DNA of 64,000 bases, taken from positions 160,001-224,000 of the forward strand of contig CAWEJX010000020.1 of NCBI GenBank assembly GCA_963809485.1. Reading direction: 5' to 3'. Under the pieces are notes generated by a model. That model saw only the letters and a program-made list of their open reading frames with translations. It was not told the origin of the DNA and did not search any database. The position numbers were made by a program, and so were the translations under genes. Origin of the DNA: an uncultured Acidobacteriota bacterium. Its GTDB lineage: Bacteria; Acidobacteriota; UBA6911. This document shows, piece after piece, positions 1 to 64,000 of the stretch (its first letter is position 1; each line of letters starts with the position of its first letter).

Positions 1-58
1 GTTCAATCCATACAATCAGCTTTTGCCCGATACTGTGTTCGGGTCCGGAAAGGACAGG

Positions 59-1288
59 ATGGCGACCGTAAACGAAAACTTTTTGAAATTGCAGGCGGGA
101 TACCTTTTTCCCGAAGTAGGAAAACGCAGGCGCGCCTATCAGCAGGCGCACCCTGAGGCAAAGATCATCAGCATGGGGATTGGCGATGTGACGCAGCCGC
201 TGGCGCCGGCGGTGATCGAGGCAATGCACAAGGCCGTCGACGAAATGGCGAAGAAAGAGACCTTTCGCGGCTACGATGACGGCGGCGTCGGCTATGAGTT
301 TTTGCGGGAGGCGATTCGTGCCAACGATTACGCATCGCGCGGCCTTGCTATCGGCATCGAAGAAATATTCATCAGCGACGGGGCGAAATCGGACACGGCG
401 AACAGCCAGGAATTATTCGGGCTCGACAATGTCGTCGCGGTGACCGATCCGGTCTACCCGGTTTATGTCGACAGCAACGTCATGGCAGGCCGTACGGGGC
501 CGATGGCCGGACAGGGAATGTATCAAAAAATCCTCTACCTGCCTGCGAAAGTGGAGAACAATTTTGTCCCGGATCCGCCGCGCGAAAGAGCGGATATCAT
601 TTATCTCTGCTTTCCCAACAATCCTACAGGAGCCGTAGCAACCAAGGAGCAGCTCAAAAAGTGGGTTGACTATGCAGCGCAGAACGGATCCATACTCCTA
701 TTCGATGCAGCCTACGAAGCCTATATCAGCGATCCCTCGATACCTCATTCCATTTATGAAATCCCGGGAGCCAAAGAGGTCGCCATCGAATTCCGCAGCT
801 TTTCCAAAACGGCCGGATTCACCGGAGTCCGATGCGCTTTTTCCATAGTGCCGAAAGAGTTGCGCGCAGGATCCAAAACCGGGGAGAGTATTGCGCTGAA
901 TCCGCTTTGGAGCAGGCGCCTGTGCACAAAATTCAACGGCGTATCCTACGTTACCCAGGCAGGGGCGGCGGCAACCTATACTGCGGAGGGCAAAAAACAA
1001 ATTCGAGCCATCATCGGGCTGTACATGAATAACGCCGGAGTTATATGCAAAACCCTCACAGGGCTGGGATATCAGACCTATGGCGGAGTGAACGCACCCT
1101 ACATCTGGCTGAAAACTCCAAAAGGATTCAGCTCGTGGGAATTCTTTGATCTTCTGCTGGAAAAGGCAAACCTTATCACAACGCCGGGGGTAGGTTTCGG
1201 GCCATCCGGTGAGGGATTCGTCCGCTTAACAGCATTCGGCGACCCGGACAATGTAAAGGAAGCGTTGGACCGGATTGCCCGCATATGA
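59..1288 (+). CDS. dapL: LL-diaminopimelate aminotransferase
   Basis: NENFLKLQAGYLF N-terminus, GIGDVT, DPVYPVY, PNNPTG and SFSKTAGFTGVR PLP-Lys motif; ATG at 59 after GGAAAGGA. Confidence 0.95.
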   Translation: MATVNENFLKLQAGYLFPEVGKRRRAYQQAHPEAKIISMGIGDVTQPLAPAVIEAMHKAVDEMAKKETFRGYDDGGVGYEFLREAIRANDYASRGLAIGIEEIFISDGAKSDTANSQELFGLDNVVAVTDPVYPVYVDSNVMAGRTGPMAGQGMYQKILYLPAKVENNFVPDPPRERADIIYLCFPNNPTGAVATKEQLKKWVDYAAQNGSILLFDAAYEAYISDPSIPHSIYEIPGAKEVAIEFRSFSKTAGFTGVRCAFSIVPKELRAGSKTGESIALNPLWSRRLCTKFNGVSYVTQAGAAATYTAEGKKQIRAIIGLYMNNAGVICKTLTGLGYQTYGGVNAPYIWLKTPKGFSSWEFFDLLLEKANLITTPGVGFGPSGEGFVRLTAFGDPDNVKEALDRIARI

Positions 1289-1473
1289 AATCGGGGAGGT
1301 CCGGGGAAAATGGTCAGGGCAGCCGGGAGTTTCCTATCGTCCCGGCCATCTTCGGTTCAAAATCGCGTTAATTCCACAATTGATCATACCCGGCAGTCCG
1401 AATATGATGGTCCTGCAACAAATCCCAGGATTGTGACCGGCTTTGGGAACATCCAAATTAAGGAGAACGCAAT

Positions 1474-2445
1474 ATGCAGAGGAAATTATTCGTTGCAGCA
1501 GTCTTTTTAGCTTTTTTCCCGACCGTATTTGCTCAACCGGCACTCAAGGTCACCTGCGACCGCGCCTGTCTGGAAAAATACATCGATCGTTACCTGGATG
1601 CCATGCTCGCTCATAAGGTGAATCCGGAGCTGTTTGCCAAAAACTGCAGGTTCACGGAGAACGGAGTCGAGCTGCCGATGGGAGGAGAGGGGCTGTGGTA
1701 CAGCATGTCCGGAAAGGGGACCTATAAATTTTACGTCCCCGATATTGAAACCCAGCAGGTTGCCTTCATCGGGACCGTCAAAGAAGGGGGACAGGCCTCG
1801 GGCGCTAAAGCGGCACCGGGAGCCAAGCCCGCCTTGCCGACAACGGCCGCCGTTGCCATCCGTTTGAAGGTACTGGATGGCTTGATAACTGAAGCGGAGC
1901 AGCTCGTAATCAGGCCGGAACAAAGCCTGTCTGGAGACGCGCCTGCCTCCAAATTCCCGCCGACGGGCGAGGCCGTGGAAAAGATGGGGTCCCCGCATCC
2001 GATCTTTGCCGAAGTTATTCCGGAAGCTGAACGGCCTATCCGCGAGGAGCTGGTCAGGATTGGCGACTACTATTTCGCGGGATTACAGCGCAATGACGGC
2101 AAAGGCTATTATCCCTTTACCGATGACTGCATCCGCTATGAAAACGGCATGCTGGCAACGAAAGAATGCAAGAAGCAGTTTGAGACCCAACTTAAAGGCA
2201 TTGTGACACGAATCCGCGATCGCCGTTTCGTTGCGGTCGACCGGGAAAGAGGCATTGTCTTCGCTTTCGGCTTCTTCGATCATGTGCAGATCAATTGGAC
2301 CTGGCAGCTGGCTGAACTGTTTAAAATCGAGAAGGGCAATATACGCCGCATCGAGGCGGTATTCCACCGATGCCCTTATGGAATGAACTCCGGATGGAGC
2401 ACCTATGAACAGGGCATGTCGGAGGAGATACAAAGCATTCGATAA
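1474..2445 (+). CDS. Secreted hypothetical protein (CDRACL / RFTENG family, tandem NTF2-like repeats suspected)
   Basis: AAGGAG SD, signal peptide, CDRACL, RFTENG/RYENG internal repeat, PYGMNSGW. Confidence 0.75.
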   Translation: MQRKLFVAAVFLAFFPTVFAQPALKVTCDRACLEKYIDRYLDAMLAHKVNPELFAKNCRFTENGVELPMGGEGLWYSMSGKGTYKFYVPDIETQQVAFIGTVKEGGQASGAKAAPGAKPALPTTAAVAIRLKVLDGLITEAEQLVIRPEQSLSGDAPASKFPPTGEAVEKMGSPHPIFAEVIPEAERPIREELVRIGDYYFAGLQRNDGKGYYPFTDDCIRYENGMLATKECKKQFETQLKGIVTRIRDRRFVAVDRERGIVFAFGFFDHVQINWTWQLAELFKIEKGNIRRIEAVFHRCPYGMNSGWSTYEQGMSEEIQSIR

Positions 2446-2567
2446 GCAGGTATTTCGGTTAACGCGCAAAACGCGATGGAGTTTTTGTCCGCTTGAAGGG
2501 CGTGCCGGCTTGGGCGGAGGCGGGATTGGGCTGGATGCAATGAATCCCGGGCAAAGGTAGATCGGTT

Positions 2568-2866
2568 TAATCGATTGGGAGATCCACAAGCTCTGCCGGT
2601 GAGGAAATATCCGTTTGAGACAAACTGGAGCGTACGTTTTCCCCGGTGTCCTGACGGAAATACTGAATATCGAATGTCGAATTGCGAATTTTGAACCGCA
2701 GAAGTTAGGACCGGACTTCGAAATTCATCATTCTTTGTTCGTCATTCTGCAGTTCTACAAGCTTTAAAGTTGTTTATTGCGAGTGCCATCGGTTTTATCT
2801 TTCATCGGTTGCGATCAGGCTTCGTTGAGGGACCAGCAACCGTAAAGCCTCCGGATCTGGCGGAGA
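2568..2866 (+). mobile_element. Non-autonomous element family B, copy B4 (degenerate)
   Basis: Reverse-complement similarity to 28216-28519, 35481-35721 and 44812-45128: TAATCGATTGGGAGATCC end, GAATATCGAATGTCGAA heptad core, CCGTAAAGCCTCCGG end. Confidence 0.75.
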
Positions 2867-2935
2867 GCCCGCAGCAATACGCTCGTCTTGCTGTATTTCG
2901 CGATACGGGATTTATTCCTCAAGGGAGGTGCCACT

Positions 2936-5002
2936 GTGACAGGCGGATACACCGGCAAAATCCTTCGAATTAACCTGACCCGAAAATCCATCGGCACCAT
3001 CGATACTGAGAGGTATGAAGAATACGGCGGCGGACACGGAATCGGCTCGGCGATATTCTGGGACCTGGCAGGCGATCAACTTCCCTTTGACGCGCTTGAT
3101 CCCAGGAATGTCGTCACCATCATGACGAGTCCATTTTCCGGCGTGCTTGTACCGGCCGCGACGGGACGGTGTGAAGTGCAGGGCGTCGGGCCGCAGCCCT
3201 ATCCTGTGGAATGGTTCACTCGCAGCAATTTTGGTGGGCGTTTTTCCTCCCAGTTAAAGTATGCGGGTTGGGACGGCATCGTGATCGAGGGCGCGGTGGC
3301 CGGAGCCGACGATCCGGTTTGGATCAACATCATCAACGATAAGGTCACCATCGAGAGCGCACGAACGCTGTGGGGTCTCGATACCGTCGAAACCCAGGAG
3401 GAAATCTGGCGACGCGTGGCTCCGGGCCTGCGGTTCGGCGAGTGGCTCGCTCTTGGAGCCGAATACACAACCCAAAAGCCTGCGGTATTATGCATCGGCC
3501 CTGCCGGAGAGAAGCAGGCCAGAATCGCCTCCCTGATCCACGACGCAGGAAACGGCGCGGGGCAAGGAGGATTTGGAGCCGTTTGGGGATCTAAAAAGCT
3601 TAAGGCGATCAGCGTAATCGGGACGGGAAACGTCACGGTCGCAAATCCGAAGGCCCTGATTGAAGCGCGGCTATGGTATCGGCAGTTCCAATACGACGTG
3701 GATAAACCCAGGTTGGAAAAACCTGCTGAAGCGATGCTTTTCTCACCGGTCAACAATTCCCCGGCTTCGGACAACTTCAATAACATGCAGCCTCCTCTGG
3801 AGCCCGCACGTCCTCAGGCTTGTGCCGGCTGCCCCAAAGCATGCCGGCAAAGATTGGCCGGAGGCATGGGAAATGAGTCGAGTTGTGCAGAGTCTGCCTT
3901 TGGGTTCAGCTTTCCCTCACGGCGGGACAAAGAACGAGCCACCGACCTGTTGCAGGCGTATGGACTTAATGCAGCTCAAATGGGAACCATGATCCAATAC
4001 CTTCTTGCGCTTGAAAAAGCAGGAGTATTGGGCCCGGGGAAGGAAATCGAGTGCGACCTGCCGTTCAATTTGTACGGGACGCTCGATTTTCTCCAGACAA
4101 TAATGAGGAAAACGGCTCTGAGAGAGGGAATCGGCGATATCCTGAGCACCGGCTGCGCCAGGATTGCCGAAAAATGGGGCAGGTACAAAAAAGACACGGA
4201 CAGCGGCATTCTGAATACGCCCAATTGGGGCTATATGGAGCACTACGAACCCAGAGTTGAGGTCGAATGGAGCTATGGCTCGATTCTAGGAGATCGAGAC
4301 ATCAACGAGCACAGCCTCAATTTTCCCCTGCAGCACATGCCCAGTTCAACAATTGGCGCGAAACTCGAACCATTTTTCACTGCCGAAAAGCTGGCTGAGA
4401 TCATTGCCTCAAAGGTCGCTCCTTACACCGGCGATCCCTTCATGTTCGACTACGGCGAAGGTCCCACGGGCATCTATTCGGATCACAGAGTGAAGACGAT
4501 AGCCTGGCACAGGCATTACACAAGGTTCTGGATACAATCGGCGCTTTTTTGCGACTGGGTTTGGCCGTTGTTTTTTACACCCAACACCGCCGATATATCA
4601 GGAGCAACTCCCGAAGGAGAGCCAAAATTCTTCAATGCAGTGACCGGAAAGCGGATTTCGTTCACGGATGGCGTCGAGACGGGACGCAAAATATGGAATC
4701 TGGACCGATCTATTTGGGTTTTGCAGGGCAGGCATCGGGACATGGAAGTCCATGCCGGATACGTTTATAGCGTCCCGACCCAACGACCCTGTTACCTGCC
4801 GGTATGCGATAACGGCAAATGGAGCTATGCCGCCAACACAGGGAGAGTTTTGAACAAGCAAAAATTCGAGGAATGGAAAACGAAGTTTTATGCGTTTGAA
4901 GGCTGGAATACTGCCAGCGGCTGGCCCAAATCGGCGGGGCTCGAGGCACTGGGGCTCGGGAAAGTGGCTGACACCCTGAAATCGAAAAGCAGGCTCGGCT
5001 AG
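2936..5002 (+). CDS. Aldehyde:ferredoxin oxidoreductase family (W/Mo-pterin) protein
   Basis: GGYTGKILRINL, SNFGGRF...LKYAGWDGIVIEG, IGPAGE, GQGGFGAVWGSKKLKAI, CAGCPKAC; GTG start after GGGAGG. Confidence 0.9.
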   Translation: MTGGYTGKILRINLTRKSIGTIDTERYEEYGGGHGIGSAIFWDLAGDQLPFDALDPRNVVTIMTSPFSGVLVPAATGRCEVQGVGPQPYPVEWFTRSNFGGRFSSQLKYAGWDGIVIEGAVAGADDPVWINIINDKVTIESARTLWGLDTVETQEEIWRRVAPGLRFGEWLALGAEYTTQKPAVLCIGPAGEKQARIASLIHDAGNGAGQGGFGAVWGSKKLKAISVIGTGNVTVANPKALIEARLWYRQFQYDVDKPRLEKPAEAMLFSPVNNSPASDNFNNMQPPLEPARPQACAGCPKACRQRLAGGMGNESSCAESAFGFSFPSRRDKERATDLLQAYGLNAAQMGTMIQYLLALEKAGVLGPGKEIECDLPFNLYGTLDFLQTIMRKTALREGIGDILSTGCARIAEKWGRYKKDTDSGILNTPNWGYMEHYEPRVEVEWSYGSILGDRDINEHSLNFPLQHMPSSTIGAKLEPFFTAEKLAEIIASKVAPYTGDPFMFDYGEGPTGIYSDHRVKTIAWHRHYTRFWIQSALFCDWVWPLFFTPNTADISGATPEGEPKFFNAVTGKRISFTDGVETGRKIWNLDRSIWVLQGRHRDMEVHAGYVYSVPTQRPCYLPVCDNGKWSYAANTGRVLNKQKFEEWKTKFYAFEGWNTASGWPKSAGLEALGLGKVADTLKSKSRLG

Positions 5003-5236
5003 CACGTCAAATTGCAGATCAGGCAAGCTGAAAGAGAAAATACCTTAAATCTCTTTTACCCGAATCCCGGACAAGTTCAGTTTTAAAGGGCAGCTGAAAG
5101 TCAGAAACCTGCATTGATTTTGGCAAATCACCGTGCCTGCTTTCCTGGAGACAGACAGGTTTCAGGCTCCCTCTCAGCTATGAGAGGTGCCAGACGGATT
5201 CGTTTTCCCGGGCGGCGAATCCCCGGCGGCACCAAC

Positions 5237-5758
5237 CTACATGTCCGCGATATCTATCGCCGGAGCCACAGGCACGGGATTCATGGGCCTGTCAAATAGC
5301 TTGTCCGATGAAGCGCTGAGTTCGACGACGGGCTTATCGCTGGCCACCTTGGGATTCATGTCAATGCTGCCCTTGAAGATGCTGCCGTCCTCGAGGACGA
5401 CGCGGGGAGCGACGATGTTTCCTCGCACTTTCCCCGTTTTTTTGATGATCAGCTGATTTTCGCCGAAGAGATTTCCCTCCACATTGCCCTCGATGCTTAT
5501 GGTGCTCCCGTATATATCGGCGTTTACATGTCCATTTTTTCCTACGGTAACGTTGTGCTGCTGAACCAGGACCTTGCCGTCCACATGCCCTTCAATGAGA
5601 AGATCCTCTTCACCCATCAGATCGCCCTTGATATGGATAGTCTTCCCTATCATCGCCTGTTCCTTGACAGGTTGCGGCACGGGATTCGTGTGCGGAATTA
5701 CAACGGGCTCGGATTGGGACTGAATCTGGGATTCTTCGACTTCGGTTTTCTTCCACAT
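5237..5758 (-). CDS. Bactofilin (polymer-forming cytoskeletal protein)
   Basis: MWKK start, IGKTIHIKGDL.GEEDLLIEGHVDG, VRGNIVAPRVVLEDGSIFKGSIDM. Confidence 0.9.
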   Translation of the reverse strand: MWKKTEVEESQIQSQSEPVVIPHTNPVPQPVKEQAMIGKTIHIKGDLMGEEDLLIEGHVDGKVLVQQHNVTVGKNGHVNADIYGSTISIEGNVEGNLFGENQLIIKKTGKVRGNIVAPRVVLEDGSIFKGSIDMNPKVASDKPVVELSASSDKLFDRPMNPVPVAPAIDIADM

Positions 5759-5980
5759 GCTGGCTGCTCCATACAAACAAAAGGGGAAAGGCTGCTGGAG
5801 GTCATTTCCCCAAATTTAATGTAAATGCCTCGATCATCCTTTGGACTCTTCCGGCAAGCCTCCAACAGTTGTGGTCATTTCTACCGGAGAGCCGGGGCAC
5901 CTATCCAGATCCTGTCCAGCGTCCATTCGGGCAGGATCCCAAGCACAGCTTTCTCTGTTATTGGTATCGGCAGGTTTGTG

Positions 5981-6178
5981 TCAAACCTTCTTCGGCAATT
6001 TGAGGGCAGGAAGCGCGACCAGGCACCCGGCTATAATCAAAACCCTTGTACGCAACGACACCTCCGGGAGAGCGGCGGATACTTTGGGCGAAACCGGAGA
6101 CCGGGGAAAGAACCATATTGCGAATCCGACAGCCAGGAGAATGTAGATCGGGAGCCAGAGGACAATGGCAGTCTTCAC
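5981..6178 (-). CDS. Small membrane protein (65 aa, two hydrophobic segments)
   Basis: AAGGAG SD 7 nt before GTG at 6178; TAIVLWLPIYILLAVGFAIWFF and VLIIAGCLVALPAL. Confidence 0.5.
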   Translation of the reverse strand: MKTAIVLWLPIYILLAVGFAIWFFPRSPVSPKVSAALPEVSLRTRVLIIAGCLVALPALKLPKKV

Positions 6179-6579
6179 GGGTGTACTCCTTATGGGTAGC
6201 GGGCTTCCCTTGTCCCGGTTGGCGCAAAGCATGCCTGCCGGCAGGCTTTCTCCCCGGCAGCTTCCATGCCGACAGAGGCGTTTCGATCCTTGTTATTGTA
6301 GCTACCAATCATCAAAGCGGCCTGGCAAAGCGAAGATTGTCAGTTGCCGACGCCTGCAAACACGGCGCTATCATCTGGAGATTGCTTCCAGTTGCAGTGT
6401 ATGATGGCCGCAAGCAGAATGCATGGGCCAAATCGATTGCGATAGGTCTGGTTTTCCCATCCATGTCACTATGGCAACGGACGGAATGGTGTTTGTGCGC
6501 TTCGCTTAAGGAGAAGCAGAATATCTTCTAAGCCGGTGATAGAGCCAGGAGGCACCGGAGATCCGGTCGAGACTGGAGG

Positions 6580-8121
6580 ATGGCTTTGAATAATTCCCAA
6601 CAGCGGATGAGGATTAGGGCGCTTTTGCCAAAATTTCACATTGTATTTCCGCCCGCCCTGCTGCTTTGTGTGTTCCTTTTGGCCGGCTGCAGCGATGCAC
6701 CCAAGGCAAGTCTCCCCGGGCGGCAGATTCCATTGAATCCATGCCAGCTCAGCGCACCCGGAATGGCCACCCGTCTTCCGGCCGAGTGCGGAAAACTCAC
6801 TGTCTATGAGGACCGCGCAGCCCGGTCCGGGCAGCGTATTGATCTGCACATCGCGGTAATTACGGCCCTCAGCCGGACACCGGAACCCGACCCTCTCTTT
6901 TTCATCACAGGCGGGCCAGGCGAAGCAGCTACGGAAGACTTCGTAAGAGTATCGGACGCCTTCGATAAGCTTAAAGGAAAACGGGACATCGTGCTCGTGG
7001 ACCAGCGCGGCACCGGCAAATCGCATCCGCTAAAATGCGATTCTCCGGCAGAGGAATCGGATGTGAGTGACGATGCCGAATTGGAAAACTCTATACGGGG
7101 ATGCCTCAAACAGCTCGATGGGGACGCCCGTTTTTACAATACCCTGCCGGCCGTTGACGATCTGGACCAGGTCCGCGCCGCCCTCGGGTATGACAGGATC
7201 AATCTGTATGGAATTTCTTATGGCACCCGGGTGGTTCAAACCTATATGAGCAAATACCCGAGACAGGTCCGGGCGGCGATTCTGGATGGTGTCGTGCCGC
7301 AGGATGAGGCCCTCGGCGTGAAAATGGCCAGCGATGCGCAAAAAAGCCTTGACGCCATTTTCGCGCGCTGCGCCGCTGATGATAAATGCAGCCACGCCTT
7401 CCCCGGATTGCCCGGCGAATTTGACGCCCTGCTGCATCGTGTGGACACACAACCGGTGAATATTGCGATCGAGCATCCCTCCACAAGTGAACGGACCCGG
7501 GTCCGTTTCACGCGCGACAGGCTGGGCAGCGCGGTCCGGCTGTTCAGCTACAGTACGGAGTCTGCGGCCCTGTTGCCTTTACTCATCCACGATTCCCAGA
7601 CCACCGGGGATTTCAGACGCCTGGCGGCTCAGTCGATGATTGTCGCTGAACAGGTGCAAGGAAGCATCAACCTGAACGTGCACAATTCGGTCGTGTGCGC
7701 CGAAGATATTCCTTTTTACTGGCGGGACGGCCAATTTGCAGGAGATGCTGGGGCGGAAGGCCGGTCTTATCTCGGCGAGGCGTACCGGAAACTTGAAAAA
7801 ATCTGCAGTCATTGGCCGGCAGCGAGGGTGCCCTCCGCGTTCAAATCGCCGGTCCGATCGGACGCCCCCGTTCTACTTCTATCGGGCCAATATGATCCTG
7901 TAACGCCGCCCAAAAACGCCGATCACGTTGCAGCCACGCTGCCCAACAGCCTTCACCTTGTCGCACCCGGGCAGGGACACGGCGTGTTCATGCGCGGCTG
8001 CGTCAGCAAGGTCGCCACAGAATTCATCGAGCGAGGAACCGCGAGGGGATTGGATACCGGCTGTGTTCAAGATCTGAAACCTTCTCCGTTTTTTCTGAGC
8101 TATGTCGGGCCGACGCCTTAA
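6580..8121 (+). CDS. Alpha/beta hydrolase lipoprotein (TAP-like peptidase S33)
   Basis: Lipobox LAGC, GGPG, DQRGTGKS, GISYG nucleophile, DPVTP, GQGHG. Confidence 0.9.
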   Translation: MALNNSQQRMRIRALLPKFHIVFPPALLLCVFLLAGCSDAPKASLPGRQIPLNPCQLSAPGMATRLPAECGKLTVYEDRAARSGQRIDLHIAVITALSRTPEPDPLFFITGGPGEAATEDFVRVSDAFDKLKGKRDIVLVDQRGTGKSHPLKCDSPAEESDVSDDAELENSIRGCLKQLDGDARFYNTLPAVDDLDQVRAALGYDRINLYGISYGTRVVQTYMSKYPRQVRAAILDGVVPQDEALGVKMASDAQKSLDAIFARCAADDKCSHAFPGLPGEFDALLHRVDTQPVNIAIEHPSTSERTRVRFTRDRLGSAVRLFSYSTESAALLPLLIHDSQTTGDFRRLAAQSMIVAEQVQGSINLNVHNSVVCAEDIPFYWRDGQFAGDAGAEGRSYLGEAYRKLEKICSHWPAARVPSAFKSPVRSDAPVLLLSGQYDPVTPPKNADHVAATLPNSLHLVAPGQGHGVFMRGCVSKVATEFIERGTARGLDTGCVQDLKPSPFFLSYVGPTP

Positions 8122-8198
8122 TCCGATGCGCGCATTGTACCCATGAATCGCCTGTCGCCGTTGACAGAACCGGATCCGAATCGCCAGGAGAGCAGCTC

Positions 8199-8933
8199 AT
8201 GATTGAGATCATGGATGTGCACAAATCATTCGGCAGCATACAGGCATTGCGTGGCGTAAGCTTCCAAGCGCCCGATGGGCACATTACGGGACTGCTCGGC
8301 CCCAATGGCGCCGGCAAGACAACCACCCTTCGCATTCTTTACACCGTGTTGAAACCGGACCGGGGTTCCGCGACAGTGGACGGTCACAACACATTGACCG
8401 ATGCCCGCGAAGTGCAGCGCCGCATCGGCGCACTTCCCGACGCCCACGGACTTTATCCGAGGCTTACGGCGCGGGAAAATATTCGCTATTACGGGCGGCT
8501 GCAAGGGCTGAAGGAGACCGAACTTGAAGAAAACATTGACGGCATTATGGCCATGCTCGAGATGAAAGAAATCGCCGATCGCCGCACCGGGGGCTTTTCT
8601 CACGGCGAACGCCTCAAGGTCGCCATCGCCCGCGCCCTGGTGCATGAGCCCCGAAACATACTGCTCGATGAACCGACCAACGGACTGGACGTCATGAGCA
8701 TTCGAAATATCCGGGCCTTTATCCGCCGGCTGCGCGACGAAGGCAAGACGGTGCTTTTTTCCAGCCACGTCATGCAGGAGGTCTCCGCTTTGTGTGATCG
8801 AATCGTGGTCATCGGCCGCGGCCAGGTGGCCGCGAGCGGAACTGCCGAAGAATTGCGGGAACAAACGGGACAATCGAATCTTGAAGATGCGTTCGTCAGC
8901 ATCATCGGATCTGACGAGGGATTGGAGCGATAA
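8199..8933 (+). CDS. ABC transporter ATP-binding protein (NatA-like)
   Basis: GPNGAGKTT Walker A, FSHGE signature, LLDEPTNGLD, SSH. Confidence 0.9.
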   Translation: MIEIMDVHKSFGSIQALRGVSFQAPDGHITGLLGPNGAGKTTTLRILYTVLKPDRGSATVDGHNTLTDAREVQRRIGALPDAHGLYPRLTARENIRYYGRLQGLKETELEENIDGIMAMLEMKEIADRRTGGFSHGERLKVAIARALVHEPRNILLDEPTNGLDVMSIRNIRAFIRRLRDEGKTVLFSSHVMQEVSALCDRIVVIGRGQVAASGTAEELREQTGQSNLEDAFVSIIGSDEGLER

Positions 8934-10108
8934 TGGAACGCATCCGCATCATCTTCGCCAAGGAAATTCGGGACAATCTGAGGGACCGGCGCACTTTAAG
9001 CGGTGCGCTGATATATCCCCTTCTGGGACCGATATTAATGGCCCTGGTGTTCACCGTAGCCGGGCGCACTTTGTTGACACAGTCGGAAAATCCCCTGCCG
9101 CTGCCGGTGGCCGGAGCGGAATATGCCCCTTCACTCATCCAGTTCCTGCAGCAAAACGGCGCGCAGATCAAGCCCGCCCCGGCAGATCCGGAGGCTGAAG
9201 TTCGAGCCGGCAATTATGACGCCGTATTGATCATCCCCGAAGCCTACGGAAAGGATTTCACCGCCGGGCGTCCCGCCACGGTGCAGCTGGTGCTGGATGA
9301 TTCGCGGCAATCCGCAGCCCCATCGATCCGGCGCGCAAGGCGAATGCTGTATGCCTACAGCCAGCAGCTCGGTTCGCTAAGGCTTCTGGCCAGAGGCATC
9401 AATCCCGGCGTCACTTCAGCGCTGGCAATTGAGGAAATGGACGTTGCCACCCCTCAAAGCCAGGCAGCCAGAATTCTCGGCATGCTGCCGTACTTCATCA
9501 TCTTTTCAGTGTTCATTGGCGGTATGTACCTTGCTATCGATACGACGGCAGGAGAGCGGGAGCGCGGCTCGCTGGAACCGCTGGTGATCAATCCTGTGGG
9601 CCGTCATGAGCTGGTGCTGGGCAAGCTGGGAGCAACCCTGGTCTTTACGCTCGTGGCTGTGATTGAGACCCTTCTAGGATTCTATGTCATGCTGAATACC
9701 CTGCCGGCAGAGTCTCTCGGAATGAAAATCAGCCTCGGCCTGGGCGCGTTATTGCTTGTTTTCCTGCTCACAGTCCCGATGATGCTTCTGGCCGCAGCGC
9801 TGCAGATGATCGTGGCGACACTGACCCACAGCTATAAGGAAGCCCAAACCTACCTGGGCTTTATGCCTCTGGTTCCGGCCATACCCGGCTTGTTTCTGGC
9901 CCTGGCGCCGGTCAAGGCTAAGGTGTGGATGATGCTAATTCCCACATTCGGAGAACAGTTGCTGATCAATCAGGTCATGCGGGGAGAAGCAGTCCTGCCG
10001 TCCCATGTGATCGTCTCCGCAGTCACAACGATCATGTTCGGAATAGCGCTGACGATTATGGCCATCCTGATGTACGGACGGGAGCGCATTCTGTTCGGGC
10101 GACAGTGA
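8933..10108 (+). CDS. ABC-2 type permease (NatB-like)
   Basis: KEIRDNLRDRRT, DTTAGERERGSLEPL, multiple TM helices; TAATG coupling to the ATPase gene. Confidence 0.9.
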   Translation: MERIRIIFAKEIRDNLRDRRTLSGALIYPLLGPILMALVFTVAGRTLLTQSENPLPLPVAGAEYAPSLIQFLQQNGAQIKPAPADPEAEVRAGNYDAVLIIPEAYGKDFTAGRPATVQLVLDDSRQSAAPSIRRARRMLYAYSQQLGSLRLLARGINPGVTSALAIEEMDVATPQSQAARILGMLPYFIIFSVFIGGMYLAIDTTAGERERGSLEPLVINPVGRHELVLGKLGATLVFTLVAVIETLLGFYVMLNTLPAESLGMKISLGLGALLLVFLLTVPMMLLAAALQMIVATLTHSYKEAQTYLGFMPLVPAIPGLFLALAPVKAKVWMMLIPTFGEQLLINQVMRGEAVLPSHVIVSAVTTIMFGIALTIMAILMYGRERILFGRQ

Positions 10109-10300
10109 GTCAGGTACCTCCGGCAAAGCCGGAAGCCTGAAAGATTTGAACCGCTCAAAGCGGTTGGAGGAGTTACGCCGGCCTTGAACGCTAACTTACG
10201 CGGGCAAAAGCCGATCCTCGCCGAACAAATCGGCGTTTGTCAGCGCTTTTGTCAGCGTTTCTCAGCGTTTCAAAATACGGAGCTGTCAAACTCTCAGTGA
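10108..10300 (-). mobile_element. Non-autonomous element family A, copy A1 (one terminal hairpin lost)
   Basis: AGTCAGGTACCTCCGGCAAAGCCGGAAGC and AACCGCTCAAAGCGGTT hairpins, TCAGCG repeats; near-identical to 26994-27191 and 37682-38084. Confidence 0.8.
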
Positions 10301-10416
10301 TTCTTACTCGCCGAAATACTCCAACCTTGCCTTTAGGGTCCGTGCATAGAAGCGTTGTTCAGCCCGGCAGCAGCCAAAGCCTGTGACCAGCGGGCCGCTC
10401 ATTGCCAATCAGCCAA

Positions 10417-11160
10417 TCATTGAGGCGGGCTTGGCTGATTCCTTTTTGTCCTCAATCTGTTTCGAGGAACCCTTGCAACCATCGGATAAATGGGATTAGC
10501 CAGCGTCCACCATCCCGGTCTCTGATCTTTCACAAATTCGATCCTCGAGACGAATTTAATGCTTTTGTAGGCAAGGTCATAGGGGGCAACCAGTCTCAGC
10601 GGTCCCCCGTTGTCTTCCGGCAAAGGCTTCTCATCCAGTGTCAAGGCCAGCAGGATTTCTCTGTCGGGATCGAGCAACTCACTTAAAGGGAATGATTCTA
10701 TGTAGTGAGTCTGCCCTTTTGGAGCAGATCCGGTCGTTCCCAGTGAGTGAAACAGCACATGGGTTGCATTTGGGTTCGGCTTGACTTTATCAAGGATTGC
10801 CCCAAATCTGAATCCGCCCCATTTGAGATCCGGCACAGACCACCCCTCCACACAATGAAGATCGGACACCTGTTCCGCGCGAGGGAAAGATCGGATATCG
10901 GGGTAGGAGAAAGTACGCGGATCTTTTACCAGCCCATCCACAACCAGCTTGTATTCTTCCCGTTTCCCTTCCTGCCACTCAATAAGGCCGCTTCCGGCAT
11001 CAAACTTAAACCTTTTGTTTTCTACAGTTCTGACAGGAAGCTTCCTGACAAAAACGCCGGCTTGGGATGAGGAAACCGACTCAATCAGCATGATGCTCCC
11101 AATCATTTTCAGAAAAAGCCGTCTGGATATTTCCAACGCATAGTTTATCGCGGTTCTCAT
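10417..11160 (-). CDS. Molybdopterin-dependent oxidoreductase (sulfite oxidase/MsrP-like), Tat-exported
   Basis: SRRLFLK twin-Arg motif, DLHCVEGWSV, NGGPLRLVAP...YKSIKFVSRIE; GGAGGT SD. Confidence 0.85.
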   Translation of the reverse strand: MRTAINYALEISRRLFLKMIGSIMLIESVSSSQAGVFVRKLPVRTVENKRFKFDAGSGLIEWQEGKREEYKLVVDGLVKDPRTFSYPDIRSFPRAEQVSDLHCVEGWSVPDLKWGGFRFGAILDKVKPNPNATHVLFHSLGTTGSAPKGQTHYIESFPLSELLDPDREILLALTLDEKPLPEDNGGPLRLVAPYDLAYKSIKFVSRIEFVKDQRPGWWTLANPIYPMVARVPRNRLRTKRNQPSPPQ

Positions 11161-11387
11161 GACCTCCGCCCTCACAAATAAATATAATATGCCGCAGGGC
11201 AAAGGGCACATTCGGTCAGCTCAATTTGCGCGCATTCCGGGCAAGCTCCCGCCGCAAACGGCAGGGATGGGATGGGCGGGGTGCAATCCGCTGCCGGCGG
11301 CAGGTTTCGGATCGATAATCTGTCCGGGTACACCGTCATCCTGAAAAAATGTGAGGGTTGAATCAGTACCGAGCCGATGGGCGGCAC

Positions 11388-12216
11388 TCAAGAGAGCGGA
11401 ATGACCGGAGGATTCACATTCCTATCGGCAGCCGCGATCTGCTGTATCCACCAGGCCGGCAGTTCGCGGATGGAGTTCAACACGGCATCGGGTGTGACAG
11501 CGCCATTCAAATCCGAAGGCCGGAATTTGCCCGTTTTAAGCAGAACGCCCTTCATGCCGGCCTGTTGCGCGCCATCGATATCGGTTTCAATCCCGTCTCC
11601 CACCATGGCAATTTCACTTGCCGGCAAATCCAATCTTTGGGCGGCAGCACGATAAAATGCCTCAGCCGGCTTCCCGAACACCAGGGCTTTCCGTTCGGCG
11701 GCATGCTCGAGCGCAACAACGAATGGAGCAGTGTCCAGCCTGAGCCCGTCCTGTGCGCGCCAGTAGCGCGTCATGCCGAGGGCGATCAGGACGGAATCCG
11801 GATTGGAAAGAAGCAGTCGGAAAGCCCGGTTCAGAGTTCCATAGCTCCAACCGTCGCCCAGATCCCCGATAACGACGTAGTGCGAACCGGATTCCGCGTC
11901 CTGAGGCAAACACTCGATACCCTCGAATTCGCCGAGCGCCCTGGGATTGACGAAAAGCGCGGCCGGGCCATGCGGCCGGGCCCGGAGGTATTCTGCGGCT
12001 GCAACACAGGGCGTGAGGATTTGATCACGGTCGGCTTGCATGCCGAACCTTGCAAGCTTCTTTTCAAGTTCAGCGCGCCCGCGCGAGGTCGTATTGGTAA
12101 CGAATAAATGGGGGATGCCATTGCGGCGGACCCAATCGACTGTAAAGGAAGCCCCTTCAATCGGCGCCTCCGAGTTATACAACACGCCATCCAGGTCGAA
12201 CAATATCCCCGCGCAT
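11388..12216 (-). CDS. HAD-IIA hydrolase (LHPP/NagD-like), 5' end apparently frameshifted
   Basis: FDLDG, FVTNTTS, GKP, MVGDGIETDIDGAQQAG, KTGKF; the upstream ATGs are out of frame across a G4 run. Confidence 0.85.
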
Positions 12217-12432
12217 GTTCGCTAATCCGCATGTCTTACAGGATTCATTCAGAAGCGGTGAATCCTGGTATTTCAGTTCAGGTTGCAGTTTGACTGCCCG
12301 TCTGCTCCGTCTTGAGATTAAAGGCTCAGAGAAATGCAGACTAAGTTTTATCGCTGATGGCCCCCAATCCAAAACAAAATTACACCGAGTAGCTTGAAAG
12401 AACGTATCGGGATTGTTGTGCGGTTTGCATCC

Positions 12433-12648
12433 AGTCAACGACCGCCGACAAAGCCAGAGGTTTGATGGCAGACCGCTCAAGGCGGTTGGATGAGCTTTAC
12501 TCGCTTGAGCTGTTGACATATGCTGACCTTCACCGTAAGAATCAGCGTTCACCAGCGGTTTTGTCAGCGTCCGTCGGCATGACCTGATCCTGGAGCCGTC
12601 AAACTCTGTGAGTCCCCCAAGCATAGCTGGGGGATTATCGATGGATTT
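12433..12648 (-). mobile_element. Non-autonomous element family A, divergent copy A2
   Basis: ACCGCTCAAGGCGGTT hairpin, TCAGCG repeats, GGAGCCGTCAAACTC..GAGTCCCCCAAGCATAGCTGGGGGA end. Confidence 0.7.
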
Positions 12649-12731
12649 GGGCTAATCAGTCCCGGATCAGCAGCGGAGATAGCCTATTTTGCCACTCCGC
12701 AAGTCTATCGCCATCCGATCCGCCGGTGATA

Positions 12732-14765
12732 TCAATCGGACATCAGGAAGATGTATGGTCGGACATCCTCCTCACGGGTGGTCTCCCAGTAGCGAAGCAG
12801 GATCTTATAGACCATCAGTCCCGTCTCGCCTTCGCCGAACACGAGGAATCGCAATGCTTGCTGCATAAGATTCTGGCGCGTAAGGCCGAGAAAGATGCGT
12901 ACAGGATCGGCCAACTCGCTGAGATAGGCAATCGTGTTGGCGATGGCCGTAGCCCCCCACACATTCATGACATAGTCTTCGCCCTCCTTGCGGATCTGCG
13001 CCTCCAGCGTTTCGATGAAGTCGCTGCGGTTGTCTATCAGGTGGACGTGGATGAAACAAAGCGGGCCGTCCATACGGTAGTGGCTGCGAATCTCGCTGGC
13101 CTTCGCCGCCCGTGCTTCCGGCGTATTGGTCTTAATCGGCACCATGTTGATCTTCTTGCCGACCAGTTCCGGGCCAAGGTCATACGACTCCTTGTCGACC
13201 AGGTAGGCTTTATATACCCGCATTTCCGTGGCTCTATTCCAGCGGCTGATCGCGCTCACTACCAGTACCAGGCCTATGAAAACGCTGCCGATGATGATGC
13301 CGTCCGGCCGGCCGATGCAGTTGTCCACTAACGTGTAGGCGAATACCAAAGTGATCACGCCACAGTACAGAGCAGCCAGCCGGTGGCTCTCTTTCCAGAG
13401 AGCCAGTGAGGCGGCGAATGCAGCCGACAGCATCAGCACCAGCACGCCCGTGGCGTATGCACCGCTCTGTGCTTCAACACTTGCGTCGAACACCCAGGTT
13501 ACAATGAGCGAAACAATCAGCAGCACCAATACAAGCGGCCTCGACATTGAAGCCCAAACCGGCGCCATGCCGTAGCGCGGAAGATAGCGCGGCACCAGGT
13601 GGAGCAGCCCGGCCAAGGCTGAAGCCCCCGCCATCCAGAGAATCAGGATGGTAGAGAAGTCATAGATCGTCCCGAATCCGTGCCCAAGATACTTATGAGC
13701 CAAGTAAGCAATAGCGCGGCCGCTGGCCGGTCCGCCAATCCCATAATCGGATTCGGGTATCAGCAGGGTAGTGGCGAAACTCGACATCATCAGAAAGACA
13801 CTCATAATCAGCGCGGCCGTGACGAGCAGCTTGCGCGTATTGCGGATCCGGCCGAGAGGAGCGGGAGCGCCGCGGCGCCTACGGCGCTCATCCCAGCGCC
13901 CGCCGTCCACCAACGGCATCACTGCAACTCCGGTCTCAAAACCGCTAAGACCCAGAGCCAGCTTTGGGAAGATCAGTCCGGCGGCAACCAGCATCATCGT
14001 CCAGTCACCGTGCCGGAAGAGGGCGGCCTGCCAATCGGTAATAGCTTTCGGATAATGGAACACCTCCGACAGAGCCCGGACGAGAACAACAGCGTTGAGG
14101 AGCAGGAACGGAATGCAGATGGCCATTGCGATGCCGATGGCTTCCTTGAATCCGACCAGGAAGACGGCGGCCAGCAAAGCCAGCATGAGCATCGTAATCA
14201 GGAGTTGGGCGTCACCGAGCCAGGGTTTCAGGAAAGGATTTTCGATGGCGTGCTTTGCCGCATCGGCTGCCGACAGAGTCATGGTGACGACAAAATCAGT
14301 AGCGGCAAAACCCAGCAAAATCAGAACCAGGATTTTGCCGAACCAGCCAGGAAGCAGGTGCTCCAGCATTGCGATGGAGCCCTGGCCGGCGAAGGAACGG
14401 CGAGCAACCTGGGCATATATGGGCAGCGCCCCGGCCAGTGTTACCAGAATTAGAACTCCAGTGGCCAGCGGCGCTATAGCGCCGGCTGCAAGAAGAGCGA
14501 TCCCTGGCTGGTACCCCAGCGTGGAAAAATAATCCAGACCCGTCAGCCATATGACCCGCCACCAGGGCTGAGTTGCCGGGCTTTGCGTCCCATGGGATTC
14601 GTCGAGAGGGGCACCCCGTTCCAGCCACCGGCCGAAAGCAGACTTGAAAACATGCTGCTGCACAGGAAGGCTGCGACGGAATGCAATCCAATCCGCAGGA
14701 TTTCCTGGAGGCTGATCCATCGACTCATGCGGGCTTGATCTCGGAGCGGCAGGTGGCATTTCCAT
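12732..14765 (-). CDS. APC superfamily amino-acid/cation transporter
   Basis: WLTGLDYFSTLGYQPGIA, FPKLALGLSGFETGV, GAYATGVL; about 12 TMs plus a cytoplasmic C-terminal domain. Confidence 0.85.
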   Translation of the reverse strand: MEMPPAAPRSSPHESMDQPPGNPADWIAFRRSLPVQQHVFKSAFGRWLERGAPLDESHGTQSPATQPWWRVIWLTGLDYFSTLGYQPGIALLAAGAIAPLATGVLILVTLAGALPIYAQVARRSFAGQGSIAMLEHLLPGWFGKILVLILLGFAATDFVVTMTLSAADAAKHAIENPFLKPWLGDAQLLITMLMLALLAAVFLVGFKEAIGIAMAICIPFLLLNAVVLVRALSEVFHYPKAITDWQAALFRHGDWTMMLVAAGLIFPKLALGLSGFETGVAVMPLVDGGRWDERRRRRGAPAPLGRIRNTRKLLVTAALIMSVFLMMSSFATTLLIPESDYGIGGPASGRAIAYLAHKYLGHGFGTIYDFSTILILWMAGASALAGLLHLVPRYLPRYGMAPVWASMSRPLVLVLLIVSLIVTWVFDASVEAQSGAYATGVLVLMLSAAFAASLALWKESHRLAALYCGVITLVFAYTLVDNCIGRPDGIIIGSVFIGLVLVVSAISRWNRATEMRVYKAYLVDKESYDLGPELVGKKINMVPIKTNTPEARAAKASEIRSHYRMDGPLCFIHVHLIDNRSDFIETLEAQIRKEGEDYVMNVWGATAIANTIAYLSELADPVRIFLGLTRQNLMQQALRFLVFGEGETGLMVYKILLRYWETTREEDVRPYIFLMSD

Positions 14766-14778
14766 TGTTATCTGCTAT

Positions 14779-15318
14779 TCACGAATCAAAAAATGCTCCT
14801 TCCGGCAAAGAGCTCAAATGGTCTCTGCAGTGCCGGTCGGCGGTTTTGACATCGCAACGGGCAATGAGACGTATCCAGAACGGAGCCGCAGATACTATCT
14901 CAATGCCGTCATCCCATCAGGGACCCTCGACAGCCATTCGCACTACCTCAGCCAGTGAATCAAGTGAGATGGGCTTGGAGAAATAGCTGAACGCCCGCTC
15001 CCGCATGCAGGCAATTACATCCTCGGGCTTTCCAGTATCGGTCAGAATGATCATCCGGGTATGCGGGCGCGCACGCCGGATTTTGAGGGGCAACTCCAAG
15101 TCTTCCCGGCCTGAGGTCTTTTCGCCGGTGACAATCAGGTCGAATGGCCTGCTGCCAGTCAATTCCAATGCTGCCATATTATCGGGCGCGTTTTGTATTC
15201 TCCATCCCGCCGGGATAAGTATGGTGGCAAGAATTTCGTTTATTGCCAGATCCGGATTGATTGCGAAAAGGGTCCTGTGAAAAGAAACCGAACAATCAGC
15301 GGAAGTTTTTTCGGTCAT
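14779..15318 (-). pseudogene. Truncated atypical receiver-domain protein with in-frame TGA at 14917-14919
   Basis: REC-like PFDLIVTG...AFSYFSKP; the frame continues past TGA as WDDGIEIVSAAPFWIRLIARCDVKTADR, then ends. Confidence 0.6.
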
Positions 15319-15373
15319 GGATTCATACCGGAGCTGTCTAGCCCCAAAAGGCTCTGAGAAATACAAGCCAAGT

Positions 15374-16264
15374 TTAATCCCTGACGGGATCACAAACCAG
15401 GATTTCTCCCTTGCCCAGCTCCGATGTGTCCCCCGTATAACGCCGGACCAGGCCATCCCACGCCAGTTCGGGGACCGGCACCTCCAGATCCTGGAACTGC
15501 TTCCACAGGAGCCGCAGGAACACCGGCTTGCAGGTGCAGCTATAAAGAAATGTAGGAAGAAGGCTGGGCTGCTCCATGGCCACGATGGTTCCCCTGGACA
15601 TCCAGGCGCCGGTGCGGATGCCGGCTTTGCCGCCCAGGAAGAGGGTGCCGCCGCGCATCTGGAGTCCGGCGAAATCGCCGACATTGCCCTGGATAGAGAT
15701 CAGCCCTTTTCGCATACGCATGCCGGCTTCGATTCCGGCCGCACCGTCGATCAGGATCGTGCCGCCGCGCATTCCCTTCCGGCTGCCACGATAGGCGGCT
15801 CCGACCTGACCTCCCGCGCTTCCGTGAATCCGGATCAGCCCGCCCGTCATTTCCGCGCCCAGCCAATCTGCAGTATCGCCGTAAACCCTGATGGACCCGC
15901 CCTTCATTTCAGCGCCCAGGTGCATTCCCGAATTACCCCGAATCACGATTTCGCCGGATGTCATACCCTGGCCTATCCTCTTCACCCGCGAGAGGTTGCC
16001 GTGCAATACCAGGCGTCTGCTTTTTTCACCATATATTTCGAAGAAATCGCCCAATCGGCATTTCTGTTTGCCAAGGAGGACAGGAAGCGCGCGGATTTCA
16101 TCCAGCGACAGTTCCGCAACCACATCGGGTGAAAGGACCTCAGCTTCCAGGGGCAGGCCAGGGCGCTCTTTAAGCCGTAATTGAACGAAATCCGCCATCT
16201 CGCCATTCGGCAGGACGTCCCGGAAGCCGGCAGTCGGATCGATGATCAGTGTCTCTGGGCCCAT
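15374..16264 (-). CDS. fwdC: Formylmethanofuran dehydrogenase subunit C
   Basis: PLEAEVLSPD, LGDFFEI.G, repeated GxxMxGG beta-helix, GAAYRGSRKGMRGG, YTGDTSELGKGEI. Confidence 0.92.
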   Translation of the reverse strand: MGPETLIIDPTAGFRDVLPNGEMADFVQLRLKERPGLPLEAEVLSPDVVAELSLDEIRALPVLLGKQKCRLGDFFEIYGEKSRRLVLHGNLSRVKRIGQGMTSGEIVIRGNSGMHLGAEMKGGSIRVYGDTADWLGAEMTGGLIRIHGSAGGQVGAAYRGSRKGMRGGTILIDGAAGIEAGMRMRKGLISIQGNVGDFAGLQMRGGTLFLGGKAGIRTGAWMSRGTIVAMEQPSLLPTFLYSCTCKPVFLRLLWKQFQDLEVPVPELAWDGLVRRYTGDTSELGKGEILVCDPVRD

Positions 16265-16276
16265 TCGCCTAAAACC

Positions 16277-17605
16277 TCACTGACGGCTGGCCTCAATTCC
16301 GGTCCAGTTGCGTATATCAAAAACCCTTGCTTCAACCGACTCGCGGATGCGCCCGATCACCTGTTCGTCGGTCGGATAGGGTGATTTAAGCGCGGGGCGG
16401 AGATGCAGCGGAATCTCATCCATCCGGTAGATGGTTCCGGGCGCGCTGATTCCGGTCGGCGCGGTTGTGATGTGGATGCGAGCAAGGCGGCTCGTGTGGG
16501 AGACTTTCGGGTCCAGCACAATCGTGGGCACGCGTCCAAGATGATCAATGGCGGGCTGCGGCATCGTTGCCCCGGGATCGGCTCCAAGCACCAGCACCGC
16601 ATCAACGTCGCCGCGGGTCAGCAGATCTACTGCCGTGTATTCGCCGGGATTGTAGCGAGGGTATCCGCGGCTGAAGTCCACTCCGAACGGATAGGAGGTG
16701 ATCCACGTCGTCACGGCATCTGCGCCGGTCACGTTGCCGTGGCCGCGCAGGGGCATGGCCACGAAGTGGGCGAACTGGTTCAGCTCCACTCCCAGCGTCA
16801 GGATTGCCGATGAGTTCATGTGCTTGCCCCGCGTCATCGTCAGTCCCATGCCGAAGAAGATGGCTCCAAAACGGGCGCGCTTCATGCGTTCCACCAGGTC
16901 CTGGAGCTGCTCCAGGGCCAAACCAGTTTCTTCCAGGCTTCGGGAATTGATTGGCCGGCCTTTGACCAGGGCCCTCAATGCCGTGATCACCTCGAAATCC
17001 TTACCGGGGCGGATCTGGAGGAAGATATCGGCCGCGCGGGCCGAGGGGGTGCGCCGTATATCCACCAGGACCATGGTCCTCCCTTTTCGGCCGTTGGGCA
17101 CGAAAAGCCCTTTGGGAGTCAGCGAGTAACGGGTGAAGTGCCGTGGATGACATTCTGCCGGGTTCGCGCCCCAGAAGATAACCAGATCCGCTCTGTTTTT
17201 GATTTCGCCGAGCGTCGCAGCGGGTTTGCCGCCCAACTGGGTGGCTATCTCCGTAGGACCATGTCAAAGTGAAGAGTGGCTGTCGATCACCCCACCCAGC
17301 AATTCCGCCAAGCCTACCGCCGTGCGCTGAGCCTCACAGGTCAGGTTGCTGAGACCATAGATGAGCGGGTAGTCTGCGCGCACAAGCAAATCCGCCGCCG
17401 CTTCAACGGCTGTTTCCAGCGTGGCCGGCCGTCCCTCGATCAGTGCTGCCGGGTAACAGGGCTCGGCATTGTGGTTGGTGAACCAGGATTCTCCCAGTTT
17501 GCAAGCGTTTTTGGCCTTGACGATACGGTCCCCTTCGGTATGCACCTCGATATCGTCGCAGGTGCATCCGCAAAATGTGCAAACTGCAGGAGCGACCACT
17601 GCCAT
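16277..17605 (-). CDS. fwdB: Formylmethanofuran dehydrogenase subunit B, probable selenoprotein (Sec at TGA 17264-17266)
   Basis: CTFCGCTCDD...C Fe-S motif; GGVIDSHSSL-TGA-HGP in frame with TLGEIKNRADLVIFWGANPAECHPRH and PLRGHGNV; AAGGAG SD. Confidence 0.9.
17228..17245 (-). promoter_or_regulatory. Candidate bacterial SECIS hairpin (GCCACCC-AGUU-GGGCGGC)
   Basis: 6 of 7 pairs; the loop begins 25 nt after UGA, with G at loop position 2. Confidence 0.6.
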
Positions 17606-17858
17606 CGCTAAACTCTCCTTCGGTCGATTGGGGGGATCATTCGGCGCCCTCACGGGGCGGCGTTTTGAATGCTCATCCCAGCACTCCTCCGCGCCAGCTG
17701 CCGCGTATGCGGCGAGGAAGCCACAGATCGCCGCCTGCGGGCTCCCACGCCCTGATTTCATCCTGCTCAGCGATCGATTCGGGCTTTGTCTGCAGATTCT
17801 CGGGCTGCAGGCGATCCCGGTCCGAAGCTTGCGTTATTCTCATGGAAAACTCCCTGAT

Positions 17859-18206
17859 TCAGGAACCTGCAGAAGGATTTTTTGCCGCTTCGATTTCAAC
17901 TTCCCATCCTTTTTGGGTGGGCATGCCGGTGCCGTCGGTTTGACCTCCCATTAGCATGGATGTCGGCGGTCCGTAAGGAACGAAAACAATCCCAGGAGGC
18001 AGATCGCCTTCAGCGCACTGGAACGTTGCCTCTCCCCACTCACTGCAGACGCGGACATGCATTCCGGGGGAAACGCCCAGGGCTGCGAGATCCTGTACGT
18101 TCATCTGCAACGTGCTCACCATGGTCCGGTACTCTTCACTGTCTTTGCCGATATTGACGTATCTGCCCTGATCGGTTGTCCGTCCCGGAATAAACACACA
18201 GCGCAT
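17859..18206 (-). CDS. fwdD: Formylmethanofuran dehydrogenase subunit D (molybdopterin dinucleotide-binding)
   Basis: IPGRTTDQG...GK...Y, VRVCSEWGE, GIVFVPYGP, TDGTGMPTQKG. Confidence 0.88.
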   Translation of the reverse strand: MRCVFIPGRTTDQGRYVNIGKDSEEYRTMVSTLQMNVQDLAALGVSPGMHVRVCSEWGEATFQCAEGDLPPGIVFVPYGPPTSMLMGGQTDGTGMPTQKGWEVEIEAAKNPSAGS

Positions 18207-18291
18207 AAATGCCCTATCTCATCGTAAAGTCAAAAAATCCGGTGTCAGCCGGCGTCGATCTTCAGGCCTTTTTACGCCTGCCGCGAAACAA

Positions 18292-18320
18292 GTTATACCG
18301 GACCTGCCCGCAATGCGCAA
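18292..18320 (-). promoter_or_regulatory. Putative sigma70 promoter of fwdDBC
   Basis: TTGCGC-N17-TATAAC about 85 nt upstream of fwdD. Confidence 0.5.
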
Positions 18321-18840
18321 GCGTGCTGCCGCCGGCTGGGCAGGGGCAGCTCTTGGGCTACTCTCGATAAGCGTTCCTGGACGAGCCTGGGCGGAAGATC
18401 GGGGCCCAGGAGATCCTGGCCGCTTTTTCCCGGCTGGACCGCTTGCATTCATGTCTCGCAGAGCAGATCCTGTTGGAGCAAGCAGGCCCAGCCGCGACCG
18501 AGGATAAGCGGATTGATGGCAGGATACAGAAGGCTGCCAAACCCTGGAAAAGCAAGTCGCTCGTGAGTCCTCCGGTAAAACCGGAGCGTTGCCGACAAAC
18601 CAAACACAGAACCAGGAACGACGTGCGCATTTGAAGACAACGGCAATTTGCGGCCCGCCATTTTGCGGCTCGGTGCAAGTCCCATCATTATTTGGATTTG
18701 TTCGAAAATTGAGGATTCTGTTTCGCTTCGCCGATAAGATAGGGGGGTGGCACTGTGTCCGGCGGTATAAAATTCCGGCGAGTCTTGCGTTATTGCGAAA
18801 ACCGACTTAAAGTATCACCCGTTCTCTGACTGACGAAACG

Positions 18841-20610
18841 ATGGCCATTATCCGTTTGGTGCTTCAGACTCCCGTCGCCCAGCCGCCCCCGGTTGAACCG
18901 GCGCAACAGTTACTCGCCTCGGCAAATCTAAGCCGCCCTTACTTTCCGGGCCGGCAGCTCCCTTTTGCGATACTGCTTCAAATCGTTGTTCTTCTCACGG
19001 TTATCCTGACCTCCATATTGGGCTACCCGATTGGGGAACCCCGCATTCCCGAATACCTCACAAAAATTGAGCGCAAGATGCCGAAGGTCGTTATTTATCT
19101 TCCGCTGGTCGGCGGCGGGAATTCGGGCATGTTCTTTCCGTTCGCGAAGCCTCCGGAACCGGAGAAAAGGTCGTCCGCCATACGCACCCCGAGAAGAAAG
19201 GGCCTTTCCTACCCCGGACCGCAGCCGATAGTCTCTGATGTTCCAAATCCGACCAATCCCATACAGACTATTCTTCAGCCGGAACTCGAAAAGCCGCCCT
19301 CCCTTCAACCATTGCTGCCGCTCCCTAATATTGTTCAGATGGCAGACAACCGTGCCGACAAGCATCTCAAATTCCCGGAACCGGCCATAAGGCCGCCGGA
19401 GCCGGTAAAGCCCGTCGAACCGAAGCTGCCGGAGCCGCCCAGTGAACAGCCGGATGTGAAAGCTTACGTGCCGACCCTGCCGCTTTTGAACGTGGACAAG
19501 GTGAAGATCGAGCAGCCAAAGCTGGTACTGCCCGAGTTGCAGCCGCCTCCCCCGGAACCTGAACCTCCACCCAAGCAGGAGGCAAAGGTTGCGGAAAATG
19601 CCCCTGCAGCGATCGAGAGTGCCAAAACCGAAGCGGCCTCCCAAGAAGACGAGGCAAAAGAGCCCCCACCTCCGGCTGCCGCCAAAGCTGCAGAAGAGCA
19701 CAGTCTGCTCGCGCTATCCCCTATGCCGGCGGACCAGCCGGCCAAAGTCCCTTACGGCGAGGCCCGAGGGCGCTTTGCCATTTCTCCGGAACCGAATCTC
19801 GCCACTTCGGAAACGGAACCGGGATCCAGGACCGGATCTACGAACCCGATTGAGGAAAAGGACAGTCAAAAGACAATACTCGGCAGCGAAGGAGCCAAGA
19901 CGGAAACAGCTGCGCAGGGCAATCCCGGTCCTGTCAAGGAATCGAAGCCGGGATCCCAGCCGGGAACGGGATCTGGAACGGGTTCCGGGCCAGGCTCCGG
20001 TGCGGGTTCCGGACCCGGCAAGGGGCCTTTCTCGGGAATCACGATCGTGGGCGGAATGCCTGACCCGGGAACTCCTGTAAAGCCATCGGTCGTAAAGCGG
20101 GCTCGAAGGCCTCTGCAAACATCCTATGGACTGACGATTGTTTCGACGGAAACCAGCGGAGGCGGCCTGCCTTACTTCGATGTTTTCTCACACGACCAGG
20201 TCTATACCGTTTATCTCGATATGCGGCGGACCGAACTCGAAATGACCCCCAAATGGATTCTCGAGTTCGCCGTGCTTTCGGGATCAGCCTATCAGGTGAA
20301 CCCGGCCAAGGTCCCAGGCCGGAGCCAGCAAGGGCTTGTGCTGCCGTTCCCTACCTTTAAAGATCAGCCTGCGCTGCCCGTCGATCTGATACGAAAGTAT
20401 TCGGGCAAAATGGTTATCGTTTACGGCGTCGTCAACACCCAGGGAAAAATGGAGCAGATAGCGGTAAAGCAGAGCCCGGACCCGCTTTTCAACGAGCCGG
20501 TCACAAGCGTGCTAAGCAAATGGACCTTCCGCCCGGCCCGCCTCAACGGCCAGATTGTTCCGGTAAAACTGCTGATGGGAATTCCCCTGTGGTCGCCTGA
20601 AAATCCCTAA
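18841..20610 (+). CDS. Pro-rich membrane-anchored protein with a TonB C-terminal-like domain
   Basis: N-terminal TM, long PEP and GSG linkers, C-terminal YGVVNTQGKMEQ...KWTFRPARLNGQIVPV. Confidence 0.7.
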   Translation: MAIIRLVLQTPVAQPPPVEPAQQLLASANLSRPYFPGRQLPFAILLQIVVLLTVILTSILGYPIGEPRIPEYLTKIERKMPKVVIYLPLVGGGNSGMFFPFAKPPEPEKRSSAIRTPRRKGLSYPGPQPIVSDVPNPTNPIQTILQPELEKPPSLQPLLPLPNIVQMADNRADKHLKFPEPAIRPPEPVKPVEPKLPEPPSEQPDVKAYVPTLPLLNVDKVKIEQPKLVLPELQPPPPEPEPPPKQEAKVAENAPAAIESAKTEAASQEDEAKEPPPPAAAKAAEEHSLLALSPMPADQPAKVPYGEARGRFAISPEPNLATSETEPGSRTGSTNPIEEKDSQKTILGSEGAKTETAAQGNPGPVKESKPGSQPGTGSGTGSGPGSGAGSGPGKGPFSGITIVGGMPDPGTPVKPSVVKRARRPLQTSYGLTIVSTETSGGGLPYFDVFSHDQVYTVYLDMRRTELEMTPKWILEFAVLSGSAYQVNPAKVPGRSQQGLVLPFPTFKDQPALPVDLIRKYSGKMVIVYGVVNTQGKMEQIAVKQSPDPLFNEPVTSVLSKWTFRPARLNGQIVPVKLLMGIPLWSPENP

Positions 20611-20868
20611 TCTCCGCCAGGGCGTCAGCCTGGTTACAAACCGTCCGGAGCCGTGGGCAAGATCATCGATCTTGCCCGCGGGATTTTGCGCGCCGACGCA
20701 GACATTAGCAAATATGCATCCGCGTTCGTCAGGGCCCTTCTCAGCGATCGTCCTCGTTTTCCGACTCTGAGGCTGCCATCTCATGCATTCTCGGATAAAG
20801 CTGCGGATTTGTGCTCGGGATGAAGTATCTGCAGGGGCGGCATGCCGGCTGCGCCGCGGGACTGGCGC

Positions 20869-21786
20869 TTATGGCTTATTTTTCTCCAGAAGATAAAATG
20901 AGCGCATATGGCCATCCTGCTCTGCGATCCAGAAATCGGCGGCCGCATAATTCTTTTTGAAATAGTGCCGGAATACCTGGCGCATCTTCCCCTGCCACTC
21001 GAGAGCAATCCCGAGGTCCCGGGTCCTGATCTCCGGGAGGTTGTACGGAATCTCGAACAGGAACTGGTCCGCGGTACAGCTGAGTTTCACCGGTGACGAG
21101 CTCATGATTCCCGGCGCTGCCTCTACCATGTGATTGATGACCTGGCGCTGCTTCAGCTCTTTGCGGAAATCATGCCGCGGCGGACCCGCTTCCAGCCTGC
21201 TGACGACCGGGCCGGCTTCCAGGTCCCAGTGCGTCAGAATGCGGTCCGTGGGCAGACCGCGGTCCAGGGTGCTCGTGGTTTCGCCGCAGAAGTTTTCTTC
21301 GTAGGCATTTGCCCTGGCGCCCAGCTTCCCCAGTGTGAAATAGGCATTCAGGGGCTGCATCGGGTCAAAAGACGACGTCACCCGAGCTATTTTGCGCTTC
21401 AGAAGCTCCTTCCGCTGGGCCATTTTGAGCTTGAATCCGACATCAAAATTCCTGTAGGCAACACGCACGGCCAGCATGAAAGAATGCTGGATGGGCTTTT
21501 TGTCGGAGGATCCAAGGATGCTCAGGACAAATCCGATCAGCTCCCCGAGGCTGTTGTAGGCACCCAGGACTATGCCGCCGGTGCGGTCTATGGCCAGCAG
21601 CAGGGGAACGGGGACGATGTCGATATCCTGGTAGTGCCACACTTCCCGCTGAATGTCTTCGCAGACTTTGTAGTCCGATAAATTGCGGAATGGACCGATG
21701 GTAATCTTAATTTCATCCTTCCGCTTTTTCCGTCGAACGGCCGGAGTCATCATGGCTTTCCTTTCTTGCATCTGTCGCTTAGTCAT
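20869..21786 (-). CDS. GNAT-family N-acyltransferase
   Basis: DIQREVW, GGIVLGAY, HSFMLAV...RNFDVGFKLK.AQR, FDPMQPLNAYF..KLGA, GLPTDR. Confidence 0.8.
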   Translation of the reverse strand: MTKRQMQERKAMMTPAVRRKKRKDEIKITIGPFRNLSDYKVCEDIQREVWHYQDIDIVPVPLLLAIDRTGGIVLGAYNSLGELIGFVLSILGSSDKKPIQHSFMLAVRVAYRNFDVGFKLKMAQRKELLKRKIARVTSSFDPMQPLNAYFTLGKLGARANAYEENFCGETTSTLDRGLPTDRILTHWDLEAGPVVSRLEAGPPRHDFRKELKQRQVINHMVEAAPGIMSSSPVKLSCTADQFLFEIPYNLPEIRTRDLGIALEWQGKMRQVFRHYFKKNYAAADFWIAEQDGHMRSFYLLEKNKP

Positions 21787-23020
21787 AAATCAGCGCTTTC
21801 CGGCGCTTCTCCAAAAACTTTCCCGTATTCGGTCGGTCGTGCCGGAGCACTTCGGCCGCCGATTGCCCCGCCTTCAGCATCGTCAGCGCCTGTGCGTTGC
21901 CCAGCAGGCCGTCGATACTGTCTATCTCGAATTGGTCCGCGTACATCCTGCGCAAAACCGCGATTAGCGTGAGACCCAGCTCCACAGAGTCCAGCTTTTC
22001 GATGTCGCTGATCAGCAGGCTCACGCCGCCGCATTTCAATCCCCGGTGTTTGCTGGAACCTGGGGTAAAATTTAGCGGTATAAACCGGACTCCGTCAATC
22101 TTTTCCGCTTGAAGCTCCGCCGCGAACCTTTGCGGATCGATCCATGGCGCTCCCACGATTTCGAAAGGCCGGTCCGTGCCGCGCCCCACTGATAGATTCG
22201 AGCCCTCGAGCAGACAAACGCCGGGATAAAGGACCGCCGCCGTCATGCTGCGCATGTTCGGGGAAGGATCAATCCAGAGCTGGCCCGTATCCCAAAAGCA
22301 GTAGGAGCGGCGCCAGCCTTTCATGGCGATGACCTGCAGCCTGGCGCCGATTTTGTTTTCCGTGTTGAAATAGCGCGCAAGCTCTCCGATGGTCATTCCG
22401 TGGCGCACGGGCAGAGGCATGTATCCGACAAAGGATGCCTTATCGGCGTCCAGCATCGGCCCTTCGACCCGTTGTCCGCCGAGCGGATTCGGGCGATCCA
22501 GAACATAAAACGGAATGCCGGCTTTTGCCGCTTCTTCCATGCAGTAGGCCATCGTGGTGGTATAGGTGTAAAAGCGCGCGCCGATATCCTGGATATCGAA
22601 AACCAAAGCATCGATATCACGAAGCATCCCGGCCGTCGGCCGTCTGGTGTCGCCGTACAGGCTGTAAACGGGAAGTCCGGTGACCTCGTCCACCGAGGCG
22701 CCGACTTTGCCGTCCATATTCCCGCGGATCCCGTGCTCGGGGCTGAAGAGAGCTGCAAGCCTGCATTTTTTTGAGCGGGACAGGAGATCGACGGTCGTTG
22801 TGCCGTCGGCGGATACTCCGGTATGGTTTGTAACAAGGCCGATACGCTTGCCGGCAAGAGGCTCGAAATCCTGAGCCCGCAGAACATCGATCCCATTGAG
22901 GACCGGAGGAGCCGCGTCCACACCCGACAATGGCGCAGCATTCTGAAACGCCAGGACCGCTGCCAGAAGGATCCAGCCGGCCCTGCAATTATTATGCGAT
23001 TGAACCGGAAATCTATTCAT
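21779..23020 (-). CDS. namZ: DUF1343 exo-beta-N-acetylmuramidase (NamZ family)
   Basis: GLVTNHTG, FSPEHG, FDIQDIGARFYTY, LDRPNP, RHGMTIGELA, PSPNM, GRGTDRPFE. Confidence 0.9.
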   Translation of the reverse strand: MNRFPVQSHNNCRAGWILLAAVLAFQNAAPLSGVDAAPPVLNGIDVLRAQDFEPLAGKRIGLVTNHTGVSADGTTTVDLLSRSKKCRLAALFSPEHGIRGNMDGKVGASVDEVTGLPVYSLYGDTRRPTAGMLRDIDALVFDIQDIGARFYTYTTTMAYCMEEAAKAGIPFYVLDRPNPLGGQRVEGPMLDADKASFVGYMPLPVRHGMTIGELARYFNTENKIGARLQVIAMKGWRRSYCFWDTGQLWIDPSPNMRSMTAAVLYPGVCLLEGSNLSVGRGTDRPFEIVGAPWIDPQRFAAELQAEKIDGVRFIPLNFTPGSSKHRGLKCGGVSLLISDIEKLDSVELGLTLIAVLRRMYADQFEIDSIDGLLGNAQALTMLKAGQSAAEVLRHDRPNTGKFLEKRRKALIYD

Positions 23021-23152
23021 ATGCGTTCAGTTCCTGGAACTGGCGGAGATTATACAGCAATTCCAGGGAATGATAGGAGCCCGGCGAGAAGCCGCTTTGA
23101 GATTCGCATTCTCCGGCTATGGACGCGGCCGGGGAGCCATTGGCGGCGGAAA

Positions 23153-24940
23153 TCACTCCAGCACCGATTTCCATCCGCGCCTGTTGAGATCCCAGTAGAT
23201 TATCCAGCCGGCAAGAAGCCCGAGGATAAGAAATCCGAAACCGGCCATCATTTGTCCGAAAATCAGTTTGCCCACTCCGAAGAGCGTCATGTACACAAGC
23301 ACGCATCCGCAAAACCAGTCCAGAAGATTGCCGCCCGTGTCGCGGGGCGGGGATATGTCCGTCGCCCTGCGCGCAATCGGCCCCCAGAGAGAGGCGCCGG
23401 GGCGCACGCGGCGGTAGAAGGACAGCAGCACATCCTCCCTTTCGGGAGAGGTTAAAAAAGTGGCTGCCAGCCAGGCCACTGTGGAGCAAAAAACGGTGAT
23501 CAGGACAATCCACGCAAATTGCAAAGGATCGTCGCTGCTCATATTAAAATAAACCTGCAGAATCATGGAAACCAGCAGCGAGGCCAGCATGGCGAACACT
23601 TCGCTCCAGGCATTGATGCGCCACCAGAACCAGCGAAGGATCAGGACACTGCCCGTCCCCGCGCCAATGGCAAGCAGAAGCTTCCAGGCATCCGCAATCG
23701 ACTCCTGATAATAGGTGACTCCGCAGGACGTCAGCATAATCAGGACCGTAGCCAGTTGCGAGACCACCACGTAGTGCTTCTCCCTGCGTCCGCGGACCAG
23801 GAAACGCCGGTAAAAGTCGTTGACCAGGTAAGAAGCGCCCCAGTTCAGCTGGGTGCCTATCGTGGACATGTACGCGGCCGCAAAAGCCGCGATCATTAGC
23901 CCGCGCAGCGCGGAAGGAAACACCTGGGGATCGATGATCACTTTGATAAAGCCCGCTTCCTTGTCGGCCAGCGAGGGATACAGGACCAGAGAGCAAAGCG
24001 CCGTAAGGATCCACGGCCACGGTCGAACCGCGTAGTGCGCGATATTGAACCAGAGTGTCGCCAGCAGCGAGTGCTTCTCATCTTTGGCACACAGGATGCG
24101 TTGCGCGATATATCCGCCCCCGCCGGGCTCTGCGCCGGGATACCACGTTGCCCACCAGTTGACCGCGAGGTAGACAAAAAACGTGATCATGGGCATCCAA
24201 ACCGAACCAATATCGGGGACAAACGAGAGGATGGAGCCGTGGCCGCCGCTGGCAGCAGCCTTGGCGGAGTCCAGATCGAGGAGCCTGCGCTTCAGCTCCC
24301 CCATGCCGCCGACCGCCTGCACCGCGAAGCAGGCCAGCACAATCATCATGCCCATTTTGAGCACAAACTGGAAAAGATCGGTTACCAGCACACCCCAGAG
24401 GCCCGACAGCGTCGAAACCAGGGCCGTCAGCAGCATGATGGCGAAAACAATAAGCAGCGCCTGGATTTTGGTGATTCCAAAAATCAGCATGAGAATTTTC
24501 ACCATGGCCAGGTTCACCCATCCCATGATGATGCAGTTGATGGGCAACCCGAGGTAAAGTGCGCGGAAACCGCGCAGAAACGCGGCCGGCTTGCCGCCGT
24601 AACGTATTTCGGCGAACTCCACATCCGTCAAAACGCCCGCGCGGCGCCACAGGCGGGCGTAGAAAAACACCGTCAGCATGCCGCTCATAAGCATGTTCCA
24701 CCAGAGCCAGTTGCCCGCGATGCCGTAGCTGGCCACCAGTCCCGTGACGGCGAGCGGCGTATCGGCGGCAAATGTCGTTGCGACCATGGAAGTGCCGGCC
24801 AGCCACCAGGTCACTTTGCGCCCGCCGACGAAATAGGCTTCGGTGGAGGCCGTGGCCCGTTTCCTGTAATAAAGCCCGATGAGTATGTTGAAAAGGAAGT
24901 ACGCAGCGACGGCCAGCCAGTCGACAAAAGTTAGTTGCAT
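23153..24940 (-). CDS. Sodium:solute symporter
   Basis: WWLAGTSMVATTFAADTPL, AAYMSTIGTQLNWGASY, RWFWWRINAWSE. Confidence 0.92.
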   Translation of the reverse strand: MQLTFVDWLAVAAYFLFNILIGLYYRKRATASTEAYFVGGRKVTWWLAGTSMVATTFAADTPLAVTGLVASYGIAGNWLWWNMLMSGMLTVFFYARLWRRAGVLTDVEFAEIRYGGKPAAFLRGFRALYLGLPINCIIMGWVNLAMVKILMLIFGITKIQALLIVFAIMLLTALVSTLSGLWGVLVTDLFQFVLKMGMMIVLACFAVQAVGGMGELKRRLLDLDSAKAAASGGHGSILSFVPDIGSVWMPMITFFVYLAVNWWATWYPGAEPGGGGYIAQRILCAKDEKHSLLATLWFNIAHYAVRPWPWILTALCSLVLYPSLADKEAGFIKVIIDPQVFPSALRGLMIAAFAAAYMSTIGTQLNWGASYLVNDFYRRFLVRGRREKHYVVVSQLATVLIMLTSCGVTYYQESIADAWKLLLAIGAGTGSVLILRWFWWRINAWSEVFAMLASLLVSMILQVYFNMSSDDPLQFAWIVLITVFCSTVAWLAATFLTSPEREDVLLSFYRRVRPGASLWGPIARRATDISPPRDTGGNLLDWFCGCVLVYMTLFGVGKLIFGQMMAGFGFLILGLLAGWIIYWDLNRRGWKSVLE

Positions 24941-25069
24941 CACGACCTCCACAAAAGCCGCGGACCGGCGGGAACGGACCCGATCACGATCCGTCAATAC
25001 TCAGCCGTCCGTCGCAAATCGTCAATCGCTAATTGCCGCGTGCTATAATTTTCCAAACGGAGCAAGTCT

Positions 25070-26047
25070 ATGAACCCCAAAAAGCTTCGAAGCCGCTGTA
25101 TAGGCACAATCGCGGGATTTGCGATCGGCGACTCTCTGGGCATGCCCGCGGAGTTTTTAAGCCGGGAGCAGATACGGCAGTACTACGGCAAACCGATTTC
25201 GGGATTCATGAAAGCTCATCCCGGCCATGCGAGTGATTTCCTCCCTCAAGGCTCCTATACGGATAACACTCAAACGATGCTTGCGACGGCGGAGTGCCTG
25301 ATCGAGGACGGCCGGATGGATCCGGCGCGGCATGCGGACGCCCTGCTTGCATGGTACCGGAATACGGTTCCCCACCGGACGCCCTCAGCCGCGAATCTGC
25401 AGGCCTGCAAGCACTTGTCAGCCGGACGGCCGTGGAACAAAAGCGGCGTATTCAGCAGTTGCTGCGGCGCTGCTGTCCGCATGCCGCCCATCGGCCTGTT
25501 TTATCACAGCCAGACCGAGGAGCTCACGCGAGCGGCGCTGGACAACTGCATCATTACTCACAATGAGCCGCGGGCGCGCGCGGCGGCGGTATGCGTCGCC
25601 TACCTGACAGCCAGGCTGCTTCAATCCGGCGAAAACTCCTGGCCGGGAGATCAAGTCCTGGAGACAGCCGATCACATCGCTTCCATGGACAAGGACCTGG
25701 CTGCCCTGCTGCGCTGGACGACGCAGATGGTCCATCTGCCCCCCGAGGAGGCTTTGTTCGAAATCGGGACCAGTTCGGATGCCATGGAGGCGGTGCCCGC
25801 CGCCATATATTGCTTTTTAAAAAATCCCACGAAGTTTTCCAGCGCAGTGCTCACCGCGGTGAATGCCGGTGAGGCCGCGGATGCCATCGGCGCTCTAACC
25901 GGAAGCTTCATCGGAGCCCTGGCCGGGGCGGAAGCCCTGGATCCGCGATGGCTTGCCGAAGTAGAAAATTCCGATGTGCTGATCGGGATTGGAGGGAACC
26001 TGGCCGAGTTGCTCTGCCGGAAGCATGCGAACGCAGCGTCAGACTGA
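25070..26047 (+). CDS. ADP-ribosylglycohydrolase family protein
   Basis: AIGDSLGMPAEF, YTDNT, GAAVRMPPIG, ITH, EAVPAAIYCF. Confidence 0.88.
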   Translation: MNPKKLRSRCIGTIAGFAIGDSLGMPAEFLSREQIRQYYGKPISGFMKAHPGHASDFLPQGSYTDNTQTMLATAECLIEDGRMDPARHADALLAWYRNTVPHRTPSAANLQACKHLSAGRPWNKSGVFSSCCGAAVRMPPIGLFYHSQTEELTRAALDNCIITHNEPRARAAAVCVAYLTARLLQSGENSWPGDQVLETADHIASMDKDLAALLRWTTQMVHLPPEEALFEIGTSSDAMEAVPAAIYCFLKNPTKFSSAVLTAVNAGEAADAIGALTGSFIGALAGAEALDPRWLAEVENSDVLIGIGGNLAELLCRKHANAASD

Positions 26048-26052
26048 CGGGA

Positions 26053-26670
26053 TCACGTGTTTTTGACAACGATCGATTCCAGGACGTTCGCCACGTCCTC
26101 AGCTTTATCGGTCGCGGCTTCCAGAGTTTCGATGATCTCCTTGCGCTTGATAACGTCTATAGGATCTTTGACCTCCTCGAAGAGAGCCGCAATCGCCGAC
26201 TGAAAGAGACGGTCCGCGTCATTTTCAAGCCTGTTGATTTCGATGCAACGCTCGACGACATGATCATTATCCTGGAGATTGGATACTGCCGCGCCAATCT
26301 CCATAGCCTGGCTCAGAAGGACGGCGGCCATCTCCGGCACAGCCCGGATAGGCTCAGTGATGCGGAACAGGACTATGCGGATCGCCGTACTGTCAATCAG
26401 GTCCAAAACGTCATCCAGGGCAGCGCACAGATCGTGAATGTCTTCGCGGTCGATGGGGGTGATAAAGGTTTTGTTCAGCTCGTCGATGACATTGTGAGTC
26501 AGTTCGTCGCCCTTGTGCTCGAGGTCTTTGATCCTGGCGGCAAGGGGAGCCAGGTCGTCAGCCGGATTTCTAAGCATTTTGCCCAAAATCTCGGCAGCTT
26601 CGAGAATATAAACGGTCATTTTCCCGAAAATTTTAAAGAACTTTTCGTCCTTTTTGAAGAGCTTGGCCAT
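26053..26670 (-). CDS. DUF47 / PhoU-like phosphate transport regulator
   Basis: LEHKGD, LNKTFITPIDREDI, LENDAD, LEAATDKAEDVANVLE. Confidence 0.92.
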   Translation of the reverse strand: MAKLFKKDEKFFKIFGKMTVYILEAAEILGKMLRNPADDLAPLAARIKDLEHKGDELTHNVIDELNKTFITPIDREDIHDLCAALDDVLDLIDSTAIRIVLFRITEPIRAVPEMAAVLLSQAMEIGAAVSNLQDNDHVVERCIEINRLENDADRLFQSAIAALFEEVKDPIDVIKRKEIIETLEAATDKAEDVANVLESIVVKNT

Positions 26671-26839
26671 TTTTCCTGTCCTAGCATCCAACCGGGCTGA
26701 AAATAATCGTTTATTCAGCTTCAGGGTGAGCCCGTTCTATGCCCCTTCGAATAAAAACGAGTCATTATATAAATTGGCAAAACCCGATTCAAGCTATTGC
26801 AGACCCGCCCTATTCTTTATAGGCACAAGGCGGCACGAG

Positions 26840-26932
26840 ATTTTCACAGATTATGTGGAAAAATGCGGAAACCCGGAGTTATCAACAGGTATAATTAGTT
26901 GATTCAAATATGCTTGTTACCACTTTGCATAA
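26840..26932. promoter_or_regulatory. Cluster of DnaA-box-like 9-mers with an IHF consensus site
   Basis: ATTTTCACA, TGTGGAAAA, TTATCAACA, TTTGCATAA; AATCAACTAATTA (minus strand, 26892-26904) fits WATCAANNNNTTR. Confidence 0.45.
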
Positions 26933-26993
26933 ACAATGTGCAGCGAGCTTTTTGTAACGGACACACGGGTGAAATGTGTGACCCAGGTCACAA

Positions 26994-27191
26994 TAATTAC
27001 ATTGGTAAATCCCCGGCTCTGCCGGGAGACTCAAAGAGTTTGACAGCTCCGTATTTTGAAACGCTGATAAAAGCGCTGACAAACGCCGATTTGTTCGGCG
27101 AGGGTCAGCGTTCAAGACCGGCGTAACTCCTCCAACCGCTTTGAGCGGTTCCAATCTTTCAAGCCTCCGGCTTTGCCGGAGGTACCTGACT
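26994..27191 (+). mobile_element. Non-autonomous element family A, complete minimal copy A3
   Basis: TAATTACATTGG..CCCGGCTCTGCCGGG..GTTTGACAGCTCC left end; AACCGCTTTGAGCGGTT and CCTCCGGCTTTGCCGGAGG..TGACT right end. Confidence 0.85.
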
Positions 27192-27251
27192 GATGCATCC
27201 TGCCGGACAAGTCCTGTTGCATCCCGGCAACAAGCGATCAGACAGCCGGAG

Positions 27252-27449
27252 CTAAACCCTGATCTCCTGGCCGGAGGTTGCGAATGCGCGGGATGTATTG
27301 ACAATAGCTCCCTCTTTATAAAGCCGCGTCTGGAACTGAAAACGGCGGTCTGAATCCCGCTTCGCAGATACGGCACGCGCCAGCAATTCCTTGAGATTCC
27401 GGCTTTCCAGGGTTTTTCCCTTTATGACGACATAGTAGATTTTATTCAT
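27252..27449 (-). CDS. Small basic hypothetical protein downstream of lexA
   Basis: GAGGG SD overlapping the lexA stop, ATG 8 nt after it; 65 aa. Confidence 0.65.
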   Translation of the reverse strand: MNKIYYVVIKGKTLESRNLKELLARAVSAKRDSDRRFQFQTRLYKEGAIVNTSRAFATSGQEIRV

Positions 27450-27457
27450 GGCACCCT

Positions 27458-28063
27458 CTATTGATATTTTCGCAGAACGCTCACAACCACTCCCTGGATT
27501 TTTACGCGCGCTGTATCCAGCACAATGGGAGCAAGAGTTTCATTCGCAGGCTGAAGCCTGACCTGGTTTCCCTCAGGGTAGAATTTCTTGAGCGTGACGT
27601 TTTCACCATCGATCAGAGCAACCACCATGTCACCGGGATCTGCCGACTCGCGGGACTCGACCACAACATAGTCGCCGTCCTGAATATGCTCGTCGATCAT
27701 GGATTCTCCCTGCACACGGAGCACGTAGGAGTGGCCCCGGCGCGGCAGGAAGCTTTCGGGTATCTGCAGGGTTTCAGGATTTGAAATGGCCTCAATGGGA
27801 CGTCCGGCCGCCACATATCCGAACAACGGAACGCTCTGAACCCCGGCGGCGCTATTCGAAGAAAGCTGGATTGAGCGTGCCCGGTTGGAATCCCGATGCA
27901 GATGCCCGCGGCTCTCCAGAGCCTCAAGGTGTTTGAACACCGCATTCAGAGAGGCAAAGTGAAAATTTTCAGCAATCTCCTCCATGCTCGGAGAATATCC
28001 GTTACGCTCAATGAATCCGGAGATAAAATCCAGAATTTCCTTCTGCCGTTTGGTTAGCTTCAT
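27458..28063 (-). CDS. lexA: SOS repressor LexA
   Basis: LTKRQKEIL, GYSPSMEEI wHTH, VAAG autocleavage site, GESM catalytic Ser, TLKK catalytic Lys, LQPAN. Confidence 0.97.
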   Translation of the reverse strand: MKLTKRQKEILDFISGFIERNGYSPSMEEIAENFHFASLNAVFKHLEALESRGHLHRDSNRARSIQLSSNSAAGVQSVPLFGYVAAGRPIEAISNPETLQIPESFLPRRGHSYVLRVQGESMIDEHIQDGDYVVVESRESADPGDMVVALIDGENVTLKKFYPEGNQVRLQPANETLAPIVLDTARVKIQGVVVSVLRKYQ

Positions 28064-28065
28064 GG

Positions 28066-28114
28066 TTTCACCTTTTATACACTCAATAATCAGTGATAAA
28101 AAGGTGAAAGTCAA
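28066..28114 (-). promoter_or_regulatory. lexA promoter with an inverted-repeat operator candidate
   Basis: TTGACT-N17-GATTAT; TTTCACCTTTT (28066-28076) and AAAAGGTGAAA (28099-28109) are perfect inverted arms. Confidence 0.65.
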
Positions 28115-28117
28115 GAA

Positions 28118-28178
28118 TAAAAAAAGGGCAGCCGCAATTTTTCACGATTATTCTGCTTTCGTGAAGAATGCGGCTGCC
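28118..28178 (-). terminator. Probable intrinsic terminator upstream of the lexA promoter
   Basis: GGCAGCCGCA...TGCGGCTGCC stem followed by a U-tract on the minus strand. Confidence 0.5.
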
Positions 28179-28215
28179 GTTGGCTTACCCGATTATGTTT
28201 CCGGGTCCGGCTCAT

Positions 28216-28519
28216 TAAGTATCATCCCCGCAAAGCCGGAGGCTTTACGGTGGCTGGCCCCTCAAAGGGGCCTGATTGCATCCGACAAAAGATGAAATAG
28301 GTTCCATGCGTTGTAGATGTTTTGAAACCGCAGAATGTCGAATAACGAATGATGAATCCCGAAGTGTGGCGATAGCTTCTGCGGTTCGATATTCGAAATT
28401 CTTCATTCGATATTCCAGTGTTTATCCACTTGTTTTTGCCGGACCCGGGAATAAAAAAATCCAGGATTTGTCAAACTCGTACTGCCTCCCCGGGAGAGCC
28501 GGGAGTTCCCAACGGATTA
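28216..28519 (-). mobile_element. Non-autonomous element family B, copy B1
   Basis: GCAAAGCCGGAGGC and GGCCCCTCAAAGGGGCC hairpins, GAACCGCAGAA/TTCTGCGGTTC-type core, GTCAAACTCGTACTGCCTC end. Confidence 0.85.
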
Positions 28520-29368
28520 TTAGAGTTTGTAGCCTCTGCCCTCGCCCTCCTCAGCCTGAAGGGTGACCGTGACGGTGATTTCTTTTTTGTCCCGTATCAC
28601 CGTAAGGGTCAGGGCCCCTTCGGCCCTATTCCTGATGATGCGGGTCAGATCATCCGGGCTTTCGATGCTCTTGCCATCTGCGCTGATAATGACATCTCCG
28701 GATTTCAGCTTGCCGGCACTCGCAGACCCGCTGAGGACGGATGCTACCAGAACGCCTTTTTTGCCGGGCACGCCCAGGAACTCGCCCATCTGGTCGGTCA
28801 GGGGTTGCAGGGTTACCCCAAGGCGTGCTCGCCGGCCTGAGGTTTCACCAGGCCGTTCGTCCTCGGAGTCGGGGACTCTGAATTGAAACATGCGTTCCCC
28901 AAATTCGGGAAAGTCCCTGGGCGGCATTTCGCTGCCGCCATCCGCACGCATTCCCCTGCGGTCCCCGATTTGGGCAGTGAGATTCAGGCGATTGTCGTCG
29001 CGGCTGACCGCAAGCTCCACCTTGCGTCCCACTGGAGTCTCCTGCACAAGGCGCGAAAACTGGGCGGTCGACCAGACCTGCTGACCCCCGAATTCAAGCA
29101 CAACATCGTATTCCTTGAGAGTAGCCGCCTCCGCCGGGCTTCCCTTCATGACCTCGCGGACGATGATTCCCCGTTCGGCCGCAAGCTTATAGCGGGACAT
29201 ATTGGCCGCGGTCACATCCTCCATTTGAATCCCAAGGTAGGATCCGCTGGCACTCACCTGGACGATACGCTGGACTTCCCTGGTCTGGGCAGGAGCCGCA
29301 GGCGCGGCCGCGCCAAAAGCCAGCGCCGCGATCAATCCAGCGATCCAAAATTTTGACACATAACTCAT
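28520..29368 (-). CDS. Secreted tandem PDZ-domain protein (no protease domain)
   Basis: Signal peptide; YLGIQMEDV..GSPAEAA and RLGVTLQPL..LKSGDVII PDZ domains; GGAGGG SD. Confidence 0.85.
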   Translation of the reverse strand: MSYVSKFWIAGLIAALAFGAAAPAAPAQTREVQRIVQVSASGSYLGIQMEDVTAANMSRYKLAAERGIIVREVMKGSPAEAATLKEYDVVLEFGGQQVWSTAQFSRLVQETPVGRKVELAVSRDDNRLNLTAQIGDRRGMRADGGSEMPPRDFPEFGERMFQFRVPDSEDERPGETSGRRARLGVTLQPLTDQMGEFLGVPGKKGVLVASVLSGSASAGKLKSGDVIISADGKSIESPDDLTRIIRNRAEGALTLTVIRDKKEITVTVTLQAEEGEGRGYKL

Positions 29369-29408
29369 AGTACCCTCCAAATTCAATGATCCAGCCATTG
29401 CACAGTCA

Positions 29409-29436
29409 ATACACGCAACAGCTGAAAACACGTTCC
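29409..29436 (-). promoter_or_regulatory. ECF-type promoter upstream of the PDZ gene
   Basis: GGAAC-N16-CGTGTA, divergent from the ECF sigma gene. Confidence 0.5.
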
Positions 29437-29781
29437 AAAATTTGGCGACTGCCGCCCGTCGAATGGCCGCTGATTCCTGTCGCAGCATCCCAATAATTGT
29501 CATCGTTCTTCAACGCTTTGGTCAGGGCCAATCGGCGTTGCCAGAATTCGAGGCCATCAGACTTCATGAGCCCGCCGGCAAATCCGGTTGCCTGCCGGCA
29601 GATCAGAAATGAGAAAAAGCGGGCCAATTTTCTGTTAAACTAGGGCCGGAATCCGGGCAGGACAGAATAGCAGGACTATGGCTAAATATTTTGAACCAAC
29701 GCGAAACTTTCGGCATCGCGATTGATCAATTCCTGTGAGTTCGTATTGACGAATAAACACTCGAGCTCCGCCGGCGACAGG

Positions 29782-30351
29782 ATGGATCCGGCGACTCTGG
29801 AAAAGCTGATCCAGGGAGCCAAGGGCGGGAACGTTGACGCCTTTCAGAAAATTTATGAAGCTTTTGCCCGCAGAATTCTTAACTTTGTCTTTCGAATGGT
29901 GAACTCGCAGGAGGAAGCCGAGGATCTTACGCAGGAAACTTTTGTGGCGGTCTACCAGAAACTTGGAAGCCTGAAGGATAACAGTAAGTTCGAGCCGTGG
30001 CTTTTTCGCATTGCCCGGAACTTTGTCTATCAGAGATACAGGGAGCGCACGCCTTCAATGGTTTCCGTGGATGCCCTGGACGAGGATGGCCGCATGGTGA
30101 CCCAGGTTGCGGATGTAAGGAAAAATCCGGACGAGGCTTTTCAAAGCGGGGAGCTCGACGATATTGTCGCCGAGGTCCTCGCCGGCTTGCCTGAGAAATA
30201 CCGGGAGGTTTTTGTGCTTTCTGCGCTTCAGGGCCTGAGTTACCAGCAGATCGCCGACATTGTCGGCCACAGCCTGCCCAGCGTGAAAACCGATATTCAC
30301 AGAGCCCGGCTGGAAGTTCGCGAGCGTGTCAAAAATTACCTGAAGGTGTGA
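29782..30351 (+). CDS. ECF RNA polymerase sigma factor
   Basis: AEDLTQETF, WLFRIARN, LPEKYREVFVL, LSYQQIA, VKTDIHRAR. Confidence 0.93.
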   Translation: MDPATLEKLIQGAKGGNVDAFQKIYEAFARRILNFVFRMVNSQEEAEDLTQETFVAVYQKLGSLKDNSKFEPWLFRIARNFVYQRYRERTPSMVSVDALDEDGRMVTQVADVRKNPDEAFQSGELDDIVAEVLAGLPEKYREVFVLSALQGLSYQQIADIVGHSLPSVKTDIHRARLEVRERVKNYLKV

Positions 30352-30352
30352 A

Positions 30353-30874
30353 ATGGATTGCGCCCGATGCGCCGAGGATTTAACTGCCTATTTGGACGGG
30401 GAGCTGAGCGCCGCCCGCGCGGAGCGGGTCCAGTCTCACCTGGCCGCCTGTGCGTCCTGCGCCGATGAAGTGCGCAGCCTCCGGGAAGCCGCCCGGTTCG
30501 TAGCGTCCCACACGCGCGACCTGGAAGTCCGCCCTGGGACCTGGAATCTGGTGCACGCACGCATTGCCGCCCCGTCACCCTCTCCATCGTTTTTCAGCTT
30601 CCTGGCACGGGGCCGCTGGCGCTGGGCGATGGCGACTCTGGCAATTGCGGCAGCTTTTGCACTCGGCTTCATGCAGTACCATCAGCTTCAGCGGCGAAAC
30701 CTGAACGACTACATCTCTCAATACATGCGGTACCGGCAGGCGCATGAGCCCGATCAGCCGGTATTTTCGGATTTCAGGGCCAGATTCACAAACGGAAGCT
30801 CCGGCGCCGCCAATCCCTTTGCGGGACTCGAGGCTACAGCCATGGGCAACCCGTTTCGGATGGAGGATCAATGA
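30353..30874 (+). CDS. ZAS (zf-HC2) membrane anti-sigma factor
   Basis: MDC...YLDGEL...HLAACASC, one TM. Confidence 0.88.
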   Translation: MDCARCAEDLTAYLDGELSAARAERVQSHLAACASCADEVRSLREAARFVASHTRDLEVRPGTWNLVHARIAAPSPSPSFFSFLARGRWRWAMATLAIAAAFALGFMQYHQLQRRNLNDYISQYMRYRQAHEPDQPVFSDFRARFTNGSSGAANPFAGLEATAMGNPFRMEDQ

Positions 30875-31350
30875 GAACGGCTAAAAGACTGCATCTATCC
30901 AAGAGGATCCCGGCGGGGATTCTGCTTTTGTTTCTTCTGGCTGGCATGATTCCCATAAGGCCGTTGTCCGCCGCCCAGGCGGGCGATTCCGACCTGGAAA
31001 AGACCAAAAGCATGGCTGAAATGCAGCACGAGATTGTTCTGCTGCTTATCAAAAAAAAGGAGTATGACAAAGCCCTGGCGGAGGCCAATAAGATCTTCGA
31101 GATGAAGTGGCCGGAAAGCCAGGAACCCCTCCTGCTGAAATCCCTGCTGTATCTCAGCAGTCAGTTCCTCCAGCAAAGCCAGGCGTCCATAGGTTTGCAG
31201 CTGATCGACAGGAATTCCCGGTTTTTCAGGAGAAACGAGAGCCAGGTCGCCGTTTTGAAAGAGAAGGGGTACCTGTACAAAAGCCTGGGACAGGACGACA
31301 AAGCTATCGAGTGCTTTCGCCAGGCTCAGGCGCTGGAAAACAAAAAATAA
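30871..31350 (+). CDS. Secreted TPR-like protein
   Basis: Signal peptide, KGYLYKSLGQDDKAIECFRQA TPR; ATGA overlap. Confidence 0.75.
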   Translation: MRTAKRLHLSKRIPAGILLLFLLAGMIPIRPLSAAQAGDSDLEKTKSMAEMQHEIVLLLIKKKEYDKALAEANKIFEMKWPESQEPLLLKSLLYLSSQFLQQSQASIGLQLIDRNSRFFRRNESQVAVLKEKGYLYKSLGQDDKAIECFRQAQALENKK

Positions 31351-31431
31351 AGGGGAAGCCGATACAGGGAAAACGGTTTCTTCCGATGGGGAATTTTTAT
31401 CCCGAAAACGGCTGAAGACCGGCCTCAGGAC

Positions 31432-32022
31432 TCAGGCCAAACGCGCGGCCACCCATTCGATGAGCCCTTCCGGAAGCTGCCGAGCGTCCCTGGTGACAAA
31501 GACAGGCACAGGGGCCAAAGCCTCCAAGGCCATCTTTTTCCACGACGGAGTCGCCGAACCGCAATCCAGAACTACCGCCGCATGAGCCTGTGCCAGCGTC
31601 CGGCGCGCACTCTCCTTGAAATCCTCGACGTCATAGCGGAGCACAACGAGATAGATATCGGGCGGAACAAATTCCAGCACGCGGTTGCTCTCGATCATGA
31701 CAAAATCGCTGGATTTCAGGATAGGCAACAACGCGTGAATTGCGTCGGTCAATCCATCGTTCCGGAAGCGCACCCAAAAAGACCGGGCGGCGCCCGCGGC
31801 CAGGAACCGCGAAGTATCCGAGAGCCCTCCGCGATTTGTTTCTTCGAGGATGCTGAAGTCTTCCTCCGGCTCGCTGCCGTTCAGGCTGCTGTTTTCTCCA
31901 TGCCAGTGGGAGGAGATCTTGACCGCGGTCCAGGAGTATTCCCTCAAGCCGCGTATCAGGCCGCAGGCAACCGACGTTTTCCCGACCTTTCGCGAATGAC
32001 CTCCAACCACTACGGTTTTCAT
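31432..32022 (-). CDS. P-loop protein (MobB-like hypothetical)
   Basis: VVVGGHSRKVGKTSV, AVKI, DTSRFLAAGA, IESN. Confidence 0.7.
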   Translation of the reverse strand: MKTVVVGGHSRKVGKTSVACGLIRGLREYSWTAVKISSHWHGENSSLNGSEPEEDFSILEETNRGGLSDTSRFLAAGAARSFWVRFRNDGLTDAIHALLPILKSSDFVMIESNRVLEFVPPDIYLVVLRYDVEDFKESARRTLAQAHAAVVLDCGSATPSWKKMALEALAPVPVFVTRDARQLPEGLIEWVAARLA

Positions 32023-32127
32023 GATACGGTTCCGCTCGCAAAGCGGATGCGAGCATAAAAGCAGCCCGTGATTTTCACGAATTCCCCTCCCGCCATCCGG
32101 GAGCCGGAAAAAATGTGGCCGCTTCAG

Positions 32128-34575
32128 CTAATGTTTCCGGGCTTTGGAAGCGGGCTTTTTGCGGATTTCGTGCGCCGGCCCCCCGAATGCATATTGAATC
32201 ACATTTTCGTACCGCTCTGCAAAATTGACCGTCAGCCCTTTCTTCAGGTAGTCGGGCAATTCCTCAAAGTCTTTGCGGTTCGCTTCGGGGAATATTAGCA
32301 GTTTGCATCCGACGCGGCGTGCCGCAATAACTTTTTCCTTGACCCCCCCGATGGGCAAAACCTGGCCCGTCAAAGTCAGCTCACCGGTCATGGCAAGGTG
32401 TTTGCGCACCGGCCTATTCAGGATCATGGAAAGAAGAGCGGTTGCCATCGTTATGCCGGCCGAAGGGCCATCCTTCGGAGTTGCTCCCGCGGGCACGTGT
32501 ATATGAACAAAGCGCTCGTCAAAAAAATCGGGCTTTGCCCCGAAGCTCTCCAGGTGGGCCATGACATAAGAATAGGCGATCTCTGCGCTTTCCACCATGA
32601 CGGCTCCCAGTTGCCCCGTCTGCTTGAATCCTTTGCTCCTGCTGAGCACGGCGGTAGCCTCAATCTGCAGCGTGGCTCCCCCGAGGCTGGTCCAGGCAAG
32701 ACCGGTAACGACGCCCGGTTTGTTTTCGAACATTTCGTCGGCGGTGAATACCGGCTTGCCGAGGTAACTCTCGACGTCCTGTTTCCGGATAACTTTTTTC
32801 CCATCGGAGCCGCGAACGATTTCCATCACGGCTTTGCGCATTATCTTTTTGATCAGGTTCTCGAGGTTCCGCACACCGGCTTCACGAGCATAGTCATCGA
32901 TGAGCAGCGCCAGGGCATCCTTGTGGATCACGACCTGCTTCTCTTTCAGACCATGGCTTTTGATCGTTTTGGGAATCAGGTACCTTCGGGCAATTTCCTG
33001 CTTTTCTTCGGAAATGTAGCCCGAGAGCCTTATGATTTCCATGCGGTCGAGCAGCGGCCGGGGGATGGTGTCGAGCTGGTTGCCGGTAGCCACAAACAGA
33101 ACGTGGGATAAATCGAAGGGAACATCCAGATAGTGGTCGCGGAAATTACTGTTCTGTTCGGGGTCCAGGACCTCGAGCAGCGCGGAGGCCGGATCTCCCT
33201 GAAATGACGCTCCGATCTTGTCGATCTCATCCAGCATAATCAGCGGATTGGAGGTGTCTACGGTCTTCATGGCCTGGAGGAACTTGCCCGGGAGCGCGCC
33301 GATATAGGTGCGCCGGTGCCCCTTTATTTCCGCCTCGTCGCGCATGCCTCCTAGCGAAAAACGGTAAAAACGCCGCCCCAGAGCGTCGGCGATGCTCTTT
33401 CCGACGGATGTCTTCCCGACTCCCGGGGGACCCACCAGGCAGAGGATGGAACCGGAAATGTCGCCTTTGAGTTTTCCCACCGCGATGAATTCCAATATCC
33501 TGTCCTTGACGTCCGCCAGACCGTAGTGGTCCCGGTCCAGAATCTGCCGCGCCCGTTCCAGGTCATAGGAATCCTGGCTGAATTTTCCCCAGGGCAGCGC
33601 CGTAAGCCAGTCGAGATAGTTGCGGGAAACCGTGTACTCGGGCGAATGGGGCTCCAGCAGCTGCAGTTTTTCCATTTCTTCGTCCACAGCTTTTTGGGCC
33701 TCCGCATTGAGGGTGAGGCCCTTGAGCCTGTCCTGGAACTTTTCGATCTCGGCCGTCTTCCCTTCCTTCTCCAGCCCCAGTTCTTTCTTGATTGCCTTTA
33801 ACTGCTCCTTCAGGAAGAATTCCCGCTGCTGGCCCGACACTTTTTCCTGGATCTGCCGGTTGATCTCCACATGCAGCTTGGATATTTCGACCTCCCTTTT
33901 CAGCAGCACCAGGACCCGGTCGATGCGCTGGCGCACATCGAAGGTCTCGAGGATTTCCTGAAGTTCGGCCCCGCTGGCGGTTGTCAGATTGGCGGCGAAA
34001 TCCGCCAGCAGGCCGGGATTGTCAAAAGTGGACCGGCTCAGAAACATTTTGATGGCTTCCGACTGCAGCGGATTGAGCTTCACGAGATCCTTGAGCGTGG
34101 TGATGATGGCCATGGAGTAAGCCTTCAATTCCTCCGTCACGGGCAACTTGTCAGGGATCTGGTATCGGACGTTGGCCACCATACCGAAGTCCGCCTTTTT
34201 GATATCCTCTATCGTAAAGCGTTCCACGCAGTTGATCAGAATGCTGGTCGATTCCCCCTCGCCGTGAAAGGCCCGGAGTATTTTCGCGGCGACACCTACA
34301 CGATACAGGTTTTCCGGGACATCGCCGCCGGCCGGATCCCGAACCAGCACCACCCCGAGCGTCTTGGAGGAATACTCGAGAGCATGGTTTACGCTGGCGA
34401 TCTGTTCCGTTCCAATTTCCAGAGGGATCGGAAGACCGGGGAACAGCGGACGGGGACGGATCGGCATGATGGGCAGGTGGGCCGGGAGCAATTCCGAAGC
34501 CAAAACCAGCGGCGACCCTTCGCTCTCAGCAGCCGTTTTCTCTAAGTCCATATCCTCTGTGATGATTTCGGTCAT
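32128..34575 (-). CDS. lon: ATP-dependent Lon protease
   Basis: GPPGVGKTS, RRTYIGA, LDEIDK, PKDGPSAG catalytic Ser, IGGVKEK. Confidence 0.97.
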   Translation of the reverse strand: MTEIITEDMDLEKTAAESEGSPLVLASELLPAHLPIMPIRPRPLFPGLPIPLEIGTEQIASVNHALEYSSKTLGVVLVRDPAGGDVPENLYRVGVAAKILRAFHGEGESTSILINCVERFTIEDIKKADFGMVANVRYQIPDKLPVTEELKAYSMAIITTLKDLVKLNPLQSEAIKMFLSRSTFDNPGLLADFAANLTTASGAELQEILETFDVRQRIDRVLVLLKREVEISKLHVEINRQIQEKVSGQQREFFLKEQLKAIKKELGLEKEGKTAEIEKFQDRLKGLTLNAEAQKAVDEEMEKLQLLEPHSPEYTVSRNYLDWLTALPWGKFSQDSYDLERARQILDRDHYGLADVKDRILEFIAVGKLKGDISGSILCLVGPPGVGKTSVGKSIADALGRRFYRFSLGGMRDEAEIKGHRRTYIGALPGKFLQAMKTVDTSNPLIMLDEIDKIGASFQGDPASALLEVLDPEQNSNFRDHYLDVPFDLSHVLFVATGNQLDTIPRPLLDRMEIIRLSGYISEEKQEIARRYLIPKTIKSHGLKEKQVVIHKDALALLIDDYAREAGVRNLENLIKKIMRKAVMEIVRGSDGKKVIRKQDVESYLGKPVFTADEMFENKPGVVTGLAWTSLGGATLQIEATAVLSRSKGFKQTGQLGAVMVESAEIAYSYVMAHLESFGAKPDFFDERFVHIHVPAGATPKDGPSAGITMATALLSMILNRPVRKHLAMTGELTLTGQVLPIGGVKEKVIAARRVGCKLLIFPEANRKDFEELPDYLKKGLTVNFAERYENVIQYAFGGPAHEIRKKPASKARKH

Positions 34576-34717
34576 TGGGACTCCCCTCTTCTTGGCGCGT
34601 TAATGTTTCATCCCGGCACATTCGTTCTGCAAACCACGAGACATCCTGCGAAACGGCGGGGCAATCCGGCTTGGAGCCCATACAATATGCGGCAGCGCAT
34701 CATCAAGCAAAAGTAAA

Positions 34718-35269
34718 TTATTTTTTCTCGGTGGCAAGCTTATTGATCACTTTAAAAACACCGGGAATTTCGTTCGCGGCAATCCCGGCCAGGTTCTTAT
34801 CCATCTCAGTCGCCACAATGCCCACCAGCGTAATATTTCCGTCCTTCACTATGATGTGAATCGGCGGGACCGATTGCATCCCATATCTTTCCAGGCCCGA
34901 CTTGGTAAAAATGGCCCGGTAGGCGGCCCTCCGGATGCGGTCGTCAGCCGGAGAAAGAGGAAGGACTTCAATTTTGTTGACCACCTTCCCCGCACCCTCA
35001 ATGCTGAGTACGGCGCTTTCCGCATCGCTTTTGACGATAGGCCTTGTGACCTGCCCGGAAAGGACCACGGTATCCACTTCCTGGATCTCAAATTCAAGGT
35101 TATCAAACACGCTATAGCTCGACAGCATGATAAGCTGATGCCGGACCTGCTGCACCAGGCGGGCGTGCACTGCTTTCAAATCCTGTTTTGTTTGAGCCAT
35201 GGAATCTGCAGCCGCCGGAATCCAGAAAATCAGAGCGGCGACCAGCATCCGTCGTACTCGATTGTTCAT
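34718..35269 (-). CDS. Dual BON-domain periplasmic protein
   Basis: Signal peptide, VVLSGQVTRP..KSDAE, PIHIIVKDGNITLVG, GVFKVINKL. Confidence 0.88.
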   Translation of the reverse strand: MNNRVRRMLVAALIFWIPAAADSMAQTKQDLKAVHARLVQQVRHQLIMLSSYSVFDNLEFEIQEVDTVVLSGQVTRPIVKSDAESAVLSIEGAGKVVNKIEVLPLSPADDRIRRAAYRAIFTKSGLERYGMQSVPPIHIIVKDGNITLVGIVATEMDKNLAGIAANEIPGVFKVINKLATEKK

Positions 35270-35403
35270 CTGAATTTCCCTCTCAAGTTGTTGTTTCATG
35301 AGATATTCATAAGATCCTATCGATCGAAAAACAATAGCGCAGGCCCCATGGGCGCCATATTTTGCCCGCTTTGAACATGGGATCTCGGTGGTAGCCAGCA
35401 CAC

Positions 35404-35721
35404 CGGGAATAACGCATGCTCCGGCATTTTTCAAACGAGTACTGCCTCGCAGCCAAAGCCGGCGGATCTTCCAATCGAGCAAGTATCCTCCGGCAGAGCC
35501 GAAGCCTTTACGGTGGATGGCCCCTCAAAGGGGTATGATTGCATCCGACACAAGAGCGAAGAGGTTCCATGCGTTATGGATGCTTGGAACCGCAGAATGT
35601 CAAATAAAGAATGATGAATTTCGAAGTCAGAGATTCGAAATTCGACATTCAATATTCTATTCAGGATTTGTCAAACTGAGGCTGCCTCACCGGCAGAGCC
35701 CGCGGATCTCCCGATGGATCA
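35404..35721 (-). mobile_element. Family B copy B2 (35481-35721) abutting an extra family B terminal fragment (35404-35479)
   Basis: Same ends and heptad core as B1/B3; a second TCAAACGAGTACTGCCTC..GGATCTTCCAATCG end directly precedes AAGTATCCTCCGGC. Confidence 0.8.
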
Positions 35722-36150
35722 GACATCCAAGACCACCGTCGCGCTCCAGCCGCCGCCTGTTTGCAGCACCTGGAGACGATGGAGTGTTACCGCTTTGACA
35801 TCCACAATCAGCTGGTGCCGCCGCGGGTCGATGGGTTCGCCTTCGGCGGCGATTGTTGCGGTCCAGGCGTCGGTGCGCCGCTCCAGGCGGACCGCCTGCA
35901 CCCGAAGCAGGAGCTGTTCCGCGTCCTTCAAGTATATAAGCTCCTGCAGGACCTGGAGCAGAAGCAGGTCTATTTCCGTATCGGAAACCTGAAAACTCCG
36001 GCGGTCCCGGCTCAGGATTGTTTCCGGGTTGCCCACCATAATATGGAGCGTTGCCTCCGCAGCCGCAGCGATCATCTCCTCCAGGGTCTGTCCCCAGGCC
36101 TCAAAGGCGGCGTCGGCCGGTGCAATGTCTTCCAGGTAGCGGTAGGGCAT
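35719..36150 (-). CDS. Archease
   Basis: YRYLEDIAPADAAFEAWG, LQELIYLKD, DVKAVTLH, ATVVLDV C-terminus. Confidence 0.93.
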   Translation of the reverse strand: MPYRYLEDIAPADAAFEAWGQTLEEMIAAAAEATLHIMVGNPETILSRDRRSFQVSDTEIDLLLLQVLQELIYLKDAEQLLLRVQAVRLERRTDAWTATIAAEGEPIDPRRHQLIVDVKAVTLHRLQVLQTGGGWSATVVLDV

Positions 36151-36209
36151 CGGGATTGACCTTCGGGAACCGGGATTGCGGATTCCAATTTCGAATCCCG
36201 GGTCTCTAT

Positions 36210-37676
36210 TCAGCCTTTCACATTTCCTATAGGCGTCAAACGTGCGACCTTTTTGCTGAGGCCCGCGCGCTCGGCGGCGTCCACAACATCGTCGATGTTT
36301 TTATAGGCGGCTCCGGCTTCTTCCGCAAGTCCGGCGAAGGAAGCGGTGCGCACATAGCTGCCGCGCGCTTCCATCTGCTGCTGCAGTTCTCTCCCGCGAA
36401 ATTTCTTTCTGGCCTGGCTGCGGCTCATGGTTCTTCCGCTCCCGTGAGCGGTGGAATAGAAGGTAGACCCTCCGGTCGCCGTTCCCGCCAGCAGATATGA
36501 GCCGGTCTCCATGCTGCCTCCGATGATGACGGGCTGGCCGGTTTCCCTGTAGGCGGCGGGAATTCCTTCCATATGGGGCCCGAAGGCCCGTGTTGCCCCT
36601 TTCCGGTGGACGAGGACCTCCTTCCACTCGCCATCCACCCGGTGCTTTTCGATTTTTGCGGTGTTGTGCGAAACATCGTAGACCTGCCGCAGGCCCATAT
36701 CCTCGGGACTTTTGTGAAAAACGTCGGAGAAGACTTCGCGGATGCGGTGAAGAATGACCTGCCGGTTGGCGAAGGACATGTTTATGGCGCACTTCATGGC
36801 GGAGAAATAATCCTGCCCTTCGGGTGAATGAAAAGGAGCGCACGCCAATTCGCGGTCGGGAGTCCTGATGCCGTACTTGCCCGTCATCGCCTTGACAAAA
36901 ATCTGCAGGTAATCGGTCGCGACCTGGTGTCCGAAGCCGCGGCTGCCGCAGTGAAACATCAAAACCACCTGGTCGGGGATGGTTATGCCAAAAGCTTCGG
37001 CGAGGGCCCGGTCGAAAATATCTCCGGCTTTCGCCACCTGAATTTCCAGGTAATGGTTGCCCGACCCGAGCGTTCCGATCTGCCGGTAGCCTCTCTCTAC
37101 GGCCTTCTGGCTGACTTTGGACGCATGAGCGCCGGCCATGCATCCTTCCTCTTCGGTGTTTTCCAAGTCTTCCCCGGTTCCGAATCCGTTCTTCAGGCAC
37201 CAGCGCGATCCCTTTTCGACCAGGTTGCGAAATTCGTCCTGGGAGATATTGACGAAACCGGATGCGCCGACACCGGAAGGGATGCGGGCAAAAAGCCTGT
37301 CCACGAGATTTCTCAGGTGGGGTTTGATCTCCTCGCAGGTGAAACGGGTCAGGACCAGCCGCATTCCGCAGTTCACGTCGAAGCCGATTCCGCCGGGGGA
37401 GATTACGCCGTGGCCGGGATCCATGGCCGCGACGCCGCCGATCGGGAAGCCGTAGCCCCAGTGCCCGTCGGGCATGCAGAAGGAAAACTTGAGGATACCG
37501 GGCAGAGTGGCGACATTGGTCACCTGGTCGAATACGCCTTCATCCATTTCTTCAAGGAGCGCGCGGGTTGCATAAATCCGGGCCGGAACCCTCATGCCGC
37601 TCTTATAGGAAAGCGGGATTTCCCAGATGGTGTCGGTAATTTGCTTTATGAGGGGATGGAGTTTTCGAGTCTGCAT
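36210..37676 (-). CDS. rtcB: RNA ligase RtcB
   Basis: MPDGHWGYGFPIGGV, GFDVNCG, GTLGSGNHYLE, DVSHN, HRKGAT, HGSGR, EEAGAAYK. Confidence 0.96.
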   Translation of the reverse strand: MQTRKLHPLIKQITDTIWEIPLSYKSGMRVPARIYATRALLEEMDEGVFDQVTNVATLPGILKFSFCMPDGHWGYGFPIGGVAAMDPGHGVISPGGIGFDVNCGMRLVLTRFTCEEIKPHLRNLVDRLFARIPSGVGASGFVNISQDEFRNLVEKGSRWCLKNGFGTGEDLENTEEEGCMAGAHASKVSQKAVERGYRQIGTLGSGNHYLEIQVAKAGDIFDRALAEAFGITIPDQVVLMFHCGSRGFGHQVATDYLQIFVKAMTGKYGIRTPDRELACAPFHSPEGQDYFSAMKCAINMSFANRQVILHRIREVFSDVFHKSPEDMGLRQVYDVSHNTAKIEKHRVDGEWKEVLVHRKGATRAFGPHMEGIPAAYRETGQPVIIGGSMETGSYLLAGTATGGSTFYSTAHGSGRTMSRSQARKKFRGRELQQQMEARGSYVRTASFAGLAEEAGAAYKNIDDVVDAAERAGLSKKVARLTPIGNVKG

Positions 37677-37681
37677 TGGAG

Positions 37682-38084
37682 AGTCAGGCACCTCCGGCAA
37701 AGCCGGAGGCTTGAAAGATTTGAACCGCTCAAAGCGGTTGGACTAGTTACGCCGGTCTTGAACGCTGACTTACGCGGGCAAAAGCCGATGAGGCGCTTCC
37801 GATCCCCGTAGGGGCCAGCGCTCCGCGCTGGACAGTTTTCTGCGGCGGCACTGTGGCAAGCGCCGTGCGGCAAGGAGATGAAGGGTATGAGAAACCGGGC
37901 GTTTGCCACAGTGCCGCCGCAGAAAACCCCATCGGAAGCGCCTCATCGGCTTTTGCTCGCCGACCTTCGCCGAACAAATCGGCGTTTGTCAGCGCTTTTA
38001 TCAGCGTTTCTCAGCGTTTCAAAATACCGAGCCGTCAAACTCCTTGAGTCCCCCAGCAGAGCCGGGAGTTTGCCAATGTAATTA
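37682..38084 (-). mobile_element. Family A copy A4 with nested inverted-repeat inserts
   Basis: Both family A ends; insert 37774-37960 with two pairs of 30-bp inverted arms and a GTAG-led palindrome. Confidence 0.85.
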
Positions 38085-38115
38085 AACCACAAAGGTCTCG
38101 AAACTCGAAGAGCAT

Positions 38116-38147
38116 AAAAAAAGCCCCGGAACAGGTCCGGGGCTTTT
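38116..38147 (-). terminator. rrn intrinsic terminator
   Basis: AAAAGCCCCGGA-N5-TCCGGGGCTTTT immediately after 5S. Confidence 0.85.
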
Positions 38148-38154
38148 ATATTTA

Positions 38155-38272
<118 letters not shown>

Positions 38273-38423
38273 AATCATAAAACGTTTCGGGTTTCGCGTT
38301 CCCCGTTGCACGGTTACCGCAGAATCGCTTTACAACCAGATAACGGCGATCAGTCTCTTCAGCCCACAACGGGAAACCGGAAACGGACGGAAACCCAATG
38401 GATTTCAAGCAGGGCAAATTTTA

Positions 38424-41449
<3,026 letters not shown>

Positions 41450-41593
41450 CACTTGAAATCAATAGATTTCATGCGGGCAATTTCTGGCCCCTTGTTGTCT
41501 ATTTACCCGTCGTTATCTGGTTGTCAAAGAACAATCCGGTAAATACCGGAGGTTAAGGACTCCACCGAGCCCTTAACTTCCGATACACCTGGT

Positions 41594-41895
41594 GTCCGCC
41601 TTCGCTTCGCTATGGCGGACAAGCCCGCTTGGCCTAGCTACCACGAAAAAGCACGGATTGCCAGCCGAAGCCCGCCTTAGATGCGGTTTATCAGCCCGCC
41701 TTCGCTCCGCTTCGGCGGGCGAAGGTTGGTGGAGGTAAGCGGATTTGAACCGCTGACCCCCTGCTTGCAAAGCAGGTGCTCTTCCAGCTGAGCTATACCC
41801 CCGATATGCGCGCTTTCGTCCCGCCTTCGCGCTGCTTCGGCGGGCAGCCCTCGCTAAAACCCCGGCTTGCCAGCCGGAGCTTTAGCAAAGGCTGG
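41594..41895. repeat. REP-like palindromes (CCGCCTTCGC-N4-GCTWYGGCGG type) in the ITS, next to both tRNA 3' ends
   Basis: Copies at about 41594-41620, 41693-41720 and 41820-41846, plus TTGCCAGCCGRAGC units at about 41658 and 41866. Confidence 0.7.
41727..41802 (-). tRNA. tRNA-Ala(TGC)
   Basis: GGGGGTATAGCTCAG...TTGCAA...GGTTCAAATCC...CCACCA, 76 nt. Confidence 0.97.
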
Positions 41896-41969
41896 TGGGC
41901 CTAGGTAGAGTCGAACTACCGACCTCACCCTTATCAGGGGTGCGCTCTAGCCAACTGAGCTATAGGCCC
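41893..41969 (-). tRNA. tRNA-Ile(GAT)
   Basis: GGGCCTATAGCTCAG...CTGATAA...GTTCGACTC...CCACCA, 77 nt. Confidence 0.97.
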
Positions 41970-42079
41970 ATCTTCGTTATCAGCCATTACCCGCTCTTTC
42001 AACTGCGGGTCCAAAGCTTGTTGGCCAGCGATCCTAGATCTTTGAAAACTAGATAGGCGTGCCGGTCACCCCATTCCCT

Positions 42080-43624
<1,545 letters not shown>

Positions 43625-43729
43625 ACTCGAAGAGTCCTGAATCCGAAGATTCAGGCAACTGGTATTTCTCTTAGGAATAGGTGTGTTGGACACGCACTAT
43701 CTAGTTTTCAAAGATCTAGGCAGTCATAA

Positions 43730-44030
43730 ATCTTAGAACTTAAAACTCAGCTTGTCAAGTTGGGCTGAAATTTTACCAGATTTACAACCGACGAAGGATT
43801 TACCCAATCAGCAGACTGAGAATCCAGCCTCTAAAATCCGTTCAGCGATAAAGAAGCAGCTCCTATCTTAGGCGGAACCGCTTCGTTTGTCAAGCAGGTT
43901 TAATCATGCCCTTGCGCCGATTAAACTTACCCCATCGACTGACGAATCCTCAAGATTTCAAATAGTAAGCAAACACTCAATCTCATTGATTGAGAGCGTG
44001 CATAATACCGATCCGGCGGAGTCATGTAAA
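43730..44030 (-). promoter_or_regulatory. Three tandem sigma70 rrn promoters
   Basis: TTTACA-N17-TATTAT (44030-44002), TTGACA-N17-TAAGAT (43893-43865), TTGACA-N17-TAAGAT (43758-43730). Confidence 0.75.
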
Positions 44031-44206
44031 GCCCAAAATGCATGAATTTGCGCTTTTCTTTACCTTTTTGTCTAAAAAATCCCTGCCCGGCATGCCTCCC
44101 CGGGTTTTGCGGGTCTGCCGTCGAAAATCCCGGCAATCATCAGTAAAATCAATCCCATTCGGAGTGTCCCGTTCGGCAATTCCCATCATGGACATTTCCC
44201 CGGAGA

Positions 44207-44794
44207 TCACTTAGAACCGGAATCAAACCTGTCCAGCATCAGTGCGATCGCCCGCCAGTAGATCTGATGCTCCTGTTCAAGGATGCGGGCGGAAAGCGTT
44301 TCTTCGGTATCCCCATCCAAAACCTCTACGGCGCGCTGCAGCAGGATCGGCCCCGTATCCACTCCTTCATCCGCAATGTGTACCGTGCAACCGGACACCT
44401 TCACTCCGTGCTGAAGAGCCTGGCGCTGCGCGTGCAGCCCCGGAAAAGATGGAAGCAGCGCAGGGTGTATATTCAGGATCCTGTTCGGGAATGCCTTCAG
44501 CAAAACGGGGCTGATGATGCGCATGAATCCGGCCAGACAGATCAGCGCCGGGTCATAGGACCGCAGCGTATTCACAAGCATCCCGTCATACTCGGCCCGC
44601 TCCACGCCGGCCGAGGAAAGGCATACGGCGACCAGGCCGAAGTCGCGAGCCCGCGCCAGTCCCGCGGCACTTGCGACATTGCTGATAACGCAGCCGATGC
44701 GGGCATTCAGATCCCCGCGCTGAATCGCTTCGTGGATGGCTACGAAATTTGATCCGCGGCCCGAGAGAAGTATGGCAATGTTGCGATTTTCCAT
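44207..44794 (-). CDS. purN: Phosphoribosylglycinamide formyltransferase
   Basis: ILLSGRGSN, LAGFMRI, NIHPALLPSFPG, GCTVH, DTGPI, EQEH. Confidence 0.96.
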   Translation of the reverse strand: MENRNIAILLSGRGSNFVAIHEAIQRGDLNARIGCVISNVASAAGLARARDFGLVAVCLSSAGVERAEYDGMLVNTLRSYDPALICLAGFMRIISPVLLKAFPNRILNIHPALLPSFPGLHAQRQALQHGVKVSGCTVHIADEGVDTGPILLQRAVEVLDGDTEETLSARILEQEHQIYWRAIALMLDRFDSGSK

Positions 44795-44811
44795 GGCATC
44801 ACCCGCCTTAG

Positions 44812-45128
44812 GTAAGTATCTTCCGGCAGAGCCGAAGGCTTCAGGTTGGCTAATCCCTCCAAGGCGCCTGACTGCATCCGATAAAAGATTAAAGAGGTTC
44901 CATGCGCTATAGATGTTTTGGAACCGCAGAATGTCGAATAACGCGAATAACGAATGATGAATCTCGAAGTGCGGCGCTAACTTCTGCGGTTCAATATTCG
45001 AAATTCGACATTCGATATTCCGGTGTCCATAATCTTGGTCATTGTCCGGACATGGGAACAAAAAAATCCAGGATTTTTAAAACTCGTACTGCCTCCTCGG
45101 CAGAGCCGGTGGATCTCCCAATGGATTA
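44812..45128 (-). mobile_element. Non-autonomous element family B, copy B3 (between purF and purN)
   Basis: Collinear similarity with B1/B2 across both ends and the heptad core. Confidence 0.85.
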
Positions 45129-45183
45129 GCGAATCCCGTATAGCCGGATGCCGGCGGCCAATCAGGGCGCGGCGGTTTCCATC

Positions 45184-46611
45184 TCATCGCCTTTTGGCGC
45201 CCGGGCCTTTTTCGCTTTCGCCGAACAGACTTCCTTGTTTCTCCTCAGGAACCACTTCCGTGGGATAGTGATCCGTGAAGCATGCCGAACAATACCGCTG
45301 GCCGTCCATCACCGACCTCAGCACCGCATCGAGGCTCAGGTAGCCCAGCGTGTCCGCCCCGATGAAGCGGCAGATTTCTTCGACGGATTTCGTCGATGCG
45401 ATCAGCTCGCCCCGCGTGGGGATATCGATGCCGTAGTAGCAGGGCGCGACAATGGGAGGCGCCGTTACCCGGAAATGGATCTCCCTGGCCCCCGCCGCCC
45501 TCACAATCTGTACAATCTTCCTGCTCGTCGTGCCCCGCACGATGGAATCGTCCAGCAGAACGATGCGCTTCCCATTCAGGATCTCCCGGACCGGATTCAG
45601 CTTGACCTTCACGCCGAAATTGCGGATTGACTGCTTGGGCTCGATGAACGTGCGCCCGATGTAGTGGTTCCGGATCAGGCCGAACTCCAGAGAGACCCCG
45701 CTCTCATGGGAATATCCGATGGACGCGGAGACGCCCGAGTCCGGCACGGGCACAATCACATCGGCTTCCACAGGATGCTCGCGCGCCAGGTATTTGCCCA
45801 TTTCCCTGCGGCTGGTGTTGACGGTCCGGCCGAAAACAATGCTGTCCGGCCGGCTGAAATAGATATGCTCGAAAACGCACTGTGCCGGATTCTTTTTGGG
45901 AAGGGGCAGCTGGGACTCAAGACTGTTCTCCTCAATTCTCACAACCTCGCCGGGCTCGATGTCCCGGATGAATTCGGCGTTGATGAGATCAAAAGCACAG
46001 GTTTCCGAGGCTATCACATAGGAACCGTCCACGCGCCCTATCGACAGCGGCCGGAATCCATTCGGGTCTCTGGCTGCCAGGAGATATTCCGGCGTCAAGA
46101 GCACAAGACTGTAGGCCCCCTGAATCATCCGAAGCGCCTCGACAAAAGCTTCCTGCAGGGATCGGCGCCTGGAGCGGGAAATCAGATGCAAAATGACCTC
46201 GCTATCGCTGGTCGAATGAAAAATAGCCCCGTCGCGCTCCAGTTCGCGCCTCAGGGGCAATGCGTTGGTCAAATTGCCGTTGTGCGCCAGCGCGATGGGT
46301 CCCCTCCAGCAATCCACCAGTATCGGCTGCGCGTTCCAGTCCGCGCTCTCTCCCGCCGTCGAATAGCGAACATGCCCCAGGGCAGAATCACCTTGAAGGC
46401 GCGCCAGCCTCGTCTCGTCGAAGACGTCGGCCACGTAGCCCATCCCTTTTTCAAGGTGCAGCTTCTTCCTGTCGGAACTCGCGATGCCTGCGGACTCCTG
46501 CCCGCGGTGCTGGAGCGCGTAAATCCCCAGATAGGCGATTCGAGCCGCTTCAGGATGAGTAACGATTCCGAAAATTCCGCATTCTTCTTTCAGCTTGTCC
46601 CAGGTTTGCAT
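45184..46611 (-). CDS. purF: Amidophosphoribosyltransferase
   Basis: EECGIFG propeptide/Cys1, LQHRGQES, HVRYST, HNGN, VPDS, LLDDSIVRGTT, CYYGID, CSACF. Confidence 0.97.
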   Translation of the reverse strand: MQTWDKLKEECGIFGIVTHPEAARIAYLGIYALQHRGQESAGIASSDRKKLHLEKGMGYVADVFDETRLARLQGDSALGHVRYSTAGESADWNAQPILVDCWRGPIALAHNGNLTNALPLRRELERDGAIFHSTSDSEVILHLISRSRRRSLQEAFVEALRMIQGAYSLVLLTPEYLLAARDPNGFRPLSIGRVDGSYVIASETCAFDLINAEFIRDIEPGEVVRIEENSLESQLPLPKKNPAQCVFEHIYFSRPDSIVFGRTVNTSRREMGKYLAREHPVEADVIVPVPDSGVSASIGYSHESGVSLEFGLIRNHYIGRTFIEPKQSIRNFGVKVKLNPVREILNGKRIVLLDDSIVRGTTSRKIVQIVRAAGAREIHFRVTAPPIVAPCYYGIDIPTRGELIASTKSVEEICRFIGADTLGYLSLDAVLRSVMDGQRYCSACFTDHYPTEVVPEEKQGSLFGESEKGPGAKRR

Positions 46612-47193
46612 CTTGTTTTTGTTTCCCCGATATTTGCCTTTTTCCCGCGGCACCGGTTCTGCAACACGGGAGGTCGCCCTGTTGCCGTCAAGTACAATAT
46701 ATCATACGCAGCCTCCGGATGCCGCCAGAGGAACCGTCAAGGCAACCGTGAGTATCTCAGCCGCCCCATGCGGAACAACCGGTTTTGCCGGAGGACGGCG
46801 TTCTATGGATTCTTACATTCTTCCCCCCGCGCCGTCGGTCCCTTCCTCAGTCTTTTTCAGTATATTTCGGCGTTGCCGGATCGCGGAGCGGATACACCCT
46901 GTCTGGACCCCGGCAAAGATATGGAATTCCTGAAATTAATAAAAAACTGCAGGTTGCGGGTTTTGATCCGGCCGTCCGCGCCATTCGCGTCAGGTTGAAG
47001 TCGCCATTTCGGTTTCTTCGGCATCTTTTTCAGCCCACGGATCGGGATGCCGTGAAAAGAAGTGCCCCGGCCGTAATCTTTGACTTCGTCAACGGCAGGC
47101 CTTGATATACCATAGGAAGGACCCTGCCGTGGGTGAGGTTTGTGGCGCGCTTTTGGGTCACCCATTCAGAAAAAGAACAGAAAGGAATCGAAG

Positions 47194-48078
47194 ATGCCGG
47201 ACATCGACAGCCCCAAGGAAAACAAAGAATTCTGCCCCGATATTCCAGCCAGAAACACTCCCTTTTTCCTGAAAGGATCGGGTGCACTGGATTGGGGGAT
47301 GCAAAACCGCCTGGCGAGAATTTTTTCTCCCTTATCCGGACGCACCGTGATGCTGGCGATCGACCACGGATATTTCCAGGGTCCGACCTCCGGGCTGGAG
47401 CGGGTAGACCTGAACATTGTCCCCCTGGTGCCCTTTGCGGACGCCCTCATGCTCACACGCGGCATCCTCCGGACCACCATTCCTTCCTCTGAGAGCAAAG
47501 GGGTTGTTTTGAGAGCCAGCGGCGGCCCCAGCATCCTTAAGGAACTCTCGAACGAACAAATCGCGGTAGACATCGAAGATGCACTCCGTCTGAACGTGGC
47601 GGCCGTGGCCGTGCAGGTATTTATCGGCGGTGAATTTGAAACGCAGTCCATTCACAATATGACGCGCCTCGTGGATGTGGGGAATCGCTACGGCATCCCC
47701 GTCCTGGGCGTCACCGCTGTTGGGAAAAACATGACGCGCGACGCGCGCTATTTTCGCCTGGCCTGCAGAATTTGCGCCGAGCTGGGCGCGCACTTTGTCA
47801 AGACCTATTACATTCAGGAAGACTTTGAAACCGTGACCGCCTCCTGCCCGGTTCCCGTGGTCATGGCGGGCGGCAAAAAGCTTCCTGAACTGGAAGCCCT
47901 GGATATGGCATACAAGGCCGTCAGCGAAGGTGCCGCAGGGGTGGACATGGGGCGGAACATCTTTCAATCCGAAGCCCCCGAGGCCATGATTCAGGCCGTG
48001 CGAAAGGTCGTGCACGAAAATGCAAAGCCTCAAGAAGCCTTTGAGCTATTCCGGGCGCTGAAAAGCGAATCCAAATAG
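47194..48078 (+). CDS. lsrF: LsrF-family class I aldolase/thiolase
   Basis: [50 protein letters not shown]. Confidence 0.9.
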
Positions 48079-48153
48079 CCCGCCGCGGCATAGGGCCTGC
48101 AAAGGCTGCGGCGCGGCGCTACCTACTCCGTTGCGAACCCAAACAGGAGCAGT

Positions 48154-50262
48154 ATGGAAAACCGCTGGTCGGACGAAAACGCGGCGCAATTTGCTGAAAA
48201 ATACGGCAAGTCCTGGGGCGAAGATCTGGCAATGGGTCTTTATGTTGCCTCTATCCTGGGGGCCGATGAAAACCTGGTCCTTCATGGAGGAGGCAACTCC
48301 TCGGTCAAGACTACTCATACGAATATTCTGGGCGAAACAAGCCCCGCGATTTATGTCAAGGCCTCCGGTATCAATATGGCCTTCATGGAACCCGACGGCT
48401 ACACGGGACTGGATCTGGGCCATCTGAGAAAGCTTCGCTCCCTGCCGGATCTCTCCGACGAAGGAATGGTCAATGAATTCCGCACCCATCTCCTGGACGC
48501 GCGTTCTGCAGCACCGTCTATGGAAACCCTCGTCCACGTTTTCATTGACAAAAAATTCGTCGACCATACTCACCCTGATGCCATACTGGCGCTTTCCAAC
48601 CAAATTGGCGGCAGAAAGCTGCTGGAAGAAGCCATGGGAGAGGGTGTGGTTCTGCTCCCCTATTCCCCCCCAGGATTCAAACTGGCAAAGGCTTTGGCAG
48701 CCGCATTGGATCAGCATCCGGCCGCCCGGGCCATTGTCCTGATGCAGCACGGACTTATAACCTGGGGAGAGACCGCCCGGGGAAGCTACCAAACCACTGT
48801 TGAATTGGTCGAAAGCGCGGAAAGATACCTGCGCAGGCACGCCCGAAATCCTTTGGTTCCCAGGATATCAACTTCTTTGCAGGAAGCCGGGGAGAGGTTC
48901 CGCAAGGTAGCCCCGATGGTCCGAGGATTGCTGGCTCAGCCAACCGGCAGTCCGGACCACCCCTGGGAACGCTTCATCGTGCAGCCGCTGATCAACCGGG
49001 ATATCCTTGATCTTGTCGATTCCGAACGCGGCCGGGAGATAGCATTGACGCCGCCGCTGACCTCGGATCACCTGATCCGGACCAAAGCCTACTACTTGTG
49101 GATCGATCAGCCCGAATGGGATGATCTCGACAGGCTCCGTCAGCAATTCGCCGCGGCCCTCGACGATTACGCGTCCGCCTATGATGCGTATCTGGACAAA
49201 TATGCAACGGCCATGCCCCCGGGAGTCGAAAAGATGGATTCGCGCCCGAGGGTAATTCTCGTTCCCGGACTCGGAGCGCTCTGTGCCGGGAAAGATATCG
49301 CGGCCTCAACCATCGTCCGCGACATAGCCGCACACACTCTCGCGGTCAAAGCTCAAATCGCCGCGATGGGGACCTATCAAGGAATGGAAGAAGGCGATCT
49401 CTTTCATATGGAGTATCGCCCGCTCCAGCATAATAAACTTCATGAAGCCAACCCGCTCCCGCTGGCGCGCACGGTTGCCCTGGTCACGGGAGCTGCGGGT
49501 GCGATCGGCTCGGGCATTACCCAGGAATTGCTGGAACAGGGGTGCCACGTGGCGGTTACGGACCTGGGGGGAGAACCGCTGACTCGGTTTGTAGGGGAAT
49601 TGAAGGTTTCGTTTGGAGCCCGCGTCATGGGAGTTCCGCTGGACATCACGGATCGCGCATCGGTCACAGAAGGATTTGAGGCGGTAATTCGGGCCTGGGG
49701 CGGGATAGACCTGTTTATCTTGAATGCCGGAATCGCCCACGTTGCGGCGCTATCGGATTTAAGCCTCGAATCCTTCAGAGAGCTGGAGAAGATCAACATC
49801 GAAGGAATGCTGATCATGCTCGCGGAATCTGGCCGCCTCCTGAAATTTCAAGCAACGGGCGGAGATATCGTCATGGTCTCGACTAAAAACGTTTTCGCGC
49901 CCGGCGCCCGGTTCGGAGCTTACAGCGCCACGAAAGCCGCCGGCCATCAACTGGCGCGCATCGCCAGCCAGGAGTTTGCCGAATTCGACGTCCGCGTCAA
50001 CATGGTTGCACCCGACGCAGTCTTCTCCCATGGGGCGCGCAAGTCCGGTCTCTGGACGGCGATTGGCCCGGACAGGATGAATGCCCGGGGGCTGAGCCCG
50101 GAGGGGCTGGAGGAATACTATCGGAACCGCAATCTGCTCAAAGCAAGGGTTACGGCGCGGCACGTAGCCAAAGCCGTACTTTATTTTGCGACGCGTCAAA
50201 CCCCCACGACCGGCGCGACCATACCCGTTGACGGCGGGCTTCCGGACGCAACGCCTCGATAA
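48154..50262 (+). CDS. Bifunctional class II aldolase / short-chain dehydrogenase (RhaEW-like)
   Basis: LHGGGNSSVK, PSMET, DHTHPD, HGL; TGAAGAIG, NAG, YSATK, PVDGG. Confidence 0.9.
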   Translation: MENRWSDENAAQFAEKYGKSWGEDLAMGLYVASILGADENLVLHGGGNSSVKTTHTNILGETSPAIYVKASGINMAFMEPDGYTGLDLGHLRKLRSLPDLSDEGMVNEFRTHLLDARSAAPSMETLVHVFIDKKFVDHTHPDAILALSNQIGGRKLLEEAMGEGVVLLPYSPPGFKLAKALAAALDQHPAARAIVLMQHGLITWGETARGSYQTTVELVESAERYLRRHARNPLVPRISTSLQEAGERFRKVAPMVRGLLAQPTGSPDHPWERFIVQPLINRDILDLVDSERGREIALTPPLTSDHLIRTKAYYLWIDQPEWDDLDRLRQQFAAALDDYASAYDAYLDKYATAMPPGVEKMDSRPRVILVPGLGALCAGKDIAASTIVRDIAAHTLAVKAQIAAMGTYQGMEEGDLFHMEYRPLQHNKLHEANPLPLARTVALVTGAAGAIGSGITQELLEQGCHVAVTDLGGEPLTRFVGELKVSFGARVMGVPLDITDRASVTEGFEAVIRAWGGIDLFILNAGIAHVAALSDLSLESFRELEKINIEGMLIMLAESGRLLKFQATGGDIVMVSTKNVFAPGARFGAYSATKAAGHQLARIASQEFAEFDVRVNMVAPDAVFSHGARKSGLWTAIGPDRMNARGLSPEGLEEYYRNRNLLKARVTARHVAKAVLYFATRQTPTTGATIPVDGGLPDATPR

Positions 50263-50264
50263 AA

Positions 50265-50293
50265 AACGTGGAACGTTCAACGTGCAACGTTCC
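50265..50293. repeat. AACGTKS heptad repeat (also at 57863-57891 and 63980-64000)
   Basis: AACGTGG-AACGTTC-AACGTGC-AACGTTC. Confidence 0.7.
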
Positions 50294-50317
50294 AGGAATG
50301 GATGCGGTGACAATGCA

Positions 50318-50923
50318 ATGATCGGACAACTTAGAGGCCACCTGGTCCTTAAGAAGCCGAACGCGATAATTCTGGATGTCCAGGGCGTCGGCTATGAAGT
50401 CAATATCCCCCTCACGACCTTCTTCGAGCTTCCCGTCGAAGGGAGCGAAGTGGCTTTGAAGGTCCATACGCATGTGCGCGAGGATGCGCTCCTGCTTTAC
50501 GGCTTCCATACGCAAAGGGAAAAGGACTTTTTCCTCAAACTGATCACCATCAGCGGGATCGGTCCCAAACTGGCAGTAGCCATCCTGTCGGGCGCTCGAG
50601 TGGAAGAACTTGCCCAGGCGATTGCCGAAGGGAACCTGGCTCGCCTCACTGCCATCCCGGGTGTCGGGCGGAAGACGGCGGAGAGACTGGTCCTCGAGCT
50701 TAAAAGCCAGATAACACAGTTTCTGCTTCCGGAGCAGGTTGAGGCTGCCCGGGAAGGAACCAAACCCAGCGCGCTGGAAGAAGACATTCTTTCGGCGCTG
50801 GTTAACCTGGGTTATCCGCGGGCTGCGGCGGAGAAAGCCCTCTCGACCGTGCTCCGTTCCGCGGAATGCGAGCGCACGTTTGAAGATGTATTGCGCACAA
50901 CGCTGCGCCGGCTGGCCGGATGA
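50318..50923 (+). CDS. ruvA: Holliday junction branch migration protein RuvA
   Basis: [48 protein letters not shown]. Confidence 0.97.
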
Positions 50924-50940
50924 CCGGCTGGATATCGAAT

Positions 50941-51972
50941 ATGGCAAAAAACGAACCCCACCCCACGCTTTTGAATCCTGTTTCCCAGAATGAAGAGAAG
51001 TCCTTCGAGCAGAGTCTGCGCCCACAAACGCTTTCTCAATACATCGGACAGCAAAAGGTCAAGGACAATATCGATATCAGCATACGGGCTGCGCTCAAAA
51101 GGCAGGAAGCCCTGGACCATGTGCTTCTGTACGGGCCGCCGGGACTGGGGAAAACAACCCTGGCAACCATCATTTCCAACGAAATGCACGTCGATATCCG
51201 GACGACCAGCGGTCCGGTGATTGAAAAACGGGGGGACCTGGCCGCGCTGCTGACGAACCTCAAGCCCAATGATGTTCTGTTCATCGATGAAATTCACCGT
51301 CTGCACCCGGCGATTGAAGAAATCCTCTATCCCGCCATGGAGGACTACTACCTGGACCTCATGATAGGGGAGGGCCCCGGAGCACGCAGCATCAAAATGC
51401 CGCTTCCGCGGTTCACCCTTGTGGGGGCAACAACGCGTGCCGGCCTTCTGACAGCGCCTTTGCGCGCGCGCTTCGGCATCATCCACCGGCTGGAGTTTTA
51501 CACCAGCGAAGACCTGCGCATCATCGTGAATCAATCCGCGCAGACTCTGGGGGTTGGCATTGACAATGAAGGAGCCTTGGAGATCGCCTCGCGAAGCCGC
51601 GGAACTCCCCGTATCGCGAACAGGCTGCTCCGGCGCGTCCGCGACTATGCGGAGGTTAAAAGCGACGGCCGCATAACACAGCCTATCGCCGTGGACGCGC
51701 TTCAAATGATGGAGGTGGACACCTACGGATTTGATGAGATTGATCGCAAACTGATGCTCACGATACTGGAAAAATATAACGGCGGCCCCGTGGGCTTGGG
51801 ATCGCTTTCCGCGGCAATCAACGAGGATGAAGATTCCATTGAGGACATCTACGAGCCATACCTCATCCAGATAGGGTTTCTCGATAGAACCCCCCGCGGG
51901 AGGATGGCAACCCGCAAGGCCTTCGAGCACTTCCGCATCCAATTGCCCTCCGATCAGAAAAAGTTGTTCTAG
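50941..51972 (+). CDS. ruvB: Holliday junction ATPase RuvB
   Basis: [53 protein letters not shown]. Confidence 0.98.
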
Positions 51973-52105
51973 ATCCGGAAGCCCGAGGGCAAAAACAACA
52001 CGGGACACTGGCTTCTGAACTCCTGCTTCCAGCTTCTCCATCCCCCGGCAAAAAGGCTAAACCACATATTTCGCGGTCGCAAAGTAGATAGTATACTGGG
52101 ACGCT

Positions 52106-53059
52106 ATGGCGAAACCGGCGGAGTCTGAAATCAAGATACATGAGCTGCAAAATGCGATCGAAACGGTTGTCCGGGGAAAACCGGAGGCTGTAAAACTCGC
52201 CCTGGTCTGCCTGCTGGCGGAGGGGCATCTGCTCATCGAGGATGTTCCCGGCGTGGGCAAGACAACCCTTGCCCATTCTCTCGCGCGCGTCTTCGACTGC
52301 ACGTTTCGCAGGATACAGTTCACCAGCGACCTGCTCCCATCGGACATTCTCGGGGTCTCCGTTTTCAGTCCTTCGGCCCAGGCATTCGATTTTCGCAGAG
52401 GCCCGATTTTCGCCAACATCGTTCTGGCCGACGAAATCAACCGGACGACGCCGAAAACCCAAAGCGCCCTTCTTGAAGCGATGAGCGAAGGCAAGGTCAG
52501 CGTGGACAATCACACCTATCCCCTGCCCCGCCCGTTCATGGTGGTCGCCACCCAGAATCCCATAGAGCATCATGGCACCTATCCGCTGCCCGACTCCCAG
52601 CTGGACCGTTTCCTCCTGCGCATAAAAATGGGCTATCCTGAGAATGAAGCCGAAAAGGAAATATTGCGTCGTGAAAACTGGATGCCGGATCTGGATCAAC
52701 TCCGTCCCGTCATGCAGGCGGACGATATACTGGCTGCTCAATCGGCGGTCAGAGGAGTCCGGGTCGACGAATCGCTGCTCGACTATATTATGGCCATCGT
52801 CGACGCCACCCGGCGGTCCGAATTTCTCATTATAGGGGCAAGCCCGCGGGGATCCCTGGCTCTGCGGCGGGCGGCGCAAGCTCTCGCTTATTTCGAGGGG
52901 CGCGATTACTGCATCCCGGACGACATCAAGCGGCTCGTCCTTCCGGTCCTGGCTCATCGGGTGATCGTCAGTTCCAAGTATTCCTCGCCCTATAGGCGCA
53001 GCGAGGAGGCGGAGGCAATTCTTGCGGAGATACTGGGGAGCATTGACGTTCCGCTCTGA
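52106..53059 (+). CDS. MoxR-family AAA+ ATPase
   Basis: DVPGVGKT, RIQFTSDLLPSD, DEINR, TQNP, QLDRF. Confidence 0.95.
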   Translation: MAKPAESEIKIHELQNAIETVVRGKPEAVKLALVCLLAEGHLLIEDVPGVGKTTLAHSLARVFDCTFRRIQFTSDLLPSDILGVSVFSPSAQAFDFRRGPIFANIVLADEINRTTPKTQSALLEAMSEGKVSVDNHTYPLPRPFMVVATQNPIEHHGTYPLPDSQLDRFLLRIKMGYPENEAEKEILRRENWMPDLDQLRPVMQADDILAAQSAVRGVRVDESLLDYIMAIVDATRRSEFLIIGASPRGSLALRRAAQALAYFEGRDYCIPDDIKRLVLPVLAHRVIVSSKYSSPYRRSEEAEAILAEILGSIDVPL

Positions 53060-53137
53060 TCGCGCCCGATCTATGCGACGCGGCAAAGCCGAACCGGAAT
53101 GGATTTCAGGCGGAGGTGGGGGACCGCGGTGCATCAA

Positions 53138-53169
53138 AGTCAGGTACCTCCGGCAAAGCCGGAGGCTTA
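53138..53169 (-). mobile_element. Isolated family A terminal hairpin (A5)
   Basis: AGTCAGGTACCTCCGGCAAAGCCGGAGGCTT, identical to the A3 end; followed by a 13-bp inverted repeat at 53190-53243. Confidence 0.75.
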
Positions 53170-53300
53170 CCAGGGCAATCATGGTTTTTGGGAATTCCGC
53201 GCCTTTCCATGAGCGGATCCCTCGCCGGCTGCGCGGAATTCCCGTTTCATGACCGGGCGGCTGCAGGCGGCTGTCCTCAGATACCCAAAGGCGGAACCAT

Positions 53301-54545
53301 TTGGCGGACACAGCGCAAGCGGGCATGTTCGTACCCCAAGGAGAAAAACTGCGCCGGCGGATCTTCCCATTTTTCTTCGGAATAACCCGCGATGGCTTGC
53401 TTTATCTCGCCTTTGTGCTCCTGCTCTCGCTGGCAGCCGTCAACACCGGCAACAACCTGTTGTACGTCATCGTTTCCACTTTGCTTTCCATTATCGCCGT
53501 CTCGGGAATCATATCCAGAAATTCGCTGAAGCAGGTGTCGCTTACGCTCCAGATGCCTGAGAATGTATTCGTAGGCGAACGGGTGTCCGTCAAAGTATCC
53601 ATGAAGAACCTGAAACGGATCTTTCCGTCGCTGTCCATTCAAGTGGAAAGCCAGGATCAGACCCGCAGGCATTCTGCCCTGCGGGTGCTGGGGGCATGGC
53701 TATCCGGCGGTCGGGGCGTCCCCGCCAGGGCTCCCGAAGACCGGGACGTGTTCCGCCAGTCGGCCTATTTCCCAATTCTCGGACCCGGAGAAACGCGGTC
53801 GGAATATACCGTGCAGTCTTTCCCGCGCCGCGGGCTCTACAGCCTGGAGGATATGTGGATTTCCACCCGTTTCCCCTTCGGATTCTTCCGCCGCGGCGAG
53901 CTCGTGGCCGCAAAAGGCGAAGTGCTTGTATATCCGCAGGTGCTCGAAATTTCTTCATTCTACCACCTACTCCCATTCCTTTCGGGCCGCCTGGAAGACA
54001 CCCACGCCGGACCGGGCGAAAACCTTTTTTCCATCCGCAAATATCGGGATGGCGAGAGTGCACGCGTCATCGACTGGAAGGCGACATCCAAAACAGGGGA
54101 AGTGATGGCCCGGGAATTTGCGCGTGAGATTGAAAGCAACTTCTGCCTTGTTCTGGACACCCTGTTGTACGAGTACCCGAACAGCCGGCCTGAAATCGAT
54201 TTTGAAAAGGCCGTATCTCTTGCAGCAGGGATTGCGGCTCATTTCCTGAGGGAAGGGGCGGGGATGGCCTTCATCACGCCCCGTGAATATATTCCCCGGG
54301 ATGAGGGCACAGGCCAGCTATACCGGATCCTCCGGTCCCTGGCTCTGCTTCAAAATGAAGCGGCCCCTTCTGCCGATTCGGCGTATTCAAGGGCTCCCGG
54401 ATTCCCGGGAATCGAGGACCCGCAGGCGGTTCAGCAGCTGCTTTCCGACAAGGTTTTCAAGATCATCCTTACTTCCCGGCCCAAGGGAAGCCTCCCGTCG
54501 GCAATCTGGCGGTCTTCCCGTGTGATCTATTTCGACGAGCTATGA
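53301..54545 (+). CDS. DUF58 domain protein (start uncertain, 53301 or 53325)
   Basis: AAVNTGNNLLY, TRFPFGFF, IRKYRDGE..RVIDWKATSK, FEKAVSLAA. Confidence 0.88.
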   Translation: MADTAQAGMFVPQGEKLRRRIFPFFFGITRDGLLYLAFVLLLSLAAVNTGNNLLYVIVSTLLSIIAVSGIISRNSLKQVSLTLQMPENVFVGERVSVKVSMKNLKRIFPSLSIQVESQDQTRRHSALRVLGAWLSGGRGVPARAPEDRDVFRQSAYFPILGPGETRSEYTVQSFPRRGLYSLEDMWISTRFPFGFFRRGELVAAKGEVLVYPQVLEISSFYHLLPFLSGRLEDTHAGPGENLFSIRKYRDGESARVIDWKATSKTGEVMAREFAREIESNFCLVLDTLLYEYPNSRPEIDFEKAVSLAAGIAAHFLREGAGMAFITPREYIPRDEGTGQLYRILRSLALLQNEAAPSADSAYSRAPGFPGIEDPQAVQQLLSDKVFKIILTSRPKGSLPSAIWRSSRVIYFDEL

Positions 54546-56707
54546 CCTTTGCGCAATACTTCAAGGCATCCTCATATTGTCTAATTGCCTCCGGGTTCCT
54601 GGCAGTCGCTTCAACCGGAGCGATAGACAGGATTTCTCTGGCTTTCTTCGCATCGGTTTTGATCGGCAGCTGGTTCACGGATACCGGCAGGCTGCGACAG
54701 AAGATCCCCGTGTGGATGCTGAATTGCGCCGCCATCGCTTCCCTGCTATTCTTCGCAGCCGATATCCGCCTGCTGTCCCGTTCTTTTCTGGTCAGCATTG
54801 TGCATTTTGTCTTTTTAATTGCCGCCATCAAGCTTTTCACTCTCTCCAAAGACCGCGATTACGCGCTTCTGTACCTCATCAGCTTCGCCTTATTGCTCGC
54901 GGCATCCATTCTCACGGTCAATCTTCTCTTCGGCGTCTGGTACCTGGCGTTCCTCTTTTCCGGCATCATCTCGCTGGTTTTGTTTGAAATGCGCCGGAGC
55001 AATGCCAGGATGCAGAGCAGAGCCAGGGTTCAGCCGCTGGTGACGCCCCGCAAACTGCAGGGGACAGGATTCGAGCTCTTCTCCCCGTTCCCCTCCCGTC
55101 TTCTCTCCGAAATGATGGCGGGAATCACGCTGCTTGTTTTGCTGCTGGCAATCCCGCTCTTTTTTCTTTTGCCGCGAATGAATCTGGGCTTGTACCGACC
55201 GCCTCTGGGAAATACCCGCTTCCTGAGCGGATTCTCCGACAGGGTCGAGCTGGGCAGGATCGGTACCATTCTGCAGTCAGATGCTCTGGTGATGCGAGTC
55301 CGCATATCCCAATCCCTGTCAGGACTGCCCGCCGGCCTCAAGTGGAGAGGACTTTCCTTCGACTTTTATGACGGCCGCTCCTGGAGCCGAAGCGATCTCA
55401 ACAGGAGCGCAATTCCCACGCAGGGGCGGTATTACAAACTCGAGACCACCACCCAGGGCACAAACTGGATCGACCAGACTTTTTTTATCGAGGCTTTATC
55501 CACCGACGTGATTTTCGCCGCCCACAAGGCATTGGCCGTTTCCAGGGACGTCGGCGCTCTTCAACGGGATTTTTCCGAAAACCTGTTTGCGTCCCGGCGC
55601 CGGAAAAGCAAAGTGAGATATTCGGCGATATCCGACCCCATCCTCCCGGATCCGGCAAAAATCTCCGATCTGTCTCCAATACCTCCGGAGATATTGGAGA
55701 GATACCTTCAGCTGCCTTTCAGGAATACCCGGATTTCGGATCTGGCGGCAGAATCGACAAAATCGGCAGCCACAAAATACGAAAAGGCGTTGGCGATCGA
55801 AAACTATCTGCGCTCCCACTACGCCTATAGCCTGGAGCTTCGCGGGGATGCGGACAGCCCGGATCCGCTGGCCATGTTTTTGTTCGACACCCGGAGAGGA
55901 CACTGTGAATATTTCGCTTCCGCCATGGTCCTAATGCTCCGCCATATAGGAGTTCCCGCACGTCTGGTGAACGGATTCCGAATGGGCGAATACAACAGGC
56001 TCGGCAACGACTTCATTGTCCGGCAATATGATGCGCACAGCTGGGTGGAAGCTTTCTTCCCTCCGTACGGCTGGGTGGAATTCGATCCCACTCCGGCAAG
56101 CCCGCAGCATCCGAAATCAGCCTTCGCCCGAATGGCCGCCTATCTCTCCGACGCCATCGACCTCTGGTGGTGGGAAGGGGTGGTGAATTACGATGCCTCC
56201 AAGCAGTACCAGATGGTCAGCCATTTGCGGGAGGGGATGGACAGGCTGCAGAACAACCTGGCCGCTCTTCTGGCATGGGTATCCGATAGAGGCCGGATGG
56301 TAATCGAGCGGATGCATTCCCCAAACCCTGCGGCCGGGCTGGAGGGCGGATGGGTTCGCCGGCTGCCGTGGATTGCCGTTGCAGTGCTGCTGCTGGTGCG
56401 GCCCTGGCGCCGGCGCATTGCACTCCTGATCCGAGGTGCCTGGTACCGGAACAACGCGCGCAGGGCGGCAGACTGCTACTATGGGGAGGCTTTGGAAATG
56501 CTTGCGGCGCATGGAATGAAGCGGTCTTGCGGAGAGACGCCGCTGGAAATTGCCCACAGGCTCGGAGATCATCCCGCAGGCCCTTCACTGCGGGCGCTGA
56601 CCCGCCTGTACAATGCCGCACGATACGGGCCGCCGGATGCCGCCTGGAACCCGGCGGAGGCCCGGGAGCATCTGCGTTCCATGCGCATCGCCCTGCATAT
56701 CCGCTGA
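54542..56707 (+). CDS. DUF3488/transglutaminase (TgpA-like) membrane protein
   Basis: N-terminal TMs, GHCEYFASAM, AHSWVE, WVEFDPTP catalytic triad. Confidence 0.92.
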   Translation: MTFAQYFKASSYCLIASGFLAVASTGAIDRISLAFFASVLIGSWFTDTGRLRQKIPVWMLNCAAIASLLFFAADIRLLSRSFLVSIVHFVFLIAAIKLFTLSKDRDYALLYLISFALLLAASILTVNLLFGVWYLAFLFSGIISLVLFEMRRSNARMQSRARVQPLVTPRKLQGTGFELFSPFPSRLLSEMMAGITLLVLLLAIPLFFLLPRMNLGLYRPPLGNTRFLSGFSDRVELGRIGTILQSDALVMRVRISQSLSGLPAGLKWRGLSFDFYDGRSWSRSDLNRSAIPTQGRYYKLETTTQGTNWIDQTFFIEALSTDVIFAAHKALAVSRDVGALQRDFSENLFASRRRKSKVRYSAISDPILPDPAKISDLSPIPPEILERYLQLPFRNTRISDLAAESTKSAATKYEKALAIENYLRSHYAYSLELRGDADSPDPLAMFLFDTRRGHCEYFASAMVLMLRHIGVPARLVNGFRMGEYNRLGNDFIVRQYDAHSWVEAFFPPYGWVEFDPTPASPQHPKSAFARMAAYLSDAIDLWWWEGVVNYDASKQYQMVSHLREGMDRLQNNLAALLAWVSDRGRMVIERMHSPNPAAGLEGGWVRRLPWIAVAVLLLVRPWRRRIALLIRGAWYRNNARRAADCYYGEALEMLAAHGMKRSCGETPLEIAHRLGDHPAGPSLRALTRLYNAARYGPPDAAWNPAEAREHLRSMRIALHIR

Positions 56708-56826
56708 ACCCTCATCAATGGGCGGTAAGCGTTGCTCCGCGCTTTTGTCGGCCGTGGCTGCGCTGCCGTATCCTGAAGCTGTTAGATTTTCCAATCCCCG
56801 GCCGTGGCGGGAGGATGTTCATAAAG

Positions 56827-57714
56827 CTACCTCAAAGCCTCGCGGATTCTGCCGGTTGCCTCGGGCGGCGCAGCATCGACCAGCCCATCCCGCAGTATCT
56901 CGCCCTGGAGCCCAACGACGACGCAACGGACCGGGACGCGCCGCCGGGCCCGGCTTGCAGCCTCGACAGCATGCCTCAGCAGGCCGTTGCAGCAGGGAAC
57001 CTGCATGATCATGACACAGATGGAGCGGACGCAGGCCTGATCGATCAGCGCCGTCAGCTTTTCCTGATAGACCTCCTGATCGGCATCCAGTTTGGGGCAG
57101 GCAATCGCGAGAGTCCGGCCCTTGAGATAATCTTTGTGGAAATCCGCAAGCGCATATGCCACGCAATCCGCAGCCAGGACCAGTTCGGAATCCCGGTATT
57201 GCGGCGCCGATGGCGATATCAGGTGAAGCTGTACCGGCCAATGGGTCAGTTGGGACTGCCGGGAGATTCCGTCTTCTTCGACCGGATCCCGGCGTGAGAA
57301 AGCCTGACTTCGGGAACCGGGACACTGGACCGCAGCGGCCCCCCGGGCGGCAGGTTCCAGCTTGGGATTGACCCTAATCTTGCGTTCCTGCAAATATGCC
57401 AAAGCCTGTCTGACATAATCCTGCTGACCATGGTGGCTCAGATGTTCAAGATGAGCCTGGATGACATTGTGCCCCTGAGGAATAATGTTCTCGAGCACCT
57501 TGACTTCATCGTAGGGCTCCGCTTCCCGTTCTTCGACGGAAATGGCGTCCTCCGGGCAGGTGCTCAAACATGCGCCGAGGCCATCGCATAGAAGATCCCC
57601 GACAAGCCGGGCTTTGCCGTCGATGAGCTGCAGGGCGCCTTCCGGACAGTCGGATATACACAAACCGCATCCCGTGCACTTTTCATGATCGATCCGGATG
57701 ATTTTTCGTTTCAT
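56827..57714 (-). CDS. 4Fe-4S ferredoxin-domain iron-sulfur protein
   Basis: CTGCGLC...CPEGA, CDGLGAC..TCP, CPGS, WPVQL, AADC, IACPKLD, MQVPCC. Confidence 0.88.
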   Translation of the reverse strand: MKRKIIRIDHEKCTGCGLCISDCPEGALQLIDGKARLVGDLLCDGLGACLSTCPEDAISVEEREAEPYDEVKVLENIIPQGHNVIQAHLEHLSHHGQQDYVRQALAYLQERKIRVNPKLEPAARGAAAVQCPGSRSQAFSRRDPVEEDGISRQSQLTHWPVQLHLISPSAPQYRDSELVLAADCVAYALADFHKDYLKGRTLAIACPKLDADQEVYQEKLTALIDQACVRSICVMIMQVPCCNGLLRHAVEAASRARRRVPVRCVVVGLQGEILRDGLVDAAPPEATGRIREALR

Positions 57715-57785
57715 AGTTGCTCTCGCTTTCAGTTATTTGCACTGCCAACCACATGCTGATTATGGCCGGAAGCCGGCTGAAGATC

Positions 57786-57801
57786 CTTGATGCAGGTCAA
57801 G
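57786..57801. promoter_or_regulatory. Crp/FNR-family (FNR/HcpR-like) binding site
   Basis: CTTGAT-GCAG-GTCAAG palindrome about 70 nt upstream of the Fe-S gene. Confidence 0.6.
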
Positions 57802-57953
57802 AAAATACAGGTCATCATTCCACCTTGAATCATCCATAACTCGCAATCCCTCATATGGTTTTTAACGTTCAACGTTTGAACGTTCAACGTTTTTATATTA
57901 GTAGCGGAAAGAGCGCCTGTTGTGCAGGTATAATCCGGCGAAAGGAGAGCAAT

Positions 57954-59087
57954 ATGGAGATAGAAACGCAGTGTGTTCACAGCGGGCGGTATAGAGACAG
58001 GGCAAGCGGGGGGATGAACACTCCCATTTTCACCTCTTCTTCCTTTGAGTATCTCGACCGCGAATCCACAGTTTATCCGCGCTATTTCAATACCCCGAAC
58101 CAGGAAGCTGTGGTTCAGAAAATATGCGCACTGGAGGGCGCGGAAGACGGCGTTCTGTTCAGTTCCGGCATGGCCGCCATAAGCACCGCCATTCTGGCTT
58201 TCGCGGCCAAGGACGACCATGTCGTCATGCTCGACGAGTTGTATGGCGGGACACACGCCTTTGCGACCGACACCTTCGACCGGCTCGGAATTCAATACTC
58301 CTTCGCGGTGACGGACGCCGAGTCAGTCGCCCGAGCCGTGACGCCAGTCACCCGCGTTCTGGTCCTGGAATCGCCCACAAATCCCCTGCTCGGGATCCTA
58401 GACATCCGGCGCGTTGCAGAATTCGCGAGAAGCCGGGGAATCACCACAATACTGGACAATACCTTCGCTACGCCGGTGAATCAGAAACCACTGGCAATGG
58501 GCATAGATGTGGTAATCCACAGCGGGACCAAGTATCTGGGCGGGCACAGCGACCTGTGCTGCGGCGTGGCTGTGACCTCGCGCGAGAGGGCGGGACTCAT
58601 CCGCGGTCTGGCGCGGAATCTGGGGGGGAGCCTGAACGCCATCGACTGCTATCTCCTTGAACGAAGCATCAAGACGCTGGCCCTGAGGGTCGAAAGGCAA
58701 TCGGACAATGCGCTGCGGGTTGCCGAGTTCCTGGCATCGCACCGGGCGATCCACCGAGTGAACTACCCGGGGTTGCCGACCTTCAAGGGGCACGTCATCG
58801 CCAAATCGCAAATGAGCCGTTTCGGGGGGATGCTTTCGTTCGAGCTCAAGGAGGATGCCGGAGAACCATCCGCTTTCCTGAGGCGTTTGAAAACCATTAC
58901 GCCGGCGGTAAGCCTCGGCTCTGTGGAGACCATTATCTGCTGTCCCGCGCAAACCTCGCATTCCAAAATTTCCTCAAAGGAACGCGGCAGGATTGGGATT
59001 TCCAACCGCCTCTTGCGGCTGTCGGTTGGTATCGAGAATATCAGTGATTTGATCGCGGACCTGAAACAGGCGCTGGAGCAGGCCTGA
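57954..59087 (+). CDS. Cys/Met metabolism PLP-dependent lyase/synthase
   Basis: YPRYFNTPN, FSSGMAAI, ESPTNP, DNTFATP, HSGTKYLGGHSD, SLGSVET, RLSVGIE; AAGGAG SD and upstream TATAAT. Confidence 0.93.
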   Translation: MEIETQCVHSGRYRDRASGGMNTPIFTSSSFEYLDRESTVYPRYFNTPNQEAVVQKICALEGAEDGVLFSSGMAAISTAILAFAAKDDHVVMLDELYGGTHAFATDTFDRLGIQYSFAVTDAESVARAVTPVTRVLVLESPTNPLLGILDIRRVAEFARSRGITTILDNTFATPVNQKPLAMGIDVVIHSGTKYLGGHSDLCCGVAVTSRERAGLIRGLARNLGGSLNAIDCYLLERSIKTLALRVERQSDNALRVAEFLASHRAIHRVNYPGLPTFKGHVIAKSQMSRFGGMLSFELKEDAGEPSAFLRRLKTITPAVSLGSVETIICCPAQTSHSKISSKERGRIGISNRLLRLSVGIENISDLIADLKQALEQA

Positions 59088-59206
59088 CCCCAGGTGGCCC
59101 GTCGCAAGTCGCAGGCTGCATTGCCAGACGGCCCGCAATCCTAAACCCGGGCTGCGCCGCCGAAACAGGGATCTCGCGTAGTCGGGCGCGAAGTTTCACG
59201 CCCCGA

Positions 59207-59632
59207 TTACTTTTCCACAGGATATTTCAGCTCCACCCACTTGAGCAATCCGCCTTCGAGCAACTTGATATTCCGGTATCCCATCTGCGACAGCTTGGTA
59301 GCGGTATCCGTGGAGTCTTCTTCATGGGCGCACGAGCAATAAAGAATCAGCGTCTTATTGCGCGGAAGCGTAACCGGCAGTTTGAGTTTCGTCGCCCACG
59401 GAAAACTGACCGCACCCGGAATGTGACCTTCGTCGTAGGACTCCTGCGGGTCGTTGCTGACCACCAGGATATCCGGAGCCTTGCTGTCAATCATCTTTTT
59501 CAGCTCCTCGCACTTAACGGCGGGAAAGCTTGGAGTGACGAACTCGTCTTCCTGAGCAAAAACCATGAGAGAGACAACCCAGAACAGCCCGAAGCAGACC
59601 AATATTTGAGTGTATCTTTTTGGGGGGATCAT
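59207..59632 (-). CDS. Exported rhodanese-like protein
   Basis: Signal peptide, YDEGHIPGA, LYCSCAHEEDS, LEGGLLKW. Confidence 0.85.
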   Translation of the reverse strand: MIPPKRYTQILVCFGLFWVVSLMVFAQEDEFVTPSFPAVKCEELKKMIDSKAPDILVVSNDPQESYDEGHIPGAVSFPWATKLKLPVTLPRNKTLILYCSCAHEEDSTDTATKLSQMGYRNIKLLEGGLLKWVELKYPVEK

Positions 59633-59761
59633 TGAGGCACCTCTTCATTTTTCCGCGTATGCAAAATTTCCCTTTGCGTTCAATCGCGCCCTGCGGGCAC
59701 ATGCTATACTGAAGCATATCAGGACCGCAAAGTTGCATAAAAAATGCGGGCAAATGGATTT

Positions 59762-60562
59762 CTATTCACCGGCTTTGACAGCCGGCCGGTGGCAGGCCTT
59801 GCAGCTCTGCGCAGAGAAGCCGGCATGGTTTGCGGGAAAGGGCTTGAACATTCCTGCGCCGTGGCATTTTCCGCAAAGCTTGGGAGACCGCAACCTGAAG
59901 GCCTGGGTGGTGGGATCCTCCTGCCGGTGCACGCCGTGGCAGTCCGTACAGACCGGCACATCGGGGTTGCTGGTTTCCAGCAGGGCTTTCCCATGCGCGC
60001 TTGTGAGGTATTGCGCGTATGTAACCCTGTGACAGTTGCCGCATTCCGTGGAAATTTTCTGGCGCGGCACGTTCGGCCGGGTGACTGCATGGCTGCCATG
60101 GCAGTCGACGCAGATCGCGCCATCCCGGTTCCCGGCCGCAATGACGCGGGCGTGGTTGCTGTCCAGCGCCTGTTTGTATTGGTCCGGATGGCAGGTTTGG
60201 CATTGCCGATACCGTTCCATTTGAAAAGCGCGTCGGTCGTAAGCCGTATTCCCGGGGTGCGGGAATCCGCTGATGTTCGTGTGACATTCGGTGCATTTCA
60301 GGGCGCCATGGAGCGAAGCTTGGAGTTCTTCGGAATTGACGGTAAGCGCCAGCATTTCACCGCTGGGCAACATCGTGCTCAAGCCCTGAGTGGTATGACA
60401 GCCCAGGCACGCCGTGTCCTCGCGCTGCGCAGCTCCGGCCGCTCCCATAAGGCAGATCCACAGCAGGGCAGAAATTCCCTTTGTGAGAAACCGCCCATTT
60501 GCTCTCCGTGATGGTAAGATCGACAACAGGGAGACCTCTGCGACTGCATGTGTCTGTGCCAT
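59762..60562 (-). CDS. Octaheme c-type cytochrome (start uncertain)
   Basis: Eight CxxCH motifs (CLGCH, CTECH, CQTCH, CVDCH, CGNCH, CTDCH, CGKCH, CKACH) after a signal-like segment. Confidence 0.85.
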   Translation of the reverse strand: MAQTHAVAEVSLLSILPSRRANGRFLTKGISALLWICLMGAAGAAQREDTACLGCHTTQGLSTMLPSGEMLALTVNSEELQASLHGALKCTECHTNISGFPHPGNTAYDRRAFQMERYRQCQTCHPDQYKQALDSNHARVIAAGNRDGAICVDCHGSHAVTRPNVPRQKISTECGNCHRVTYAQYLTSAHGKALLETSNPDVPVCTDCHGVHRQEDPTTQAFRLRSPKLCGKCHGAGMFKPFPANHAGFSAQSCKACHRPAVKAGE

Positions 60563-60726
60563 CCAGTTGTCACAAGATATCAGCCTTTGCGTGCGACACA
60601 CAAGATCCAGCATCGCATAATCTTTCAGACTGCCCCTGCCCCGAAGCGGATTCGAGCCGGGCGCCGGCAAATCCGCTTGATACAATTATGAAGGGGGCTT
60701 ACTATTCACCTCCTCTGGAGCGGGTT

Positions 60727-62070
60727 GTGGCCAAAATAGGATTCATCAGTCTGGGTTGTCCCAAAAACCTTGTAGACAGCGAGGTCATGATAGGTCTGTT
60801 GCAGGCCAAAGGCCATGTCCTGACCGCCAATCCTGAGGAAGCGGACGTGCTGGTTGTCAACACCTGCAGCTTCATAGAAGGCTCGAAAAGAGAGTCCATC
60901 GAGACGATCCTTGCGGCAGCGCGGCTGAAGAATTCAGGGTCGTGCAAAAGGCTCATTGTTACAGGCTGCCTGGCCGAGCGTTACCCCGGTGAAATACGAT
61001 CCGATCTCGCCGAGGTGGATGCGATTCTCGGCACGAACCAGATAGAGGAAATCACCCGCGCCGTGAACGGGATTCCAGTTGCTCCGCCCGACTCGTATGG
61101 CCGCAGCGATGCGGATCTTTATCTCTATGATCACACGAAACCGCGCACCCTCGTCGGACCAAAGTATACGGCCTATATGAAAATCTCCGAAGGGTGCGAC
61201 CACACCTGCGCTTTCTGCATCATTCCGAAGATACGCGGACGGCTCAGAAGCCGCAGTGTTTCGTCCCTTGTACTGGAAGCCCGGCAACTCGTATCGCTGG
61301 GGGTCAAGGAAATAACCCTCGTCTCGCAGGACACGACGAGCTATGGGCTCGACCTCGGGATTCAGGACGGGCTGGCAATCCTTCTGAAGGCTCTCAACGG
61401 GGTAGACGGCCTTCGATGGATCCGATTTTTATACGTCTACCCTAATCTTGTCAGCGACAGGCTGATCGAGATCGTCAACTCGAGCGACAAAATCTGCAAA
61501 TACATCGACATGCCTCTGCAGCACGCCAGCGCCGGCATCCTCAGGTCGATGAAGCGCGGCGGAACCCGCAAGGGCCTGATGCGCATGATCCAAAGAATCC
61601 GGGACAGGATTCCGGGTGTGACATTCCGGACGACCATGATTGTGGGCTATCCCGGCGAAACCGAAGCAAACTTCCATGAGCTGATGGATTTTTGCAGGGA
61701 GTTCGAGTTTGACCGTCTGGGTGTCTTCTCTTATTCGGACGAAGAGGATACGATAGCCCATTCACTGCGGCCCAAAGTTCCAGTTCGTACGGCGGAGCGG
61801 CGCCGCCACCTTCTGATGCGGCAGCAGAGTTCCATAGCGGCCCGAAAAAACCGCCTCCTGGTCGGGAAAGAATTCCCCATCCTGGTGGAAGGCCCCTCGC
61901 TGGAAACGGATCTCATGCTGCAGGGCCGTCTCGAGTCTCAGGCCCCGGAGATCGACGGCGTCTGTCTGATTAATGATTCCGAGATCGGCAATGTGCAAAG
62001 CGGGGAATTCCGGACGATCCGCATCACGCGGGTTCTGGGCCATGACCTCCTGGGAACAATTGTCGGATAG
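60727..62070 (+). CDS. rimO: Ribosomal protein S12 methylthiotransferase
   Basis: SLGCPKNLVDSE, NTCSFI, GCDHTCAFC radical SAM motif, APEIDG TRAM domain. Confidence 0.96.
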   Translation: MAKIGFISLGCPKNLVDSEVMIGLLQAKGHVLTANPEEADVLVVNTCSFIEGSKRESIETILAAARLKNSGSCKRLIVTGCLAERYPGEIRSDLAEVDAILGTNQIEEITRAVNGIPVAPPDSYGRSDADLYLYDHTKPRTLVGPKYTAYMKISEGCDHTCAFCIIPKIRGRLRSRSVSSLVLEARQLVSLGVKEITLVSQDTTSYGLDLGIQDGLAILLKALNGVDGLRWIRFLYVYPNLVSDRLIEIVNSSDKICKYIDMPLQHASAGILRSMKRGGTRKGLMRMIQRIRDRIPGVTFRTTMIVGYPGETEANFHELMDFCREFEFDRLGVFSYSDEEDTIAHSLRPKVPVRTAERRRHLLMRQQSSIAARKNRLLVGKEFPILVEGPSLETDLMLQGRLESQAPEIDGVCLINDSEIGNVQSGEFRTIRITRVLGHDLLGTIVG

Positions 62071-62100
62071 GGTTTCATGGACCTGTGGACGGATGGAAAT

Positions 62101-62286
62101 ATGATCTTAAAGTGTCCGCGCTGTGGCAAGGAGACGGAAAGCACGGGAAATCCATTCCGCCCGTTCTGCAGCGAACGCTGCCAGCTCATCGACCTGGGCA
62201 AATGGCTGAACGGCGAATACCCTATCCCGGCCAGAGAAACGGATGAAGCCGGAGAATCAACCCCGGGCGAGGACAACCAGGAATGA
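62101..62286 (+). CDS. yacG: DNA gyrase inhibitor YacG
   Basis: CPRCGK...[16 protein letters not shown]. Confidence 0.92.
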
Positions 62287-62744
62287 GAAAGCATCTATCC
62301 CTTATCGTCGCGAGCGTGTGTTACCTCGGGTACCTGCCGAAGGCGCCGGGGACCTGCGCGTCCGCCGCGGCGACGCTCGGCTTTTTCCTGGTATTTTATT
62401 CTTCACACCGTATCCTGCCCGGCCTTCACTTGACGGCCGTCTGCCTGATTTCCCTGGTCGGCACCCTGGCGGCAGACAGGGTAAGCCGGGATTCGGGAAA
62501 CGAAGATCCTTCGTTTGTGGTCATTGATGAAGTTGCGGGACAGCTACTCACGTTTTTGTTTTTGCCCGTCAGCGCGTTCAACCTCATTTCCGGATTCGTG
62601 CTTTTCCGGATTCTCGACATCTGGAAGCCCTATCCGATCCGGAAACTGGAAAGCCTGAAGCACGGCGTTGGAATCATGGCGGATGACCTGCTGGCGGGCG
62701 TTTACGGCAACCTGATACTCCAGGCCATCAACTATTTCATCTGA
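62283..62744 (+). CDS. pgpA: Phosphatidylglycerophosphatase A
   Basis: [38 protein letters not shown]. Confidence 0.95.
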
Positions 62745-62751
62745 AGGCAAA

Positions 62752-63987
62752 ATGAAGGCTGAAATCATTGCCGTCGGCTCCGAACTGCTTACGCCGGACA
62801 ACATCGACACCAACTCGCTCTACCTCACCCACAGGCTGAACGAGGCAGGCTGCGAAGTCCATCTGAAAACCGTTGTCGGGGATCGCCGGGAAGATATCGC
62901 GGATTTGATGGCATCCGCCCTGCAGCGCTCCGACGTGATCATTCTCTGCGGCGGGCTGGGACCTACGGAAGATGATGTGACCCGTGCCGCGGTCGCACTT
63001 TCGCTTGATCGCCCGCTTTCTGTCGATGCGGACATTCTGGGAGCCCTGCGCAGGAAATTCGCGGAGCGTGGCTTTCCCATGGCCAAAATCAACGAGAGGC
63101 AGGCCGAGGTGATCGAGGGAGCGGAAGTCCTGGAGAATCCCCTTGGAACCGCTCCAGGCATGCGGATCAAGGAAAAGGGGCGAATGATTGTCTTGCTGCC
63201 CGGTCCTCCACGCGAACTCAGGAACGTATTTGACAACAAGGTCCTGCCCGGAATAGAGAAGCTGTGCGGAGGAATGAAACTGGCATACCGATCCTTCCAT
63301 GTTACGGGCATCACCGAGTCGGAACTGGATTCGCAGATCGCGCCGATTTATTCCGCTTATCCCCGGATACGCACAACGGTGCTTGCCGGCACAAAACACA
63401 TCGCCGTGAGGCTCTACCGGTGGACGCGGGCCGGAGAAATCCACCCGGATCTTGACGAACTCGCTTCCAAAATCCTGGAAAAGCTCGGCAATGCCGTTTT
63501 CAGCACTTGCGGCGAATCCATGGAGGAAGTGGTTGGAAGACTGCTGCAGGAATCCGGGCGAACGCTGGCTGTCGCGGAATCCTGTACCGCCGGGATGCTG
63601 GGCATGAGCATAACCCGTGTTCCGGGAAGTTCGAGCTACTTCCTGGGGGGCGTCCTGTGTTACAGCAACGATGTAAAAATGAAGCTTTGCGGCGTGCCGG
63701 CGGGGCTCCTGGAAGAACACGGTGCCGTTAGCGCAGAAGTCGCTGAAGCGCTGGCGGAGGGTGTCCGGAAAGCCCTGAAAAGCTCCATCGGCCTGTCCAT
63801 AACAGGTATCGCCGGTCCGGGAGGCGGTTCTGCCGAGAAGCCGGTAGGACTTGTCTATACGGCAATCTCCGACGGGACGCGCACGGAAAGCAGGCACCGC
63901 GTCGTGCCCGGCGACAGGGAATCGATACGGGAGCGTTCGACCTATCTGGCGCTTTCCTGGCTGCGCCGGTTTCTTCAGAAACGTTGA
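62752..63987 (+). CDS. cinA: Competence/damage-inducible protein CinA (MCF + PncC)
   Basis: AVGSELL, DTNS, GGLGPTEDD, LPGPP, AESCTAG, GSSSYF, TGIAGPGG. Confidence 0.95.
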   Translation: MKAEIIAVGSELLTPDNIDTNSLYLTHRLNEAGCEVHLKTVVGDRREDIADLMASALQRSDVIILCGGLGPTEDDVTRAAVALSLDRPLSVDADILGALRRKFAERGFPMAKINERQAEVIEGAEVLENPLGTAPGMRIKEKGRMIVLLPGPPRELRNVFDNKVLPGIEKLCGGMKLAYRSFHVTGITESELDSQIAPIYSAYPRIRTTVLAGTKHIAVRLYRWTRAGEIHPDLDELASKILEKLGNAVFSTCGESMEEVVGRLLQESGRTLAVAESCTAGMLGMSITRVPGSSSYFLGGVLCYSNDVKMKLCGVPAGLLEEHGAVSAEVAEALAEGVRKALKSSIGLSITGIAGPGGGSAEKPVGLVYTAISDGTRTESRHRVVPGDRESIRERSTYLALSWLRRFLQKR

Positions 63988-64000
63988 ACGTTCAACGTGC

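Follow-up and report, generated by a model that had tools for sequence, protein, structure and literature searches.

Organization of the locus

The window, that is, the whole stretch of 64,000 nucleotides that was analyzed, comes from an uncultured Acidobacteriota bacterium. On its minus strand it carries the gene fwdB (16277-17605), which has 442 codons including one selenocysteine (Sec) codon, and which is predicted from its sequence to encode the catalytic subunit of formylmethanofuran dehydrogenase; this subunit would carry a [4Fe-4S] cluster and a bis-pterin cofactor with tungsten or molybdenum. The Sec codon is UGA 114 (17264-17266, minus strand), and the Sec of the resulting U-H-G-P motif is the predicted ligand of the metal. 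A SECIS-type hairpin (17228-17245, minus strand) starts 18 nt past this UGA. Upstream of fwdB lies fwdD (17859-18206, minus strand), encoding a 115-aa molybdopterin-dinucleotide-binding cap, the "fourth domain" of formate dehydrogenases, and between the two genes there is an unnamed conserved small gene of 56 codons (17673-17843, minus strand). The gene fwdC (15374-16264, minus strand) encodes a 296-aa beta-helix scaffold subunit with a GXGXG motif.

The product of fwdC scored 274.1 bits against TIGR03122 (cut-off 130.65). That of fwdD scored 41.9 bits against Pfam PF01568 (cut-off 26.8) and 74.1 bits against the NCBIfam FwdD profile NF042908, under the cut-off of 175 in the latter case. A fwdD homologue was located upstream of fwdB at 74 of the 80 loci of the best 80 of 554 relatives.

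In the list of open reading frames, fwdB is cut into two pieces (17264-17761 and 16277-17236, both on the minus strand). The earlier note had taken these to be one gene joined by a single TGA, and both the coordinates and the read-through translation (...GGVIDSHSSL-U-HGPTEIATQLGGKPAATLGEIKNRAD...) agree with that claim. The pieces share one frame, and the TGA at 17264-17266 is the sole interruption of the gene. Translation starts at 17605 (MAVVAP...), with AGGAG 8 nt upstream, in agreement with the N-termini of homologues. Since fwdB terminates at a TGA of its own, TGA is not reassigned genome-wide.

Conservation of the Sec codon

We compared fwdB with the best 80 of 554 relatives, so that 81 sequences were available together with that of the window. 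The closest syntenic public record (L021) was 94% identical, and the related loci also include MAG records titled Singulisphaera sp. GP187 and Planctomyces sp. SH-PL62. Codon 114 was TGA in 79 of these best 80 relatives, which belong to several phyla, and TGC in one, while in remoter full-length homologues the residue was Cys, Ser or Thr. The alternation of TGA with a cysteine codon in orthologues, which had been raised as a possibility, was thus observed both as the single TGC and as Cys in the remoter homologues. That the TGA coincides with the codon for the metal ligand and is common to 79 of the best 80 relatives is more than a matter of chance.

The codons that follow the TGA also suggest that it is read. 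At codons 116-120 the amino-acid conservation was 0.98-1.00 and the codon entropy 0.99-1.80. That is, the amino acids are kept while the codons vary, which indicates that translation continues past the TGA.

One objection is that fwdB is a pseudogene, its TGA being due to a nonsense mutation or to an error of assembly. Gene callers do split fwdB, and the nearest database entries are C-terminal FwdB fragments of 317-332 aa, which made up 7 of the 120 matches listed in protein databases (P0002 at 100% identity). Nevertheless, 79 of the best 80 of 554 relatives, from several phyla, have this TGA too, and both halves of fwdB were under constraint at the protein level. Contigs from three independent metagenome runs, about 95% identical to the window, span the Sec codon and showed no other letter there among the differences listed (54 more were not listed); these contigs come from such relatives and not from the source sample, the best share of sampled words in any listed run being 0.21. 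No RNA run was among those listed as matching the stretch; one run, presumed to be RNA, contributed 2 reads at 90-95% likeness, which carry no information on expression. As the Sec machinery of the genome is also complete, we regard the pseudogene explanation as extremely improbable.

Selenocysteine machinery of the genome

The genome search detected selB (391 bits), selA (565 bits) and selD (345 bits), all over their cut-offs, together with a tRNA-Sec of 70.6 bits, also over its cut-off, which ARAGORN calls tRNA-SeC with the anticodon TCA. All of the genes for which a search had been proposed, selA, selB, selC (the tRNA-Sec) and selD, are therefore present. The window lies on the largest contig of the genome bin, whose estimated contamination is 7.32%. 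The best MobA match in the genome was 124 bits, under the cut-off of 151.85.

It was also observed that selD itself carries one TGA, with a 7-pair hairpin of its own 13 nt past that TGA.

The hairpin downstream of the UGA

The earlier note had described a hairpin, GCCACCC-AGUU-GGGCGGC, with its loop 25 nt past the UGA, and had attributed the recoding to a bacterial-type SECIS. The hairpin was found with that sequence and at that distance; it has a stem of 7 pairs, with a central A.C mismatch in the window, and the loop AGUU. It was kept in 81 of 81 sequences (the window and the best 80 of 554 relatives), so that the TGA and the hairpin are retained together in the relatives, and it is the consensus structure given by RNAalifold, with 97.4% of the hairpin cells paired across the alignment. 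The codons beneath it, 121-128, had a synonymous entropy of 0.527, the minimum of the gene, against a gene mean of 1.18, and Gln123 was CAG and Leu124 TTG in all 81 sequences. The conservation of the hairpin exceeds the demands of the protein sequence, as would be expected of a SECIS near the UGA.

The support for the hairpin is its conservation, not its folding energy. The window hairpin is among the weaker ones (-11.1 kcal/mol against a median of -14.6), and the folding of the hairpin region of the window alone was nothing unusual (z = -0.03; 94 of 200 shuffles folded as well). Covariation in the hairpin was limited to one compensatory change, and the observed pairing was reached by 109 of 500 shuffles; covariation is weak because the conservation of the hairpin is too high. 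An Rfam search of 17100-17400 at a permissive threshold gave no match, and hence no riboswitch or curated SECIS family in that interval, and a search of 17550-18850 gave only a chance-level match to CyVA-1 (E 0.36).

The conservation of this region bears on a second alternative, in which the UGA really terminates translation and FwdB consists of two polypeptides, the first a 113-aa Fe-S domain and the second a 319-aa piece that restarts at the TTG at 17236. Both open reading frames are open under table 11, and split molybdoenzymes do exist, FwdB/FwdD itself being such a split. Against this, the nine codons from the TGA to the TTG (HGPTEIATQ) are kept as amino acids, the changes at codons 116-120 being synonymous; the TTG lies inside the hairpin, with no Shine-Dalgarno-like sequence seen ahead of it; and both pieces would lose the metal ligand and His115. 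We consider the production of two polypeptides very improbable. With the gene read through instead, the hairpin 18 nt past the UGA would recruit SelB carrying Sec-tRNA(Sec), and the UGA would be decoded as Sec rather than as a stop.

Family membership and active site of the read-through protein

The fwdB product scored 508.8 bits against TIGR03129 of NCBIfam (cut-off 327.8), residues 7-424 being aligned to profile positions 2-421 of 421. Among PDB entries, the read-through protein matched 9sfi_Q (399 bits), 8rja_B (383 bits) and 5t5i_B (374 bits) over residues 3-425, 4-425 or 6-410. It thus aligns end-to-end with archaeal FwdB. In the alignment with FwdB of Methanothermobacter wolfeii (5t5i_B), Sec114 falls on Cys118, the tungsten ligand, and His115 and Arg287 correspond to His119 and Arg288; in 9sfi_Q, Sec114 is aligned to X. 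The motifs CxxCxxxC...C and RGHGNV, which had been noted as intact, were both located in the read-through protein as C9, C12, C16 and C35 and as R287. The four Fe-S cysteines occupy matching positions in 5t5i_B and are invariant in the 80 sequences. The enzyme would probably contain selenium together with tungsten or molybdenum.

The methylotroph protein FhcB was weighed as an identity for the window protein and excluded. According to the available portions of Hemmann et al. 2019 (PMC6926001), FhcB of Methylorubrum extorquens (6S6Y) has Ser in place of Cys118 and is without His119, Arg288, the Fe-S domain and FwdD. The window protein keeps the Fe-S domain, the equivalents of Cys118, His119 and Arg288, and a fwdD gene upstream, and its match to 6s6y_B was only 55.5 bits over residues 53-149. 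The assignment to the FwdB type rather than to the FhcB type, made earlier from the sequence, is thus upheld.

The small gene between fwdD and fwdB

The C-terminal motif of the small gene is W-E-x-[IV]-x-x-G-R-[YF]-x-P-R-R-[ITV]-R-G-S-x-x-G-R-x-L-G-stop. It was present upstream of fwdB at 69 of the 80 loci (best 80 of 554 relatives), and an RRICGS variant occurred at two more (L099 and L100). The variability of the gene by codon position was 0.126/0.166/0.386. The small protein had no accepted match in Pfam, NCBIfam or PDB, with chance-level matches only at E up to 10. A profile search reached 2513 database clusters; for the best 120 of these, the names given were "hypothetical protein", save for one JGI "uroporphyrinogen-III decarboxylase". 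The ESM Atlas likewise returned unnamed clusters only (0.78-0.79). Complex prediction of the small protein with FwdD and FwdB, the latter as the two frames flanking the TGA, scored 0.02, against a mark of 0.32, and speaks neither for nor against an interaction.

In the window, the small open reading frame is in frame with fwdD across the TGA stop of fwdD, and it was considered as a read-through extension of fwdD, that is, as a second recoded TGA. This was rejected because in relatives the small open reading frame is found in any of the three frames with respect to fwdD, and the stop of fwdD is TAA, TAG or TGA. The conserved small gene is a new lead for work on the bacterial Sec-FwdB enzyme.

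Pathway genes and the proposed role

Another contig of the genome, C7, carries a tetrahydromethanopterin (H4MPT)/methanofuran island. It encodes FwdA (758 bits), the formyltransferase FhcD (427 bits), Mch (403 bits), Fae (256 bits) and a protein with the N-terminal domain of Mtd (94 bits), as well as a second FwdC, and includes genes for cofactor synthesis, which are MptN- and Mfn-like. The only FwdA of the genome is in this island, outside the fwdD-fwdB-fwdC operon. No B subunit was found in the C7 island, and the window fwdB is the only FwdB-family gene above the cut-off in the genome. A degenerate fhcB between fwdA and mtd of C7 was also looked for and rejected, the space being filled by a 393-aa protein; from its position and size beside the ATP-grasp_3 gene of L046, this protein is probably ATP-grasp-like.

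Because the only FwdA of the genome is in the C7 island and the island lacks a B subunit, FwdBD most likely acts at the end of the H4MPT-linked oxidation of formaldehyde. We assume that FwdB assembles with the FwdA encoded on the other contig. FwdB and the FwdD cap encoded upstream of it would together make up a redox site for formate and CO2, linked by electron transfer to the N-terminal [4Fe-4S] cluster. FwdA would hydrolyze formyl-methanofuran, and FwdBD would then oxidize the formate to CO2, so that formate would not be released, unlike in the methylotroph Fhc complex. Judging from the genes, the likely role of FwdB is thus the oxidation of methanofuran-bound formate to CO2.

FwdD, FwdB and FwdC might instead form a stand-alone selenium-containing formate dehydrogenase or CO2 reductase that acts on free formate without FwdA and FhcD. 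The window operon has no fwdA, and the operons of the six closest relatives (L021-L026) likewise lack it. A separate fwdC, only 49% identical to that of the window, is part of the C7 island, where the order is A-D-C; this order resembles the methylotroph fhcBADC in the available part of PMC6926001. On the other hand, fwdB and fwdA stand in this order in one operon at 58 of the 80 loci (best 80 of 554 relatives), and in L035 and L046 the Sec-fwdB lies within an island fae-mtd-ATP-grasp-fwdD-fwdB-fwdA-fwdC-fhcD. Moreover, the genome has no second B subunit to serve the C7 island, and we know of no role for FwdC outside the complex. A stand-alone enzyme is therefore unlikely.

The enzyme might also work reductively and fix CO2 onto methanofuran as in methanogens. 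Every FwdB feature of the CO2-reducing archaeal enzyme is kept, and the formylmethanofuran dehydrogenase reaction is reversible in archaea. However, the C7 island has Fae and an Mtd-type dehydrogenase, which are markers of the bacterial oxidative formaldehyde route, and neither a low-potential ferredoxin or polyferredoxin nor any other electron partner was seen beside the operon in the window or in nine related loci. A reductive direction thus appears improbable; the electron acceptor, like the direction itself, is a matter that we infer.

Taken together, fwdB is an intact gene, and it is very likely that Sec114 of its product binds the metal of a bis-pterin cofactor with tungsten or molybdenum, and that FwdBD together with the C7 subunits ends H4MPT-linked formaldehyde oxidation.

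We also speculate, with considerable doubt, that fwdD, the gene for the small protein and the Sec-containing fwdB form a horizontally mobile selenium and tungsten/molybdenum cassette, which converts the formate-releasing Fhc pathway of bacteria to one with a genuine, CO2-forming formylmethanofuran dehydrogenase. The unnamed protein of 40-80 residues, whose gene separates fwdD from fwdB, would in that case be a novel subunit or assembly factor of this enzyme, specific to bacteria. If this were true, the cassette, detached from fwdA in the present lineage, would act in trans with an fhcA-fhcD-fhcC island without a B subunit of its own, and Acidobacteriota, Planctomycetota and Rokubacteria of soil and freshwater would hold a selenium-dependent enzyme that reviews of formylmethanofuran dehydrogenases still call archaeal.

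Comparison with known systems

The acidobacterial Sec-fwdB is a further example and is not new in kind, since bacterial Sec-FmdB was reported in 2016 (the available part of Kim et al. 2016, PMC4807772) and the Sec-FmdB family is listed for both bacteria and archaea in a review of 2026. As described in that part of the 2016 paper, Sec-FmdB occurs in the planctomycete "P2" (Rhodopirellula) and in two unclassified bacteria. Some of the same authors later took part in a BLASTX survey (PMC10100899), which gives 149 bacterial hits in its accessible part. As fwdB appears as two separate pieces in public protein sets, surveys of called proteins undercount bacterial FwdB. No purified bacterial enzyme of the Sec-FwdB type was found in the literature searched. 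Our results suggest that the H4MPT pathway of some soil bacteria that are not methylotrophs retains at its end a complete, predicted selenium-dependent redox site for formate and CO2.

The window protein resembles FwdB of M. wolfeii (5T5I) over its full length (E 1e-110), with the Fe-S cysteines, the Cys/Sec-His pair and the equivalent of Arg288, and in the archaeal FwdB/FmdB systems, as here, the FwdD cap is a separate subunit. A selenocysteine form of archaeal FwdB/FmdB, FwuB of Methanopyrus kandleri, is said to have been described by Vorholt et al. in 1997. The present system differs from the archaeal ones in that its host is a bacterium, that no FwdF/FwdG polyferredoxin genes were seen, and that the setting is one of formaldehyde oxidation genes (Fae, Mtd) and not methanogenesis. 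Archaeal SECIS elements are located in untranslated regions, whereas the bacterial-type hairpin here lies within the coding sequence, directly past the UGA.

With E. coli FdhF (formate dehydrogenase H, 1AA6), the likeness is that of a Sec-molybdenum-bis-pterin enzyme acting on formate/CO2, in whose gene a short hairpin comes soon after an in-frame UGA; in both genes the loop of this hairpin contains G-U. The FdhF match is distant (31 bits); here the hairpin begins 18 nt past the UGA and has a 4-nt loop, and domain IV is a separate protein. FhcB belongs to the same protein superfamily and to the same H4MPT/methanofuran formaldehyde-oxidation pathway, and its partners FhcA, FhcC and FhcD have counterparts in the genome, but all of the features that FhcB has lost are retained in the window protein.

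The nearest precedent is FmdB of P2, a non-methanogenic bacterium which, in the available part of PMC4807772, has the operon fmdD-fmdB-fmdA-fmdC, the full Sec machinery and also a Cys form of the protein. On that description, the P2 system and the present one are alike in being bacterial, with Sec at the active site, fmdD (fwdD) upstream and the full Sec machinery. They differ in that fwdA here is outside the operon on another contig, that the genome here has no B subunit besides the Sec form, and that the host phylum here is Acidobacteriota.

The reading of the in-frame UGA in fwdB

The ORF list contains two ORFs of the minus strand, an upstream half (17264..17761) and a downstream half (16277..17236), and a TGA at 17264-17266 is the sole interruption between them. 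The earlier note had regarded them as a single frame joined by this TGA, and both the ORF list and the sequence bear this out. When this codon is translated, the frame that starts with the ATG at 17605 encodes a protein of 442 residues, ...VIDSHSSL-U-HGPTEIATQLGG..., in which the UGA is codon 114. The gene, fwdB (16277-17605, minus strand), also ends at a TGA (16277-16279), so this codon also functions as a stop within the same gene.

When one genome per prokaryote species was scanned, 599 stretches matched; 554 of them code for a relative, and the 80 best of these were retained. The aligned codon was TGA in 79 of the best 80, and the sole TGC was found in a Gemmataceae MAG (L028). Farther homologues of full length from the protein database carry Cys at this position, or in a few cases Ser or Thr. 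The amino acids of codons 116-120 are kept (conservation 0.98-1.00) and their codons are free to vary (codon entropy 0.99-1.80), which indicates that translation goes on beyond the UGA. In three runs, metagenome contigs with about 95% identity cross the UGA codon with no other letter among the differences listed (54 are unlisted); these contigs come from relatives, not from the source sample. We consider a nonsense mutation, an assembly error and a true split into two proteins each very unlikely as explanations of the UGA.

In the L028 gene (6001-7281), which carries the Cys codon TGC, the hairpin sequence described below is still present, and neither fwdD nor the small gene was found inside 6 kb upstream.

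The hairpin GCCACCC-AGUU-GGGCGGC, for which the earlier note had given a loop 25 nt after the UGA, lies at 17228-17245 (minus strand) and starts 18 nt past that codon; its loop does start 25 nt past it. The RNAalifold consensus is this hairpin, each of the 81 sequences (the best 80 relatives and the window's gene) has it, and 97.4% of cells are paired. Of all 8-codon windows of the gene, the one with the least synonymous-codon entropy is that of codons 121-128, over the hairpin (0.527 vs a gene mean of 1.18), and Gln123 is CAG and Leu124 is TTG in 81/81. This constraint acts on the RNA and exceeds the need of the protein. As the stem barely varies, it shows little covariation (one compensatory change). 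The hairpin of the window has an A.C mismatch at the central pair and a folding energy of -11.1 kcal/mol (range -9.6 to -17.6, median -14.6). In the three metagenome runs, contigs of the ~95% identical relative break and overlap at the hairpin (ends 17246-17248, starts 17219). Such breaks at 17219-17248 would be expected if many organisms of the sample share that stretch.

A search of the window's genome for selA, selB, selC and selD, which the earlier note had proposed, found selA (565 bits), selB (391 bits), selD (345 bits) and a tRNA-Sec (70.6 bits; SeC with anticodon TCA by ARAGORN). The selD gene (L010, on another contig, G000:C8:80982-81905) has one in-frame TGA itself, ...AAG-U-ASK..., and a 7-pair hairpin with the loop GGC starts 13 nt past it. 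selD, too, is a selenoprotein gene.

The catalytic type of the encoded protein

The read-through protein matched NCBIfam TIGR03129 (formylmethanofuran dehydrogenase subunit B) with 508.8 bits, against a cut-off of 327.8. Among solved structures it matched FwdB chains over nearly the full length (9sfi_Q, 399 bits; 8rja_B, 383 bits; 5t5i_B, the FwdB of M. wolfeii, 374 bits), whereas the match to FhcB of Methylorubrum extorquens (6s6y_B), a cofactor-free scaffold, was only 55.5 bits. In the alignment to 5t5i_B, U114, H115 and R287 correspond to Cys118, His119 and Arg288, and C9, C12, C16 and C35 to the four Fe-S cysteines. The CxxCxxxC..C motif and RGHGNV are intact, as had been claimed. The predicted metal-ligand motif is U-H-G-P, and the residue of 9sfi_Q aligned to U114 is shown as X.

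According to Hemmann et al. 2019 (PMC6926001), FhcB has Ser62 in place of Cys118, does not conserve His119 and Arg288, and lacks the N-terminal [4Fe-4S] domain as well as FwdD, the pterin-capping 'fourth domain'. Every feature that FhcB is described there as having lost is retained by the window's protein. A fwdD-like gene with a molybdopterin-dinucleotide-binding domain (17859-18206, minus strand) lies a short way upstream of fwdB, and fwdC (15374-16264, minus strand) a short way downstream. From these retained features, the family and structure matches and the two neighbors, we conclude that the gene encodes an FwdB-type catalytic subunit and not an FhcB-type scaffold. All sequence claims of the earlier note were correct, and its interpretation as a recoded FwdB-type subunit is supported.

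Gene neighborhood and the proposed pathway

fwdB is the only FwdB-family gene above the cut-off in the window's genome. An H4MPT/methanofuran island lies on a separate contig (L117 3728-19151, that is, G000:C7:53728-69151) and encodes FwdA (758 bits), FhcD formyltransferase (427 bits), Mch (403 bits) and Fae (256 bits), together with MptN- and MfnB/D/E/F-like genes, an Mtd-type dehydrogenase, and a second FwdC (fhcC; 49% identical to the window's fwdC). This island lacks a B subunit. Its order is mtd, a 393-aa gene, fwdA, fhcD, fhcC, mch. The 393-aa gene occupies the place of the ATP-grasp gene of L046, and a 365-aa ORF that of its GHMP-kinase gene, both likened by position alone. In L046 and L035, which are acidobacterial loci, the Sec-fwdB stands within the equivalent island, fae-mtd-ATP-grasp-fwdD-fwdB-fwdA-fwdC-fhcD.

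Among the best 80 of the 554 related loci, fwdD lies upstream in 74, among them many Planctomycetota records, and fwdA within the locus in 58; the commonest order is fwdD-fwdB-fwdA-fwdC. The order fwdD-fwdB-fwdC without fwdA is shared by the window with only its six closest relatives (L021-L026).

We infer that FwdBD probably fills the missing B function for FwdA, FhcD and FhcC of the separate island. H4MPT-bound formaldehyde would then be oxidized by way of formyl-methanofuran to CO2. This proposal assumes assembly in trans, and the direction in which the enzyme works, its metal and its electron acceptor are likewise assumed. The main functional rival of this proposed B function is a stand-alone formate dehydrogenase. 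A look at the genes next to the operon revealed no ferredoxin partner.

Two further observations concern the neighborhood. At 10417-11211 (minus strand), ~4 kb downstream of fwdC, the window encodes a molybdopterin-binding protein of the sulfite-oxidase type (PF00174, 122 bits); in L021, the closest relative, a gene of this type (9102-10013) lies ~0.9 kb downstream of fwdC. In several Gemmataceae/Planctomycetota loci (L034, L038, L049, L054, L065, L099, L100), fwdB and fwdA are separated by 0.8-1.6 kb; the ORFs of this gap in L038 (7285-8812) had no Pfam match.

A small gene between fwdD and fwdB

An unnamed ORF of 56 codons (17673-17843, minus strand), with AGGGAG 6 nt ahead of its ATG, lies between fwdD and fwdB. 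At its C-terminus the product has an invariant, Arg-rich motif, W-E-x-[IV]-x-x-G-R-[YF]-x-P-R-R-[ITV]-R-G-S-x-x-G-R-x-L-G-stop. Of the best 80 of 554 loci, 69 have this motif upstream of fwdB, and 2 more have a close variant. Its variability by codon position (0.126/0.166/0.386) is a coding signature. All three frames relative to fwdD occur among relatives; this rules out a read-through extension of fwdD, and the ORF is therefore a separate gene. With a limit of E 10, searches of Pfam, NCBIfam and PDB sequences gave no accepted match, only chance-level ones. Its profile matched 2513 protein clusters; where names are given among the 120 best listed, they read 'hypothetical protein' except for one JGI 'uroporphyrinogen-III decarboxylase'. 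We found no mention of the gene in the literature searched.

Distribution and comparison with known systems

From the window's phylum 401 genomes were sampled, and 9 of them, the window's own included, had a match at E <= 1e-60; 7 had the TGA, and the other 2 (53-57% identical) had no stop. For the phylum to which the Gemmataceae record belongs, 19 of 301 genomes matched: 5 had the TGA and were 70-72% identical, and the rest were 33-61% identical paralogues without TGA, one with a single TAG. Of five relatives' genomes, four have no FwdB-family gene above the cut-off other than the Sec form, and the fifth holds two more without stops. The genome of L025 (G405, titled Caldilineaceae) has three such genes, one with TGA and two stop-free; it may possess both Cys and Sec forms, or be a mixed bin.

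Judging from these matches, Sec-fwdB is a tight clade, ~70% identical across phyla and, in each phylum, present in ~2% of the genomes sampled, and this pattern suggests its horizontal spread across phyla.

In Wells et al. 2023 (PMC10100899), a BLASTX survey gave 149 FwdB hits in bacteria, and the authors remarked that Sec proteins are truncated by annotation. A 2026 review lists the family in bacteria and archaea, and its text mentions methanogens only. In Kim et al. 2016 (PMC4807772), fmdB is reported to encode a selenoprotein in the Rhodopirellula P2, and also in a number of Archaea and two bacteria that are unclassified; the operon is fmdD-fmdB-fmdA-fmdC, and the figure key has Acidobacteria. 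Bacterial Sec-FwdB is therefore a known kind, and the gene of the window is a further case, which extends it to another phylum.
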